Part shown: piece by piece, positions 1 to 60,102 of the stretch
Layout: each line of letters opens with the position of its first letter
Position numbering within the stretch: position 1 is the stretch's first letter
Program-made: the position numbers and the translations under genes
Notes under the pieces: model-generated
Told to the model about the DNA's origin: nothing
Database searches by the model: none
What the model saw: the letters and a program-made list of their open reading frames with translations, nothing else
Assembly: GCA_001821435.1 (NCBI GenBank)
Contig: MHLP01000037.1
Location: 1-60,102, forward strand
Source: Candidatus Lloydbacteria bacterium RIFCSPLOWO2_01_FULL_50_20
Lineage (GTDB): Bacteria > Patescibacteriota > Minisyncoccia > Phycocordibacterales > UBA6899
Length of the DNA stretch: 60,102 bases
Direction of reading: 5' to 3'

Positions 1-92
1 AATTGCGTCATAATTATTTACTCAACTAGCTCTTAATAGAGCCACCTTATCATGATATTAGCCTCACAAATTTACTATTAAGCCGAGGATGC

Positions 93-554
93 TTGAAGAG
101 ACAGTCAAGGAGTTGGCAATTGAAAAAGACCGCCGCGGAAAAACCAAAGAAGATCTGGAGCGACTGCTCTATCTTGAAAGCGATCCTGAATCCCTCGCGG
201 AAAGGATATGAGGTAAAAATAAAGAATCCCGAAGTGACTTTTCTTGGCGTGAGCAATCAGCCAGACTATGCCACGGTGTTTCTCACTTTTTATCCCGCGA
301 TGCGGGTGATCGAACTTCGGTCGCTTAAGCTCTATTTCCATCAGTTCAGGGATATGATCGTTTCGTACGAACGGCTGATCAACATCATCTACGACGATCT
401 TATGAAGGTCTACGAGCCGGAGCGTTTGCGTGTCGTTATGACATTTGCGGCGCGTGGAGGCATCAGCTCCAAGCTGACCATCGATTCTGACTGGAAAGTT
501 CGCGGCGGAAAGGAAAGGTTCAAAGACTGGTTCGGGCAGCCCGAGGAGTGGTAA
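93..554 (+). CDS. QueF-like T-fold protein (7-cyano-7-deazaguanine reductase family) lacking the catalytic Cys
   Basis: 153-aa ORF with a TTG start in the track. By-eye match to type-I QueF: NQPDYATVFLTFYP (QPD-x-AT), ELRSLKLYFHQFR (QueF E-x-K-S-x-K-L-Y motif) and ARGGIS. The SLCP thioimide-Cys position reads FLGVS. Confidence 0.7.
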   Translation: MKRQSRSWQLKKTAAEKPKKIWSDCSILKAILNPSRKGYEVKIKNPEVTFLGVSNQPDYATVFLTFYPAMRVIELRSLKLYFHQFRDMIVSYERLINIIYDDLMKVYEPERLRVVMTFAARGGISSKLTIDSDWKVRGGKERFKDWFGQPEEW

Positions 555-585
555 AAGGGGCACTGAGGCCAAACTGCAACATGGT

Positions 586-612
586 AAACAGCGTCATCAG
601 CGCTGTTTTTTT
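586..612 (+). terminator. Rho-independent terminator after the queF-like gene
   Basis: Stem aaacagcg / cgctgttt (586-593 / 601-608) followed by a T-run to 612. Confidence 0.6.
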
Positions 613-686
613 GTTAACCGGCATTCTCGGCATGTTTCTGTAGTTATAGTTATCCACAGAGGGTTTAGCGTTGGGCTTGTGGGTTT

Positions 687-717
687 TCTATTTATTTTCT
701 ATAATGTAAAAAATAGA
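687..717. promoter_or_regulatory. Inverted repeat TCTATTT-N17-AAATAGA bracketing a TATAAT box upstream of lexA (candidate operator/promoter)
   Basis: TCTATTT at 687-693, TATAAT at 700-705, AAATAGA at 711-717. Lies about 35 nt upstream of the lexA ATG. Confidence 0.3.
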
Positions 718-748
718 TTAGAAATTAAATAGTTCCTTTATTCACACC

Positions 749-1426
749 ATGATGCTCACGAAAAAACAAAAAGAGGTGCTCGACTTTGTGCGTGCATACA
801 CGACAAAGCACGAGTTCGCGCCCTCGCTTGAGGAGATACGCAAGCATTTCAAGCTCGCCTCAGTCTCGACTGCGCATCATTACATGAAGAAGCTTGAAGA
901 GGGAAAATATCTGACGCGCGAGGCCAATCAGCCGCGCGCAGTTTCACTGCAGCCCTTCGATTTTTCCATGTCGCTGTCGGGAACATTCTCGGGTTTTGAA
1001 TTCCTCTCGATCCCTCTCGTTGATTCCGCCAATTGCGGCCCCGCGTCACTGCTTGCCGAAGAGAATATCGAAGGGTATCTCACCGTGAAGCGCGATCTTG
1101 TTCCGCGCAAAAGCGGCATCTTCGCACTCCGTGCGTCGGGTAATTCGCTCAATCGCGCGAAGGTGCGCACGGGGAATACCGAGAAGAGTATCGAGAACGG
1201 CGATCTTGTCCTTATTGATTCCGAAGACCGCAACATCAAAGACGGCGATTATGTGCTTTCCATCATTGGCGGTGCCGCGAATCTCAAGAAGTACAAATTC
1301 GACCGCAAACAGCATCAGATCATGCTCCTTTCCGAATCTACCGAGGATTTCAAGCCTATCATCATCCTTCCCGGCGACGATTTCGCTATCAACGGGAAAG
1401 TAGTCGCTGTTATCAAAAGGGGGTAA
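749..1426 (+). CDS. lexA: LexA repressor (winged-helix plus S24 peptidase)
   Basis: N-terminal KKQKEVLDFV...PSLEEIRKHF wHTH. IPLVDSANCGP cleavage-site region. GNSL (Ser) and NLKKY (Lys) catalytic dyad. Confidence 0.9.
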   Translation: MMLTKKQKEVLDFVRAYTTKHEFAPSLEEIRKHFKLASVSTAHHYMKKLEEGKYLTREANQPRAVSLQPFDFSMSLSGTFSGFEFLSIPLVDSANCGPASLLAEENIEGYLTVKRDLVPRKSGIFALRASGNSLNRAKVRTGNTEKSIENGDLVLIDSEDRNIKDGDYVLSIIGGAANLKKYKFDRKQHQIMLLSESTEDFKPIIILPGDDFAINGKVVAVIKRG

Positions 1427-1549
1427 ACATTCAGATTTTTGCGCACTACTCGTCCTTCCCTCAACAAGTCGAGTCACCGTAGATTACTACGGCTTCTCGA
1501 CATTACCTCAGTCCAGGACTTCGCATTGCATCAAAAATCTGAATGTTTA
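1424..1549. repeat. 126-bp palindromic (MITE-like) element with perfect 18-bp terminal inverted repeats between lexA and dinB
   Basis: TAAACATTCAGATTTTTG (1424-1441) is the exact reverse complement of 1532-1549. Internal nested hairpin gtcgag-tca-ccgtag-atta-ctacgg-ctt-ctcgac (1468-1501). Starts on the lexA stop codon. Confidence 0.7.
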
Positions 1550-1579
1550 GAGACACTAACTAGTGGTAGCTAAAATAGA

Positions 1580-2803
1580 ATGAAAACTATTCTCCATATG
1601 GATGGCGACGCATTTTTTGTCGGCGTTGAAGTTGCTAAGGAGCACAAACTCAAAGGTCTTCCGGTTGTGACCGGAGAAGAACGCGGCATTGTTTCCGCTT
1701 TATCCTATGAGGCAAAGGCGCTCGGCATCGTTCGGGGACTGCCCATATTCAGGGTGAAAAGAGATTTTCCGAATGTCATTGTTCTGCCCGGCGACTACGC
1801 ATCGTACGCGCGCTATTCGACGATGATGTTCGATATCGTGCGCAGGTACGTGGACGACGTCGAGGAATACAGTATCGACGAATGTTTTGCCGATCTCACC
1901 GGACTTGAGCCTCCGCTCAAAATGACCTACCGACAAATTGCCGAGCGGATCAAGCGAGAGGTCAATGAGGGGCTAGGGCTCTCGGTCACGATAGGTGTCG
2001 CGCCGACGAAGGTGCTCGCAAAGGTTGCGTCAAAATGGGTCAAACCGAACGGGCTCACCGTTATCGAGCGTTCCACTGCTCCCGATTTCCTCGCCAAGAC
2101 TTCCATTGAGAAGATCTGGGGTATCGGTCCGAGAACGTCGGAGAAATTAAAAAAGAAGGGGATACAGACGGCGCAGGATTTCGCGCTTAAAGATCTTGGA
2201 TGGGTAAAAAGAGAATTCTCTAAACCCTATGAAGTGCTATGGCTGGAATTGAACGGCACCTCGGTCATGGAGATCGACCCGATGCCGAAGACGGCATATT
2301 CGTCCATTCAAAAAACGCGGACATTCCATCCGGCAACGAACGACAAGACTTTTCTTCGCGCGCAGTTTTCGAAACACATCGAGGACGCCTGCGCGAAGGC
2401 GAGGCACTACGCGCTCAGGCCCAAAAAGCTCTCCATTTTTTTGAAGACACGAGATTTCCGCTACCATGTGACGTCCGTGGCGCTCTCACCGCCGACCAAC
2501 GCACCCGAAGTCTTGATCGAGCTCGCACATCGCGGGATGAAGACTATTCACAGGGAAGGTGTGCTCTACCGAACTGCGGGGGTGACGCTCTCTGATCTTG
2601 TTCCCGATGCCTTGATGCAAGAGGATCTTTTCGGTGAAACGGCGAGGTCTGAAAAGCTTGGACGCCTGCATAAAAACATCGACCGACTGGAGGAAAAGCT
2701 CGGCAAACGCATCGTCTATCTCGCGTCAACGTATCAAGCGCTTAAGCAGAAAAAGGTCGGAACGGATACTGATGATCTGGATCGCGATCTATTGTTTCTT
2801 TGA
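1580..2803 (+). CDS. dinB: DNA polymerase IV (Y-family translesion polymerase)
   Basis: ILHMDGDAFFVGVE, SIDECFADLT and GIGPRTSEKLKKKGI (HhH) motifs. 407 aa. Confidence 0.9.
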   Translation: MKTILHMDGDAFFVGVEVAKEHKLKGLPVVTGEERGIVSALSYEAKALGIVRGLPIFRVKRDFPNVIVLPGDYASYARYSTMMFDIVRRYVDDVEEYSIDECFADLTGLEPPLKMTYRQIAERIKREVNEGLGLSVTIGVAPTKVLAKVASKWVKPNGLTVIERSTAPDFLAKTSIEKIWGIGPRTSEKLKKKGIQTAQDFALKDLGWVKREFSKPYEVLWLELNGTSVMEIDPMPKTAYSSIQKTRTFHPATNDKTFLRAQFSKHIEDACAKARHYALRPKKLSIFLKTRDFRYHVTSVALSPPTNAPEVLIELAHRGMKTIHREGVLYRTAGVTLSDLVPDALMQEDLFGETARSEKLGRLHKNIDRLEEKLGKRIVYLASTYQALKQKKVGTDTDDLDRDLLFL

Positions 2804-2836
2804 TCGACTTTATACGTAAAAACGTTAGGGGAAAGG

Positions 2837-3256
2837 TTAGGAACTCTTTTTCCGCATAGTGTAGAATCTATAAGCAATGAGCACAATGCTTATCACGACA
2901 AAAAGGAGTGAGACGAGAAACGCAATGCGGCCCTTATCGGTCGGGAACAACCAATCACCGCTATAATCTGGCGCAAGAAAAATAAGAAGCATGGAGAGCG
3001 GTATCCACCACCGTGCAAAACGAAACCATGCACGATATATCTCGTCCTGCATCCAATAGGTAATGAGGGAGAAAAGAAAAAGTGGGAGGGTCGGGAGAAA
3101 GACAATCAAAACATCATAGAGAGTATCCATGCATCTTCCGTATTCAACGCTACCACATAAACGAAATGTCCCAATTTGATCTAGAATAAATAAAACTACT
3201 GTCACAAACCCGGAAATCCATAGCACGTTTTTTTTTGTGACCAACTTTTCCATCAT
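2837..3256 (-). CDS. Small integral membrane protein (hypothetical)
   Basis: Start trimmed to MMEKLVTKK (ATG at 3256). The longer track ORF would overlap the upstream gene's end. About 4 hydrophobic helices. Confidence 0.55.
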   Translation of the reverse strand: MMEKLVTKKNVLWISGFVTVVLFILDQIGTFRLCGSVEYGRCMDTLYDVLIVFLPTLPLFLFSLITYWMQDEIYRAWFRFARWWIPLSMLLIFLAPDYSGDWLFPTDKGRIAFLVSLLFVVISIVLIAYRFYTMRKKSS

Positions 3257-3284
3257 GTATATTAGTATACCAAAGTTTCGCATT

Positions 3285-6200
3285 CTACCGCACCCACACC
3301 ACCACTGAATAAGTTGCCCCGTCATCCAGCTTCGCGGAAATACGATACCAATACCCCGCAAGCAGTCCCTTTGTGCTCCAATCATAGATATATTGCTGGT
3401 CAGCGGTGTCCCAGCGATATGTGGTACCGTTTGTCGAAGTGTTTATTGAGGCAACTTCGTTTGTGCTGGCGTTCATGGGAGACACTTGTTCGGGTGGCAG
3501 CCAGAGTGGCACCGCAGAGGCCTGTACTAAATTTCCACCCGCATCCTTGAGTTGAAACCTTACTGGTATTGTACTTCCGCCCTTGAAAACTGAAGATGTC
3601 AGCCCCGGCCACACGCTCGTATCATTGATTGGCTGAAGGAAGCCAGAGAAGAGGTAGCTGGGAGGTCGAGGAATAGTGACGGTGTCATTGAGTTTTGGTG
3701 CAAGGGTGATATCTGTTGTGCCATCACCGTCTTCGTCAATGAACATTGAGGAAATAGTGGCAATGTCGGATGTGATATTAAGTACCACGCTTGTTGTCGG
3801 CATTGTTGGTACGTCTTTCCATGTTGTACTTGCAATGAGCGTGTCTCCCGCGAGCTCTTGGGCACTAAAGGTGAATGTTCCAGTCGCGTAACCGTTCATA
3901 ATAATTTTGCCAACGAGATTGGTGTCAGTGAAGAGATATTTTGCATCACCGACTTCAGTATAGTATGTGCCGGGAATCTGCTCCTCGACTTGCCCTGTCG
4001 TTGTCGAGACGCCCGTGTGGCGACCTTTCTCGTCATAGAGATCGAGGGTGAGCGGAGAGTGGAGTGAATATACCAAGCGCATGTCTGTGCTGGTCGGCGT
4101 TTCGACGGAGAGGTATGAATATTCGGAAAGCGGTTTTTTGATGTTTGTAAGGAGATCGGAAATAAAGTTATTTAGTCCGTCGACCTCGAGAATCCTTGAA
4201 TGATCAAAAGAAAAAAATCCTCCGAGAGTATTCACAAAATGATCTCGATTATAAGCTCTCAAGTTCACCCAATAATTTATCGCCCCAGTGGACGTACTCG
4301 TCCAGAGCGCACTGGGGATGAGTACTGTCCCATCGCCATCAATTGTGAAATTCATCCCCGTTTCAAATGAGGTGCTCGGGGGTAGGCATCCGGCACCAGG
4401 GAGACAGAATTGGCTGGTTTTTTGCGTGTAATTAATTCCACTAACTGTCTTAGGCACCCCCCAGCCGGCAATTTGGATCAGCTTGACACCCGGAGGAGGT
4501 GCCCAGCTATCAAGGTTGGTGTGAAGCACTTCGGCATCGGAAAACAGCCCATCGTTTAATTGGATCGGCCTTGCGATATCTGTGCTTTGTGAATCTGCGC
4601 GCCCATAGCTATCAGTGAGAAAGGCGCGAAGCGTGATTTCCGAATTAATGTTCTCACCATAGCGTGTCGCCCAGTCAGAAAGAGTCGCTGGATCAAACGT
4701 GACAACTGGAGTGCGTACATCATTAAAATATCCCGCAGACGGCAGAAGGTGATAGAGCATGGGCGACGTACTCGCAAAAGTACGTGCAACTGAATTTAAG
4801 GTGATAAGTCCAAAGAGGTGATCTTGATCGTAGCCATGGAGTGAAGCTGCAATTGCTGCAGGTGTTCCTACTTGTGGTACTGCAACAAAGATCATTTTGT
4901 CGATTAATTTCGGTGCATCGGCCCCGAGAAGCTGAGTGAGTTTCTTTGCTACTAATCCGCCGTTCGAATGCGCGACGATTGTCACCCTCCCTGTTTTTGA
5001 TGTTGCTGCAAGGCGGCGAAGTTCCTGAATAATATATGGCGACGATGTTGCCTTATTATATGAAATATTGCCATTTTCTTTTTTTCCGCTCGAAAGAATA
5101 TCAGACAATGAGAGCCGCCAGTCATACGGCACAGCTTCCCAGTCATTAATGATATGCTCTGATTTCAGGTTATCCATTCTCGTACTAAAGGACTTATAGA
5201 TATTTGATCCCGTCACGTTTATCTCACCGATCACATCACGGGTGTAAATATCGAACGCCGCCGTACTTTTTCCGTTTGCATCGAGATATAACTTGCGCAC
5301 GTCGTCGTTTCGGTTGGGTTCCCAGAGTTGGTTCTCGCAGTTAATGAACCAACAGTTGGGATCGTCATATGCATACAACCTCGATGCTTCGATGCCCGGC
5401 AAAAACAGTACATTGGAGACGCAGAGGTCGGGGCCTTCCGTTGCGAGGGGGTTACAGCTGGTAAAGTTGCCGAAGTCCACATTATCCGAAACGCGGTCAC
5501 CGGTGCCTCCCGGGTTCGAGGGATGTGTCGGGCCGGATGGATCGCCCCAATAATTGTCCGTTGCGTCGATAGAAATTGCTGAACCATTGTAGAGGCCGTA
5601 TGAGGGATTATCGTGAATGCCCGAGCGATGAATAGCGAATGTTCCATTGCTGATCCATATGCCGTAGAGAGTGCTTGACGCGATCTCGGAATCAACGACC
5701 GTTGCTCTACCTCCGAGCTGGAGCAGGCCAAAGTTGCCGCTGCGCGCGAGCTCTACACGATCGAGTGTGAGCGTGCCGCCGTTATTCTTGATCGCTGAGA
5801 GCCAGTCATATCCGCCGTAGAGGATACGCGCATTCTCGATGCGACCGGTCGAGCCTGGATTGAAGACGATGCTCCTCCATTCGCCGGCATGGGGAAGAGT
5901 TGCATCACCGTCGCCGTTGGTATCTCCGCCTAACGAATCATCGGTGATAGAAGTTATGACGACCTCGTCGGTGGAAGTACTTGAGCCGACATTTAATATT
6001 CCATCAACGGGAATGATCACGTCCGGACGCATCTTTATGATCGCACCGGGAAGTATATTCAATGTAAAACCGTAAGGCACGGTGAGGTATCGGGGAACAT
6101 AGGGAAGGCCATCACCGGGAAGAACGAGATCCTCTTCAAGTGAGAGTCCGAGGGAGATCGCTCCTTCTCCGGTATTTCCGCCATGACTCATAAAGTGTAT

Positions 6201-6965
6201 TGAGGAACCGTCGACGGCAATAGCCTTGCGAGAAGAGATATGCGCGAACGTATTATTGCCAACTACAAATGTTGCCCCAGTAGAAACCGAGATTCCTTCC
6301 GTGAGCGTGTTGAAGTTCGAATCCATAACGGTAAGCGTACTATGATGAGCGGTAACGCCATTTCTTCCAAAGTTTGCAAAAGTGGAGTTGGTGATCGCGG
6401 CAGAGCCGGCAACTTGAGTAAGCCCATCATTTCCGCCCCATGATAATGTCACATGATCAAGCGTGAGCGTGCCGCCGTTATTGGTTATAAGCGGGTTCAT
6501 ATAGGATCCTCCAGACCACGGGTTGTATGGCGACGCGCCGCCATACCGAATAACCGTATTCGTGACGGTGCCCATTGACCACGAGTTAAAGACCATCGTG
6601 TTCCAGTCACCAGTCTGTGGTGCGCTGGTGGAACCATCACCATTCGTATCACCACCGGCAGAGTCATCTTTTAGAGAAGTAATGATCACCGGTTCATTGT
6701 CCGCTCGTCCGATGATGAGCGTGCCGTCAACGGTGAACGGGTTACTCATTTCCGCCGCCTTCACGATAGCGCCCGGTTCTATGGTAAGTGAGGAGCCTAA
6801 TGGAATAGAAACACCGCTGGTCACGTACGGCCCGTTTGCTTTCGTCCACGTTATATCGCCCGCGATCGTACCGGAGAATGAGGTATCCGCTTGGGCGATG
6901 TTCCACGCAAAAAAAGCTAAAAAGACGGCTATAATAAACGATAATCTTGTTCTGTGGATATTCAT
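3285..6965 (-). CDS. Large secreted protein: duplicated right-handed beta-helix modules, central alpha/beta-hydrolase (lipase-like), C-terminal Ig-like domain
   Basis: Start trimmed to MNIHRTRLSFIIAVFLAFFAWNIAQA (signal peptide). Two paralogous blocks: ITSLKDDSAGGDTNGDGS...NNGGTLTLDHV and ITSITDDSLGGDTNGDGD...NNGGTLTLDRV. GXSXG nucleophile motif in VTIVAHSNGGLVAKK. Confidence 0.8.
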   Translation of the reverse strand: MNIHRTRLSFIIAVFLAFFAWNIAQADTSFSGTIAGDITWTKANGPYVTSGVSIPLGSSLTIEPGAIVKAAEMSNPFTVDGTLIIGRADNEPVIITSLKDDSAGGDTNGDGSTSAPQTGDWNTMVFNSWSMGTVTNTVIRYGGASPYNPWSGGSYMNPLITNNGGTLTLDHVTLSWGGNDGLTQVAGSAAITNSTFANFGRNGVTAHHSTLTVMDSNFNTLTEGISVSTGATFVVGNNTFAHISSRKAIAVDGSSIHFMSHGGNTGEGAISLGLSLEEDLVLPGDGLPYVPRYLTVPYGFTLNILPGAIIKMRPDVIIPVDGILNVGSSTSTDEVVITSITDDSLGGDTNGDGDATLPHAGEWRSIVFNPGSTGRIENARILYGGYDWLSAIKNNGGTLTLDRVELARSGNFGLLQLGGRATVVDSEIASSTLYGIWISNGTFAIHRSGIHDNPSYGLYNGSAISIDATDNYWGDPSGPTHPSNPGGTGDRVSDNVDFGNFTSCNPLATEGPDLCVSNVLFLPGIEASRLYAYDDPNCWFINCENQLWEPNRNDDVRKLYLDANGKSTAAFDIYTRDVIGEINVTGSNIYKSFSTRMDNLKSEHIINDWEAVPYDWRLSLSDILSSGKKENGNISYNKATSSPYIIQELRRLAATSKTGRVTIVAHSNGGLVAKKLTQLLGADAPKLIDKMIFVAVPQVGTPAAIAASLHGYDQDHLFGLITLNSVARTFASTSPMLYHLLPSAGYFNDVRTPVVTFDPATLSDWATRYGENINSEITLRAFLTDSYGRADSQSTDIARPIQLNDGLFSDAEVLHTNLDSWAPPPGVKLIQIAGWGVPKTVSGINYTQKTSQFCLPGAGCLPPSTSFETGMNFTIDGDGTVLIPSALWTSTSTGAINYWVNLRAYNRDHFVNTLGGFFSFDHSRILEVDGLNNFISDLLTNIKKPLSEYSYLSVETPTSTDMRLVYSLHSPLTLDLYDEKGRHTGVSTTTGQVEEQIPGTYYTEVGDAKYLFTDTNLVGKIIMNGYATGTFTFSAQELAGDTLIASTTWKDVPTMPTTSVVLNITSDIATISSMFIDEDGDGTTDITLAPKLNDTVTIPRPPSYLFSGFLQPINDTSVWPGLTSSVFKGGSTIPVRFQLKDAGGNLVQASAVPLWLPPEQVSPMNASTNEVASINTSTNGTTYRWDTADQQYIYDWSTKGLLAGYWYRISAKLDDGATYSVVVWVR

Positions 6966-7188
6966 CTGGAATTCATGAAAAAAGTGATATAATAGACGCT
7001 TGGTAGTGTATGGGTATAGGGAAGTAAGACCGAAAATCGTTATTTTTCCTAAAACTACGCAGAATAGCGGGAAACGCAAGGAACTTGCGCTTTTTGTTAA
7101 AGCATGGTAACATGTTAACCATATTGTAGGTTGTAGGCGTGTTTTGGTTTTATCACTCCATTCGTTAATTTATAAATAAATTTATTTT

Positions 7189-8448
7189 ATGTTCAAAAAA
7201 AGTATATTCGTTTCCGTGCTTGCGTTACTTTTTGTTTCAGGAACGTCCGTCGCCGTTGTGTATGCGAATGCTCATGACAAGGAGGATCGCGTCCCCGGAC
7301 AATATATCGTCGTGCTCAAGGATTCGGTCGTTGATTCCGATCTCGTGGGCGACGCGCTCGTCGAGAAGCATAAAGGTCAGAAACTGTTTACCTACAACAA
7401 AGCGGTCAAGGGATTCGCGGCGGTGCTTCCCGATGCTGAGGTTGTCGAACTCAAGAAAGATCCTCGCGTGCTCTTCGTGAGCGAAGACAGAAAAGTGGAG
7501 ATAGTTGCGCGTCCCAGTGACGTGACCGTTATGGCACAATCGCTCCCGACGGGTGTTAATCGCATCAATGCCGAGAACAAACTCAACAAAGGTGCAGGCG
7601 TTCATGTCGCGGTCATTGATACGGGCATAGATCTTAAGCACCAGGATCTCAATGCAAACATCGCAGGAGGAAAGAATTGTTCCACCGGCAGAAGTTATAC
7701 CGACGGCAATGGTCACGGGACGCATGTCGCTGGAACGATCGCTGCGCTCAAGAATGACCGAGGAGTTGTCGGCGTTGCGCCGGAAGCGAAACTCTGGTCT
7801 GTGCGCGTGCTCAATAATTCCGGCTCCGGAACATGGTCTTCCGTCATCTGCGGCGTCGATTTCGTCACCTCGAAGGCTCCTGCAAACGGCGGACCGATCA
7901 CTGTGGCGAACATGAGCTTGGGCGGAGGAGGTGCGAGCGACAACGCTTGCGGAAAGGACAACAATGACGCATTGCATTATGCCATCTGCCGTTCGCGCGA
8001 TGCGGGCGTGACCTATGTCGTTGCGGCGGGGAATGAAGGAGTTGATACCGCGCTGTCTGTTCCGGCGGCATACGATGATGCAGTTATCACGGTTTCCGCG
8101 CTTGCCGATTCGGACGGAGTGGCGGGAGGAGCCGGAAGTGCGACTTCGTACGGTGCCGACGATACGTTCGCTTCATTCAGCAATTTTGGAAGCGCAGTGG
8201 ATATTGCGGCTCCTGGCGTGAAGATCTACTCGACATGGAAGGGCGGCGGTTATGCGACGCTGAACGGCACAAGCATGGCGACGCCGCATGTTGCGGGAGC
8301 TGCTGCGCTCTATATTGCGGCACATCCCGGAGCGACATGGACAGCCGTGCGCGACGCACTTGTTGCAGCCGGAGAGGCGCTTGGCGACGGACACACCGAC
8401 CCGTCGGGACTTCATCCTGAAGTTCTCGTTCGCGCTGATACGCTCTAA
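7189..8448 (+). CDS. Subtilisin-like serine protease (S8) with I9 propeptide and signal peptide
   Basis: Catalytic triad motifs VAVIDTGID, HGTHVAGT and GTSMATPHVAG. N-terminal hydrophobic signal. Confidence 0.9.
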   Translation: MFKKSIFVSVLALLFVSGTSVAVVYANAHDKEDRVPGQYIVVLKDSVVDSDLVGDALVEKHKGQKLFTYNKAVKGFAAVLPDAEVVELKKDPRVLFVSEDRKVEIVARPSDVTVMAQSLPTGVNRINAENKLNKGAGVHVAVIDTGIDLKHQDLNANIAGGKNCSTGRSYTDGNGHGTHVAGTIAALKNDRGVVGVAPEAKLWSVRVLNNSGSGTWSSVICGVDFVTSKAPANGGPITVANMSLGGGGASDNACGKDNNDALHYAICRSRDAGVTYVVAAGNEGVDTALSVPAAYDDAVITVSALADSDGVAGGAGSATSYGADDTFASFSNFGSAVDIAAPGVKIYSTWKGGGYATLNGTSMATPHVAGAAALYIAAHPGATWTAVRDALVAAGEALGDGHTDPSGLHPEVLVRADTL

Positions 8449-8464
8449 TATTTTTTCCATCACA

Positions 8465-8501
8465 AAAGAAAGACCGCCGGAATACAGGCGGTCTTTCTTT
8501 T
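8465..8501 (+). terminator. Rho-independent terminator
   Basis: 14-bp stem aaagaaagaccgcc / ggcggtctttcttt with an 8-nt loop and trailing Ts. Confidence 0.8.
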
Positions 8502-8535
8502 GCGCGGAAAAATTTGCTGTATAATGAATTTCAGT

Positions 8536-8970
8536 ATGGCAAAACAGATACACATTCTGCTCGTTGATGATGATGTTGAAATTTTACGCCTCTACAGCGC
8601 CCAGCTTGCGGCGGCGGGATTCGAAGTGCTTCAGGCGCATGACGGCAACGAAGGACGCGAGATGGCGCGGCGGTTCCAGCCCGACCTCATTTTGCTTGAT
8701 GTGCGCATGCCAGTCATGGATGGATATAAAACGCTCATTTACATGAAGCACGAAGATGTCACAAAAAAGATTCCCGTCCTTTTTCTCACTAACGAAGATT
8801 TCAGCATTGAGGCGCAGAAGGCCGCGATAGAAATAGGCGCGGAAGGCTATGTCCCGAAGAGCGGACTGCGCGAAGATCTACTCAAAAAGGTGAACGAGAT
8901 ATTGGTGAAATACGGCCACGAAATACCCAAAGGTCCGGTCGGAGAAGAGGGCGGGTACGGCAAACAATAA
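8536..8970 (+). CDS. Single-domain response regulator (receiver only)
   Basis: ILLVDDD, LILLDVRMPVMDG and VLFLTN, then K in YVPK. Start set at MAKQIH. Confidence 0.85.
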   Translation: MAKQIHILLVDDDVEILRLYSAQLAAAGFEVLQAHDGNEGREMARRFQPDLILLDVRMPVMDGYKTLIYMKHEDVTKKIPVLFLTNEDFSIEAQKAAIEIGAEGYVPKSGLREDLLKKVNEILVKYGHEIPKGPVGEEGGYGKQ

Positions 8971-8995
8971 TTAGAGAGAATAGGCTGACAAGAGC

Positions 8996-9448
8996 TCAAA
9001 GCCCCAGCGTCTCTTGTTTATATTCGGAGAAAGCGCCGTAGCGGTAGTACGCTGCGCGATCAGTGGATTCCAGTTCATCGCCGATCAGGACTATGAGCTC
9101 CTTGGTGCTTAAGATGGTTTTTCGAGAGGCCAGTATCTTTTGCTCGATCTGTTTCAGCAGTTCTTGTGCCTCTGCGGCGGCATCGCCGCGATCTCGTGTT
9201 CTTCCGTCCGCTCCTTTTCCGCCCGCGCAGGCTTCGAAGATCGATGCGAAAATTTTATGCGGCGCGTAACGGGTATGTTTTCCGCTCTTCTTCTTGATGA
9301 TGAGAAAATCGAGGCTCGGTGTTTCGTAGGTCGAGAAAACCTTTTTACAAGAGAGGCATGTTCTCCTGCGCCAGATCGATGCCCCGCCCTTCGTTGTACG
9401 AGTATTTGTTACTTCGGTCTTTCCGCGTTTACAGAATGGGCATTTCAT
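8996..9448 (-). CDS. nrdR: Transcriptional repressor NrdR (zinc ribbon plus ATP-cone)
   Basis: MKCPFCKRGKTEVTNTR...RRRTCLSCKKVFSTYE. Confidence 0.9.
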   Translation of the reverse strand: MKCPFCKRGKTEVTNTRTTKGGASIWRRRTCLSCKKVFSTYETPSLDFLIIKKKSGKHTRYAPHKIFASIFEACAGGKGADGRTRDRGDAAAEAQELLKQIEQKILASRKTILSTKELIVLIGDELESTDRAAYYRYGAFSEYKQETLGL

Positions 9449-9567
9449 GCGCCCATCTTGTCATAAATAGGTGTGGATAAGCAAATATGTGTATGCTCTA
9501 TAGCAATAGCATCGGACGAACCGTTTTAGCTACAGTGGCATCGGTTCGTTCTTTGAAAGGGAGCATC

Positions 9568-9885
9568 ATGGGCCACAAATTTGTGCCGATCACCGAGTCA
9601 TTGTTCCAGAAGTATTTTGAGGGAAATGATGACCATGCGTACATCGCGGAAAAAGATATGCCGAGGAAATTCAAAAGGACCATCGAGGAGATCGCGCGAA
9701 AGAACGGCGGGCTTTTCGTGAGTGAAACATTCATCATCACTGAACGGCTTTCACCGCTGGCAATACGGGCAGTCGAACGTATCGCGAAAAGAGCGGGATA
9801 CTCGGCGGAATGCAAAAATATCGGCAAGCAATTGCGCTACCCCCCACTCAGATTTTGGCGGTCACTATTCGACGGATTTTTATGA
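9568..9885 (+). CDS. Hypothetical protein
   Basis: ORF trimmed to MGHKFVP, preceded by aaagggag (SD-like). No recognisable motif. Confidence 0.45.
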   Translation: MGHKFVPITESLFQKYFEGNDDHAYIAEKDMPRKFKRTIEEIARKNGGLFVSETFIITERLSPLAIRAVERIAKRAGYSAECKNIGKQLRYPPLRFWRSLFDGFL

Positions 9886-9945
9886 GATACTCCAATATAC
9901 GGAGGTCCGCGTCACTTTGCCTCAACGGGCTCAAAGGAGAAAAAC

Positions 9946-11052
9946 ATGAATATCACCAAGTTAGTGCTTACCGGCGGGCCATGTGCGGGGAAAACAACCG
10001 CACTAGAGTTCCTCGCCGACCGATTGCGGGCGAGCGGATATTATCCGCTTATTGTTCACGAGGCTGCGACGGCGGTCCTTTCGACGGGACTGACTTACCT
10101 GGATGCGAACGGTGACTGGTTTCCGTTCCAGCGCGCTGTGATTCAGCAGATCATTTCCAGCGAGGACATACTCGAGCAAACGCTTCGGCGCCTGTCTTAT
10201 GCACGGCCGATACTCATCTGCGATCGCGGGATTATGGACTCGAAAGCGTATATGACCGCTTCACAGTTCCAGAGAGTTATCGAGGCGTGCGGATTGAGGC
10301 ATCCTGCGAAGATCCGCAACGGGCGTTATGATGCGGTGATCCATATGCGGAGCACTGCCATTGGTGCCGAGGAATTCTATTCTTCAAAAACCAATGTGCA
10401 CCGTCGGGAAACTATCGCGGAAGCGACTGTGGCTGACGAACGGACGCTTGCGGTGTGGCTCGGCCATCAACACCTCGCGGTCGTCGGGAATACGTACGGC
10501 GATTTTGCGGGAAAGCTCGAGGCGGTGTGGAAAAGCGCCTGCCGTTTGCTCGGCATACCGAAACCGCGCGAGATCGAGAAGAAGTTTCTCGTCGAGCCGG
10601 TCGATTTCACAGCTCTCGGCATCCCTCATGAAACGGTGGATATCGAACAATATTATCTGGAACTGCCGGATCAAGAGAAGGAGGTGATCGCCCGTATCCG
10701 CTCATGGGGGAAAAATGGTGCGGAAACGCATACCTTCACGCAAAAGCGGACGATCGTACCTGGCGAGGTCGAAGAGATCGAAGAACATATTTCCGAAATG
10801 GTGTTCGCGCAGTATACGAAATATCAGAAGCGGGGAACGATACCTCTTTGTAAGCGCCGTACGTGTTTCGTCTATAATGACCAGTATTTCATGTACGACG
10901 AATTCCTTACCGGCCGGCCGGGGCTCATGCTTCTCGAAATAGAATTGGAAAGTCAGGAGAGCAATGTCACCCTTCCGCCGTTTGTTCGTGTTCGCAAAGA
11001 TGTTACCCTGAAAAGAGAATACTCAAACAGCATGATCGCCGTCTCGGCATGA
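9946..11052 (+). CDS. P-loop ATPase (NadR/AAA_28-like) fused to a CYTH (triphosphate tunnel) domain
   Basis: Walker A LTGGPCAGKTT at the N-terminus. C-terminal half starts with the EIEKKFLV (ExExK) CYTH signature and later has LLEIELES. Confidence 0.75.
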   Translation: MNITKLVLTGGPCAGKTTALEFLADRLRASGYYPLIVHEAATAVLSTGLTYLDANGDWFPFQRAVIQQIISSEDILEQTLRRLSYARPILICDRGIMDSKAYMTASQFQRVIEACGLRHPAKIRNGRYDAVIHMRSTAIGAEEFYSSKTNVHRRETIAEATVADERTLAVWLGHQHLAVVGNTYGDFAGKLEAVWKSACRLLGIPKPREIEKKFLVEPVDFTALGIPHETVDIEQYYLELPDQEKEVIARIRSWGKNGAETHTFTQKRTIVPGEVEEIEEHISEMVFAQYTKYQKRGTIPLCKRRTCFVYNDQYFMYDEFLTGRPGLMLLEIELESQESNVTLPPFVRVRKDVTLKREYSNSMIAVSA

Positions 11053-11063
11053 TGTCTTTTCCC

Positions 11064-11090
11064 AAAAAGCGCCCCAAGCGGCGCTTTTTT
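11064..11090 (+). terminator. Rho-independent terminator
   Basis: aaaaagcgcc-ccaagc-ggcgcttttt plus T. Confidence 0.8.
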
Positions 11091-11170
11091 CATTTTAGGT
11101 TTCACGCTACAATGTTTATATACGTAAGCGAATGATGCGGTCTTCGGCAGATATATCGCGGCAGAGATCT

Positions 11171-11367
11171 TAGAACCTATCTCAAAATAAACCGCTTAAA
11201 ACATGATCCACCACGAACGACGCTTGGCGAACAGCAGATTGAAATTTCGGCTACAAAGTCGTAAAACCTCGGTCGTCGTAGCTTTGGCTACGCCTCCTTC
11301 AGTTTTTCGACTTTTCGCTTCGAAATTTCTACCTTCTGTTCAGCCATTTATTTTGAGATAGGTTCTA
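11171..11367. repeat. 197-bp palindromic (MITE-like) element with perfect 21-bp terminal inverted repeats ending on the pyrE-like start codon
   Basis: TAGAACCTATCTCAAAATAAA (11171-11191) is the exact reverse complement of 11347-11367. Interior has nested complementary segments (gaaatttcg/cgaaatttc, aaagtcg/cgacttt) and a central cgtagc-tttg-gctacg hairpin. Confidence 0.7.
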
Positions 11368-11897
11368 TGAAAAAGAAAGCACTCATTAAACGGCTGCATG
11401 AGATAGGCGTCATTATGAACAAGCCGGTACTGCTCAGGTCCGGCATAACTGCTGATTTTTACTGCGATATCAAAAAAGCCTACGGATACTCCGACGTTCT
11501 CAATGCCTTTGTCGATGAGATCGGAAAAAAGATCGATGACAGTATCACTGCGATCACCGGATCGGGATACGGCGGATTGCCGCTCGCCGCGGTGTTGTCC
11601 CTCCGGTTCAACAAGCACTTTGTCGCCGTGCGGGATAATATCAAGAAACACGGACGCAAGGAACGCTTCGACGGGTATACTCCGACGCCCAGAGACCGCG
11701 TGCTTATCGTTGATGACGTGCTCACGACCGGAAGCAGTGTCTGCGAGACCATTGCGGCGCTCAAGAAAACCGGGGCAACAATCGCGGAAGTGATCGTGCT
11801 TGTCAAAAGAGGGGAAGCCGAGCTTCCCGTTCCCACATCATATATTTTGCATATCGACGAATTGCGTGAACATAAAGCGTCGCGCAAGAAGCAATAA
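11367..11897 (+). CDS. pyrE: Phosphoribosyltransferase, orotate PRTase-like
   Basis: PRPP-binding motif VLIVDDVLTTGSS. 176 aa, the size and layout of short PyrE. Confidence 0.7.
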   Translation: MKKKALIKRLHEIGVIMNKPVLLRSGITADFYCDIKKAYGYSDVLNAFVDEIGKKIDDSITAITGSGYGGLPLAAVLSLRFNKHFVAVRDNIKKHGRKERFDGYTPTPRDRVLIVDDVLTTGSSVCETIAALKKTGATIAEVIVLVKRGEAELPVPTSYILHIDELREHKASRKKQ

Positions 11898-12209
11898 CAG
11901 CGAATTTTGCTCTGTGTGCGCGCCACGCTTGTTGCGCTTGATACTTTTTTGTTACCTTTTCACTTATCCACTGTTCAATTTTGGTTTTCTATTCACAAGT
12001 ATATAATAGAGGGTAGATTTCGGAAAGGGAATCGGAGGGTTCCCGAAGTGTTGTTTTTTACCACGGCTAGCGAGGAGCGCGTGCAAAATGCTGATTTTAC
12101 ACAGTGTCCGAGCGACGACGTGGACAAAGGTGAATGCCGCGCGGCTCTGCCCCAGGGACCTTTACTCACAATGCTTGTTTGCGCGTTTATTATTTTTTTA
12201 ATAAATAAC

Positions 12210-15200
12210 ATGAATTTATTGAAGGCCCGTTTGCATGTGTTCGCCGCGATAGCCACTGTTGCTTCCGCGTTCTTTTTATTTTTTACTACTGCACCGCTCG
12301 CGTATGCAGTGGATGAGTTTTCCGTCATTCCGTCGACCGCCGCTACGGATAACCTCATTGGCGCGACAAACGCTCAGTGGGTTTTTACTGCGACGACGAC
12401 TGCTGAGATCGCGACAAGCTCGGTCATTCAGCTGATTTTTCCCAATATTTCTCAGGGGGCTGTGCCTTTTAGCATAACCGGAGCCTCGGTTCTCGCTACG
12501 TCATCAGACATGGTCGGCGTTTTTGATCTTTATACAACACCCACAGGAGCCGTCTCAGGAGTGGTGGCCGCACAAAGCCAGTTAGGTCCGGTTGTCTACG
12601 GTTACGCGACGTCGACCATTCCCGCCGGAACAATGTTTTCCGTTACGTTAACGGGCATCACGAACGCTACCGGTCAGCTCTCAGTGCTGCAGAATCTCGC
12701 ATGGATGGTCTATGCTGGGACGCCGGCTGATCCGGGACAACCTGAAAGTACGTTATCCTCGACGGCCTTTAATGCCGCAAACCAGACAGCGTCGCGCGGG
12801 CTTATACGGGGAGGAGGGGCATTAGTATCTGATGTCAGTTCAGCTATTTCAGCGACATCGTACGCCACCAGCACCGCTACTTCGATCACCCTGGCGATCA
12901 AAACGACAACGGAGATCCCTATTGGTGGAAAGATAGGAATTAACCTGCCTTCTGAATACAGTTTGATGAACGCCACCGTGACTGACACGGAAATTATTAA
13001 CGGCGGTTCTGCGACGGTGGTCAATGGCGCCATAGCCACATCGACGGGACAAGGAGTGAATAGGGTGATCCTGACGACAAGCGGTGACGTTGTGAGCGCG
13101 GGCGATATACTTACCGTAACGATAAACGGGTTAACGAATCCCGCGACTGCCGGTGTGTATCGGCCATTCTCGATCTTCACCATGAAAGCGAATAGCGGTC
13201 TCCTTGACGGGTCATATTTTGGTTTTGAGCCAGCAGATTTTGGCAGCGGAGCTCCGCCGCCGCAGGACACCCTTCATGTCGGCGGGTTAAATACGATCAT
13301 TATCCAGGTGCGCAAGCAAAGCGGCGGGAGTACCGTCGCACTGACGGGAAATGAATTGACCTCGGTGAAAGTCGGCGCAGGTTGTCCCGATAAACAATTC
13401 TTTATCGGAGAGCGCTGGCTTGATGCGAGTTCAAACGCCCAGTATGACAATGCGCTCGACTGCAATTACATGCTCGGTGTGAGTCCGTTCGATGCAAGTG
13501 ATCAAAGTTTTTACAATAATTTTCTTCCGCCCGGCTTTAAGAGTCTGAATGTCGTGTCATCGGGTAGTACCGGAGCTATAGCAACAACAACGCTGGTATT
13601 CGGCGTCCCGAATTCGACGACAACCTTGAAGCTGACCGGCGGCGTTGCGGGGCAAACCGCTTTCATTCAGGCGTTCAGCTCGGAGAATGAATCGTATACG
13701 GAAGTCTTTACCGACACGACGTATGCGACGCCGGGTTTTGACGGCAGCGGTAATGGTTACGCACGGGTGCTTATCGATAGCGGCAAGGATTGGAGCTTCA
13801 ACGTGATGGGCGGAGTTTTTGGTTCCGGAGCTAATTTTTCGAACGGCGCAGGGGCGAAACTGTGGCCGCCGGTCATTCCGTCCATTCGTCTCACCGCCGC
13901 AAGCACATCGAATCTCGGTACATTCCCTTATGTGGTCGCCGATAAGAACCTTGTAGTGACCCTCTCAAAAAGCGGAGCATCGGGCAATGTCGATAATGCG
14001 TGCGTTGGAGTGATGAGAAGCGGCGGCGGCATATTCATGGGACCACAGGATATGGTCTGCCAGACGAATTATGACAGTGACGGTAACAGCTCGCTTGATT
14101 CTTACCGCTTTAAAGTTCCCGCCGGTACGATCACCATACAGATCGATCGCGGAGGTTTTGGTGCGCCGCTCAGTTATCCGGTCGGCATAACGAATGCGAC
14201 AACGACAAAAACGATCGCCTTAAGTTCGCCGACTTCATACATCGTTGTGAACGTAGAGACGAGCGGTGGCACGGCCATTAACGGAGCTCCGGTGTTTGCC
14301 TACGGCTCCAGTGGCTTTGGTAACGGCATGACGAGCACGACAGGATCAACGACTCTTTATGTCTCTCCAGGAACGTATACTGTCGAAGGTTTCGCGCCGG
14401 CGTTCGGGCCGCTTACCGCTCAAACAGCGACAGTAAGCGAAGGCTCGAATCCTTCCGTGACCTTTACGGTAAACACTGCAAATCTCAAGACTATTTCGGG
14501 AAGGGTCACGCAGGGCGGAAGCGGTGTCGCCGGCATCAAGATCGGAGCCCATGGAACCGGAAATACGACGGGAGGTAACGGAACGGAAACGGATGCGGAT
14601 GGATACTATACGCTTTATGTGCCTACGGGGACGTACGAGATCGGCGGGTGGTCTGCGGACATCGGCGGACTTTCGCCGCTCACCGCAGATGTCTCATCAT
14701 CAAACGCAACCGGTAAGAATTGGTCGCTCAGCGCACAGGGAACACTGCATATCGAAATACAAAATTCATCGAACATTAGTCCGCTCTTTGCCGGAGCATT
14801 TGATGCAACTACCGGGCGCGGTAATGGTACCGATTCATGGTCGGCAAGCTCTACTTCAAAAGTAGCGAACATTACGCTTCCTGCCGGTACATACGATGTA
14901 CATGCGGGATCTCCTTCTCTCGGCGAATTTGGAAGTCAGGCCGATGTGGAGATCACAGCGGAAGAAACAATCAATGTGATATTTAACGCATCGGCGAGCG
15001 TTACCTTGGTCACGCTTTCTGGATCGGTGACCGCAAGTGCGGTCGGGGTCGCTGATGTGAACGTTTGGGCAAGCCGCGTGAACGGTCCGGGATTCTTTTC
15101 GACGCAGACAGATGAGAACGGTGATTATTCTTTGCAGGTGCCCGATGGAATAACTTACCGGGTAGGAGCGAGATCACTGGCGTATATCACCGTTGAAGGC

Positions 15201-16784
15201 GATACGAATGTGGTGGTATCAGGAAACGCGACGCGAGATTTCACCTTATCTACCGCAGCGAATACGATCACCGGTACCGTAAAGAATTCCGAAGGAACAG
15301 GGATCGCGAATGGCTGGGTCATGGCATTCAAGACGAACGGTAACGCCAGTTCGACACAGACCGGCGCTCCGACCGATGCTTCAGGAAATTACTCGCTCAA
15401 CGTCGATGCGAACTCGACGTGGGATATTGTCGCTGAAGGTCCGTGTTACCTTCGTTCAACAGCAATATCAGCGTCGGCTGATGATACCGGTAAAAATATC
15501 ACACTTGCCGCGCGAAGCGGCTGCACCGCGCCGACACCAGAGATCCACGCGATTACCGATTCTTCCGGCGGCCAGATCTCGCAAAGCAATATGACATTGA
15601 GCATTCCCGCCAACGCATTGGGCACATCGCAAAGTTCTGTGAGCGTATCGGTGTCTGACGCCTCGAACGCTGTCGCCTCAGCCAACGCGACGCCGCTCGA
15701 TGACTCAGTGAAGACGATCACTGCATCAGATTCTTCCGGGCAATCGATCACGACGCTCAATAACAATGCTTCATTGATCCTTGAATATGACCCCGCAGAA
15801 TTACCGAACGGTTTCGATGAATCGACCCTTCAGCTGGCGTACTTTGATTCAACTACAGCTCAGTGGGAGCCGGTCGCCGCAACCGTTGATACGACGAACA
15901 ATACCCTTACGGCGCAGATAAGCCACTTCACTGATTACGGACCGATCTTGCCCGGTGTTCCGGATGCGCCAACTGGACTTGCGACAGCCTCGATTTCGGC
16001 ATCACAGATCAATTTATCGTGGACCGCCTCTCCGACTGCCGATACCTATGTGATCTATCGTAGTTTGACCGATTCCGGCTTTACGACCGCTATAGTATCA
16101 GGGATAACTGGAACAACATATTCCAACGACAGCGGACTTTCTGCGAATACCACCTATTATTACGAGGTCGCAGGTGTCAATGATAATGGCGAAGGTCCAA
16201 ATTCGAGCTCGGCAAATGCGAAAACACAATCCGGACCATCCGGAGGAAGCGGGGAGAGCAGCGGAAGCAGTGGCGGGTCGATCGTATCTGTCGTCACCAC
16301 CACGACAACGGCTACAACCGCAACGACGACCGCGACGAGCACGACGGCAACCGCAACCTCTACTCCTGTAACGGTAACGGCGACAACCGCAGCTTTCACG
16401 ATACCAACGACACCAGAAGCGCGACAGGCGCTTATCACGGAGCTATTGGCACAGATCACTGCATTACGCGCTCAACTTGTTGCATTAGGCGGTGCGGATC
16501 CAAGTATCAGTGCATTGCTTAATGCCAATCCAAACGCAAGCTTCAAGCGTGATCTCAAACTCGGTTCAATAGGGGAAGACGTGAGGGCACTCCAGGTTTG
16601 GCTCAATGCGCACGGTTTTACAGTGGCAAAAAGCGGACCAGGTTCGCGAGGAAAGGAGACGACCAAATTCGGTTCGCTCACAAAAGCCGCACTCGTCAAA
16701 TTCCAGTCGGCAAAAGGTATCAAGCCATCAGCAGGATATTTCGGTCCGAAAACCAGAGCATTTTTGGGCGCGAATTCGCAATAA
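12210..16784 (+). CDS. Giant (1524 aa) cell-surface protein: CarboxypepD_reg-like repeats, FN3, Thr/Ala-rich linker, C-terminal peptidoglycan-binding domain
   Basis: Start trimmed to MNLLKARLHVFAAIATVASAFFLFF (signal/anchor). Repeats of type GRVTQGGSGVAGIKI...DADGYYTLYVPTGTYE. FN3: PDAPTGL...LSWTASP...YYYEV. PG_binding_1-like: GEDVRALQVWLNAHGF...GYFGPKTRAFL. Confidence 0.85.
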   Translation: MNLLKARLHVFAAIATVASAFFLFFTTAPLAYAVDEFSVIPSTAATDNLIGATNAQWVFTATTTAEIATSSVIQLIFPNISQGAVPFSITGASVLATSSDMVGVFDLYTTPTGAVSGVVAAQSQLGPVVYGYATSTIPAGTMFSVTLTGITNATGQLSVLQNLAWMVYAGTPADPGQPESTLSSTAFNAANQTASRGLIRGGGALVSDVSSAISATSYATSTATSITLAIKTTTEIPIGGKIGINLPSEYSLMNATVTDTEIINGGSATVVNGAIATSTGQGVNRVILTTSGDVVSAGDILTVTINGLTNPATAGVYRPFSIFTMKANSGLLDGSYFGFEPADFGSGAPPPQDTLHVGGLNTIIIQVRKQSGGSTVALTGNELTSVKVGAGCPDKQFFIGERWLDASSNAQYDNALDCNYMLGVSPFDASDQSFYNNFLPPGFKSLNVVSSGSTGAIATTTLVFGVPNSTTTLKLTGGVAGQTAFIQAFSSENESYTEVFTDTTYATPGFDGSGNGYARVLIDSGKDWSFNVMGGVFGSGANFSNGAGAKLWPPVIPSIRLTAASTSNLGTFPYVVADKNLVVTLSKSGASGNVDNACVGVMRSGGGIFMGPQDMVCQTNYDSDGNSSLDSYRFKVPAGTITIQIDRGGFGAPLSYPVGITNATTTKTIALSSPTSYIVVNVETSGGTAINGAPVFAYGSSGFGNGMTSTTGSTTLYVSPGTYTVEGFAPAFGPLTAQTATVSEGSNPSVTFTVNTANLKTISGRVTQGGSGVAGIKIGAHGTGNTTGGNGTETDADGYYTLYVPTGTYEIGGWSADIGGLSPLTADVSSSNATGKNWSLSAQGTLHIEIQNSSNISPLFAGAFDATTGRGNGTDSWSASSTSKVANITLPAGTYDVHAGSPSLGEFGSQADVEITAEETINVIFNASASVTLVTLSGSVTASAVGVADVNVWASRVNGPGFFSTQTDENGDYSLQVPDGITYRVGARSLAYITVEGDTNVVVSGNATRDFTLSTAANTITGTVKNSEGTGIANGWVMAFKTNGNASSTQTGAPTDASGNYSLNVDANSTWDIVAEGPCYLRSTAISASADDTGKNITLAARSGCTAPTPEIHAITDSSGGQISQSNMTLSIPANALGTSQSSVSVSVSDASNAVASANATPLDDSVKTITASDSSGQSITTLNNNASLILEYDPAELPNGFDESTLQLAYFDSTTAQWEPVAATVDTTNNTLTAQISHFTDYGPILPGVPDAPTGLATASISASQINLSWTASPTADTYVIYRSLTDSGFTTAIVSGITGTTYSNDSGLSANTTYYYEVAGVNDNGEGPNSSSANAKTQSGPSGGSGESSGSSGGSIVSVVTTTTTATTATTTATSTTATATSTPVTVTATTAAFTIPTTPEARQALITELLAQITALRAQLVALGGADPSISALLNANPNASFKRDLKLGSIGEDVRALQVWLNAHGFTVAKSGPGSRGKETTKFGSLTKAALVKFQSAKGIKPSAGYFGPKTRAFLGANSQ

Positions 16785-16939
16785 TCGGAAAGAGGGTTTA
16801 GCAGGAGAATCTGCTCACCAACAATGAGCGGATTTTCTACCCGTGCTGACTTTTACCCCTAAAGCTACCGTATGCACTTTTGCGCATATGGCATGATAAC
16901 GCTGTTTTCAAGGGCTATTTTTCGGTGTATCTTTAGAGA

Positions 16940-18112
16940 GTGGGGCACCAAGAACATCAGCACAAAACTGACCCAAAATTTCCTAAGGGTTTTTTATGGG
17001 GCGCAAGCACGTCTGCATACCAGGTAGAAGGAGGGATCGAAAATAATGACTGGGCCAAAGCGGCGCGTGAAGGAAAATTTCCGGTGGCGGGCATATCCTG
17101 CGACCAATATCACCGATACGAAGAGGATTTTGCCATCGCACAATCACTCGGGCACAACGCTCACCGGCTTTCCATCGAGTGGGCGCGCATTGAGCCTAAT
17201 GAAGGTGAATTCGACGAGAAAGAGATCGAACACTATCGCTTGATCTTAGTATCGCTCCAAAAGCATGGATTAGAGCCGTTTGTGAATCTTTGGCACTACA
17301 CGGTCCCTATTTGGTTCGCTGAAATGGGCGGCTTTGAGCATCCCGATGCGTCAAAGATCTTTGCCCGTTACATGGCGTATGTCATGACAAGGTTGGGTGG
17401 GGAAGCGACGTTCTGGCTGACGCTCAATGAACCGATGGTATTCGCTTCGGCGGCGTATTTGAGGGGCAAGTGGCCGCCGTTCAAGAAGAATTTTTTTAAG
17501 TTCATAAAAATTCAATCATGCTTGGTTTCTGCACATAACTTAGCTTACGAAATGACGAAAAAGATCTCCCCGCATACGCAGATCGGCATCGCCAAAAACA
17601 ATATCTATTTCGCGTCAGACGGAAGGTGGTGGAACGATCTGGCGAAGCTTTTTATGGATTGGTTCTGGAACGAACGGTTCCTGAATGCTATCGATGCGCA
17701 TCAGGATTTCATCGGATTGAATCATTATTTTTACCAAAAATTCGGGAAAAAAGAAAAACTTCCACAATCGGACCGCGGATGGGATATCTTTCCGGAGGCC
17801 ATTTATCACTGTCTTCTAGAGCTTAAAAGATATCGGAAACCCATTTATGTGTCCGAACACGGCATTGCCGATGAAGCAGACACTCAGCGCGGTGAATTCA
17901 TAAAAAATTATCTTTGTTATATCAAGAAAGCCATTGATGAAGGGATCGACGTGCGGGGCTATTTCTATTGGTCGCTCATCGATAATTTTGAGCTCGAGGA
18001 AGGCTATACTAAAAAATTCGGTCTCGTCACGTTTGATCCGGTAACACAAGCGAGGACGATCCGTCCGTCCGCTTTTACTTATAAAGAGATTATTGAAAAC
18101 CAATCAGCATGA
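16940..18112 (+). CDS. GH1 beta-glucosidase
   Basis: FPKGFLWGASTSAYQVEGG, acid/base TLNEP, nucleophile-region IYVSEHG. GTG start. Confidence 0.9.
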   Translation: MGHQEHQHKTDPKFPKGFLWGASTSAYQVEGGIENNDWAKAAREGKFPVAGISCDQYHRYEEDFAIAQSLGHNAHRLSIEWARIEPNEGEFDEKEIEHYRLILVSLQKHGLEPFVNLWHYTVPIWFAEMGGFEHPDASKIFARYMAYVMTRLGGEATFWLTLNEPMVFASAAYLRGKWPPFKKNFFKFIKIQSCLVSAHNLAYEMTKKISPHTQIGIAKNNIYFASDGRWWNDLAKLFMDWFWNERFLNAIDAHQDFIGLNHYFYQKFGKKEKLPQSDRGWDIFPEAIYHCLLELKRYRKPIYVSEHGIADEADTQRGEFIKNYLCYIKKAIDEGIDVRGYFYWSLIDNFELEEGYTKKFGLVTFDPVTQARTIRPSAFTYKEIIENQSA

Positions 18113-19017
18113 TGAACGGAGATTTTGCGGCAATGTTATCGATAGGATTGGTCGTTTTTGCGCAGCTTCTGAATGCCATAAGCGTACTTATCGATAAGTA
18201 TGTCGTTACGCATACGACCATTACGCGCCCAAGCGTATATGTTTTTTATGTCGGGATGATCTCGGGAACAGCCTTGCTTTTGCTGCCGTTGGGAATTGTG
18301 GGCATGCCTGACGCGACGACGATATGGCTTTCACTCGATATCGGTTTTGTGTTCATTGCCTCGATACTTTTTCTTTATCGGGCGCTTAAACATGCGAATG
18401 CGACTGATGTCGTGGTGTGGCTGACGGCTGTTTCGGCGCTTACGTCGTTTATTTTTGGCGTTTTTTTTCTCGACGAACAATTGCCCAGAGCATTTCCTTT
18501 CGCCATCGGGCTTTTTGTGCTGGGGATGTTTTTTGTCGGGCATTTTAGATTTTATGCCCGGTCATTTCTTCAGGTGATTGCGGCGGGGTTATTGTTCGGT
18601 TTATCCGTCGTGCTTGTGAAGATACTTTTTTCTCACGCTTCTTTTATTGATGGGTTCTTCTGGTCCCGTATGGGAAATATGATCGCCGCGCTTTCTCTCC
18701 TCTTTTTTCCATCTGTCCGCAACCACGTCTTCCACATTACGCGAAGCACATCGAAACATGTCGGTGCGCTCATTTTTGTGAACCGCGCGCTGAATGGCAT
18801 CGCGCTGTTGTGCATACTTTATGCGATCGGCCTCGGCTCCGTTTCGTTGATTAATTCGCTTTCTTCTCTGCAGTTCGTCTTTATTTTCCTGCTCATCTTT
18901 GCCTTTGCGAAGTATGTTCCTCAATTATACGAGCATGAGTTCAGGCCGGGGCATATTTTGCATAAGGTAGTCGCAATGTGTTTCATATCCGTCGGTTTCA
19001 TCGTTTTATTTTTATGA
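18109..19017 (+). CDS. EamA/DMT-family membrane transporter
   Basis: About 10 predicted TM helices in two repeats. ATGA overlap with the GH1 gene. Confidence 0.7.
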   Translation: MMNGDFAAMLSIGLVVFAQLLNAISVLIDKYVVTHTTITRPSVYVFYVGMISGTALLLLPLGIVGMPDATTIWLSLDIGFVFIASILFLYRALKHANATDVVVWLTAVSALTSFIFGVFFLDEQLPRAFPFAIGLFVLGMFFVGHFRFYARSFLQVIAAGLLFGLSVVLVKILFSHASFIDGFFWSRMGNMIAALSLLFFPSVRNHVFHITRSTSKHVGALIFVNRALNGIALLCILYAIGLGSVSLINSLSSLQFVFIFLLIFAFAKYVPQLYEHEFRPGHILHKVVAMCFISVGFIVLFL

Positions 19018-19135
19018 ATCCCATTAGCGATCGCGGCTGCGCACGCAGGGTGCAATCTAAAAAATATGGTTGAACTTATAAAAAGTAATTCTCTAGGGCG
19101 CAAACAATATCTGTCCGCGTCCTATTGCTAACAGG

Positions 19136-20140
19136 ATGAACAAACTGAAAAAAATGCTCAAGATCCTTGCATGGTGCGCGCTCGCCGTCATTGTGCTCTT
19201 CATCCTGCTTTCTTTCGGACGAGATCCGGAACGTATTGCTTACGGAGTTTCGTACAGTAAATTCTATTCGGAGGAACTTGGGCTTCCGTGGAAGGATGTG
19301 CTTATTTCCGCGCTGGACGAACTGAAAGTCAAAAAATTACGACTTATGGCATATTGGCCAATGATCGAGCCGGAGCGGGGAACATATGATTTCACTGATC
19401 TTGATTTTCAGATGAACGAAACAAGAGCGAGAAACGCCGAAGTCGTTCTTGCGGTGGGAAGGAGGCTGCCTCGGTGGCCGGAATGCCACATTCCCGACTG
19501 GGCGAAAGCACTTTCGTGGGAAGAGCAAAAAATAGCGCTTCGCGAGTATATAACGGCTGTCGTGGAACGCTATCGTTCATATGAAAATTTGCTCTATTGG
19601 CAGGTCGAAAACGAGCCTTTTCTCACGGTATTCGCATGGGAACACTGCGGAGACCTCGATAAAGATTTTTTGGACGAAGAGATCGCGCTGGTAAAACAGC
19701 TTGATCCGGATAGGCCGATCCTTGTGACGGACAGCGGCAATCTCGGTCTTTGGTACGGTGCCTGGAATGCGGGGGACACGTTCGGTACGAGCGTGTATAT
19801 GTATCTCTGGAATCCTCAGGTGGGCGAAGTGAAAAGTTTTTATCTACCGTCATTCTATAAAGTAAAGAAAAATCTTCTGACGATCGTCGGAGGCAAAAAG
19901 AAGTCCCTCCTCATTGAATTGTCTCTTGAACCGTGGCTATTAGATTCCGTAACGCGTGTGCCGCTCGATACACAGCTTGATCGAATGGGCATCGATAAAA
20001 TGAATGAGGTCCTTGGTTTCGCCGAAAAAACAGGTTTTGAGGAACAATATCTTTGGGGGGTCGAATGGTGGTATTACATGAAAGAAAAAGGGCATCCTGA
20101 ATATATTGAAAAGGCAAAGGAAATTTTTTCAGAAAAATGA
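19136..20140 (+). CDS. Membrane-anchored clan GH-A (TIM-barrel) glycoside hydrolase
   Basis: N-terminal TM anchor. WQVENEP acid/base motif. MAYWPMIEPERGTYDF is typical of GH5/GH42-like folds. Confidence 0.65.
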   Translation: MNKLKKMLKILAWCALAVIVLFILLSFGRDPERIAYGVSYSKFYSEELGLPWKDVLISALDELKVKKLRLMAYWPMIEPERGTYDFTDLDFQMNETRARNAEVVLAVGRRLPRWPECHIPDWAKALSWEEQKIALREYITAVVERYRSYENLLYWQVENEPFLTVFAWEHCGDLDKDFLDEEIALVKQLDPDRPILVTDSGNLGLWYGAWNAGDTFGTSVYMYLWNPQVGEVKSFYLPSFYKVKKNLLTIVGGKKKSLLIELSLEPWLLDSVTRVPLDTQLDRMGIDKMNEVLGFAEKTGFEEQYLWGVEWWYYMKEKGHPEYIEKAKEIFSEK

Positions 20141-20194
20141 AAAGTAACTATAGATTTATAGCTATTACTCTGATACAGTTGCGTTCTGCGGCTT

Positions 20195-21736
20195 ATGGAA
20201 TATAAGAACACTGAATATTTTAAGGTCGGTCGGGCTCTCGATCTCCGCGGATGGGACAGGGTCATCTATCGGATGCTTGAGATCTTGCCGGGGTTTCTCT
20301 CGTGGGGAACGATCATTCTTGTCGTTGTTCTTTCCATATATCAGCCGATAGTGGCGGCGTATTTCATCATCGCCTTCGACCTCTATTGGTTCTTAAAAAC
20401 AGTCTATCTTTCGCTTCATCTGCGTCATAACTGGAAACGATTAAAGTACAATCTTGCGGCGGACTGGTCAGCGATGCTTGGGAATCTCAAATACGAGCAC
20501 ATTCTTCACCTTGTGCTTCTGCCGACACATAAAGAGGGGATCGAGGTTATCCAGCAAACGGTGAATGGCATCCTTGAAACGAATTATGATAAGAAAAAGA
20601 TCGCATTGGTGCTCGCATTGGAGGAGAAAGCCGGAAGTGAGGCACTGGAAATTGCGAAGACCATTCAGTCGGAATATGCCGATCGATTCGGTTATTTTTT
20701 GACCACCGTTCATCCCGGTGATGTTCCTGGAGAATCGGCAGGGAAAGGCTCGAACATTTCTTATGCCGCCGAAGAAGCGAGAAAACTTATTTTAGATGAA
20801 CACCAGATCCCTTATGGTGATGTTATTGTCTCCGCGTTCGATATTGATACTGTCCCTTATAAACAGTATTTCTCGTGTGTTACCTGGCATTTTCTTACCG
20901 CACCGGAACCATACAAAACGTCATTCCAGCCGGTACCTTTCTATAACAACAATATCTGGCAGGCTCCCACGCTCGCAAGGATCGTCGCAGGATCAAGTAC
21001 GTTCTGGCAAATGATGCAGCAGGAAAGACCGGAAAAACTCGCGACGTTTTCTTCGCATTCCGTATCTTTTTCCGCGCTCTATGAAATAGGCTACTGGCAG
21101 AAAAACATGGTTTCCGAAGACTCAAGGATATTCTGGAATCTGTACCTTGCGCATAACGGCAACTACAGTGTTCTCCCGCTGTCCTACCCGGTCTCCATGG
21201 ATGCAAATGTCGCACCGCATTTTTTTCAGACGGTGAGAAATATTTACAAACAGCATCGTCGCTGGACATATGGCGTAGAAAATCTCCCCTACATTCTTTT
21301 TGGTTTCATAAAAAATAGGCAAATTCCGTTCTGGAAAAAGGTGAGCACGTCTTTCGTGCAGATAGAAGGTTTTTGGTCTCTTGCGACCAATCCGATCATG
21401 ATCTTTCTTTTGGGTTGGCTCCCCGTTATCTTAGGCGGGGACAAATTCAATAAGTTGGTGCTCTCATACAATCTTCCGATCCTTACGCGCAATATCATGG
21501 TGATCACCATGCTCGGCCTCGTTATTTCGTCGATCATATTCATGTCGTTCCTGCCCGAAAGACCAAAAGATAAGGGATTGCTTGCTCACCTCGGAATGTT
21601 CTTGCAGTGGATCTTGGTGCCGTTTACCATAGTGATATTCGGGGCGGTCCCGGGGCTCGACGCGCAGACAAGACTGATGTTTGGAAAATATCTTGGTTTT
21701 TGGGTTACGCCAAAACATCGAAAAAAACCACAATGA
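20195..21736 (+). CDS. Membrane-embedded processive GT2 glycosyltransferase (beta-glycan synthase-like)
   Basis: VSAFDIDT (DxD-like), SEDSRI and QHRRW (QxxRW) motifs, flanked by multiple TM helices. Confidence 0.8.
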   Translation: MEYKNTEYFKVGRALDLRGWDRVIYRMLEILPGFLSWGTIILVVVLSIYQPIVAAYFIIAFDLYWFLKTVYLSLHLRHNWKRLKYNLAADWSAMLGNLKYEHILHLVLLPTHKEGIEVIQQTVNGILETNYDKKKIALVLALEEKAGSEALEIAKTIQSEYADRFGYFLTTVHPGDVPGESAGKGSNISYAAEEARKLILDEHQIPYGDVIVSAFDIDTVPYKQYFSCVTWHFLTAPEPYKTSFQPVPFYNNNIWQAPTLARIVAGSSTFWQMMQQERPEKLATFSSHSVSFSALYEIGYWQKNMVSEDSRIFWNLYLAHNGNYSVLPLSYPVSMDANVAPHFFQTVRNIYKQHRRWTYGVENLPYILFGFIKNRQIPFWKKVSTSFVQIEGFWSLATNPIMIFLLGWLPVILGGDKFNKLVLSYNLPILTRNIMVITMLGLVISSIIFMSFLPERPKDKGLLAHLGMFLQWILVPFTIVIFGAVPGLDAQTRLMFGKYLGFWVTPKHRKKPQ

Positions 21737-22608
21737 AACCCCTGTCAAAAACCAAACGGCGCGGTTACCTTATTTTTTTCGCTATTGTTTTTTTGATCGG
21801 GACACCGCTTTTTATTCTGGATGCCAAAGGATACCGATTGAATTGGAGCGGCGTGCTCAAAATTTCACAGACTGGCGGTTTGTATATCAGTACCGATCAG
21901 TCAGGAATGGAGATCTATGTGAACAACGAATTGGTAAGAAGAACGAGTATCGTTCAGAAAAGCATCTATGTTTCAGACCTGAAGCCGGCTCTATACGAGA
22001 TAAGAGTCGCCAAAGAGGGAATGCATCCGTGGAATAAGATGCTCGAGGTGTTCCCCGAGATCGTCACTGAGGCACGGTCCTTTCTTGTTAGGTCTAAGCC
22101 TCTTCTTGTCGAGGTTCCCAGGTATTTTGATGCGCAGAGAGGAATAGCAACCAGTTCTGCAAGGAGCGATTATGTAAAGAATCCTGAATTTGAAGCACTC
22201 AACATCCTCTTTTTGCCACCTGCCGTAAAAACCATCCCGATCGGTAAGGCAACAACATCTCCGGATAAAACGTTGATTGGTCTCCTCATAAAGAATGAAG
22301 CAGGAAAGCTTCTCGTCACTTGGGCTGGGTCAAAAGATTCAATTCCGAATTATTTTTGTGAAAGCGACGTCTGTAAATCAATGATCACCATCAGCACGGC
22401 GTCACGGATATTGTCCTTTGATTTCTTCCCGGGTAGAGACGATCTTTTGCTATTGCAGCTGGAGAACGGCATTTATGTTTCCGAAATCGATGATCGGTCA
22501 CCGCAAAATGTCATGCCGATCGTTTCAGGACTTGGCTATGATTTCAAAGTGAAGGACGGGCGTATCTACATTAAAAAGGACGGAAAGATCTATCTTGTGT
22601 CTGTCTAA
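21733..22608 (+). CDS. Membrane-anchored PEGA-domain protein
   Basis: Start MKPLSK overlaps the GT2 stop (ATGA). IRVAKEGMHPW is PEGA-like. Confidence 0.6.
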   Translation: MKPLSKTKRRGYLIFFAIVFLIGTPLFILDAKGYRLNWSGVLKISQTGGLYISTDQSGMEIYVNNELVRRTSIVQKSIYVSDLKPALYEIRVAKEGMHPWNKMLEVFPEIVTEARSFLVRSKPLLVEVPRYFDAQRGIATSSARSDYVKNPEFEALNILFLPPAVKTIPIGKATTSPDKTLIGLLIKNEAGKLLVTWAGSKDSIPNYFCESDVCKSMITISTASRILSFDFFPGRDDLLLLQLENGIYVSEIDDRSPQNVMPIVSGLGYDFKVKDGRIYIKKDGKIYLVSV

Positions 22609-23019
22609 ATGCGAAGTGGCAGGAATTATCGGCGACCACGTTGAGAAAAGTAATCAACATGCATTTTTCTATCTGTCAAAATATTCAGGCGGAAAGTAGG
22701 GAAGGTGATCCCAATAAATCTATGATTAAAGCCGTTTTTCTATTTTTTAGGTATGGGGAGTAAGCGAAAAAACCAGGAAAATTAACCCCAAAAACACACC
22801 CCCCTTGATTTTAGGGGTTAAATGTAAAAAATCTCATAAATTTTACACTTTGTCAAAATGACTCCACGTTTTCTGGCGAGGCATTTTTAAAGTCAGCTGA
22901 AGCGACTGTTGAAAAATAGGCCTAATAATAAGGATATTTCTTTACCTGTGCAATAGTGGTTGCTTCGATATCGTGGTTGCGTACAATTGCGTCGTACTCA
23001 TTTTGAAGCACTGGTGTCA

Positions 23020-23048
23020 TTGACTATTACATAAATTTGTGATACAAT
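23020..23048 (+). promoter_or_regulatory. Sigma70-type promoter TTGACT-N17-TACAAT
   Basis: TTGACT at 23020-23025 and TACAAT at 23043-23048. The spacer is exactly 17 nt with TG upstream of the -10. Confidence 0.5.
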
Positions 23049-23058
23049 TTTGACACTT

Positions 23059-23078
23059 CGCCGCGCGGCGTTTTTTTT
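23059..23078 (+). terminator. GC hairpin plus T8 just downstream of the promoter (leader attenuator or terminator)
   Basis: cgccgcgcggcg (4-bp stem with a 4-nt loop) followed by tttttttt. Lies 50 nt before the SLT gene start. Confidence 0.4.
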
Positions 23079-23127
23079 ATTACTGTGGCAAGTAAAGCGT
23101 TAAGTAATCGTAAAAACAACCAATCTC

Positions 23128-23844
23128 ATGATGAAATCGCACAACGAAGCTCACAGACAGTCGAAAACATCACGAACATACATCATTGTACTCGGTACGC
23201 TTCTTTTCTTGGGAGTATGTATTCCCGGAACTCTTTTCGCCGCAACTGCACATCTGGAGGAAAATGCCCCTCAATTCATCAATAAAACGCAAGATATGTA
23301 CGGGGCGATGGTAGCGAGCGCTGCACTCCTTCATGACGTCGACCCCAAGCTGATCCTCGCCGTGATCATTGTCGAGTCGGAAGGAAACCCTAACGTGGTC
23401 TCCTATCGTGGCGCGCAAGGGCTAATGCAGTTGATGCCCGGAACGGCAAGAGCCATGGGTGTAAAGAATGCAAAAGAGCCCCGGCAGAACATCCTTGCGG
23501 GAACCAAGTACCTCAAGCTACTTGAGAACACCTACGGATTTGATTCGTTCGCGGAAATGCTCGTTGCGTACAATATGGGCCCCAGCGGAGCGAAGCGATG
23601 GCTTGCAAGAAATGCTCCGGAAGACTATCACTATGTGAAAAATGTCATGTATATCTACGGTGTGCTGGATGAAAAAGAAAAAGAAGACGCGCGACTCGCT
23701 CAAAATTCGGTCAAGAGATTTGTCGGACAGGATATCTTCTCAGGCTTGCAGCCTTTGGTCAATCGGCCGCGAGTACTCTCCATGTTAGATCTTCCCATGA
23801 CGATGCTCACTGTGCGTGACGATGAGATAAAACTTGAGAACTAA
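23128..23844 (+). CDS. Lytic transglycosylase (SLT/GH23 domain)
   Basis: VIIVESEGNPNVVSYRGAQGLMQLMPGTA, with the catalytic Glu in the ES motif. N-terminal signal/anchor. Confidence 0.85.
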   Translation: MMKSHNEAHRQSKTSRTYIIVLGTLLFLGVCIPGTLFAATAHLEENAPQFINKTQDMYGAMVASAALLHDVDPKLILAVIIVESEGNPNVVSYRGAQGLMQLMPGTARAMGVKNAKEPRQNILAGTKYLKLLENTYGFDSFAEMLVAYNMGPSGAKRWLARNAPEDYHYVKNVMYIYGVLDEKEKEDARLAQNSVKRFVGQDIFSGLQPLVNRPRVLSMLDLPMTMLTVRDDEIKLEN

Positions 23845-23942
23845 GAACCAACCCACGATCTTTTTGTCGATGCCGAAAAGATGAGATCTTGCCTTGTTGA
23901 ATATCGTTTTTTGAGCGGCACAAAAGATCGGGGATTGGTTCT
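23844..23942. repeat. 99-bp palindromic element with 21-bp (19/21) terminal inverted repeats, starting on the SLT stop codon
   Basis: AGAACCAACCCACGATCTTTT (23844-23864) against AAAAGATCGGGGATTGGTTCT (23922-23942). Shares the AGAACC...GGTTCT termini with the 11171-11367 element. Confidence 0.6.
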
Positions 23943-24109
23943 AAGTCTCTCAGGCAAATTGGGGTCTCTACCAATTTTTGTGCGTGATGTTTTTGCGGAT
24001 GGATCCTCACGGGTATCGAGGTGTCTATTGAGCCATGTATTTGTCATCCTGTCGGTGTGTTTCTTCAGTGTGGATTTTCCCGATGCAATGATATAATAGG
24101 ATGTGCAAT

Positions 24110-24958
24110 ATGAGGGTTCTCTCTAAATTATCCATCGGGGTCCTTTGCGTGTTTGCTTTTCTTACACCCGCCGTGCTCTTTGCCGCAGTGCTTTCCGCGG
24201 GTATTCCAAAGGAATCCCTTTGGTTCTCCAAAGACCCGTTTCTGGATGGGGATCAGATAGTCATTTCTGTTCCGCTCTATAATTCAAGCGAATATCGTTT
24301 CAGCGGTATCGTAGAGCTTCAAGACGGCATGACGATGATCGGCAAAGTACCCTTCATCCTTCCATCGGGAGTGTCACAGATATTCACTTTCCCGTGGAAA
24401 GCAACAAGCGGTGAACATAATTTTTCGGTCGCGATAACTGGTGAAGAGTTTTTTTTCAAAGATAAAAGCCTTCTTGATCAGCCGTCTTTCGACGGAATAA
24501 GCGGGGTGATCAGGCGTTCCGTTGCGGTAAAACAAATAATACCAGCATTGGATCCTGCTGTGTCGCCACTCGCAGATGATCCGGCGGACGAAGAAACACC
24601 GGTGACCCAATATTTGAGCATGAAGATACCTGAGTCGATCGCAAAACGTGTCATGCCAGCCATAGAAGGAATTGAGCAGTTTCGGGTAAACCAGGCGGAA
24701 CGCGCAAATTCGATGAAGAATGAGATCCTGGAGGAGCTTTCTCGGACGATGGACACTTCAGAAAAAAGCTCGAGCGGATGGGGTGTCTTTACGGGCGGAG
24801 TCGCCAAGGGGGATATCATTTATTCGCCTTGGCAGTACGCAAAACTGTTTTTCGTGCTCTGCTATGAGTTTTTGACTGAAAATATCTATGCGTTCTATAT
24901 GCTCTGTGCGTATATCCTCTATCAGATCATTCGCTTTGCCACATCATTCTTTTCCTGA
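24110..24958 (+). CDS. Hypothetical secreted/membrane protein
   Basis: Signal-like MRVLSKLSIGVLCVFAFLTPAVLFAA and a C-terminal TM segment. Confidence 0.55.
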   Translation: MRVLSKLSIGVLCVFAFLTPAVLFAAVLSAGIPKESLWFSKDPFLDGDQIVISVPLYNSSEYRFSGIVELQDGMTMIGKVPFILPSGVSQIFTFPWKATSGEHNFSVAITGEEFFFKDKSLLDQPSFDGISGVIRRSVAVKQIIPALDPAVSPLADDPADEETPVTQYLSMKIPESIAKRVMPAIEGIEQFRVNQAERANSMKNEILEELSRTMDTSEKSSSGWGVFTGGVAKGDIIYSPWQYAKLFFVLCYEFLTENIYAFYMLCAYILYQIIRFATSFFS

Positions 24959-25080
24959 TGGTAAGCCGGCATGGTCTGTGCACAAATGATATAATGACCA
25001 TGAAGATGCAAATAGCATTATGAGCAATTATCAGACATAAATGCGCCTTAGTAGCCATACGCGTACTCATTGCAAAACAC

Positions 25081-25587
25081 ATGGACCGAAAAAGCACCTT
25101 CATGATCGTCGGACTTCTCTTGCTCGGGATCGTATTTTTTCTTGTTATTTTGTTTACCCGAAACGTGATCAATACGAATGGCGATACGCCGTACACTGCG
25201 TCGACAACGGACTGGACAAATACACCCGCAGAGCCCCGGGACGTGCTTGTTACTCCAAAAACTACGGTAACCGCAAAGCACGCATATCAAAATGGCACAC
25301 ATATTATCGCGGGTGAAATACCGCTTCCCACACCATGCCATATTCTCGAGACAAAAGGTTCTGCTTCGGCGGACAAAAAGCAAGTGTTCATCGAGCTTAC
25401 TTCAAGTATAAAAACCGATGAAATGTGCGCGCAAGTGATCACCCCCGCGCGTTTTAAGGTGAGCGTTAAGGCTTTGTCGGGTGCAAAAATGAGCGCGACC
25501 TTGAACGGTCAGGAGGTCATTCTCAATCTGATCGAAGCGGGTCCCGAGGAGAACCTGGATAATTTCGAGTTGTATATCAAAGGATAA
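25081..25587 (+). CDS. Hypothetical membrane-anchored protein
   Basis: N-terminal TM FMIVGLLLLGIVFFLVILF. No recognised motif. Confidence 0.55.
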   Translation: MDRKSTFMIVGLLLLGIVFFLVILFTRNVINTNGDTPYTASTTDWTNTPAEPRDVLVTPKTTVTAKHAYQNGTHIIAGEIPLPTPCHILETKGSASADKKQVFIELTSSIKTDEMCAQVITPARFKVSVKALSGAKMSATLNGQEVILNLIEAGPEENLDNFELYIKG

Positions 25588-25668
25588 GGCCGTTCGGCTC
25601 GCGCTCGCCCCGTAGCGAGCTTAGCACTATTACTGGGGTAATTTTTTTTAGTTTGTTATACTCACCTG

Positions 25669-25965
25669 ATGAAGTTAAACGATCGGTCCATTTGCTTTAT
25701 GGCGGGACTGTACGGTAATGAACGTTCCCCTGTTCGCGCTCTAGGGCATAAAGGGCTCGATTTTGTACTCGGAAATCCAAAAGCATATGAACGGAACATC
25801 CGTTTTATCGATCGAGACCTGAATGCATCTTTTGGTGTGAGCGACAGCTCATACGAATCGGGACGAGCTACCGAGATACTGAATGAGATCAATGGGGGCG
25901 ATGTCGTTATAGACTTCCACACAACCACTGCTCCCGGTGTTCCATTTGCCGTTCTTACTGAATAA
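25669..25965 (+). pseudogene. Truncated AstE/AspA (succinylglutamate desuccinylase/aspartoacylase) family fragment
   Basis: Only 98 aa, against about 300 as I recall for the family. AGLYGNE (HGNE with H replaced by Y), DLNASF (DLNR-like), DFHTT. Confidence 0.45.
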
Positions 25966-26148
25966 GAAGAGTCACCTAACGCGCCTGTTCTTGCCCGAAG
26001 AGCTTTCATTTGCTAGGCTTTGAAATACTTGTCCCGTTAGAGTCCGTGATGGTACGGGGCAGGCAATAGACTTCATGTCGCCTTAATTTTTTATAAGATT
26101 TTTAACCAAACGGGTGGTGAGAGCTATCGCGACCCGCCTTTAACTAGG

Positions 26149-26700
26149 ATGCAAAAACAAAAAAGAGACCTCATATTAGTATTTATCATCGGTTTTCTTG
26201 TGGGCGCTTCGGTCATAACGGTGTGGAACTCACAGAGAAGCGGAGGTGATACGTCCGGAAATTTCGCATCGACGCCGACCGGCAGCGAAGACGAGGGTTC
26301 ATTTGCCGAGAACGCCTCGGTGCAACTACTCTCTTCAGCGGCAGGTTTTTTTCCGCTTCCCCCATCTATTCCGGCAAATACCCGAGTCGGACTTTCGGTC
26401 TCAGATCAGCCCAAAGGCAAGACGGTCTTCATCAAAGAACTTTCTGTGACCGGAACAAAATGGGTCGCAATTTATGACGACAAGGAGGGAAGGCCGGGGT
26501 GGATACTCGGTGCGTTACGGGTGCGTGAAGGCGATAAGGAGGCGACCGTTTCGCTTCTTCGCCCTGAAGGAACGGCTTCGGGCGGCACATACTATGCCGC
26601 AATATTAAACGATGACGGAGACGGAGAGTTCAATCGTCTGACCGATCTTCCGCCACTTTCTCCCGAAAATGTCACTGTTGTGCGTTTTATAGCACAATAG
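26149..26700 (+). CDS. Hypothetical secreted protein
   Basis: N-terminal TM/signal LILVFIIGFLVGASVITVW. Confidence 0.55.
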   Translation: MQKQKRDLILVFIIGFLVGASVITVWNSQRSGGDTSGNFASTPTGSEDEGSFAENASVQLLSSAAGFFPLPPSIPANTRVGLSVSDQPKGKTVFIKELSVTGTKWVAIYDDKEGRPGWILGALRVREGDKEATVSLLRPEGTASGGTYYAAILNDDGDGEFNRLTDLPPLSPENVTVVRFIAQ

Positions 26701-26875
26701 TTACGGAAAAAAGCAAAAATTCCGATGAGGAATTTTACGGGACACCTTCAGTTGCCCATTTTTTTCTTCTTATTCTGGGTAACCAGAGTAATACACAGGT
26801 GAGATAGTGGCCATGGTGCTATAATATTCCGTATAAGATGGACGGCTCCAAAGGAGTTGCCCCGTCTTTCTTTAC

Positions 26876-28090
26876 ATGAAGAATATTCGTGTGCTCATGT
26901 TCGGGTGGGAGTTTCCGCCGCACAATAGCGGTGGATTGGGTACTGCGTGCTACGGTCTTTCTAAAAGTCTTTCTCGCGCGAATGTTTCGGTGATCTTTGT
27001 TCTCCCGAAAAAGTTAGACGGGTTTGACCATGATTTTCTCAAGATTATTTTTGCAAATATCAGAAACATTAAATTTCGAGAAATGCAGACATTGATCCAC
27101 CCGTATATCACACCGGATGTCTATGACGAATATTTGCGCACTGCTCCCGAGCACGAACTGTACGGGCTCAATCTTTTCGATGAAGTCAGGCGTTATGGCC
27201 TGCAGGCGAGGAACATCGCGCGCGAGGAAGCGCACGATGTCATCCATGCGCATGACTGGCTGTCGTTCCGCGCCGGCATAGAAGCTCGACGCGTTTCGGG
27301 CAAGCCGCTCATCGTGCATGTCCACGCGACCGAATTCGACCGGACCGGAGGACATCCCAATCAATATATCTACGATGAAGAACGCCGCGGACTCCACGCG
27401 GCAGACTGCATCGTTGCCGTCTCGCAGCATACAAAAAATGTCATTGTCGAACATTATGGTATCCGTCAGCATAAAGTCGTTGTCGTGCATAATGGCATTG
27501 ATCATGCCGAGCATCGTAAGGCGCTTCCGCAGGCGCTGACCCACATCCGCGCCAAAGGAAAGAAGATCGTGCTTTTTGTTGGACGGCTAACGATCCAGAA
27601 AGGTCCGGATTATTTTGTCAGGGTTGCTAAACGTGTTCTAGAATTCGAACCCAATACGCTCTTCGTCATTTCCGGCTCTGGCGATATGGAGCATCAGATC
27701 ATCCGTCAGGCCGCCGATCTTGGTCTTGGAGAGCAGATCGTTTTTGCCGGTTTTGTGCGCGACGAGGAACTGATGAAACTCTATCGCGCAGCGGATCTCT
27801 ATGTGATGACCTCGGTTTCGGAGCCGTTCGGCCTCACTGCCCTTGAATCGCTCGCGAATGGCACGCCGATCCTGGTCTCCAAGCAGTCGGGAGTCTCCGA
27901 AGTTCTCACCCATGCCTTAAAATCCGATTTTTGGGATATTGATGATATGGCGGATAAGATCGTCAATGTCCTCGAGAGCAAGGGACTTCACGAGACGCTC
28001 GCAGAACTCGGCGCAAAGGATGTCGAGCATGTGACGTGGGAGAGTGCAGCCGGAAAGTGCGCGGATATTTATCGGAATCATTTAGCATAA
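26876..28090 (+). CDS. GT4/GT5-type glycosyltransferase, archaeal-type glycogen synthase-like
   Basis: VLMFGWEFPPHNSGGLGTACYGL N-terminus. C-terminal SEPFGLTALESLANGTP (E-x7-E region). Confidence 0.8.
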   Translation: MKNIRVLMFGWEFPPHNSGGLGTACYGLSKSLSRANVSVIFVLPKKLDGFDHDFLKIIFANIRNIKFREMQTLIHPYITPDVYDEYLRTAPEHELYGLNLFDEVRRYGLQARNIAREEAHDVIHAHDWLSFRAGIEARRVSGKPLIVHVHATEFDRTGGHPNQYIYDEERRGLHAADCIVAVSQHTKNVIVEHYGIRQHKVVVVHNGIDHAEHRKALPQALTHIRAKGKKIVLFVGRLTIQKGPDYFVRVAKRVLEFEPNTLFVISGSGDMEHQIIRQAADLGLGEQIVFAGFVRDEELMKLYRAADLYVMTSVSEPFGLTALESLANGTPILVSKQSGVSEVLTHALKSDFWDIDDMADKIVNVLESKGLHETLAELGAKDVEHVTWESAAGKCADIYRNHLA

Positions 28091-28106
28091 GATCTCATTT
28101 ATTTTT

Positions 28107-29459
28107 ATGGCCTCGATCTGCTTCTATTTTCAGGTGCATCAGCCGTATCGGATCAAGAAATACCGCATCTTCGATGTCGGCCATGACCATAATTATTTCA
28201 ACGACCATTCGGACCGCGACATCAATAATGAGAAGATCTTACATAAGGTCGCGAGGAAATGTTATCTGCCGGCCAACAAGCTCCTGCTCGAGCTTCTGAA
28301 CAAGCATCCTGAATTCAAGATCGCTTATTCTTTTTCCGGTGTTTTTCTCGAACAGCTCGAAACCTTTTCTCCAGAGACGCTCAAGTCTTTCCAAAAACTC
28401 GTCAAAACCGGCCGCGTGGAGGTCCTCGATGAGACTTACTATCATTCACTCGCGTTTCTTTACTCGAAAAAAGAATTTGTCCGTCAGGTGGAACTCCATC
28501 GCGCAAAGGTCAAGAAGCTTTTCGGCGTTACGCCGAAAGTCTTTCGCAATACGGAACTTGTCTACAATAATGAGCTCGCGAAATTTGCCGAAGGAATGGG
28601 GTATCAGGCTATTTTGGCGGAAGGCGCAGATCATATCCTTGGTTGGAAAAGCCCTAATTTTCTTTATCGTGCGCCAAATGCGAGGAAGATAAAGACGCTG
28701 CTCAAGAATTACCGCCTGTCCGATGACATCGCCTTTCGTTTTTCTTCAAAAAGCTGGTCGGAATGGCCGCTGACCGCAGAAAAATTCGCTCGCTGGATAG
28801 ATGCAGTGAATGGCAACGGGCAGGTCGTGAACCTCTTCATGGATTATGAAACGTTCGGCGAGCATCAATGGGAAGATACCGGTATTTTTGACTTCATGCG
28901 CGCCCTGCCGGGCGAGCTTCTGAAACATCCCGATAATGATTTCGTCACTCCGTCGGAAGCTGCAAAACGTTACGATGCCGTCGGTGAATTCGACGCGCAC
29001 AGCTTCATTTCTTGGGCCGACATCGAGCGTGATCTCTCCGCTTGGCTTTCGAACAGCATGCAGAACGAGGCGATAGGCAATCTGTATGCGCTTGAAAAAG
29101 AAGTCCTTGCGAGCAAAGACAAAAGCATCGTTGACGATTGGAGCAAGCTCCAAACATCGGATCACTTCTATTATATGTGCACCAAATGGTTCTCCGACGG
29201 CGATGTCCACAAATATTTCAATCCGTATGATACTCCCTACGAAGCGTTCATCGCGTACAACAACGTGCTCCACGACCTGCGCTACCGGATCGAAGCGGCA
29301 AAAAAGAAAAAAACTCACGCAAAAAAACTCCGGGGGATAAAGAAGAAAAAGACTGCGATCAAAAGACAGAAACCCGTAAAACCTACAAAAAGAAAAATGA
29401 TCAAGAAAGTGAGCAAGAAGAAGGTGGCAAAAACAAAGAGCAAAAAGAGGCATGCATAA
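28107..29459 (+). CDS. GH57 alpha-glucan-active enzyme with Lys-rich C-terminal tail
   Basis: ICFYFQVHQPYR N-terminal GH57 signature and DYETFGEH. Last ~55 aa are about 50% Lys/Arg. Confidence 0.8.
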   Translation: MASICFYFQVHQPYRIKKYRIFDVGHDHNYFNDHSDRDINNEKILHKVARKCYLPANKLLLELLNKHPEFKIAYSFSGVFLEQLETFSPETLKSFQKLVKTGRVEVLDETYYHSLAFLYSKKEFVRQVELHRAKVKKLFGVTPKVFRNTELVYNNELAKFAEGMGYQAILAEGADHILGWKSPNFLYRAPNARKIKTLLKNYRLSDDIAFRFSSKSWSEWPLTAEKFARWIDAVNGNGQVVNLFMDYETFGEHQWEDTGIFDFMRALPGELLKHPDNDFVTPSEAAKRYDAVGEFDAHSFISWADIERDLSAWLSNSMQNEAIGNLYALEKEVLASKDKSIVDDWSKLQTSDHFYYMCTKWFSDGDVHKYFNPYDTPYEAFIAYNNVLHDLRYRIEAAKKKKTHAKKLRGIKKKKTAIKRQKPVKPTKRKMIKKVSKKKVAKTKSKKRHA

Positions 29460-29497
29460 CGATTCTGCACGGCCTCATTGTTTGCTATAATAGCGTT

Positions 29498-31462
29498 ATG
29501 CCTAAGTCGCTTGCGTTCGGTAATGGTTCTGTCTTGGTGATGCTCGATCAGTATGCCCGCGTGCGCGATGTCTATTTTCCTTATGTCGGTCTCGAGGATC
29601 ATGTCGGCGGAGAATACGCCCACCGCATCGGGGTCTATGCCGACGGGCAATTTTCCTGGCTTGATGACGGATCCTGGACGATCAATATCCGCATGGATCT
29701 TTCGTTTACCGGTCTGTCGGCGATCACCTCGCGGCGTCTGGGCCTGGAGCTTTTCTTCACCGACGCACTTGCGAACGATCAGAATGTTTTTCTCCGCAAG
29801 ATCGAGGTCCATAATAAATTTGACCATGAGCGGGAAGTGAAGATCTTTTTCAATCAGCAATTTGATCTTTATCAGTCGGGAAAGGGCGACACCGCTTTCT
29901 ACGACCCCATGACCAATACGGTGATCCATTACGAAGGACAGCGGTCGGTCCTCGTGAATGCGATGGTCGGCGAAAAAGGCTTTGACGAATATTCCGTCGG
30001 TTTATTTCAGCTAGAGGGCAAAGAAGGTACGTATAAGGATGCCGAGGACGGCGCGCTGGCAAAGAATCCCATTGAACACGGCCGCGTCGATTCCACCATC
30101 GGCATTTCGCTTCTTGTGCCGAAGGAAGGTGTGAGAGCCTTTTATTATTGGCTGGCGATGGGGGAATCGGTTGAGGATGTAAAAAATCTCAATCAACGTG
30201 TTCTGCGGCAGACCCCTGACGGCATTATCAGATCAACACGGGACTACTGGCACGCCTGGGTGGAACGGACCGAATGGAATTTTTACGGTCTCGGAGAGGG
30301 CGTCATTGAGTTATTCAAGAAATCGCAGTTTTACCTTCGTTCCCACGTCGACAAGCACGGCGGGATCATCGCTTCCGGGGATTCCGATATGCTGCAGGGG
30401 GGACGAGATACGTACGCGTACGTCTGGCCGCGCGATGCGGCGCTCGCGTGTGTTGCGCTTGACTGGCTTGGCGATCGGCACAGCGCGCGAAAATTCTTCG
30501 AATTCTGCACGGCGGCGATCACGCCGGACGGATATCTGATGCATAAGTATCGCCCGGACGGTTCGCTTGGCTCGTCATGGCACGGCTGGCTTGTCGGAGG
30601 GAAGCCCGAACTCCCGATCCAGGAAGACGAGACCGCACTCATTCTCTTTGCGATGTGGGAGCACTGGCTTGAGACAAAAGATCTCGATTTCATCGAATCG
30701 GTCTATGAATCTTTCATCAAAAAAGCGGCAACATTCCTTGCTGCTTACCGCGATCCGTATACCGGACTGCCAAAACCTTCTTATAATCTTTGGGAGGAGC
30801 AGTTCGGCGTACATACGTATACCGTCGCGTCGGTGTACGCAGGGCTTAAGGCGGCTGGACGTTTTGCGGAGATACTCGGTAAAGAACGGAGCGAAAATAA
30901 TTTCGACCGTATCGCCGAGGAGATGCGTGAAGCGATCATCCGTCATCTATATAATGCAGAAGACGGGAGTTTCTACCGCTCGCTTACCGTTGATCCTAAG
31001 GGGCTCACGATCTACGACCGCACGGTCGATGCGTCAACCGCCTACGGACTCTTTTGTTTTGGCGTACTGGCTCCGGATGACGCCCGTCTCATAAAAGTGA
31101 TGAAGATAACCAGGGAGCAGCTTACGGTCAACACTCCCGTCGGCGGCATCGCACGCTATGCGGATGATAAGTATTATCGGACAGCGGATAACATTCCCGG
31201 AAATCCATGGTTCATCACGACGCTTTGGTATGCACAATATGCGATCGCGACGGCGGAGAGCGACCGCGATCTCGACCGTGTCCGGGCCGATCTGAACTGG
31301 GCGGAACGCAACGCACTGCGCTCGGGGATTCTTTCCGAACAGCTGAATCCGCATACCGGCGAGGCGGTCGGCGCCGCTCCGCTTACCTGGAGCCACGCTG
31401 AATATATTCGCACAGTTATTCTTTATATGCGAAAATTAAAAGAACTGGGGATCACCGGTTAG
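29498..31462 (+). CDS. GH15 glucoamylase-like glycoside hydrolase
   Basis: YAYVWPRDAALA, LPIQEDETA and WEEQFGVHTYT motifs typical of archaeal/bacterial GH15. Confidence 0.8.
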   Translation: MPKSLAFGNGSVLVMLDQYARVRDVYFPYVGLEDHVGGEYAHRIGVYADGQFSWLDDGSWTINIRMDLSFTGLSAITSRRLGLELFFTDALANDQNVFLRKIEVHNKFDHEREVKIFFNQQFDLYQSGKGDTAFYDPMTNTVIHYEGQRSVLVNAMVGEKGFDEYSVGLFQLEGKEGTYKDAEDGALAKNPIEHGRVDSTIGISLLVPKEGVRAFYYWLAMGESVEDVKNLNQRVLRQTPDGIIRSTRDYWHAWVERTEWNFYGLGEGVIELFKKSQFYLRSHVDKHGGIIASGDSDMLQGGRDTYAYVWPRDAALACVALDWLGDRHSARKFFEFCTAAITPDGYLMHKYRPDGSLGSSWHGWLVGGKPELPIQEDETALILFAMWEHWLETKDLDFIESVYESFIKKAATFLAAYRDPYTGLPKPSYNLWEEQFGVHTYTVASVYAGLKAAGRFAEILGKERSENNFDRIAEEMREAIIRHLYNAEDGSFYRSLTVDPKGLTIYDRTVDASTAYGLFCFGVLAPDDARLIKVMKITREQLTVNTPVGGIARYADDKYYRTADNIPGNPWFITTLWYAQYAIATAESDRDLDRVRADLNWAERNALRSGILSEQLNPHTGEAVGAAPLTWSHAEYIRTVILYMRKLKELGITG

Positions 31463-31613
31463 ATTCATTTATCCCGTTAGAAGTCGTGGACATGTCATGT
31501 TAAATATATTTTTACTTAAAACACCGAATATTATAAAGATAAGCCGAGCGGGACAGAGGACATTATCGTCCACGTCTTACTTTTTAGCGATAAAAATAAA
31601 ATTTTATTTTTGA

Positions 31614-32960
31614 ATGAGCGACAAAAGCATTATGGATACTTCTAATGGGATGACAAAAGCATTTTCGTTCACCGCTCATCATACATTGCCTGTCCGCTCG
31701 CACCCGGTGCTTGATGCGTACATTTCAGAACTTATCCCTCGCCTTTCGGGGAATGTTCATAGCGACTATCATTTGCATGAAGAAGCACTCCGGCTCCCGC
31801 TTGATCCGGATATCCTTGCGCAGGTAAAAAAGATGGCTAAACACTTTGCCACCTCACGGTTAAAATATGTCATCGTGATCGGTATCGGAGGATCGAATCT
31901 GGGCACGAAAGCGGTTTACGACGCGCTCAACGGAAGTTATGATCTGGCGCTGCCGCGTCTGCCGAAATTATTGTTCATTGATACGCTGTCCGGGAATACG
32001 ATAGCGGAGCTCAATGATATTCTTGCGCCCGTAGAGCATGCTCAGGATATGCTCATCAATCTTATCAGCAAATCAGGAACGACCGTCGAAAGCATCGCAA
32101 ATTTCGAACTCATATATCAGATGCTGGAAAAACGTTTTCCGAATATCGCGTCGCGTGTCGTGTGCACGACGGACAGAGGTTCGGCGCTTTGGGAGATCGG
32201 CGAACAACGCGGTTTCGGATTACTGCAGATCCCCGCCATCGTGGGGGGGAGATATTCGGTTTTTTCGGCGGTCGGCGTTTTTCCGCTCTTTCTCGCGGGC
32301 GTGGGTATGGAGGAATTTCAAAAAGGCGCAAGTCATATGCTCCAGAGCGCGTTCAGCGAAGACAGAGAAAAAAATTTCGCGCGAAATTCCGCTGAGGAAC
32401 TGTTTGCCGCAATGAACGAAGGGTGCTCGATGCTCAACATCTTTCACTTTAATCCCGAATTGGAATCGCTCGGAAAGTGGGAACGTCAGCTTATCGCGGA
32501 ATCGCTCGGAAAGGAGAAGGATCTTGACGGAAGGGTCGTGCATGCAGGGATCACCCCGATCGTATCTATCGGTTCGACCGATCTTCATTCCATGGCTCAG
32601 CTTTATTTGGGCGGTCCAAAAGATAAATTCACGATGCTCATCCGTGCCGAAGAAAAGACTGGTGAACGGATAACGGCAAAAGGCATATTATCGCCGCTCG
32701 GCGTCGAAATGGCCGGGAAGGGCCCTTCCGAGATCATGGAGGCGATCTATGGCGGTGTCCTTGCCACGTATAAGGAACATGGGCTCCCTTCGCTTGAGGT
32801 GAGGCTTCCGCCCGTTTCTCCTTATGTGCTTGGCGCGTACATGGAGTGGCGCATGGCTGTAGTACTCTACCTCGCAAAGCTCATGAATGTTGATCCGTTC
32901 GACCAGCCGAATGTCGAAGATTATAAGAAGGTTACCAGGGCAATACTCACCAAGAATTGA
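31614..32960 (+). CDS. pgi: Glucose-6-phosphate isomerase
   Basis: VIVIGIGGSNLGTKAV and ISKSGTTVES SIS motifs. 448 aa. Confidence 0.85.
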   Translation: MSDKSIMDTSNGMTKAFSFTAHHTLPVRSHPVLDAYISELIPRLSGNVHSDYHLHEEALRLPLDPDILAQVKKMAKHFATSRLKYVIVIGIGGSNLGTKAVYDALNGSYDLALPRLPKLLFIDTLSGNTIAELNDILAPVEHAQDMLINLISKSGTTVESIANFELIYQMLEKRFPNIASRVVCTTDRGSALWEIGEQRGFGLLQIPAIVGGRYSVFSAVGVFPLFLAGVGMEEFQKGASHMLQSAFSEDREKNFARNSAEELFAAMNEGCSMLNIFHFNPELESLGKWERQLIAESLGKEKDLDGRVVHAGITPIVSIGSTDLHSMAQLYLGGPKDKFTMLIRAEEKTGERITAKGILSPLGVEMAGKGPSEIMEAIYGGVLATYKEHGLPSLEVRLPPVSPYVLGAYMEWRMAVVLYLAKLMNVDPFDQPNVEDYKKVTRAILTKN

Positions 32961-33811
32961 CTATGTATATACTTTTTGATATCGGAGGAACGAATATGCG
33001 TATCGCGGCCTCCCGGGACGGTGATTCATTCGGGGAGCCGAAGATCGTCCCTACACCGAAAGATTTTGATGCGGGAATGCAGATGATCGGAGAGCTTGTA
33101 AAGGAACTCTCCGGCGGAGAAAAGATCACTGCGGCCAGCGGCGGTATCGCAGGGCCGCTTTCACGGGATCATTCGGTGTTTTTGAATGGCCCGCATTTGC
33201 AGGGTTGGAACGGAAAACCGATCAAAAAAGCTCTTGAAAATACGCTCCACGCTCCGGTTTTTGTAGAGAACGATGCAGCCATCGTTGGGCTCGGAGAGGC
33301 AGTAGCGGGGCCGGGGAAAGGATATCCGATCGTTGTCTATATTACTGTTTCAACCGGGGTAGGCGGTGCGCGAATAGTGAACGGCCGAGTTGATGTTTCA
33401 GCGATGGGATTTGAACCCGGGCATCAGATCTTTGATGCAGGGGGGGCACTCCATAACACTTCCGTCGGGGGCAACGGTATTGATCTTCAGGGATATATTT
33501 CCGGTACGGCGATCTCGGAACGATACGGCAAGAAACCTCGCGAGATCACCGATGCTACGTTCTGGGATGATATGGCACGACTCTTGGCGTACGGCCTGAA
33601 TAATACGATCGTGCACTGGTCGCCGGATATCGTGATCATCGGCGGCTCCATGATGAACACGATCGGTATTCCCATTGACCGTGTCCGGGCGCACCTAAAG
33701 GGGATCCTGCGCATCTTTCCCGAGCTTCCGCTTATCGAGCATTCCGCGCTCGGCGAGATCGGCGGGCTCTACGGTGCGCTTCATTTCGTGAAGCAGAATT
33801 TGCATGGGTGA
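32957..33811 (+). CDS. ROK-family sugar kinase (glucokinase-like)
   Basis: LFDIGGTNMRIA and NDAAIVGLGE. Overlaps the pgi stop by 4 nt. Confidence 0.8.
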   Translation: MTMYILFDIGGTNMRIAASRDGDSFGEPKIVPTPKDFDAGMQMIGELVKELSGGEKITAASGGIAGPLSRDHSVFLNGPHLQGWNGKPIKKALENTLHAPVFVENDAAIVGLGEAVAGPGKGYPIVVYITVSTGVGGARIVNGRVDVSAMGFEPGHQIFDAGGALHNTSVGGNGIDLQGYISGTAISERYGKKPREITDATFWDDMARLLAYGLNNTIVHWSPDIVIIGGSMMNTIGIPIDRVRAHLKGILRIFPELPLIEHSALGEIGGLYGALHFVKQNLHG

Positions 33812-33837
33812 AAATAATTTATCGGGTATTTGCGTAT

Positions 33838-33868
33838 AAAAAGCCGCCAATGATGAGGCGGTTTTTTT
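33838..33868. terminator. Bidirectional terminator between convergent ROK kinase and folA
   Basis: aaaaagccgcc-aatgatga-ggcggttttttt. Confidence 0.8.
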
Positions 33869-33879
33869 GTTTCGCGTGC

Positions 33880-34380
33880 TCACTGCCGATCGAGAACAAG
33901 GAATTGATAAGGATAAGCGTTTTTTGCGTCGGACTTATAACGGCGTTCAAAAATCAATCCCCAGTCGTTTTTGTCATATGCGGGAAAATAGGCATCACCG
34001 GAAAATGTGTCTTCAATGATGGTGAGACAGAGCGTCTGTGCATCATCCATGAATTGCGCATAGACTCCCGCACCTCCGGAGATAAATACCATCTGACCAC
34101 CCGGCGCTTTCTCCGCGAGCAAAAGGGCTTCCGCCTTTGCTCTCGCGAGAAGCGTTCCTTGGGGCGCATGCTTCAGGCTTCTCGAGAGCACTATGGTCGT
34201 TCTTCCCGGGAGCGCCCGACCGATGCTCTCGTAGGTTTTGCGTCCCATGATGATGGGGCGGCCCAGTGTAGTGTTATAAAAACGATGCATGTCGGAATGC
34301 ATTTTTCCTTTCCAGGGAATTGACCCCGCTTTTCCGATGACCCGATTTTTGTCCATGGTGGCGATAATGGAAATGTACAT
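33880..34380 (-). CDS. folA: Dihydrofolate reductase
   Basis: MYISIIATMDKNRVIGKAGSIPW...GRPIIMGRKTYESIG. Start trimmed to ATG 34380. Confidence 0.9.
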   Translation of the reverse strand: MYISIIATMDKNRVIGKAGSIPWKGKMHSDMHRFYNTTLGRPIIMGRKTYESIGRALPGRTTIVLSRSLKHAPQGTLLARAKAEALLLAEKAPGGQMVFISGGAGVYAQFMDDAQTLCLTIIEDTFSGDAYFPAYDKNDWGLIFERRYKSDAKNAYPYQFLVLDRQ

Positions 34381-34597
34381 GTTCCTCTCCGGTGACTCTC
34401 TAAAAATAGTAGAGCAAAAGACCTTTGACCGCAAAGATGTTTCGGTGTGTGGAGTTATCCCCAGGATCCTCCTGTTTTTTGCTGTGCTACACTGTTCGCA
34501 GATTGTACGGAGGAAAAATTACGTGAAAAATTTTTTCAGCGTCATTGGGGGGAATATCGGCGAGTTTTGCCGGATAGCTCTTAATATAAAACGTTCT

Positions 34598-35977
34598 ATG
34601 GATAATCCACTTGGACATCTTCGCCATCATGTAAGCCGGCTTAAGAACGGGGGACTCGTTCTCCTGCTTGATACGGGCGCACGGATCACCCCCGAAGCTG
34701 AAGCGATGCTGCAGGCGCTTTATTCTCGCGACCCGCAGAGCGTTTACGAACACCTGAAGGCGATCGCGGAAAAAGGCCCCGGAAAATTCATGGCCAGTTA
34801 CTATGTCGGTTATGGCCACAAGTCTATCGGCGATTGCGGAACGGTGACGCTCTTTATCGAGGGGATCTCAATGCTTGCCGCCAAGGCGATCCAAGACTGG
34901 ATGCTTTATTCCGGACAGGAGGTTTCGACCCGCTATGTCGATTTCTCGATCCAGCCTTTCGAGGATCCCGTCGGAACCGTTACCACCAAGGAAATGCTGG
35001 AAGCGCTCCGGACGTATTATCTCCATGCGTTACCCCTTCTCGAGATCGATCTTAAGCGGCGATTTCCGATCGCGGAAGGTGAAAAGGAAGCGATGTATGT
35101 GAAAGCGATCAAGGCGCGCGCCTTCGATACGTTGCGCGGCTTCCTTCCTGCCGGAGCGCGGACGAGTATTGCGTGGCATACGAACCTCAGACAGGCTGCC
35201 GACAAGATCGCATTGCTTCGCCATCATCCGCTTCGCGAAGTGCGCCAGTCGGCGGATGCGATCGAGAGCGTGCTCATTGAAGCCTATCCGAGTTCATTCA
35301 GCCACGAAAGGTTCGAGGCGACGGAGAAATACAATGAGCAGTGGATGTCCGGGCAATATTATCTCGAAGACACCGCTTGCCCGGAATTTCTGCTTGCTCG
35401 TGACGATATTGCTTACGGCGAATTTGCCAGAAGGCCCGAGCTCCAAAAGATCTTTGCCGATCGTCCGCCAAAGACCGAACTTCCGAAAATGCTTGCCGAA
35501 TTCGGTACAATGCAGTTTCGTTTTCTGCTTGACTTCGGTTCGTTCCGCGACATACAGCGTCAGCGCGCGGTTGCGCAGCGCATGCCTCTCCTTACCGCCT
35601 TCCACGGATTCGAGGAATGGTATCTTGACGAGCTGACGCCGGAATTGCGCGAGGAAGCAAAGAATGTTCTCTCCAAGAATAGCGAAGCGATAGCGGTTTT
35701 GGAAAAAGCGGATACGCCGAAGGAGGTCATCCAATATTTTCTTCCGATGGGTTACCGCACGGCGAACCGTTTGACCGGCGATCTTCCGGCCATCGTCTAT
35801 CTTGTGGAACTTCGTGCGACGCGTTTCGTTCACCCGACGCTTCAAGTGCGCGCGCATCAGATGGCCAATGTGTTAAAAGAACGGCTGGGAAAATACGGAC
35901 TCAACCTCCATATCGACAGCGAAGTGGGTCGCTTCGACATAAGGCGCGGCGCTCAAGATATCATCAAAAAAAATTGA
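34598..35977 (+). CDS. thyX: Thy1/ThyX-family protein, tandem two-domain form
   Basis: Half 1: GHKSIGDCGTVTLFIEGISMLAAKAIQ...SGQEVSTRYV. Half 2: FLLDFGSFRDIQRQRAV (RHR motif reads RQR). Start trimmed to MDNPLGH to avoid overlap with folA. Confidence 0.65.
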   Translation: MDNPLGHLRHHVSRLKNGGLVLLLDTGARITPEAEAMLQALYSRDPQSVYEHLKAIAEKGPGKFMASYYVGYGHKSIGDCGTVTLFIEGISMLAAKAIQDWMLYSGQEVSTRYVDFSIQPFEDPVGTVTTKEMLEALRTYYLHALPLLEIDLKRRFPIAEGEKEAMYVKAIKARAFDTLRGFLPAGARTSIAWHTNLRQAADKIALLRHHPLREVRQSADAIESVLIEAYPSSFSHERFEATEKYNEQWMSGQYYLEDTACPEFLLARDDIAYGEFARRPELQKIFADRPPKTELPKMLAEFGTMQFRFLLDFGSFRDIQRQRAVAQRMPLLTAFHGFEEWYLDELTPELREEAKNVLSKNSEAIAVLEKADTPKEVIQYFLPMGYRTANRLTGDLPAIVYLVELRATRFVHPTLQVRAHQMANVLKERLGKYGLNLHIDSEVGRFDIRRGAQDIIKKN

Positions 35978-35984
35978 ACTCATG

Positions 35985-37264
<1,280 letters not shown>

Positions 37265-37281
37265 GCTATTTCATGTGCGAG

Positions 37282-37485
37282 CTATTTCCTCTCTTTGAAA
37301 AGTCGTTCGTATTTACGTGCCCAATCTGGAGCACTCCACTCGAACAGAGTGAGAGAAAATCTTCCCAACTTTCTGAGAATAACGCAAACCTCAGGCTTGT
37401 CCTTGTTTACTTTCAGCTCCTTCTCGATTTCAGCTACTATCGCGGCGACGGTTCCCGCAGAGGCAAATTCAGAAAACATACCCAT
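37282..37485 (-). CDS. Small hypothetical protein (67 aa)
   Basis: GAGGT SD 5 nt upstream of ATG 37485. Non-repetitive sequence MGMFSEFASAGTVAAIVAEIEKELK... Confidence 0.4.
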   Translation of the reverse strand: MGMFSEFASAGTVAAIVAEIEKELKVNKDKPEVCVILRKLGRFSLTLFEWSAPDWARKYERLFKERK

Positions 37486-37547
37486 CGCTACCTCACTATG
37501 GTTGGTTGTTGAAAGAAAGAAGCATGAGCATTTTGCCTCCATCCGAC

Positions 37548-37576
37548 TTTACAAACGTTAGCATATAGTTTATACT
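37548..37576 (+). promoter_or_regulatory. Promoter TTTACA-N17-TATACT of the uvrB leader
   Basis: -35 at 37548-37553 and -10 at 37571-37576. ATG 37585 lies 8 nt after the -10, so the transcript is leaderless or nearly so. Confidence 0.5.
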
Positions 37577-37584
37577 CTGTCAAC

Positions 37585-37698
37585 ATGTCTGGATTTAAAT
37601 TGAGGTCAGATTGGGCGCCTGCGGGAGACCCCATAGCAAAGCAAGGCTTGCTATGGGGCGAGAAGTGCCTTTTTAATATATTCCTGCATCATGGATAA
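37585..37698 (+). other. 37-codon uORF: diverged copy of UvrB residues 1-15, then the conserved hairpin; stop overlaps the uvrB ATG
   Basis: MSGFKLRSDWAPAGD against UvrB MDKFKLKSDWLPAGD. The uORF TAA at 37696-37698 overlaps ATG 37691 (ATGGATAA). Confidence 0.7.
37629..37658 (+). repeat. Hairpin motif shared with the uvrA leader
   Basis: CCCCATAGCAA-agcaaggc-TTGCTATGGGG (11-bp stem). 26/33 nt identical to 44294-44326. Confidence 0.75.
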
Positions 37699-39739
37699 AT
37701 TTAAATTAAAAAGCGACTGGCTTCCTGCTGGAGATCAACCGAAGGCGATAAAGCAACTCACCGATGGATTGGCAAAAAATATGCGTTACCAGACGCTACT
37801 TGGTGTTACCGGCTCAGGAAAAACCTTCACCGTCGCGAACGTGATACAAGCGGTTCAAAAACCGACGCTGGTCATCGCGCACAATAAAACACTTGCCGCT
37901 CAGCTTGCGCAAGAGTATCGCTCGTTCTTCCCAGACAACGCGGTGCACTATTTTGTTTCATACTACGACTACTATCAGCCAGAAGCGTATCTCCCAACCA
38001 CCGACACCTATATTGAGAAAGATGCACAGATCAACGAAGAGATCGACCGTTTGCGCCATGCGTCGACGCAGGCGCTGCTCTCTCGCCCCGATGTCATCAT
38101 TGTCGCTTCGGTCTCGTGCATTTATGGCCTCGGATCTCCGGACGAATATCTCAAGGTGAATCTGAAACTTTCCGTCGGCGACAGGCTTTCCCGAAATGAC
38201 CTCATCCGTAAGCTCGTGAATGTTTATTTTGACCGCACCAATGCGGATCTGCAGCCAGGAACTTTTCGCGGCATAGGGAATACGCTTGAAGTCATGCCGA
38301 CAGGAGAGGTGATGATCTATCAGATCACCTTCTCGGGAAGCGCGGTCGAGTCGATCCTGAAGATCAATCCGATCACTCGAGCGGTCGTCGGGAATGAAGA
38401 GACCTGTTTTTTCTTTCCGGCGAAGCACTTTATTACACCGGAAACCGAACGCAAACGCGCGGTCGAGGATATCAAAATGGAACTTGCCGAGCGCTTGAAA
38501 GTGCTCGATGGAGAAAAAAAGCTTCTTGAAGTCGAACGCCTCAAGCGCCGCACAAAATATGATATCGCAATGATTGAGGAGGTGGGTTACTGTAGCGGTA
38601 TCGAGAACTATTCACGCCATTTTTCTGGAAAAACGCCTGGTGAGCCGCCGGAGACCCTGCTTTCTTATTTTCCCCACAATGCGAACGGAACACCTGATTT
38701 TCTCACTATTATCGACGAATCGCACGTTACCGTTCCGCAATTGCGCGGGATGTATGCGGGCGATCAGTCGCGCAAAAAAACCCTCGTCGAGCATGGTTTT
38801 CGTCTCCCTTCCGCATGTGACAACCGCCCGCTCACATTTACTGAATGGGAAAAACGCATCGGGGCGGTGATCTTCACTTCGGCGACACCGGCGGATTTCG
38901 AAAGAGCAGTGAGCGAGCAGGTGGTCGAGCAGGTCATTCGCCCGACCGGACTTGTCGACCCTGAGATCGTCGTGCGGCCGGTCGTGCAAAAAGGCGATTA
39001 TTCGGGACAAATCACTGACTTCATTGCTGAGGCGGCGGCAGTTGTCAAAAAAGGAGAACGTATCCTCGTGACGACACTGACTAAAAAAATGGCCGAAGAT
39101 CTTTCCGTATACCTCAAAGAGAAAGGCGTGAAGGCGGAATACCTCCATAGCGATGTGAAGACGATGGATCGCATTCGCATACTTACCGAGTTCCGCAAGG
39201 GCACATTTGACTGTCTTGTGGGCGTCAACCTGCTCCGCGAAGGACTCGATCTCCCCGAAGTTTCTTTAGTCGCAATCCTTGATGCGGACAAAGAAGGATT
39301 TCTCCGCTCCGAAACATCGCTTATTCAGACGATTGGCCGCGCCGCACGCAATGTCGCCGGCCGCGTGCTTCTCTATGCGGACGTGATGACCGGCTCGCTC
39401 TCGGCTGCCATAGGGGAGACCGATCGCCGAAGGAACGTACAGATCGCGTACAATAAAGCCCACGGCATCACTCCGCAGAGTATCCATAAGAAGATTAGGG
39501 ATATTACCGAAGAGCTGGTGTCGACGCATGACAGGGCGCTCAAAGAGCTCTTTTTGCTCGATAAAATGAACTTCATCAAGGATCCGGAAAAGCTTATGAA
39601 GCAAAAAGAAAAAGAAATGCTCGTCGCGGTCAAAGAGCTCGACTTTGAATCCGCGGCGCTCCTCCGTGACGAGATCAAGATGCTCCGGGGTGAGCCTGTA
39701 CATGAGCACAGCAACTCGAAACCGCGAAAAAGACGTTAG
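37691..39739 (+). CDS. uvrB: Excinuclease ABC subunit B
   Basis: GDQPKAIKQL, GVTGSGKTF, FVSYYDYYQPEAY, helicase motifs and the C-terminal UVR domain FESAALLRDEI. Confidence 0.95.
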   Translation: MDKFKLKSDWLPAGDQPKAIKQLTDGLAKNMRYQTLLGVTGSGKTFTVANVIQAVQKPTLVIAHNKTLAAQLAQEYRSFFPDNAVHYFVSYYDYYQPEAYLPTTDTYIEKDAQINEEIDRLRHASTQALLSRPDVIIVASVSCIYGLGSPDEYLKVNLKLSVGDRLSRNDLIRKLVNVYFDRTNADLQPGTFRGIGNTLEVMPTGEVMIYQITFSGSAVESILKINPITRAVVGNEETCFFFPAKHFITPETERKRAVEDIKMELAERLKVLDGEKKLLEVERLKRRTKYDIAMIEEVGYCSGIENYSRHFSGKTPGEPPETLLSYFPHNANGTPDFLTIIDESHVTVPQLRGMYAGDQSRKKTLVEHGFRLPSACDNRPLTFTEWEKRIGAVIFTSATPADFERAVSEQVVEQVIRPTGLVDPEIVVRPVVQKGDYSGQITDFIAEAAAVVKKGERILVTTLTKKMAEDLSVYLKEKGVKAEYLHSDVKTMDRIRILTEFRKGTFDCLVGVNLLREGLDLPEVSLVAILDADKEGFLRSETSLIQTIGRAARNVAGRVLLYADVMTGSLSAAIGETDRRRNVQIAYNKAHGITPQSIHKKIRDITEELVSTHDRALKELFLLDKMNFIKDPEKLMKQKEKEMLVAVKELDFESAALLRDEIKMLRGEPVHEHSNSKPRKRR

Positions 39740-39793
39740 CGCCGGTATTTGTTCCTTTCGGGCAGGGCATTCAGGTGCTATACTTTTCTTTGT

Positions 39794-41080
39794 ATGTACA
39801 CGGCAAAGTATCAGGACACTCAGCTTTCTTCCGCTGACTGGCTCATCACATTGCGCTGGTATTACGCACCCATTGCTTTTCTCTTGGCATTGTTCATGAG
39901 GGAAGAGACCGGACTGGTGAACGCGGAGTTCATGCTCACTGCATCCTTTGTCGTTGTCTTCGCCGTCAATCTTATTTTTTTCTTTTTGCTTCGGAGTATC
40001 GCAGGAGGAGTATTTTCCCGCGAAGCCATCCAGGCATTGCTTGCCGGACAGATCGTTCTCGATCTCTCGTTTTTCTTTGTCGTTCTACTGACGACCGGAG
40101 GGGGAGCGGAAAGCATCGGTCATTTCTTTTTTCTTTTTCCGATCGCCGTCTCGATGCTTTTTTTCGGACCTGCGGGACTTATTGTTACCGCAGTGCTTTC
40201 CGGCATACTTATTTTTCTTTCTGTGCTATTCAATGCCGGTATGTTCTTGCAGGCAGGTGTTATCACCATTGATCCGATATTTACCCCCGTGCTTCTCCGG
40301 GCACTTGTCGAGAGTGGGATCATCTCGTTTCTCTACCTTTTTGGAGGATTATTTGCGATCTCCTTGTTCCAACAGTTGAGAAGTCACGATGTTGCTCTTC
40401 TTAGTGCGATCACGGATATGGTGCATCAGTTGCGCACCCCGCTTTCAGGGCTGAAATGGACGTTTAAGATCCTTTTGGATGAAGATGCGGGAAAAGATAC
40501 GGAAGAAGAACGGGAACTGCTTGCTAAGGGTTCTGCTGCGAATGAGCGTATGATCACGCTGGTGAATGACGTCCTTGCCGTCGCCCGCCTTGAATCGGGT
40601 AAATTTACGTACCATTTTATTCCCGTTCATATCGAGCTCTTGATCGAAGAGACGATCAAGAGCCTTGCTCTTGTTGCAGAAGCGAAAGAGATCCGTCTGA
40701 ATTTTGTCGCACCGAAGCATCCATTGCCTGAATGGAAAGTTGATCCCGAGAAAATGCGCGATGTGCTCCAGAATCTTATCAGCAACGCGATCAAATACAC
40801 GCGGGTGAAAGATGCGATCACGCTCAACGCAGAGGTTAAGGAAAATCACTTGCATATACAAGTCGAGGACAATGGCATTGGTATCTCCGATACGGCGACA
40901 AAGAAGATCTTCACTCGCTTTTTCCGCGCAGAAAACGCCATAGCAGTCGAAGCGGACGGATCCGGCCTCGGTCTTTTTATTGCGCAGAATATCGTTCATG
41001 CCCATCACGGAAAGATCTGGTTCGAGCATGCTGCTTCAGGTGGGACAGTGTTCCACGTGCTTCTCCCTAAAAGGCCGTAA
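39794..41080 (+). CDS. Membrane sensor histidine kinase
   Basis: About 6 N-terminal TM helices. H-box MVHQLRTPLSGL. N-box NLISNAIKYT. G-box GSGLGLFIAQ. Confidence 0.85.
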   Translation: MYTAKYQDTQLSSADWLITLRWYYAPIAFLLALFMREETGLVNAEFMLTASFVVVFAVNLIFFFLLRSIAGGVFSREAIQALLAGQIVLDLSFFFVVLLTTGGGAESIGHFFFLFPIAVSMLFFGPAGLIVTAVLSGILIFLSVLFNAGMFLQAGVITIDPIFTPVLLRALVESGIISFLYLFGGLFAISLFQQLRSHDVALLSAITDMVHQLRTPLSGLKWTFKILLDEDAGKDTEEERELLAKGSAANERMITLVNDVLAVARLESGKFTYHFIPVHIELLIEETIKSLALVAEAKEIRLNFVAPKHPLPEWKVDPEKMRDVLQNLISNAIKYTRVKDAITLNAEVKENHLHIQVEDNGIGISDTATKKIFTRFFRAENAIAVEADGSGLGLFIAQNIVHAHHGKIWFEHAASGGTVFHVLLPKRP

Positions 41081-41105
41081 CGTATTGTGCTATACTCGTT
41101 TTCAT

Positions 41106-41915
41106 ATGCAGACTGCCGGCGCAAAAAGGATCCTCATCGTTTCAAATGACGAGGCGCTCACCAAAGCGCTCCCCGAATTTCTCACTCAATCCGGATATGA
41201 GCCGTTCACTACCTCGGAAATTATAACGGCGAGTACGGAATTTGAACGACTGCACCCTCATTTGGTGATCCTCGATCTCGGAAAAGAGACCCAGCATGCA
41301 ATGCATTTCCTTGAAACCATCCGCGCCAACCCCAACCGCCACATGGCTCAAATACCCGTATTGATCGGATCGGAGAATGGGAATCTCTTAGATATCAGCT
41401 GCGCTCTCAAACTTGGAGCGAAGGAATATTTTATTAAAAGATCTTCCCTGCCTGCGGATATATTGAAAAAAGCAGAGAAGTGCTTCGGAGACGCGAATGG
41501 CATGACTAATGTTCTTTCTGCAAAAGTACTTATGGTGGAAGATGACAAATTCCTCCGTGAGCTTGCCATACAGAAATTCACCAAAGAGGGGATGAAGACC
41601 ATTGCTGCGATGGACGGCGAACAGGCGGTTATGCTGGCCGAAAAAGAGCTTCCCGATATCATTCTCCTCGATATTTTGCTTCCCGGTATCGATGGTTTTG
41701 AAGCACTGAAGCGCATACGCGCGAATGCTGCGCTTCTCAAAACTCCCGTATTTATGCTTTCAAATTTCGGGCAAGCGGAAGATATCGCAAGGGCGAAAGA
41801 ACTTGGCGTGGATCAATTTCTAGTAAAGGCAAATTACACGCTGGATGAGATCGTCGTTATGGTGCGCGAAAGTCTGGCAAAGGTGAAAGCGTCTCCTCAG
41901 CGCCTATCCTCATAA
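41106..41915 (+). CDS. Response regulator with two receiver domains and no output domain
   Basis: REC1: RILIVSNDEA...LVILDL. REC2: KVLMVEDDKF...IILLDILLPGIDG...FMLSN...K. Confidence 0.8.
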   Translation: MQTAGAKRILIVSNDEALTKALPEFLTQSGYEPFTTSEIITASTEFERLHPHLVILDLGKETQHAMHFLETIRANPNRHMAQIPVLIGSENGNLLDISCALKLGAKEYFIKRSSLPADILKKAEKCFGDANGMTNVLSAKVLMVEDDKFLRELAIQKFTKEGMKTIAAMDGEQAVMLAEKELPDIILLDILLPGIDGFEALKRIRANAALLKTPVFMLSNFGQAEDIARAKELGVDQFLVKANYTLDEIVVMVRESLAKVKASPQRLSS

Positions 41916-41965
41916 TCACCGGAACATGAAAATAGCCAATACTCCTTTGACAAATCACCTGCAAG

Positions 41966-42409
41966 GTGGAATATAAGGTAAGGTGTCGTTTTCAATTTTA
42001 TAAAGGAAATGCCGTGTGCCCCCAAAAGGTTCCTCCATTTCTGCCGGAACATGAGGCCACTGCTCTCGTAAGAAGCATGGTGCGAGAGAACTTCATGCGC
42101 TCACTTTCCGTCGGTTTCATCAAAAAATACGCTGGTCATCCGAGCGTGATCGCATTGACCGATCTCAAGCGTTGGAAAACGCGTTTCGAAGAGATGGTCG
42201 AAGGGTTTACCCCGGAAGAAAAAATACATACGCTGCGCATGATCGCGACTTTTATCCAGTATTGGGATACTCTTTCCAAAAAGGAGCGGAGTATCGCCGC
42301 ACACGAGATTGCGGTTGCGCTTATCGCCAAGCAAAGGGCCACCAACGTGCTCAAAGAAATGGCCGCTGACCCGAACGCGTATCTGCCCGTTTCAACGACT
42401 CTTCAATAG
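41966..42409 (+). CDS. Hypothetical protein (start uncertain)
   Basis: GTG-start ORF with alternative ATG at 42077. No motif recognised. Confidence 0.35.
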   Translation: MEYKVRCRFQFYKGNAVCPQKVPPFLPEHEATALVRSMVRENFMRSLSVGFIKKYAGHPSVIALTDLKRWKTRFEEMVEGFTPEEKIHTLRMIATFIQYWDTLSKKERSIAAHEIAVALIAKQRATNVLKEMAADPNAYLPVSTTLQ

Positions 42410-42421
42410 GGTCAACTGTAG

Positions 42422-42451
42422 CCGCTCCTCTTTTTTGCAGGGGCGGTTTTT
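42422..42451 (+). terminator. Rho-independent terminator
   Basis: ccgctcct / aggggcgg stem followed by ttttt. Confidence 0.6.
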
Positions 42452-42506
42452 CTTGCGGCGTTGTAGTGTGCTTTTCATTTTTGCAATAAGTAGTAGAGTC
42501 TACTAT

Positions 42507-43601
42507 ATGTCAGAGCGATTTTCTGTAATGAAAGTGCTCTATCGGTCGGTATTGAAGCCGGTGCTTTTTAGGTTAACGACACCCGATACCGCGCACGACA
42601 TCTTTGTCGCTGTCGGAGAATTTGCGGGGAAATATGCGATCTTGCGGGCTCTGGTGTCATTTTTTTATGAATACAAAGGGAAAAATATCTCGAAAGTTGT
42701 CGACGGCATCACCTACCGTACGCCGATCCTGCTTTCGGCGGGTTTTGACAGCAACGGCAGGCTGACGAGAATATTGCGCTCAATGTCTTTTGGCGGCGAG
42801 GAGATCGGCTCCACGACTGCAAAACTGTGCGAAGGGAATCCGCTTCCTCGGATGACCCGCCTCGTTCGCAATAAAAGCATCGTCGTCTATAAGGGTCTGC
42901 GTAACGACGGGGTTGATGCGCTCATTCGCCGCCTCAAACAGACGCCAAGAATACCGGAATATGTTATAGGCGTTTCCATCGCCCGGACGAACAGCAAAGA
43001 AGTGAACAAGACCATCGAGGCCGGCATCGCGGATTATGTCGAGACATTCAAAAAATTGAACGAAGCGAATATCGGCGATTATTATACGATCAATATCTCC
43101 TGCCCGAATTCTTTCGGGGGTGAAACATTCATTGACCCCACATTATTTCCTCGACTTATGGCCGAGCTCTCGAAAGTGAAGTGCACGAAACCCCTCTATA
43201 TAAAGATGCCGATAAATATTCCGTGGAACGATTTCAAGCAACTGCTTGAAACGGCGGATACCTACGGGGTACAGGGAGTTATCATCGGCAATCTCAACAA
43301 GAATTACAAAGATCTCGATCATCCCGAGGATGCGCCCGCCCAGTTTCGCGGGGGACTGTCGGGAAAACCGTGCTTTACGCTTTCGAATGAGCTGATCAAA
43401 AAAACCCGCGCGAAATACGGCAAACGCCTCACGATCATCGGCGTCGGGGGAATTCTCACTCCCGAAGACGCTCTGGAGAAATTTAAAGCAGGAGCCGATC
43501 TTATCCAGATGATCTCAGGCATGATCTTCGGTGATCCTGGAATGATGAAAGCGATCTGCGAAAGATACGCTGAATGGAAATCGCACGCGGTGTCGCAATG
43601 A
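42507..43601 (+). CDS. pyrD: Dihydroorotate dehydrogenase (class 2-like)
   Basis: PILLSAGFDSNG, INISCPNS, GGLSGKP and IIGVGGI motifs. Start trimmed to MSERFSV. Confidence 0.85.
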   Translation: MSERFSVMKVLYRSVLKPVLFRLTTPDTAHDIFVAVGEFAGKYAILRALVSFFYEYKGKNISKVVDGITYRTPILLSAGFDSNGRLTRILRSMSFGGEEIGSTTAKLCEGNPLPRMTRLVRNKSIVVYKGLRNDGVDALIRRLKQTPRIPEYVIGVSIARTNSKEVNKTIEAGIADYVETFKKLNEANIGDYYTINISCPNSFGGETFIDPTLFPRLMAELSKVKCTKPLYIKMPINIPWNDFKQLLETADTYGVQGVIIGNLNKNYKDLDHPEDAPAQFRGGLSGKPCFTLSNELIKKTRAKYGKRLTIIGVGGILTPEDALEKFKAGADLIQMISGMIFGDPGMMKAICERYAEWKSHAVSQ

Positions 43602-43709
43602 CCGCTTTTCGTTTTGACACGCGTGCTTGACGAGATTAAATAAGCATGTTAGTCTTTCCATAGCTTGTAAAGCAGTAAACATTCGTCGACCCAACCTTAG
43701 GAGATTGCA

Positions 43710-44105
43710 ATGGACAACTATTTTCTCTGGACACCAGTATTGTTTATCGTTTGTGCAGTTGTGCTGTTCATCTCAGTTGGCATAGCATCTAACTGGAAGG
43801 AATCTGGCCGCGGCATAGTCGTAACCGCTTTTCTGGTAGGAGTGTTCTGCTTGGTCTTTGGGTTGGTGGCTGTCTACGCGAACGGTAAAGGAAAACCGGT
43901 TGTGATTGAACAAGCACAAGCGTTCAAGAACCAGCGTTTGGTGGTTGGAGAAACCTATACCACTGTGAGTGTGACGGAATATGCTGGAGTGACGTATTAT
44001 ATCCTCAAGGGCAAGGATGGCGTACGCTTCTACTCAAGTAAGGAAGCAGTGCCTAAAAAGTTCATTGTCCAAAAGGATTATGGACTTAGGGAAATTGAGA
44101 ATTGA
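43710..44105 (+). CDS. Hypothetical membrane protein
   Basis: Two TM helices. taggag SD upstream. Confidence 0.55.
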   Translation: MDNYFLWTPVLFIVCAVVLFISVGIASNWKESGRGIVVTAFLVGVFCLVFGLVAVYANGKGKPVVIEQAQAFKNQRLVVGETYTTVSVTEYAGVTYYILKGKDGVRFYSSKEAVPKKFIVQKDYGLREIEN

Positions 44106-44119
44106 GTGAAGCAACCCAA

Positions 44120-44147
44120 CCGCCCACGAGAAGTGGACGGTTTTTTT
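44120..44147 (+). terminator. Rho-independent terminator
   Basis: ccgcccac-gagaa-gtggacgg plus T7. Confidence 0.7.
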
Positions 44148-44188
44148 GTGTAATTAGACTACGTAGTAGAGAATGATAAGAGTAAGAT

Positions 44189-44217
44189 TTGTTATTTTTA
44201 TAAAATTGTGTTACAAT
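44189..44217 (+). promoter_or_regulatory. Promoter TTGTTA-N17-TACAAT of the uvrA leader
   Basis: -35 at 44189-44194 and -10 at 44212-44217 with an upstream TG. uORF ATG at 44232. Confidence 0.5.
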
Positions 44218-44231
44218 CGACCGCTTGCCAT

Positions 44232-44342
44232 ATGATTGAGAAACCACACAAAAGTGAGGAACAGGAGACCATCATCGTCAAAGGCGCTCGCCCCCCGAAG
44301 CAAAGCAGGGCTTGCTACGTGGCAGGCCCACAATCTTTATGA
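44232..44342 (+). other. 36-codon uORF: contains a diverged copy of the UvrA N-terminal IIVKGAR block, then the conserved hairpin; stop overlaps the uvrA ATG
   Basis: [20 protein letters not shown] against Uvr[20 protein letters not shown]. atcatcgtcaaaggcgctcgc against ataattgttaaaggcgctcgt (17/21). ATGA overlap at 44339-44342. Confidence 0.7.
44293..44322 (+). repeat. Hairpin motif shared with the uvrB leader
   Basis: CCCCGAAGCAA-agcagggc-TTGCTACGTGG. One base pair changed compensatorily relative to the uvrB copy (A-U to G-C). Confidence 0.7.
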
Positions 44343-46963
44343 AAGAGCAAAGTAAAATAATTGTTAAAGGCGCTCGTACGCACAATTTGAAGAACATCAC
44401 CGTCACGATGCCACGGAACAAGATGATCGTATTCACCGGACTTTCGGGGTCAGGGAAGTCGTCGCTAGCTTTCGACACGATCTTTGCCGAAGGTCAGCGG
44501 CGTTATGTCGAGTCACTCTCCGCGTACGCGCGGCAGTTCCTCCACCAAATGCAGAAGCCCGACGTCGACGAGATCGTCGGCCTTTCGCCCGCTATTTCCA
44601 TCGATCAGAAATCGCATTCCTCCAACCCGCGTTCGACGGTTGCCACGATCACGGAGATCTACGACTATCTGCGCGTGCTTTTTGCGCGCGTCGGCATCCC
44701 GCACTGCTTGCTCTGCGGAAAGCCGATCAAACGCCTGACCAACGAGGAGATCATGGGGATCGTATTCGATCGCGTCGAAGAGATAGGGAAGCATTCACCA
44801 AAAGATGAGGTCATGGGTGTTCCGTATTCGACGCTCAAGGTGGGGATCTATGCCCCGCTCGTCCGAGGGAGAAAAGGAGAGTATTACCAATTGCTTTATG
44901 ATTATTTGAGCAAGGGCTACAGCAAGGCGCGTATTGACGGAAAGCAAAAAAATCTTCGAGAACAGATCATCCTGGCGAAACAGAAAAAGCACGATGTCGA
45001 TATCTTGGTGGATGAATTTTTTGTTTCCGAATTTCGCGATAACACCAAAGGAGTTCGGGAACGTTTGTCCGAGGCCGTGGAGCGCGCTCTCGGCGAAGCG
45101 GAAGGGCTTGTGCGTCTCGTGATCGGCGATGAAGAAACATTAATGTCCGCAAAGTTCGCGTGTCCCGACGACGGTTTTTCTTATCCTGAGGTAGAGCCGA
45201 GACTTTTTTCATTCAATTCTCCTTACGGTGCCTGTCAAACATGCAACGGGCTCGGAACGAAGCATTTTTTCGGTGATGAGCCGTGCGAGGTCTGCGGCGG
45301 GAAGCGCCTTCGTGAAGAAGCACTCCATGTAACGATTGGCGACCCCGTAGTAGAAGCCAAAAGGGCTTCACTACAGGGCAAGCATAAGAAAACTCAAGAA
45401 TCGCGCGGAAAAAGTATCGTCGAGGTGACCGATATGTCGATCGAGGAAGCAAGCAGATTTTTCGGGGGGTTGACGCTCACTCCTATGGAGCGGCAGATCT
45501 CATCGGTCGTGATCAAGGAGATCGAAAGCCGCCTCAGTTTTATGCTCGACGTCGGGATCGGTTATCTCACGCTCGGACGCCGTGCAAATACGCTTTCTGG
45601 CGGCGAGGCGCAGCGCATACGACTCGCTTCACAGCTTGGCTCACGCCTTGTCGGGGCGCTCTATGTGCTCGATGAGCCGACGATCGGTCTTCATCAGAAA
45701 GATAATGACCGCCTCATCAAAACGCTCCGTAATCTGTGCGACATCGGAAACACGATCATTGTCGTTGAGCATGATGAAGATACGATCTTCGCTTCGGATT
45801 ATCTCGTTGATATCGGTCCAGGCGCCGGCGTGCACGGCGGGCACATTGTTGCCTCCGGCTATCTTGAAGACCTGCTTCTGGATAAAAAAGCAAAATCACT
45901 CACACTTGATTATCTCCGCAAGGATAAGCAAATTCCGCTCCCTGAAAAACGCAGAGTGAAAGACAAGGGGGCGCTGGGGCTGCGCGGCGGAAAGGCATTT
46001 AACATCACGAACATGAACGTGGATATTCCGCTCGGCCGCCTCGTCACGGTTACCGGAGTTTCCGGGTCGGGAAAATCGACCTTTCTTTATGAACTCATAT
46101 ACAAAAATCTGCAGGCGCGTTTCGACCGGCGTTATCGTTCCCCGAAAACCTATAATTGTGCAGAGTTCACCGGAACGGAATATCTGCATCGCGCGATCTT
46201 GATCGACCAGTCGCCGATCGGGCGCACTCCGCGCTCAAATCCCGCGACCTATACCGGAGCATGGACGTTCGTACGTGACCTCTTTGCGGAAACGGAAGAA
46301 GCCCGCGTACGCGGCTGGAGAGCATCGCGATTTTCTTTCAATGTGAAAGGCGGGCGCTGCGAAGCCTGTGAAGGGAACGGCATGGTCGCCGTGGAAATGC
46401 ACTTCCTTCCGACCGTGTATGTCCTTTGCGATGTGTGTCAGGGCAAACGTTTTCAAAAAGAAACACTGGAGGTGAAATTCAAAAAGAAAAATATTTATGA
46501 AGTCCTGAAGATGACCGTCGAGGAGGCCTGCGAGTTCTTTCGCGACATTCCCGCCATCGAAGATCGGCTGAAGACGTTGAACGATGTGGGACTGGGTTAT
46601 TTGGAGCTTGGGCAATCAGCAACAACGCTTTCGGGCGGTGAGGCGCAGCGCGTAAAAATTGCTTCAGAACTCTATCGTCCGTTCCAGCAGCGCACGATCT
46701 ATCTCTTGGATGAGCCGACCATCGGTCTCCACTACGAGGATGTGAAGAAGCTTATTGAGATCCTTCAGGCGCTCGTGGAGAAAGGGAACAGCGTACTCAT
46801 GATCGAGCACAATCTCGATGTGATCAAATCCTCAGACTATGTCATTGACATTGGTCCGGACGGCGGCTCTGGCGGAGGGCAGCTTGTCGCCAGGGGAACA
46901 CCTGAGGAGATCGCGAATAATCCAAAGTCATATACGGGGAAATATTTGAAACGTTCGTTATGA
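44339..46963 (+). CDS. uvrA: Excinuclease ABC subunit A
   Basis: [23 protein letters not shown], zinc-finger Cys pairs, LSGGEAQR twice and two ABC modules. Confidence 0.95.
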
Positions 46964-46982
46964 AGGTAACACACAAACGCAT

Positions 46983-48335
46983 ATGTTGGTTCAGGAACTC
47001 AAAAAACTCAAATTGCCTGATGAGCCGGGGGTATATGAATTCATCGACGCGCGCCGAAAGATACTCTATATCGGCAAAGCGGCGTCGCTTCGTGAGCGCG
47101 TGCGCAGTTATTTTGCGAATGATCTTTTGCATACGCGGGGAAAACATCTCGTTGATATGGTCACGCTTGCCCATGCGGTGCGATTCATTCGCGTCGATTC
47201 CGTGCTTGATGCGATCATCCTTGAGGCGAGTCTGATAAAAAAGCATCAGCCACTTTACAATACAAAAGAAAAAGACGACAAAAGCTGGAATTACGTCGTC
47301 ATTACCAAGGAGGCATATCCCGCGGTACTCACTATCCGCGAGCGCACGATGTTTCTCGGAGAACATGAACGAAAAAAGTACCGCTACACGTTCGGGCCGT
47401 TTCCGCAGGGAACAAACCTGAAGGAGGCACTCAAGATCGTGAGGAAGATCTTTCCTTTTCGCGATACATGCTCGCCTGCAAAGGCTGAAGGAGTTTCGAC
47501 AGGCAAACCTCTCGCGGGAAAGCCCTGCTTCAATCGTCAGATCGGATTATGTCCCGGCGTGTGTACGGGGGAAATAAGCAAGGAAGAGTACGCCGAGCGG
47601 ATACGGCAGATCGCACTTTTTTTTGCAGGCAGAAAAAGCGTGTTACTCAAACAGCTCGAACGATCAATGCGTACGCATGCGAAAGCGCTCGAATTTGAGG
47701 CGGCAGGAGAGTATAAACGAATGATCTTTGCGCTAAAGCACATCAAAGATGTCGCACTCATTAACAGTGAAGTGCGCGCACATTCGCAAAAAACCTCAAG
47801 AAAGCGCACCAGACCGTTTCGCATTGAGGCATATGATGTCGCGCACATTTCCGGCAGGTACACCGTCGGAGTGATGACTGTTGTCGAAGATGGACGCCCG
47901 AAGCCGTCAAATTATCGTAAATTCAAGATCCGCCCCGAAGTGATCCGCAAGGTCAGGGATACCGCTCCAGTAGCAGAACAGGGTTCAGTACAGGACGCTA
48001 CGGGGCAAACATCGGAAGTGAAAGTCAATGACGTGCTTCATCTCGAACAAGTGCTGTTGCGCCGTTTGAGACACAAGGAGTGGCCCAGACCGGACATCAT
48101 CGTGGTCGACGGCGGAGTTGCGCAGAAACGGAGAGCGGAAAAGGCGGTCAAAGAGGCTGGTCTTTCCCTTACGGTTCTCTCAGTCGTCAAAGACGAGCGA
48201 CATAAACCGCGCATGATCCTTGGCAATAAAGAGCTCGCATTGTCTTATGAGCGCGGTATCCTTATTGCAAACGGGGAAGCACACCGTTTTGCCGTCGCCT
48301 ATCATAGAAAATTGAGAGGGAGACTGCCTCTTTAG
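46983..48335 (+). CDS. uvrC: Excinuclease ABC subunit C, short form (no C-terminal (HhH)2)
   Basis: GIY-YIG (PGVYEF...ILYIGKA...YN), UVR domain (ALEFEAAGEYKRMI) and the RNase-H-like endonuclease region (IEAYDVAHISG...VVDGG). Ends at 450 aa. Confidence 0.85.
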   Translation: MLVQELKKLKLPDEPGVYEFIDARRKILYIGKAASLRERVRSYFANDLLHTRGKHLVDMVTLAHAVRFIRVDSVLDAIILEASLIKKHQPLYNTKEKDDKSWNYVVITKEAYPAVLTIRERTMFLGEHERKKYRYTFGPFPQGTNLKEALKIVRKIFPFRDTCSPAKAEGVSTGKPLAGKPCFNRQIGLCPGVCTGEISKEEYAERIRQIALFFAGRKSVLLKQLERSMRTHAKALEFEAAGEYKRMIFALKHIKDVALINSEVRAHSQKTSRKRTRPFRIEAYDVAHISGRYTVGVMTVVEDGRPKPSNYRKFKIRPEVIRKVRDTAPVAEQGSVQDATGQTSEVKVNDVLHLEQVLLRRLRHKEWPRPDIIVVDGGVAQKRRAEKAVKEAGLSLTVLSVVKDERHKPRMILGNKELALSYERGILIANGEAHRFAVAYHRKLRGRLPL

Positions 48336-48375
48336 GGGGATAACTATTCCGCACAAGAAGATATATAATGTTCTT

Positions 48376-49347
48376 ATGTCGAAGATCAGAGTCGGAGTGG
48401 TGCGCGGAGGTCCTTCTGCTGAATATCCTGTTTCTCTCAAAACGGGCGAAAGCGTACTGCGCAATCTGGACGCGGGAAAATATGCGCCCGTGGATATTTT
48501 ACTGACCAAGCGGGGAGAGTGGTACATGAAAGGGCTGCGCACTGATCTCGGTTCAATAGCTGAGCGCGTCGACGTCATTTGGAATGCGCTCCACGGTACA
48601 TTCGGAGAAGACGGCAAAGCGCAGCGGCTTTTTGAATCATTCGGGATTCCTTATACCGGTTCGGACACTCTTGCTTCCGCGCTCGGTATGCACAAAGGTC
48701 TCGCAAAGGAACGATTCAAAGAGGCCGGACTGTTCACCTCGGATGGAGTTGTCGCGGCAAGCGGAGACCGTTTCGACGATATCATGGACGAACTTACACG
48801 GAATCCGAATTTGCGCCCACCGGTGATCGTCAAACCCATCGCGGGAGGCTCTTCAGTTGCGACAAAGATCGTGTGGGATGTTTCGGAATTACAAGAGGCG
48901 ATCAATGAGGCGAGTCGTTACGGCGATGTGTTGATCGAGGAATATCTTCCGGGTAAAGAGGCGACCGTTTGCGTGGTAGACGGAAGCGAAGAAGGCGCTT
49001 CACTTGTCTTTCATCCGATCGAGATCGTTCCGCCAGAGTCGAACGGTTTCTTCGACTATGAAGCGAAATATTCAGGGATATCAAAAGAGATCTGCCCGGG
49101 ACGATTTACTCCCGACGAGCACGACCAGCTTCGCGACCTTGCACTGCGTGCGCATCGTGCGATCGGGGCGCGGCATTATTCTCGGTCGGATTTCATCGTC
49201 TCTCCCAGGGGGATCGCTATCCTTGAGATCAATACATTGCCCGGATTAACGGAGGAGTCATTGTTTCCCAAAGCGCTTCACGCAGGCGGTGTGACTCTGC
49301 CTGAGTTCATTGATCATGTGATCGCCTTGGCTTTGTATAAAAAATAA
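48376..49347 (+). CDS. ddl: D-alanine--D-alanine ligase
   Basis: RVGVVRGGPSAEYPVSL, ATP-grasp VIVKPIAGGSSV, and EINTLPGLTE. Confidence 0.9.
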   Translation: MSKIRVGVVRGGPSAEYPVSLKTGESVLRNLDAGKYAPVDILLTKRGEWYMKGLRTDLGSIAERVDVIWNALHGTFGEDGKAQRLFESFGIPYTGSDTLASALGMHKGLAKERFKEAGLFTSDGVVAASGDRFDDIMDELTRNPNLRPPVIVKPIAGGSSVATKIVWDVSELQEAINEASRYGDVLIEEYLPGKEATVCVVDGSEEGASLVFHPIEIVPPESNGFFDYEAKYSGISKEICPGRFTPDEHDQLRDLALRAHRAIGARHYSRSDFIVSPRGIAILEINTLPGLTEESLFPKALHAGGVTLPEFIDHVIALALYKK

Positions 49348-49449
49348 GCTGTCTCGCGGTGATATAAAATATGCCGCCCGTCTATCGCCGCCCTTACCTG
49401 CCTGCCGGCAGGCAGGCGCCCGGGGCATTCTAGGCCACACTAGTAAAAC

Positions 49450-49479
49450 AAAAATCGCCGATAATTGCCGGCGATTTTT
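49450..49479. terminator. Bidirectional terminator between ddl and the SWIB gene
   Basis: aaaaatcgccg-ataattgc-cggcgattttt. Confidence 0.8.
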
Positions 49480-49499
49480 GTTTTACACAGTACAATCAA

Positions 49500-49754
49500 T
49501 TATGAAAGATGTTTTAAAACGAGCTTCGTCATTTCAAACATATTGACCGTCTTCTTGCCACCGAATACTTTTTGCAAATTTTCATCGGCATTGATGTTGC
49601 GCTTGTTCTTCGGATCCTGGAGATCATTCTTCTTGATGTACACCCAGAGTTTTTTTACGACCTCAGATCGGGGCAACGGCCCCTTCCCGACGACGGCTTC
49701 AAGTTCCGAGCTGACTTGAAGAGGCTTCATAAACGCTGAATTCGCTTTTGGCAT
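49500..49754 (-). CDS. SWIB/MDM2-domain protein (84 aa)
   Basis: MPKANSAFMKPLQVSSELEAVVGKGPLPRSEVVKKLWVYIKKNDLQDPKNKRNINADENLQKVFG is canonical SWIB. Start trimmed to ATG 49754. Confidence 0.85.
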   Translation of the reverse strand: MPKANSAFMKPLQVSSELEAVVGKGPLPRSEVVKKLWVYIKKNDLQDPKNKRNINADENLQKVFGGKKTVNMFEMTKLVLKHLS

Positions 49755-49828
49755 AACTTGAATAATTATGTATTGGGTCATTGTACCATATATGGTAAAA
49801 AGATTTCCACATGCATTTCCCACAGTAT

Positions 49829-50031
49829 CCGCCCAGCTCCTTATTGGAACAGCCCATTCATCCCCTTGGGCCTGACCTCGCCTGAACTCGGTCGAAGCCT
49901 TCTCTTGGGGATGAATGGGCGCGAATAGCACAGATGGGGCGGTGGCCCCATCCCTAACCAAAAAACTTGCCCGTGGTTCCGCCCGCCAAATACCCCTCAG
50001 CTCTGCTACGGGAAGTGGACGGGCGGACAAG
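49829..50031. other. GC-rich, highly structured non-coding segment (candidate ncRNA, class unknown)
   Basis: 14-bp perfect stem GCCCATTCATCCCC / GGGGATGAATGGGC (49852-49865 / 49907-49920), enclosed by CCGCCC / GGGCGG (49829-34 / 49937-42). A second ~66-nt hairpin at 49966-50031 is followed on the minus strand by T6 (49960-65). Confidence 0.35.
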
Positions 50032-50095
50032 TTTATCCTATGCAGATTCCTTGTTTTTCGGTATATTTTTGGTATATTATCTTGGTTCTCAAAGA

Positions 50096-50168
50096 GGGCC
50101 CATAGCTCAGTTGGTAGAGCGCTACATTTGCAATGTAGATGTCAGCGGTTCGAATCCGCTTGGGTCCA
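50096..50168 (+). tRNA. tRNA-Ala(UGC), 3' CCA not encoded at this end
   Basis: Cloverleaf by hand: acceptor gggccca/tgggtcc with G3:U70, anticodon arm ctaca-ttTGCaa-tgtag, T arm agcgg-ttcgaat-ccgct. Confidence 0.9.
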
Positions 50169-50340
50169 CAACGAGTCTGCGAGGTGGGGAACCGAGGAGT
50201 GAGCTGCTTCACTCCGGGGCGGATTCGAAAGGGTTTTCATTATCGAGCGACCAATTTTTCTTAGCGGTACTCCGCTTAGAAAAGTGGAAGTGCCCGTAGT
50301 GGTGTCTTCGAGATTGAAAACCACCCGTTGCGGTAGGCAA

Positions 50341-50361
50341 CGAATCCGCTTGGGTCCACCA
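50341..50361 (+). repeat. Second copy of the tRNA-Ala(UGC) 3' end (19-nt perfect direct repeat), here with encoded CCA
   Basis: cgaatccgcttgggtccac at 50151-50169 and again at 50341-50359. The second copy continues as CCA. Confidence 0.85.
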
Positions 50362-50412
50362 AGCGAAATATCGAGCTATATTATTCAGTAACAAGATCGA
50401 AAATGACTCAGC

Positions 50413-50916
50413 ATGAATAACATTCTTGTCAGTTCAAACGGTGTACTTTCTTTTGGCGGCAAAGCATACCGTTGTGCGTTGGGGAAAGGCGGAGTGCGGT
50501 CTGATAAAGCAGAGGGGGATGGAGCAACGCCCGTCGGGTGTTTTCCCATACGCAAAGTTTTCTATCGACCTGACCGATCTGCACATGCTCCGTTGACTGT
50601 CTTTCCCACACAGGCCCTTCTCCAAGATGATGGCTGGAGCGATGACGTTCATTTGCCGGAATATAATACGTTCGTGAAGCTTCCCTACGGGGGTTCGCAT
50701 GAAAAACTGTGGCGAGACGACCACTTATATGACCTCATTGTGACGCTCGGCTACAATGACGATCCTCCTATTGCAGGCAAGGGCAGCGCGATATTTATGC
50801 ACATTGCACGAGAGGGCTACACTCCGACCGCGGGTTGCATCGCGCTTTTTCAGGAAGATCTTCTGGAAATACTCAAGACTGCCACAACTGAAACACGGGT
50901 GTGCATAGAGGAATAG
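50413..50916 (+). CDS. L,D-transpeptidase (YkuD) family protein
   Basis: GSAIFMHIA...TAGCIAL His/Cys catalytic motif. Confidence 0.75.
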   Translation: MNNILVSSNGVLSFGGKAYRCALGKGGVRSDKAEGDGATPVGCFPIRKVFYRPDRSAHAPLTVFPTQALLQDDGWSDDVHLPEYNTFVKLPYGGSHEKLWRDDHLYDLIVTLGYNDDPPIAGKGSAIFMHIAREGYTPTAGCIALFQEDLLEILKTATTETRVCIEE

Positions 50917-50997
50917 CATCTTTTTGCTTCACGGCGCAGGATGTTTTGTTGTAGAATAAAGGTGTGGTAATAAGGAATTATCAATTTATTTTTTCCT

Positions 50998-51507
50998 ATG
51001 GCATCACCAAAACAAAGAAGTGCGGCGAAGAAGAATATCCGCAAGGCGCAGCAAAAGTGGAGAAGCATGACAAAGCGCGAGCATAGCTTGGCGCAACCCG
51101 AGGGAAGAAGACGAAAACTTCCGGGGACAACAGGGAAAGGCAAGTTTTATCGTATTGAAGTGCGGCCAAAAGGAGAGTTTGCCACCTTTAGAAATCAGGA
51201 TCTCGGCAAAAGCGGCGGACTGGAACGTCTGGCAGGGAAGAGAAGGAGCGGAAGCTGGGATACGGTGTCGTTTCTCGTCAGCAAAAAAGGGGCACATGTG
51301 GATAAACACGGACACTTAAAGATCGATGATCCGAAAATGCGGACGGCACTGAAGCAGATCCGAGGAAGGGTCACGCACGTGAAAGGAGACGTCTTTCGCG
51401 CACATCCACGGAGAAATATTCCTGAAAATGAGAAGCCCACTCTTGCGCAGCGACGTGCACAAAGGAAAAACATCAAAAAAGCCCAGCGGGCGCGCTGGAA
51501 GAAATAG
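50998..51507 (+). CDS. Highly basic hypothetical protein
   Basis: 169 aa. KKNIRKAQQKW near the N-terminus is echoed by RKNIKKAQRARW at the C-terminus. Confidence 0.55.
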   Translation: MASPKQRSAAKKNIRKAQQKWRSMTKREHSLAQPEGRRRKLPGTTGKGKFYRIEVRPKGEFATFRNQDLGKSGGLERLAGKRRSGSWDTVSFLVSKKGAHVDKHGHLKIDDPKMRTALKQIRGRVTHVKGDVFRAHPRRNIPENEKPTLAQRRAQRKNIKKAQRARWKK

Positions 51508-51604
51508 TTTTGCCGCTACGGAGGCTCCCAATGCCCGACAGATTTGACGCCCAATGAATGAAGGAGTATTTTATGTTGAGATAAAACCCGAAAAGGAGAA
51601 AGCA

Positions 51605-51844
51605 GTGAAGCGTTCCTTGTGCATCAAAATGGCGATCGGTATTTCGATTTCGGCCGTCATGTCTCTCGGTCTCCTCGTTTCAAAGGCGGAGGCAAAACCG
51701 GAATTCATGACGAAAGAAAAAGTGCCGTGTGCCACTTGCCACGTAACCGTTACTCCGCCGGTGAAACTCTCCGATGTTGGAGAGTGTTATAAGCGGCACG
51801 GCTTCAAAGATCTCGCCGCATGCAAAAAAGACCCAAAGAAATAA
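51605..51844 (+). CDS. Small secreted protein with a single CxxCH motif
   Basis: AAGGAG SD 6 nt before GTG 51605. Signal peptide, then VPCATCHV. Confidence 0.45.
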   Translation: MKRSLCIKMAIGISISAVMSLGLLVSKAEAKPEFMTKEKVPCATCHVTVTPPVKLSDVGECYKRHGFKDLAACKKDPKK

Positions 51845-51896
51845 CAAGTTGCCAAAGTGTGCTCCCCTGACCGGGAGTTTTTTTTGTGAGAGGTCA

Positions 51897-52691
51897 TTAT
51901 TCTTCTGGACTAAGATCGTAGAAGAGTTCAAGATTTCCCGGATGAACGATCGGGCTTGTCGCGATCATCACAGGTCCCGTTTCATCGAACGAGACAGAGT
52001 GTGTGACGCTCAATCTTTTAAGATCCGATACGAGCCTCCCCATTTCTTTTGAGCTGCCTGTAAAGAAACACACTTTCTTTTTTCCAAAGAACCAGTCAAG
52101 AAGAGCGGGGTCTATTGACTCAAGGTTTTTTCCTGATACTCGATATGCACGCGAGACAACCGAGGTGCTTGCGGCAACCATGAGCTGTCGAAGCGACCGC
52201 TCGGTAGATTTTTTGAGAATATCCGCGCGTGCGATGATCGGCATTTCCTCATCCGCTTTTGTCTGTCCCATGAGTCCGATCGGCAGAACACCGACCTTGA
52301 GGCCGAGTATGATCGTCTGTGGTTGCGGCATTTTTTGTCTCAAATTCCAGTCCGCGAGTATGCGCACTGCATCCGAAGCTTCGTGTGTGCTGTTCATGTT
52401 CGAGATGAGCCATTCCATGCGATATACTGCATTTTGAGTGTCCTTCGGTACGAGCAAAGAAATATTCGCATGGGGAAGCGTCTCCATTTCCTTTTTTTCA
52501 GACAAAACAACCGCTGACATTGTTGTCGTCAGTAAGTCTTTAAATTCACCATTTCTTTCTGCGTAAACAGTAAGTGCGGTCGCCAGGTACTTCAAAAGAT
52601 CGGAGGACGGTTCTATTGCAGTGTCCCGTTCAGGCTGCTTATCGATATCAATTGCAAGATGATATGTGCTCATAATTTTTTGAGTTTTCAT
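51897..52691 (-). CDS. Hypothetical protein
   Basis: 264 aa from MKTQKIMSTYHL. TATAAT lies 4 nt upstream of the ATG, so it is possibly leaderless. No motif recognised. Confidence 0.55.
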   Translation of the reverse strand: MKTQKIMSTYHLAIDIDKQPERDTAIEPSSDLLKYLATALTVYAERNGEFKDLLTTTMSAVVLSEKKEMETLPHANISLLVPKDTQNAVYRMEWLISNMNSTHEASDAVRILADWNLRQKMPQPQTIILGLKVGVLPIGLMGQTKADEEMPIIARADILKKSTERSLRQLMVAASTSVVSRAYRVSGKNLESIDPALLDWFFGKKKVCFFTGSSKEMGRLVSDLKRLSVTHSVSFDETGPVMIATSPIVHPGNLELFYDLSPEE

Positions 52692-52913
52692 AACGATTAT
52701 AATTAAATAGTTATAAATTATTAATGTAGTGGACAAGCTAAGGGTTAAATAAATATACAGCTTCGATTAGTGGCGGAAACATATTATCATACACCGTCAC
52801 TATGAAATTTCTCTGAAGCGGAATATTTCTTTGCATATTGGCATATTTTTGCTATATTTCTTGAGTTCTTGAGGAGGGCCCGTAGCTCATCTGGTAGAGC
52901 GCGTCATTTTCAC

Positions 52914-53020
52914 CCTGTTAGACATAGGCCATGCGGGCCTATCGTATAGTGGTAGTACACGGCATTCGCATTGCCGGGACGCCAGTTCGATTCTGGCTAG
53001 GTCCACCAATGTCTAACAGG
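52914..53020. repeat. 107-nt insert bounded by a perfect 12-bp inverted repeat
   Basis: CCTGTTAGACAT (52914-52925) is the reverse complement of ATGTCTAACAGG (53009-53020). Confidence 0.85.
52935..53008 (+). tRNA. tRNA-Ala(CGC) with encoded CCA, nested inside the interrupted tRNA
   Basis: Acceptor gggccta/taggtcc with G3:U70, D arm gtat-agtggta-gtac, anticodon arm cggca-ttCGCat-tgccg, T arm gccag-ttcgatt-ctggc, then ACCA. Confidence 0.85.
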
Positions 53021-53075
53021 GCGGGTTGACGAGGCAAGCGGTTCGAGTCCGCTTGGGTCCACAAAAGACACAAAC

Positions 53076-53096
53076 ATCCCGCCTGCGCGGGATTTT
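53076..53096 (+). terminator. Terminator after the tRNA pair
   Basis: atcccgc-ctgc-gcgggat plus tttt. Confidence 0.65.
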
Positions 53097-53191
53097 GTGC
53101 TTTTGGGGAGGCCGCAGCGATATTTCGCCAGCAGGCGAAATCGCGAGGCGGGGTCGCGAGCACTTATGTTTTTTAGTTAGGCTTTGCGCTA

Positions 53192-53273
53192 AAAAACTTA
53201 GTGACTCGTGACCACAGAAGACGGAAATTATCCCTGACCACAAGAAGACACCAATCAGCAAAAACTTAGTGAC
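53192..53273 (+). repeat. Two pairs of direct repeats in A-B-B'-A order upstream of the MazG-like gene
   Basis: A = AAAAACTTAGTGAC at 53192-53205 and 53260-53273. B = TGACCACAGAAGAC at 53209-53222. B' = TGACCACAAGAAGAC at 53235-53249. Confidence 0.7.
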
Positions 53274-53347
53274 ATGAAATGTGCAAATAAGTATACTGGG
53301 AGCACCACCAGATCAGATGATGGCGCAAGTCCGCTCGGGTGAACAAC

Positions 53348-53668
53348 ATGGAAAAATATCAAAAAGAGCTGGATGAATTTTTTAAAACGAAAGGTTGGGA
53401 TTATTGGCCGCCGCTTGTTGTGCTTGCCCGTCTTTTTGAGGAGGGCGGGGAATTGGCACGGCTTGTGAACCATCTTTACGGTGAAAAAAAGAAAAAAGAC
53501 GGCGAAAAAGAGCAGGAGCTCGAAGGTGAGATCGGAGACATTCTTTTCACGCTTATCTGTCTTGCCAATTCAACCGGTATCAACTTGGACAACGCGATAA
53601 GAAAAACACTTGATAAGGTCGCCGTGCGTGACAAGGACCGGTTTGGCAAGAATGCAAGAAGTGAGTAG
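53348..53668 (+). CDS. MazG-like nucleotide pyrophosphohydrolase
   Basis: LFEEGGELARLV...ELEGEIGDILFTLICLAN (EExxE...ExxD all-alpha NTP-PPase motifs). Confidence 0.8.
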   Translation: MEKYQKELDEFFKTKGWDYWPPLVVLARLFEEGGELARLVNHLYGEKKKKDGEKEQELEGEIGDILFTLICLANSTGINLDNAIRKTLDKVAVRDKDRFGKNARSE

Positions 53669-53681
53669 TATGTTTTGGCGA

Positions 53682-53757
53682 GGGCCTGTAGCTCATTCGG
53701 TAGAGCGCGTGCATGGCATGCACGAGGCAAGGGGTTCGATCCCCCTCAGGTCCACCA
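53682..53757 (+). tRNA. tRNA-Ala(GGC) with encoded CCA
   Basis: Acceptor gggcctg/caggtcc with G3:U70, anticodon arm cgtgc-atGGCat-gcacg, T arm agggg-ttcgatc-cccct. 76 nt. Confidence 0.9.
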
Positions 53758-54354
53758 AAATTGATTAGCATCAGAATTGCCCAAGCCCGCGCCAGAGGCG
53801 CGGGCTTGGGCTGGCATTTCCGCCAAGTCCCGCCAAGGCATTTTGAATTCCGCCAAAAGCATTCCCGCCGAAAGTCGGCGGTTCGAGCCGATGGAAACAA
53901 GAAAATCTCTCACCCGTGAGGGATTTTCTTGTTTAGGGGGATTTCCAGCTTGGTTGGCTTCAATAATCCAGTTTCGCATGAGTTCGAGCCAATGATTACC
54001 TTTGTGTTCAAAATCGCTCAATTTCTCTTCCAGTGTTCGTTTTTCCGCCGTCAGCGCGTTCTTGCGCTCCAAGTACTCGCCAAGTTCCAGTGCTTCGTTT
54101 AGATACGCGTTTGTGAGGCGAGAGAGACGCGCTGAAACGGCGGAAATACTGTCGCGGAGATTTTGAACGAAAAGGTCTGATGAGTGGCGGACATCGGCGT
54201 TTTCGCTTTCCAATTTCTTGAGATATGCGTCTCGCCACTCATCAGGCAAAGAAACTTTTTTGACCATTTCTTGCACTTGTCGTGTCAATTCTTCTTCCCG
54301 CAAAAAGCGAGTTTGCGAACATTTTTGAGTGCGGCTTTTGAAAGTACTGATCAT
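53746..54354 (-). pseudogene. C-terminal fragment of a large serine recombinase; catalytic N-terminus missing
   Basis: Starts inside the zinc-ribbon/coiled-coil region (KCSQTRFLREEELTRQVQEMV...coiled coil...). No resolvase domain upstream. The 3' end runs into the tRNA-Ala(GGC) 3' end. Confidence 0.55.
53779..53811. terminator. 15-bp perfect GC-rich hairpin 3' of tRNA-Ala(GGC)
   Basis: gcccaagcccgcgcc-aga-ggcgcgggcttgggc. Confidence 0.6.
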
Positions 54355-54369
54355 TTTTTTAATATCCTA

Positions 54370-54765
54370 AACCAGAAAGCGAGATTGAAGTTGCGTATCG
54401 AGGGGGACAAACAGTTTTTGGTTTATTATGAACGACCAAATTTCTCCAAGACCAAGAGCACAATGTCTAAAGTAAAGCTTTACGATGTCAAAAATGACAG
54501 GCTTCTCGATTTCTTGGGCGCAACCCTAGGTGTTAAAGCGGTTGTGAAGAAAAGAAGAGAGGTCTGGCGAAAAGCGAATACGATTTTTCATATTGATAAT
54601 GTGAAAGATGTAGGCGGCATTTTCGAGATAGAACTTCAAAAGAAGGGCAAAATTACCGCCTCGGACCAAAAGCAATTCAAGAATTACCAAAATAAGCTGC
54701 TCCCATATCTTGGCAAGGTGATAAGGGGGTCAAATGTTGATCTAGTTCCTTCAGGATCAAAGTGA
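54370..54765 (+). pseudogene. 5'-truncated CYTH/class IV adenylate cyclase (CyaB-like) fragment
   Basis: RLKLRIEGDKQFLVYYERP...VKKRREVWRKANTIFHIDNVKDVGGIFEIE matches the central and C-terminal CYTH strands. The N-terminal ExExK strand and a start codon are absent. Confidence 0.45.
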
Positions 54766-54864
54766 CCTGGTTCAAAATTCATGCGGATATACTCCACCAC
54801 ATAAAACTCAATAGCACATTTCGTTCTTTCGTTTAAGGCGTATAATGAAAAAGTGTTCAGTAGA

Positions 54865-55359
54865 ATGACCAGAGAAAATATCGAGTCGCTGTTTCGCAAC
54901 TTCGTGTTTGGGGTTGAGGACAGCCTTGTTTCCACCGTCGGACTGTTGTCGGGTGTTGCCGCGGCGGGGGAGCCGGTAAGGACGATCGTTCTCGCGGGTG
55001 TCGTTCTGATCTTTGTCGAAGCGTTTTCGATGGGCGTCGGAAGTCTCTTGTCGGACAATTCCACGAAAGAACTGAACAGCGCCGGAAATATTCCGCTTTC
55101 GCGTTCATACCTCGGAGGTATCACCATGTTCATCTCCTACTTTATCACCGGCTTCATTCCGCTCTCCCCGTATCTTTTCCTTGAACGCACGAGCGCTTTT
55201 GTTGTCTCTATTGTCATTTCGCTCATCGCCCTGCTTCTTTTGGGGATGTTCTCGGCCCGCCTTGCGCATATTTCCGTCGTCAAAAAAGGGATACAGATGC
55301 TCGTGCTCGGCGGCTCGGCGATCATGCTGGGTGTTATCGTCGGTGCTCTTATTAATTAG
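54865..55359 (+). CDS. VIT1/CCC1-family (DUF125) membrane transporter-like protein
   Basis: FGVEDSLVSTVGLLSGVA and EAFSMGVGS. About 5 TM helices. Confidence 0.7.
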   Translation: MTRENIESLFRNFVFGVEDSLVSTVGLLSGVAAAGEPVRTIVLAGVVLIFVEAFSMGVGSLLSDNSTKELNSAGNIPLSRSYLGGITMFISYFITGFIPLSPYLFLERTSAFVVSIVISLIALLLLGMFSARLAHISVVKKGIQMLVLGGSAIMLGVIVGALIN

Positions 55360-55391
55360 GCACATCAATGCTCGTTTGGTAACACAAGATC

Positions 55392-56156
55392 ATGTCTCAA
55401 TACTACAAACCCAATAGAAAGGAGGATTGGAATTACGGAGGAAAACGTTTTCGGTTGAGCCGCTCAAAGATCGACCTCTTCCTCAATTGCCCCCGTTGTT
55501 TTTATATCGATAACAAGCTGGGCGTTGCCCGTCCGCCCGGATACCCGTTCAACTTGAACAGCGCAGTCGACCATCTCCTGAAGAAAGAATTTGATATTCA
55601 TCGCGCGGGGAAAACCGCGCATCCCTTGATGGAACAATACGGCGTTGATGCCGTTCCTTTTGCGCACGAAGATATCGACATTTGGCGCGAGAATTTCAAG
55701 GGGCTTGAATATCATCATGAGCCGACCGGCCTCACCGTTTCGGGGGCTGTCGATGATGTGTGGATCAATCCGCATAAGGAGCTGATCGTCGTTGACTACA
55801 AATCGACAAGCAAGGATGAGGAGATCGTCGAACTCGAAGAGACTTGGCACGAAGGATACAAACGGCAGATGGAAGTTTATCAATGGCTCCTGCGCCGGAA
55901 TGGATTTTCCGTTTCTGATACCGGATATTTTGTCTATGCGAACGGCAAGAAAGACCGAAAGGCTTTTGACGGCAAATTGGAATTCGATGTGACGCTCATT
56001 TTGTACACCGGAAATGATTCCTGGGTAGAGCCGGCTTTGCGGGACATCAAGAAAACATTGGACGGCGCACTTCCGCTCGGAAGCGAGAGCTGTGATTATT
56101 GCCGCTATCGCGAGGCGGTCAAGGGACTTGGCGTTGAGAGCGAACTCTCGATGTAG
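55392..56156 (+). CDS. PD-(D/E)XK nuclease, Cas4/RecB-like with Cys cluster
   Basis: N-terminal CPRC, GAVDDVW...VVDYKST (D...D-x-K), QMEVYQW (QxxxY) and C-terminal CDYC. Confidence 0.7.
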   Translation: MSQYYKPNRKEDWNYGGKRFRLSRSKIDLFLNCPRCFYIDNKLGVARPPGYPFNLNSAVDHLLKKEFDIHRAGKTAHPLMEQYGVDAVPFAHEDIDIWRENFKGLEYHHEPTGLTVSGAVDDVWINPHKELIVVDYKSTSKDEEIVELEETWHEGYKRQMEVYQWLLRRNGFSVSDTGYFVYANGKKDRKAFDGKLEFDVTLILYTGNDSWVEPALRDIKKTLDGALPLGSESCDYCRYREAVKGLGVESELSM

Positions 56157-56199
56157 CGCTACTCGCTGTACTGAACCCAAGCTTTCAATACGGGGCCTG

Positions 56200-56238
56200 C
56201 CCTGTAGTAGACCGCTTCTCTCTAGGCTTACTACAGGG
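56200..56238 (+). terminator. 10-bp hairpin after the nuclease gene
   Basis: ccctgtagta-N19-tactacaggg. No clear T-run. Confidence 0.35.
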
Positions 56239-56297
56239 TTGACAGCTTTGCGGAAAAGGCAAAAGATGAATGCGGAGGCTGAATCAGGGGAATAGCA

Positions 56298-56942
56298 GTG
56301 AAACCGAAACAACTTGAGGCGGAGGATGGAGAAACATTTGATCCGTCGTCATACGCCGTTCAGTTCAAGGAGATCATCGAGCGGATAGATGCCCACGTTT
56401 TTTTGCCGCAGGAAGAAGCGATCGGCGCCGCGTTGATACCCGGTCGTTTTCCCGGGAACCGGAGTGCTGGTTACCATGCACAAGGGCTCGCTACGTACCG
56501 CGTCATACGCCCGACATTTCCCGCAACAAAAGAGCTTATTGGTAAAGATTACATAGAGGGCTACTTCGTCTGGGGAAAGGCGGTTGCAACGAGTGCGGAA
56601 GCAAAACTCCTCGGACGCGGAGCTTTGGGCACGAAGTGGAGCGATGCTGATTTTCGGAGGATGCTTAATGCATGTGCCATGGTTCTTGTGCGCCACAGAG
56701 TCCTACAGAATAAACAGTTCTTTCCGAATGCGAAATTACGTAGCGTGAAAAACGTCTATTGTGATGAGGCAATACCGTTAATTTACCGCAAAAAATTACA
56801 TCTCAAGAGGAACGAAATCTCAAGGGAAGTTTCAGCGGATCAGTTTCATCTGGATAGCTACTTGTTGCTTTTTCTCGTTTATATGGTTGAGAATGACGGA
56901 TATCCCATGGAGGATGCGCTCCATTATCTGACCAATACGTGA
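56298..56942 (+). CDS. Hypothetical protein (214 aa, GTG start)
   Basis: Long ORF ending just before a good terminator. No motif recognised. Confidence 0.5.
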   Translation: MKPKQLEAEDGETFDPSSYAVQFKEIIERIDAHVFLPQEEAIGAALIPGRFPGNRSAGYHAQGLATYRVIRPTFPATKELIGKDYIEGYFVWGKAVATSAEAKLLGRGALGTKWSDADFRRMLNACAMVLVRHRVLQNKQFFPNAKLRSVKNVYCDEAIPLIYRKKLHLKRNEISREVSADQFHLDSYLLLFLVYMVENDGYPMEDALHYLTNT

Positions 56943-56961
56943 AGAAACTTTTTGTCATAGA

Positions 56962-56993
56962 CCCGAGCCGAAAAAGGCTCGGGCTCTTTTTTT
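56962..56993 (+). terminator. Rho-independent terminator
   Basis: cccgagcc-gaaaaa-ggctcggg, then ctc and T7. Confidence 0.75.
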
Positions 56994-57010
56994 CATGTTA
57001 CAATCTTTTT

Positions 57011-60000
57011 ATGCCGACCTCTCCCGAATTCGAAAAACGTTATCGTGCGCTCAATGTCGCGCAGAAGAAGGCCGTTGATATGATCGACGGTCCGGTCATG
57101 GTCATTGCGGGTCCCGGGACGGGAAAAACGCAGATATTGACGCTCCGCATCGCCAACATTCTCTTAAAGACCGATACGAAACCCGAGAACATTCTCGCGC
57201 TTACGTACACGGAAAGCGGTGCGCACAACATGAAAAAGCGTCTTGGGGAGATGATAGGAAGCGCCGCATACAAAGTCACCATATCCACCTTTCATGGATT
57301 CGCGAACGAGCTGATCGCACGCTACCCGGAAAAATTTCCCAATATCATTGGCGGTATTCCTGCGACTGAAGTAGAGGAGATCACTATGGTCAAAAGCATT
57401 TTGGATGACGGGGACGCAAAAGCGCTCCGGCTTCCCGGCGATTCCTATTATTATGTTGATCCCGCGCTTCGGTCCATCCACACGCTGAAGCGCGAAGGTT
57501 TTTCACCGCAAGATTTCGATCAGTTGCTCGATAAAGAAGAAACCGCAATTATCAGTGCAACCGACCGTACCCATGAAAAGGGCGCATACAAAGGCAGGGT
57601 GAAAAAGGACTATATTGATGCGGAGAAGTCGCTGGAACGATCGCGCGCCCTATCCGAGCTCTATCACGAATATCAAAAACGCCTGCGGGAGATGAAGCGC
57701 TTTGATTACGAAGACATGATCCTCGAAACTGTCCGAGCAATGGAGACTGACCCCGACTTTTTGCTGATCCTTCAGGAGGAGTACCAATATCTTCTGGCTG
57801 ATGAGCACCAGGATACGAACAATGCACAGAATCGTATTCTTGAACTTCTTGCCTCGTTCCATTCAAGCCCCAATCTTTTTATTGTCGGCGACGAGAAGCA
57901 GGCGATCTATCGTTTTCAGGGCGCATCGCTTGCGAATTTTCTCTACTTCCAAGAGAAATATCCCGACGTTCTTTATATTGAACTCTCGGAGAATTACCGC
58001 TCGTCACAAACCATCCTGGATAGTGGACAAACGCTTATCGCGAAGGAGGCAAGCGACGCCGAAATGCGGCTGCGTATCCCGCTTGTCGCAAAGAGAGCGG
58101 GTGTCGAGATGCCGATCGTTATCGCTCATCTTCCTGCCCCGCGCGCTGAGCTTGAATATATTACCGGAGAGATCGTGCGGCATAGAACAGCGGGGGATAA
58201 ACTCGAAGAAATAGCAGTGCTCGCGCGTAAGAATTCCGATATTCGGGCGCTTGCGCTCGTTCTTGCGAAGCACGGCATCCTGTACCACATGCTTTCGGAG
58301 CAGGATGTGCTCGAAGATGAAGATGTGAAAAAACTTCTGAGGCTGTTGCGCGCAGTCGTTTACTTTGGGGACGACGAATTCCTTGTCGAGGCGATCGGAA
58401 GCGATTTTTTCCGGCTCGACCACTTGGATATCTGGAGAATGATCCGCTCGGCCGATACTGAAAAGATCTCAGTGCATGAGATCATGCAAAGCATTCCCAA
58501 GCTTGAGACTATCGGTATCTCCGACCCTGCATCACTTGCCAAGATCTATGAACAATTCCATCACTGGCATATCGGCATGAAAAACCGCCACGTACTCCCG
58601 CTTGTCGAGGATATCATCCGTGGATCAGGGCTGCTTGCGGAACTTCTCTCCAAACCCGAAGGAAGCGCACGGCTTGCCGCGATCGATCGTCTTTATGATG
58701 AGCTCCAGTCGCTTTCCGCGCGTGAGCCTGATTATTCCCTTACATCATTTCTGTCTCATCTGGAAACATTGCGCGAATACAAAAAGGGTCTTGAAACAAA
58801 GGCGGCGGAAGAACGTCCCGGCGTACGGCTCATGAGCGCGCATAAAGCGAAAGGGCTTGAGTTTGATCATGTCTATATCATGAATTGTTCCGAACGCGCT
58901 TGGGAGGGAAGGGGAAAGCGGACGCACTTCAGAACGCACCTGGTGAATAGCCCGCTCGAAGATACTCAGGACAGAAACGATGAACGGCGTCTCTTTTATG
59001 TTGCACTCACGCGTGCGAGGAAAACCGCAACGATCACGCTTTCTGAGACCGATCCGAGCGGAAAGGCCGCCATCGCCTCACGTTTCATCGCCGATATCGA
59101 CCCGGCGCTCTCCACGCATATTTCTCCGGAAATCGTTCTTTCCGAAGGCGGAAGATACGGCGAGCGGGTTTTGCTCGAGCCTAGGGCGCTCGACCGTGAG
59201 TTCATCCGCGCAAGATTTTTGGAGCAAGGACTGAATGCCACCGCGCTCAATAACTTTCTCGACTGTCATTGGAAGTATGTGCACCAGAATCTTCTTCGCG
59301 TGCCGGGTGCGCCGAACAAATACATGATCCTGGGAACAGCAGTTCATTCCGCGCTGCGATTATTCTTTGATGCGTGGCGTGGAGGAGAAAACGTGGACAT
59401 CGAAAAAGTGATCGACCGATTCACGTGGTCGCTTGATCGGCAGCCGCTCTCCCGTGCCGACCATCTTGCGATGCGGGAGAAAGGGGAAAAGGCCCTCCGG
59501 GGATACTTTGCATATTACAAAGGCTCGTGGCCGAGGACGATCAAAAATGAATATCGTATCGACGGCATTTTTCTCGACATTGACATCGACGGCTCCATTG
59601 TAGAGGTCCCGCTCAAGGGCTCGCTCGATAAGATCGAGATCGACGGTGATCGTGTGAACGTCATTGACTACAAGACCGGAAAAGTAAAATCGCGCAATGC
59701 GCTGCTCGGGAAGACCAAAGACGAAAATAAAGATTATCTCCGCCAGCTCATTTTTTATAAACTCCTTCTTTCGAAATTCGACCGGGATAAGTATGTGATG
59801 GAAACGGGAACGATAGAATTCGTCGAGCCGAACGAGAGCGGCAAGTATGTCCGAGAAACTTTTGCTATTACTGATCCCGAAGTGAAAGAAGTGGAGAAGC
59901 AAGCGCTCGAGGCGGCAAAGGCGATCTACGATCTCTCGTTTTGGGGAAAGCATTGCGAAAAGGAATCGTGTGAGCACTGCGACCTCTACGTCCCCCTTGC

Positions 60001-60016
60001 ATCCTCCGTATTCTAA
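57011..60016 (+). CDS. UvrD/PcrA/AddA-type SF1 helicase fused to a C-terminal PD-(D/E)XK nuclease with Cys cluster
   Basis: Helicase motifs AGPGTGKTQ, LLADEHQDTN, FIVGDEKQAIYRFQGA, ENYRSS, SAHKAKGLEFDHVYI and YVALTRARK. Nuclease: VIDYKTGK, RQLIFYKLL, plus Cys residues C...C-x4-C-x2-C. Start trimmed to ATG 57011, after the terminator. Confidence 0.85.
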   Translation: MPTSPEFEKRYRALNVAQKKAVDMIDGPVMVIAGPGTGKTQILTLRIANILLKTDTKPENILALTYTESGAHNMKKRLGEMIGSAAYKVTISTFHGFANELIARYPEKFPNIIGGIPATEVEEITMVKSILDDGDAKALRLPGDSYYYVDPALRSIHTLKREGFSPQDFDQLLDKEETAIISATDRTHEKGAYKGRVKKDYIDAEKSLERSRALSELYHEYQKRLREMKRFDYEDMILETVRAMETDPDFLLILQEEYQYLLADEHQDTNNAQNRILELLASFHSSPNLFIVGDEKQAIYRFQGASLANFLYFQEKYPDVLYIELSENYRSSQTILDSGQTLIAKEASDAEMRLRIPLVAKRAGVEMPIVIAHLPAPRAELEYITGEIVRHRTAGDKLEEIAVLARKNSDIRALALVLAKHGILYHMLSEQDVLEDEDVKKLLRLLRAVVYFGDDEFLVEAIGSDFFRLDHLDIWRMIRSADTEKISVHEIMQSIPKLETIGISDPASLAKIYEQFHHWHIGMKNRHVLPLVEDIIRGSGLLAELLSKPEGSARLAAIDRLYDELQSLSAREPDYSLTSFLSHLETLREYKKGLETKAAEERPGVRLMSAHKAKGLEFDHVYIMNCSERAWEGRGKRTHFRTHLVNSPLEDTQDRNDERRLFYVALTRARKTATITLSETDPSGKAAIASRFIADIDPALSTHISPEIVLSEGGRYGERVLLEPRALDREFIRARFLEQGLNATALNNFLDCHWKYVHQNLLRVPGAPNKYMILGTAVHSALRLFFDAWRGGENVDIEKVIDRFTWSLDRQPLSRADHLAMREKGEKALRGYFAYYKGSWPRTIKNEYRIDGIFLDIDIDGSIVEVPLKGSLDKIEIDGDRVNVIDYKTGKVKSRNALLGKTKDENKDYLRQLIFYKLLLSKFDRDKYVMETGTIEFVEPNESGKYVRETFAITDPEVKEVEKQALEAAKAIYDLSFWGKHCEKESCEHCDLYVPLASSVF

Positions 60017-60102
60017 TCAATAGCCTGGAATCACTTTTGTTAATAATTCTTGTGGCGCGCGCAGGGAAATTCCCAAATGAAGCCGTTTTGTGTTGTAGTA
60101 CG

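Follow-up and report, generated by a model that had tools for sequence, protein, structure and literature searches.

The locus described here raises the question of why a complete tRNA gene should lie within another tRNA gene, and how it came to be there. It was found in a bacterial DNA stretch of 60,102 nucleotides, the whole of which was analysed and is referred to as the window. The first-pass annotation had recognized a tRNA-Ala(CGC) gene inside the anticodon region of a second tRNA gene, and had remarked that no bacterial example of this arrangement was known. A search of the full-text literature agreed with that remark, as it returned no description of a bacterial tRNA nested in a tRNA, nor of the repeat family that bounds the inner gene. 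Three readings had been offered: an element bounded by terminal inverted repeats (TIRs) that struck a tRNA paralog, an intron or split tRNA, and a device for co-transcription and processing.

Organization of the nested locus

The letters of the region 52876-53062 agree with their original description. A tRNA-Ala(CGC) at 52935..53008 on the plus strand was called by ARAGORN and matched Rfam family RF00005 with 60.5 bits. It has G3:U70, A73 and an encoded CCA end, and is presumed to be the functional Ala(CGC) gene. When ARAGORN was run over 52800-53150 with the insert in place, in intron and relaxed-score modes, this inner gene was the only one called and the outer gene gave no call. Almost any in silico deletion of the insert yielded a tRNA starting at 52876. 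The outer halves, once joined, form a perfect cloverleaf in which the acceptor (7/7), D (4/4), anticodon (5/5) and T (5/5) stems all pair, again with G3:U70. The nesting of one gene in the other thus holds, and the outer gene becomes visible to a predictor only when the insert is removed.

The unit is read from the plus strand. A promoter-like site (TTTGCA-17 nt-TATATT, with TG before the second hexamer) is located at 52830..52858, ~18 nt 5' of the outer gene. Over 86 nt, the sequence preceding the outer gene shares 76% identity with that preceding the tRNA-Ala(TGC) gene at 50096. The 5' half of the outer gene, or shell (52876..52906), supplies the acceptor strand, the D arm and the 5' anticodon-stem strand of a native tRNA-Ala(CGC). 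It is followed by the left flank TTTTCA (52907..52912), which occupies loop positions 32-37 and is a 6-mer common to most loci with the same type of junction (type A, below). The left TIR, CCCTGTTAGACAT (52913..52925), differs from the family consensus CCCCGTTAGACAT by C4>T, and the right arm carries the complementary G>A. A 9-nt leader, AGGCCATGC (52926..52934), separates the left TIR from the inner tRNA. Leaders of 6-12 nt occur in every family member and mostly begin with AGG or GGG; RNase P would be expected to cut at the 3' end of the leader. Immediately after the inner tRNA lies the right TIR, ATGTCTAACAGGG (53009..53021), which pairs with the left TIR. It is followed by the right flank CGGGT (53022..53026), one of the family variants CAAGT, CGAGT and CGGGT. 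The 3' half of the shell (53027..53061) comprises the 3' anticodon-stem strand, variable loop, T arm, acceptor strand and discriminator A, with no encoded CCA. A terminator-like hairpin and T run (53076..53093) come directly after the outer gene.

The inverted repeat had been given as a perfect 12-bp clamp. Both copies of the 12-mer CCTGTTAGACAT were recovered, and these are its only two occurrences in the window, one per strand, at 52914 and 53009, but the repeat measures 13 bp once the C52913-G53021 pair is included. The presumed mobile segment, 52913-53021, is 109 nt long; the tRNA accounts for 74 nt of the full insert of 113 nt. For the 187-nt RNA the predicted fold has the nested shape (-84.9 kcal/mol, z = -4.5), with a continuous 13-bp helix to which the flanks add ~3 pairs.

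As had been proposed, the only promoter-like site available to the inner tRNA is the one at 52830..52858. Since promoter-like and terminator-like sites were found only around the outer gene, the inner tRNA is probably transcribed within the outer unit. Both shell halves are collinear within this single transcription unit.

An identical 261-nt region was found in L001, L122, L123 and L125, which comprise the NCBI record and three further assemblies that derive from different samples, and L124 contains every part of it. With the same organism assembled independently five times, from different samples, and the region identical each time, an assembly artefact is excluded.

Three tRNA-Ala genes lie within 3.7 kb, namely TGC at 50096, the nested unit, and GGC at 53682. 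The tRNA-Ala(TGC) gene next door bears a direct-repeat scar (50151-50169 / 50343-50361), and a fragment of a serine-recombinase gene adjoins the tRNA-Ala(GGC) gene. ORFs in the 60 kb include UvrA, UvrC, D-Ala-D-Ala ligase and an L,D-transpeptidase. A MazG protein encoded nearby has its closest relatives in Patescibacteria (Paceibacterota, Colwellbacteria, Azambacteria and others).

Identity of the interrupted gene

The outer gene had been considered odd, with an alanine acceptor stem and a glutamate-type UUC loop. The G3:U70 acceptor was confirmed. The loop, on the other hand, is a conserved flank of the element. When a genome collection was scanned for this D arm combined with the CGTCA anticodon stem, 11 uninterrupted genes were found in Patescibacteria, all with the loop TTCGCAT of tRNA-Ala(CGC). 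Uninterrupted genes with this D arm have the anticodon stem CGTCA/TGACG, as does the shell in the window. The outer halves are 93.9% identical to the uninterrupted gene in L108 (30/31 nt in the 5' half, 32/35 nt in the 3' half) and 92.4% identical to that in L056. Their identity to the window's own TGC gene is 83%, and to the tRNA that they enclose 70%. The 94% match to uninterrupted Paceibacterota tRNA-Ala(CGC) genes indicates that the outer gene is the genome's native tRNA-Ala(CGC) gene, now interrupted. Nested and uninterrupted tRNA-Ala(CGC) genes both often neighbour tRNA-Pro(CGG). On these sequence comparisons, the anticodon of the inner tRNA, or cargo, is that of the resident gene it appears to have interrupted. 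A hybrid Ala/Glu identity for the outer gene was rejected, since uninterrupted orthologues code for tRNA-Ala(CGC) and TTTTCA recurs as a flank across the family.

Related loci in Patescibacteria

Relatives were found to contain both uninterrupted outer genes and further copies of the TIR, the two things that the first-pass annotation had proposed to look for. The first tRNAs flanked by inverted repeats beyond the window were chance finds in two Saccharibacteria loci, L057 and L102. In L057 a tRNA-Ile(GAT) lies within a tRNA-Ile(GAT) gene, between anticodon nucleotides 35 and 36. The same locus has a tRNA-Ala(TGC) in the D loop of a tRNA-Ala(TGC) gene, bounded by CCCCGTTAGACTTC, which is near the window's repeat. 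L102 has a tRNA-Ile(GAT) cargo at the same D-loop position as in L057, and its target is the cognate Ile-GAT gene.

Metagenomes were then scanned using the repeat plus GGGCC as the query, which generated 35 loci. The module CCCCGTTAGACAT, 6-12-nt leader, tRNA-Ala(CGC), 1-9 nt, ATGTCTAACGGGG is shared by 34/35 of them. Conservation of the TIR and the exclusive Ala(CGC) cargo in this set are partly by design, as the scan pattern fixed many of the repeat letters and the first five bases of the cargo. Each of the 34 modules interrupts the anticodon loop of a tRNA-Ala-like shell, with which it is co-oriented. With 34 further loci of the same architecture, chance resemblance is excluded.

Eighteen intact metagenome shells could be aligned without gaps. 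Standard pairs make up 98.7% of the paired positions, compensatory changes were observed at 14/21 pairs, and G3:U70 is invariant. The first shell, that is the one next to the cargo, is perfectly paired in 20/27 distinct loci and truncated or decayed in 7/27; the cargo is intact in all. In L144 and L132 the shell is nearly gone. A screen in which segments were deleted and the remainder rescanned produced many false hits at adjacent tRNA genes, and therefore only hits of the window/L001 type and those in L057 were retained. Besides Ala-CGC, cargoes were identified as Ala-TGC, Ile-GAT and Pro-CGG, each within its cognate gene. Among the nested loci found, cargo and target share identity and orientation without exception. 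The neighbourhood survey of the loci identified a CCA-adding enzyme, tRNA-Pro(CGG), a MazG-like protein and large serine recombinases as recurrent neighbours, and no recurrent nuclease.

Several loci have more than one layer. L137 contains a triple nest of tRNA-Ala(CGC) together with a triple nest of tRNA-Pro(CGG), the latter with the related repeat CCCCGTTAGAAAC. An extra shell or repeat pair surrounds the first shell in L141, L153, L130/L160, L143, L135 and L147. These extra layers often come from other repeat families (CCCCGCTTATAAACTT, CCCGCTAGATTTCTGG), and decay is greatest in the outermost shells. In L163 and L147/L161 the shell itself is of the cargo sequence type. Layering of this kind would be the expected trace of serial invasion of whichever copy currently works.

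Insertion junctions and mobility

Two junction types were distinguished. Type A, found in the window and at most loci, reads stem-TTTTCA, TIR ... TIR, CAAG/CGAG/CGGG-T-stem. Type B reads stem-NNCG, TIR ... TIR, TGAA-CAT-stem. Each has an informative variant. L139, a type A locus, retains TTCGCA on its left side, which corresponds to native loop positions 32-37, and in L145, a type B locus, removal of the insert would regenerate exactly TTCGCAT. In all nested copies the left and right loop nucleotides together equal the native loop length plus 4, with 6+5 in type A, 4+7 in type B, 4+7 in Ile and 6+7 in the D loop.

The flanks in the window also total 11 (6 + 5), a 7-nt loop plus 4, yet TTCA and CGGG do not match each other. 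The window copy has no perfect target duplication of the simple kind, and the flanking 4-mers of nested copies are never identical to each other. TTCA, TGAA and CAAG recur at unrelated targets, a recurrence that a simple model of target duplication leaves unexplained. TTCA beside the left repeat, or its complement TGAA beside the right, was also seen at D-loop insertions and at copies outside tRNA genes (TTCA in L169, for example). Their presence at such sites indicates that TTCA and TGAA go with the element and do not derive from a glutamate anticodon. The unequal flanks may have arisen through carry-over of flanking sequence during transposition, or through selection that extended the helix or disabled the shell loop.

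When TIR...TIR is cut out together with the 4 nt that follow, all 24 intact shells are left with a 7-nt loop. After this deletion ARAGORN calls type B loci Ala(CGC), and type A loci are called 'Glu(UUC)' or 'Lys(UUU)'. The window then has the loop UUUUCAU, with the anticodon UUC on an alanine body. Type B products have CGC, but U33 is mostly missing.

Segments of 29-263 nt that have the same repeats and no tRNA were found at non-tRNA sites. Perfect 4-bp direct repeats flank 8 of ~15 such cargo-less copies (TAAA twice, TCAA, CGTG, TATA, TGAG, CTCA and TCTG), each 4-bp match having a chance probability of 1/256. These target duplications point to transposition at the DNA level. Two cargo-less copies lie in frame inside long ORFs, and a degenerate one is present in the window itself (31471-31653). 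A scan of viral contigs returned cargo-less copies and no cargo-bearing ones. Among the loci found, no cargo-bearing copy was seen outside tRNA genes.

Cargoes and shells have different histories. Cargoes resemble one another more closely (87.5% identity on average) than shells do (76.4%), and pairwise distances between cargoes do not correlate with those between shells (Spearman 0.08, p = 0.3). The window cargo is 89% identical to the cargoes of the metagenome loci and 64-70% identical to the other tRNA-Ala genes of the window. Type A and type B junctions are mixed within shell families. Taken together, the duplications at cargo-less copies, the constant loop excess of 4, the decoupled histories and the mixed junctions argue that the cassette is mobile with respect to the genes in which it resides. 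Derivation of each cargo by copying of its own shell was also considered and rejected, as identity is 0.765 to the own shell and 0.761 to others.

In ~170 loci, no transposase gene was found between paired CCCCG-type repeats spanning 0.5-4 kb. The search for an autonomous element yielded solely long inverted repeats around serine-recombinase genes.

Interpretation of the locus

We consider it probable, at roughly 65%, that 52913-53021 is a small non-autonomous element resembling a miniature inverted-repeat transposable element (MITE), with 13-bp TIRs (CCCCGTTAGA...TCTAACGGGG) and a tRNA-Ala(CGC) cargo, which resides in the anticodon loop of the genome's native tRNA-Ala(CGC) gene. It is best described as a TIR-bounded non-autonomous element with an unprecedented relationship between cargo and target. 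Of the original proposal of a TIR mini-element that killed a tRNA paralog, the element is borne out by its family, the 4-bp duplications, the decoupled histories and the uninterrupted orthologues. The paralog is not, as the target appears to be the native gene and not a spare copy.

Insertion would have cost the resident gene its role as a decoder. The promoterless cargo would depend on the resident promoter for its transcription and, once freed by RNase P and 3' trimming, would take over decoding of GCG codons. The shell halves would be by-products, which decay or are deleted over time. Where tRNA genes are single copy and the genome is streamlined, the only viable insertions might be those into the cognate gene in the same orientation. 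Selection for viability could explain the cognate rule if the element were to prefer the loops of tRNA genes. Such a filter would need this putative preference, since no cargo-bearing copy was seen at non-tRNA sites. That 20/27 first shells are still perfectly paired calls for insertions that are very recent, or else for selection that maintains the shell. A bolder reading is that Patescibacteria host selfish 'tRNA replacement cassettes' which insert specifically into the loop of the cognate gene, capture its promoter and function, and build up onion-like nests. We hold this only tentatively and would not bet on it at even odds. If true, targeting would couple cargo to target identity, for example by homology- or structure-guided transposition, and tRNA genes would turn over fast through horizontal replacement.

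Selection on the shell is the core of one rival explanation. In it, the outer tRNA-like fold and its long stalk, composed of anticodon stem, flanks and 13-bp helix, would be a selected RNA scaffold for the expression, processing or stability of the inner tRNA, or the halves, which would stay paired once RNase P has released the cargo, would form an Ala-accepting RNA in two pieces. The frequency of perfectly paired first shells with G3:U70 (20/27), the promoter and terminator owned by the shell, and the ~3 pairs by which the flanks lengthen the predicted helix would all suit a scaffold. So would the paired C>T and G>A substitutions of the window TIR, which compensate each other and for which L146 shows a T.G intermediate. 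Nevertheless, 7/27 shells are truncated with the cargo unaffected, L144 and L132 manage nearly without one, outermost shells have decayed, and the covariation may be an inheritance from the genes before insertion. We therefore regard a scaffold as unlikely. A scaffold role is compatible with a mobile origin. The co-transcription proposed in the first-pass annotation agrees with the flanking promoter-like and terminator-like sites as a consequence of the insertion, but it leaves the origin of the nest unexplained. A single ancient insertion or duplication at Ala(CGC), inherited vertically and followed by exchange of cassettes through homologous recombination at the conserved repeats, which would have blurred the phylogeny, was judged less likely again. 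Common descent predicts the derived TTTTCA / CRRGT flanks that the type A loci all share, and T-arm features common to cargo and shell suggest gene conversion (L134, L147 and L161 score 0.86-0.90). Against this, the window shell is 94% identical to an uninterrupted gene of another lineage and ~70% identical to other shells. In addition, junction types are incongruent with shell families, the TIR family changes between successive shells, and cargo-less copies have fresh target duplications.

A true tRNA intron or split tRNA, in which an endonuclease and a ligase at the foot of the helix would remove the insert from the outer transcript and allow both tRNAs to mature, appears more doubtful still. 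It would account for the single excision rule that restores a 7-nt loop in 24/24 shells, and CGC in type B. The insert positions (37/38, 35/36 and the D loop) and the presence of several inserts per gene in L057 do resemble archaeal non-canonical introns. The helix, however, is unbroken and lacks 3-nt bulges 4 bp apart, and there is no group I signal. Excision at the window and 16 other type A loci would give a tRNA of alanine identity with a UUC or UUU anticodon, and most type B products are without U33. Moreover, the cargo-less relatives are DNA insertions with target duplications, some of them inside ORFs. This part of the original proposal is not supported, given the absence of a bulge-helix-bulge (BHB) motif and of a group I match and the UUC or UUU anticodon that excision would place on an alanine body. 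An assembly chimera or chance resemblance, suggested solely by the general risk of metagenome assembly, has a negligible probability in view of the five independent identical assemblies, the 34 homologous loci and the z of -4.5 for the fold.

The nesting is not a one-off. It occurs in many lineages of Patescibacteria, involves at least four tRNA species and reaches up to three layers. If it does reflect a mobile cassette, an essential gene can be colonised in a new way, by an element that brings a spare copy along, and streamlined genomes have a route for horizontal replacement of tRNA genes. It would also account for tRNA-gene fragments that confuse annotation, the shells being silently skipped by standard predictors.

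Relation to known systems

Group I introns interrupt the anticodon loops of bacterial tRNA genes (PMC3984707; 10.1101/2020.01.27.920355), and the window likewise has a bacterial tRNA gene broken in its anticodon loop. Group I introns are typically >200 nt with a P3-P9 core, whereas this insert is 113 nt and mostly tRNA. Rfam Intron_gpI was not matched in the window insert at the gathering threshold or at E <= 5, nor was any ribozyme or tmRNA. Weak hits to tmRNA_permuted reflect merely the T arm, acceptor and CCA.

Intervening sequences of bacterial 23S rRNA are excised by RNase III without re-ligation, and the fragmented rRNA still works. They too are helix-bounded inserts in a structural RNA gene, at which processing would fragment the host RNA. 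A tRNA cut in its anticodon loop cannot decode, in contrast, and here the insert, not the host, would be the functional product.

Integrative elements that target tRNA genes are kilobases long, encode an integrase, are bounded by att direct repeats and replace the 3' part of the tRNA. As with those elements, a tRNA gene is disrupted here and viability would be kept by the tRNA sequence supplied, and recombinase genes adjoin tRNA-Ala genes in this case also. The present cassette differs in being 109 nt long, in having inverted repeats and in supplying an entire tRNA while both old halves remain. Direct repeats of the attL/attR type were not found around the window insert. An archaeal parallel for integrative elements is available in Caldiarchaeum (PMC3293823).

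Archaea have tRNA genes with BHB introns, genes with multiple introns, and split and permuted genes (PMC4390854, PMC4033280, PMC4090602). The likeness lies in inserts at 37/38 and at non-canonical sites including the D loop, in several inserts per gene, and in a helix formed by the flanks. Threading of type A and type B junctions by hand gave no BHB motif, and the ORFs around the locus, within 60 kb of sequence, have no Pfam domains of splicing endonucleases or ligases. Here, unlike in Archaea, the host is a bacterium, excision leaves no usable anticodon, the insert is itself a tRNA and its relatives are transposon-like. Split and permuted genes have their halves at separate loci or in permuted order, whereas the halves of the shell are collinear. 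The locus may nevertheless provide a bacterial counterpart for the debate on the origin of disrupted tRNA genes in Archaea.

A close likeness is to MITEs and palindromic elements of reduced genomes, such as the Rickettsia palindromic elements (RPEs), copies of which lie in frame within protein genes (PMC1779305). The family shares with both a short, non-coding sequence bounded by inverted repeats and many copies, dispersed over numerous contigs, at intergenic and in-frame sites. As in MITEs, 109 nt is too short for a transposase, and short target duplications flank 8 of ~15 cargo-less copies, though not the window copy; the autonomous transposase-coding partner with the same ends that MITEs have was not found here in ~170 loci. 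What separates it from RPEs and MITEs is that one sub-family bears a whole tRNA gene and has been found only in cognate loops, co-oriented with its target and layered.

Genes and repeats associated with the nested tRNA

The nested tRNA-Ala(CGC) gene has recurrent neighbors. A CCA-adding enzyme gene (PolyA_pol plus HD) and tRNA-Pro(CGG) lie 2–3 kb upstream of it in loci L130, L131, L133, L137, L152, L160, L162 and L163, an arrangement that appears to reflect synteny conserved at the native locus. L137 coordinates refer to the orientation that puts the nested tRNAs on the + strand, opposite to that in which the locus is stored. Its 2.5-kb contig carries both a triple-nested tRNA-Pro(CGG) (about 960–1215) and a triple-nested tRNA-Ala(CGC) (about 2066–2380). 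Two more repeat-bounded segments on this contig, one inside the other, have no tRNA. In the window, a degenerate cargo-less copy of the nested unit's repeat family was found at 31471–31653 (ATCCCGTTAGAAGT ... ACTTCTAATGGGAT), with repeat arms that are 13/14 complementary and a spacing of about 150 nt.

Among relatives that are arranged differently, the closest is locus L128, in which MazG is 83% identical and tRNA-Ala(CGC) stands alone. There, at 2028–2120, the tRNA is followed by a long hairpin that takes in the tRNA's own 3′ end, and beyond the hairpin lies an inverted partial copy of the tRNA-Ala(CGC) T arm and acceptor, itself interrupted by a 24-nt hairpin.

In the Saccharibacteria locus L057, the outer tRNA-Ala(TGC) (7520–7606) has two inserts, one a tRNA in the D loop and the other a stretch of about 29 nt between anticodon nucleotides 35 and 36 (TTTG-tccccctgcgggagatctctcgaagggaga-CAA). 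A stray tRNA 5′ half is located upstream, at 7335–7390. ARAGORN called a tRNA with an 8-nt loop and a four-base anticodon (taaa) in two viral-bin contigs, L165 (5845–5919) and L168 (6196–6270), in each case adjoining tRNA-Leu(taa).

Possible traces of integration at tRNA-Ala genes

The final 19 nt of the window's tRNA-Ala(TGC), CGAATCCGCTTGGGTCCAC (50151–50169), are repeated directly 192 nt downstream at 50343–50361. The CA that completes CCA comes after the downstream copy but not after the first. The spacer (50170–50342) contains an inverted T-arm fragment of the same tRNA, GGGGCGGATTCGAAAG. The repeat pair at 50151–50361 resembles an att-type scar left by an integrated element.

A 202-aa ORF on the − strand (53746–54354), whose final codons run into the 3′ end of tRNA-Ala(GGC), had no Pfam match. 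By BLASTP it groups with the C-terminal region of the large serine recombinases encoded beside the nested tRNA-Ala genes of L138/L156 and L152, and it is probably the remnant of an element integrated at tRNA-Ala(GGC). In L152 and L138 the full-length recombinase genes directly adjoin the nested tRNA and have inverted repeats on both sides, 100 nt and 100% complementary in L152 (8811–8910 and 10318–10417), 158 nt and 94% complementary in L138 (562–719 and 2218–2375). The L152 ORF extends into the outer tRNA, terminating within its acceptor strand. These repeat-flanked recombinase genes may constitute an invertible or integrative module.
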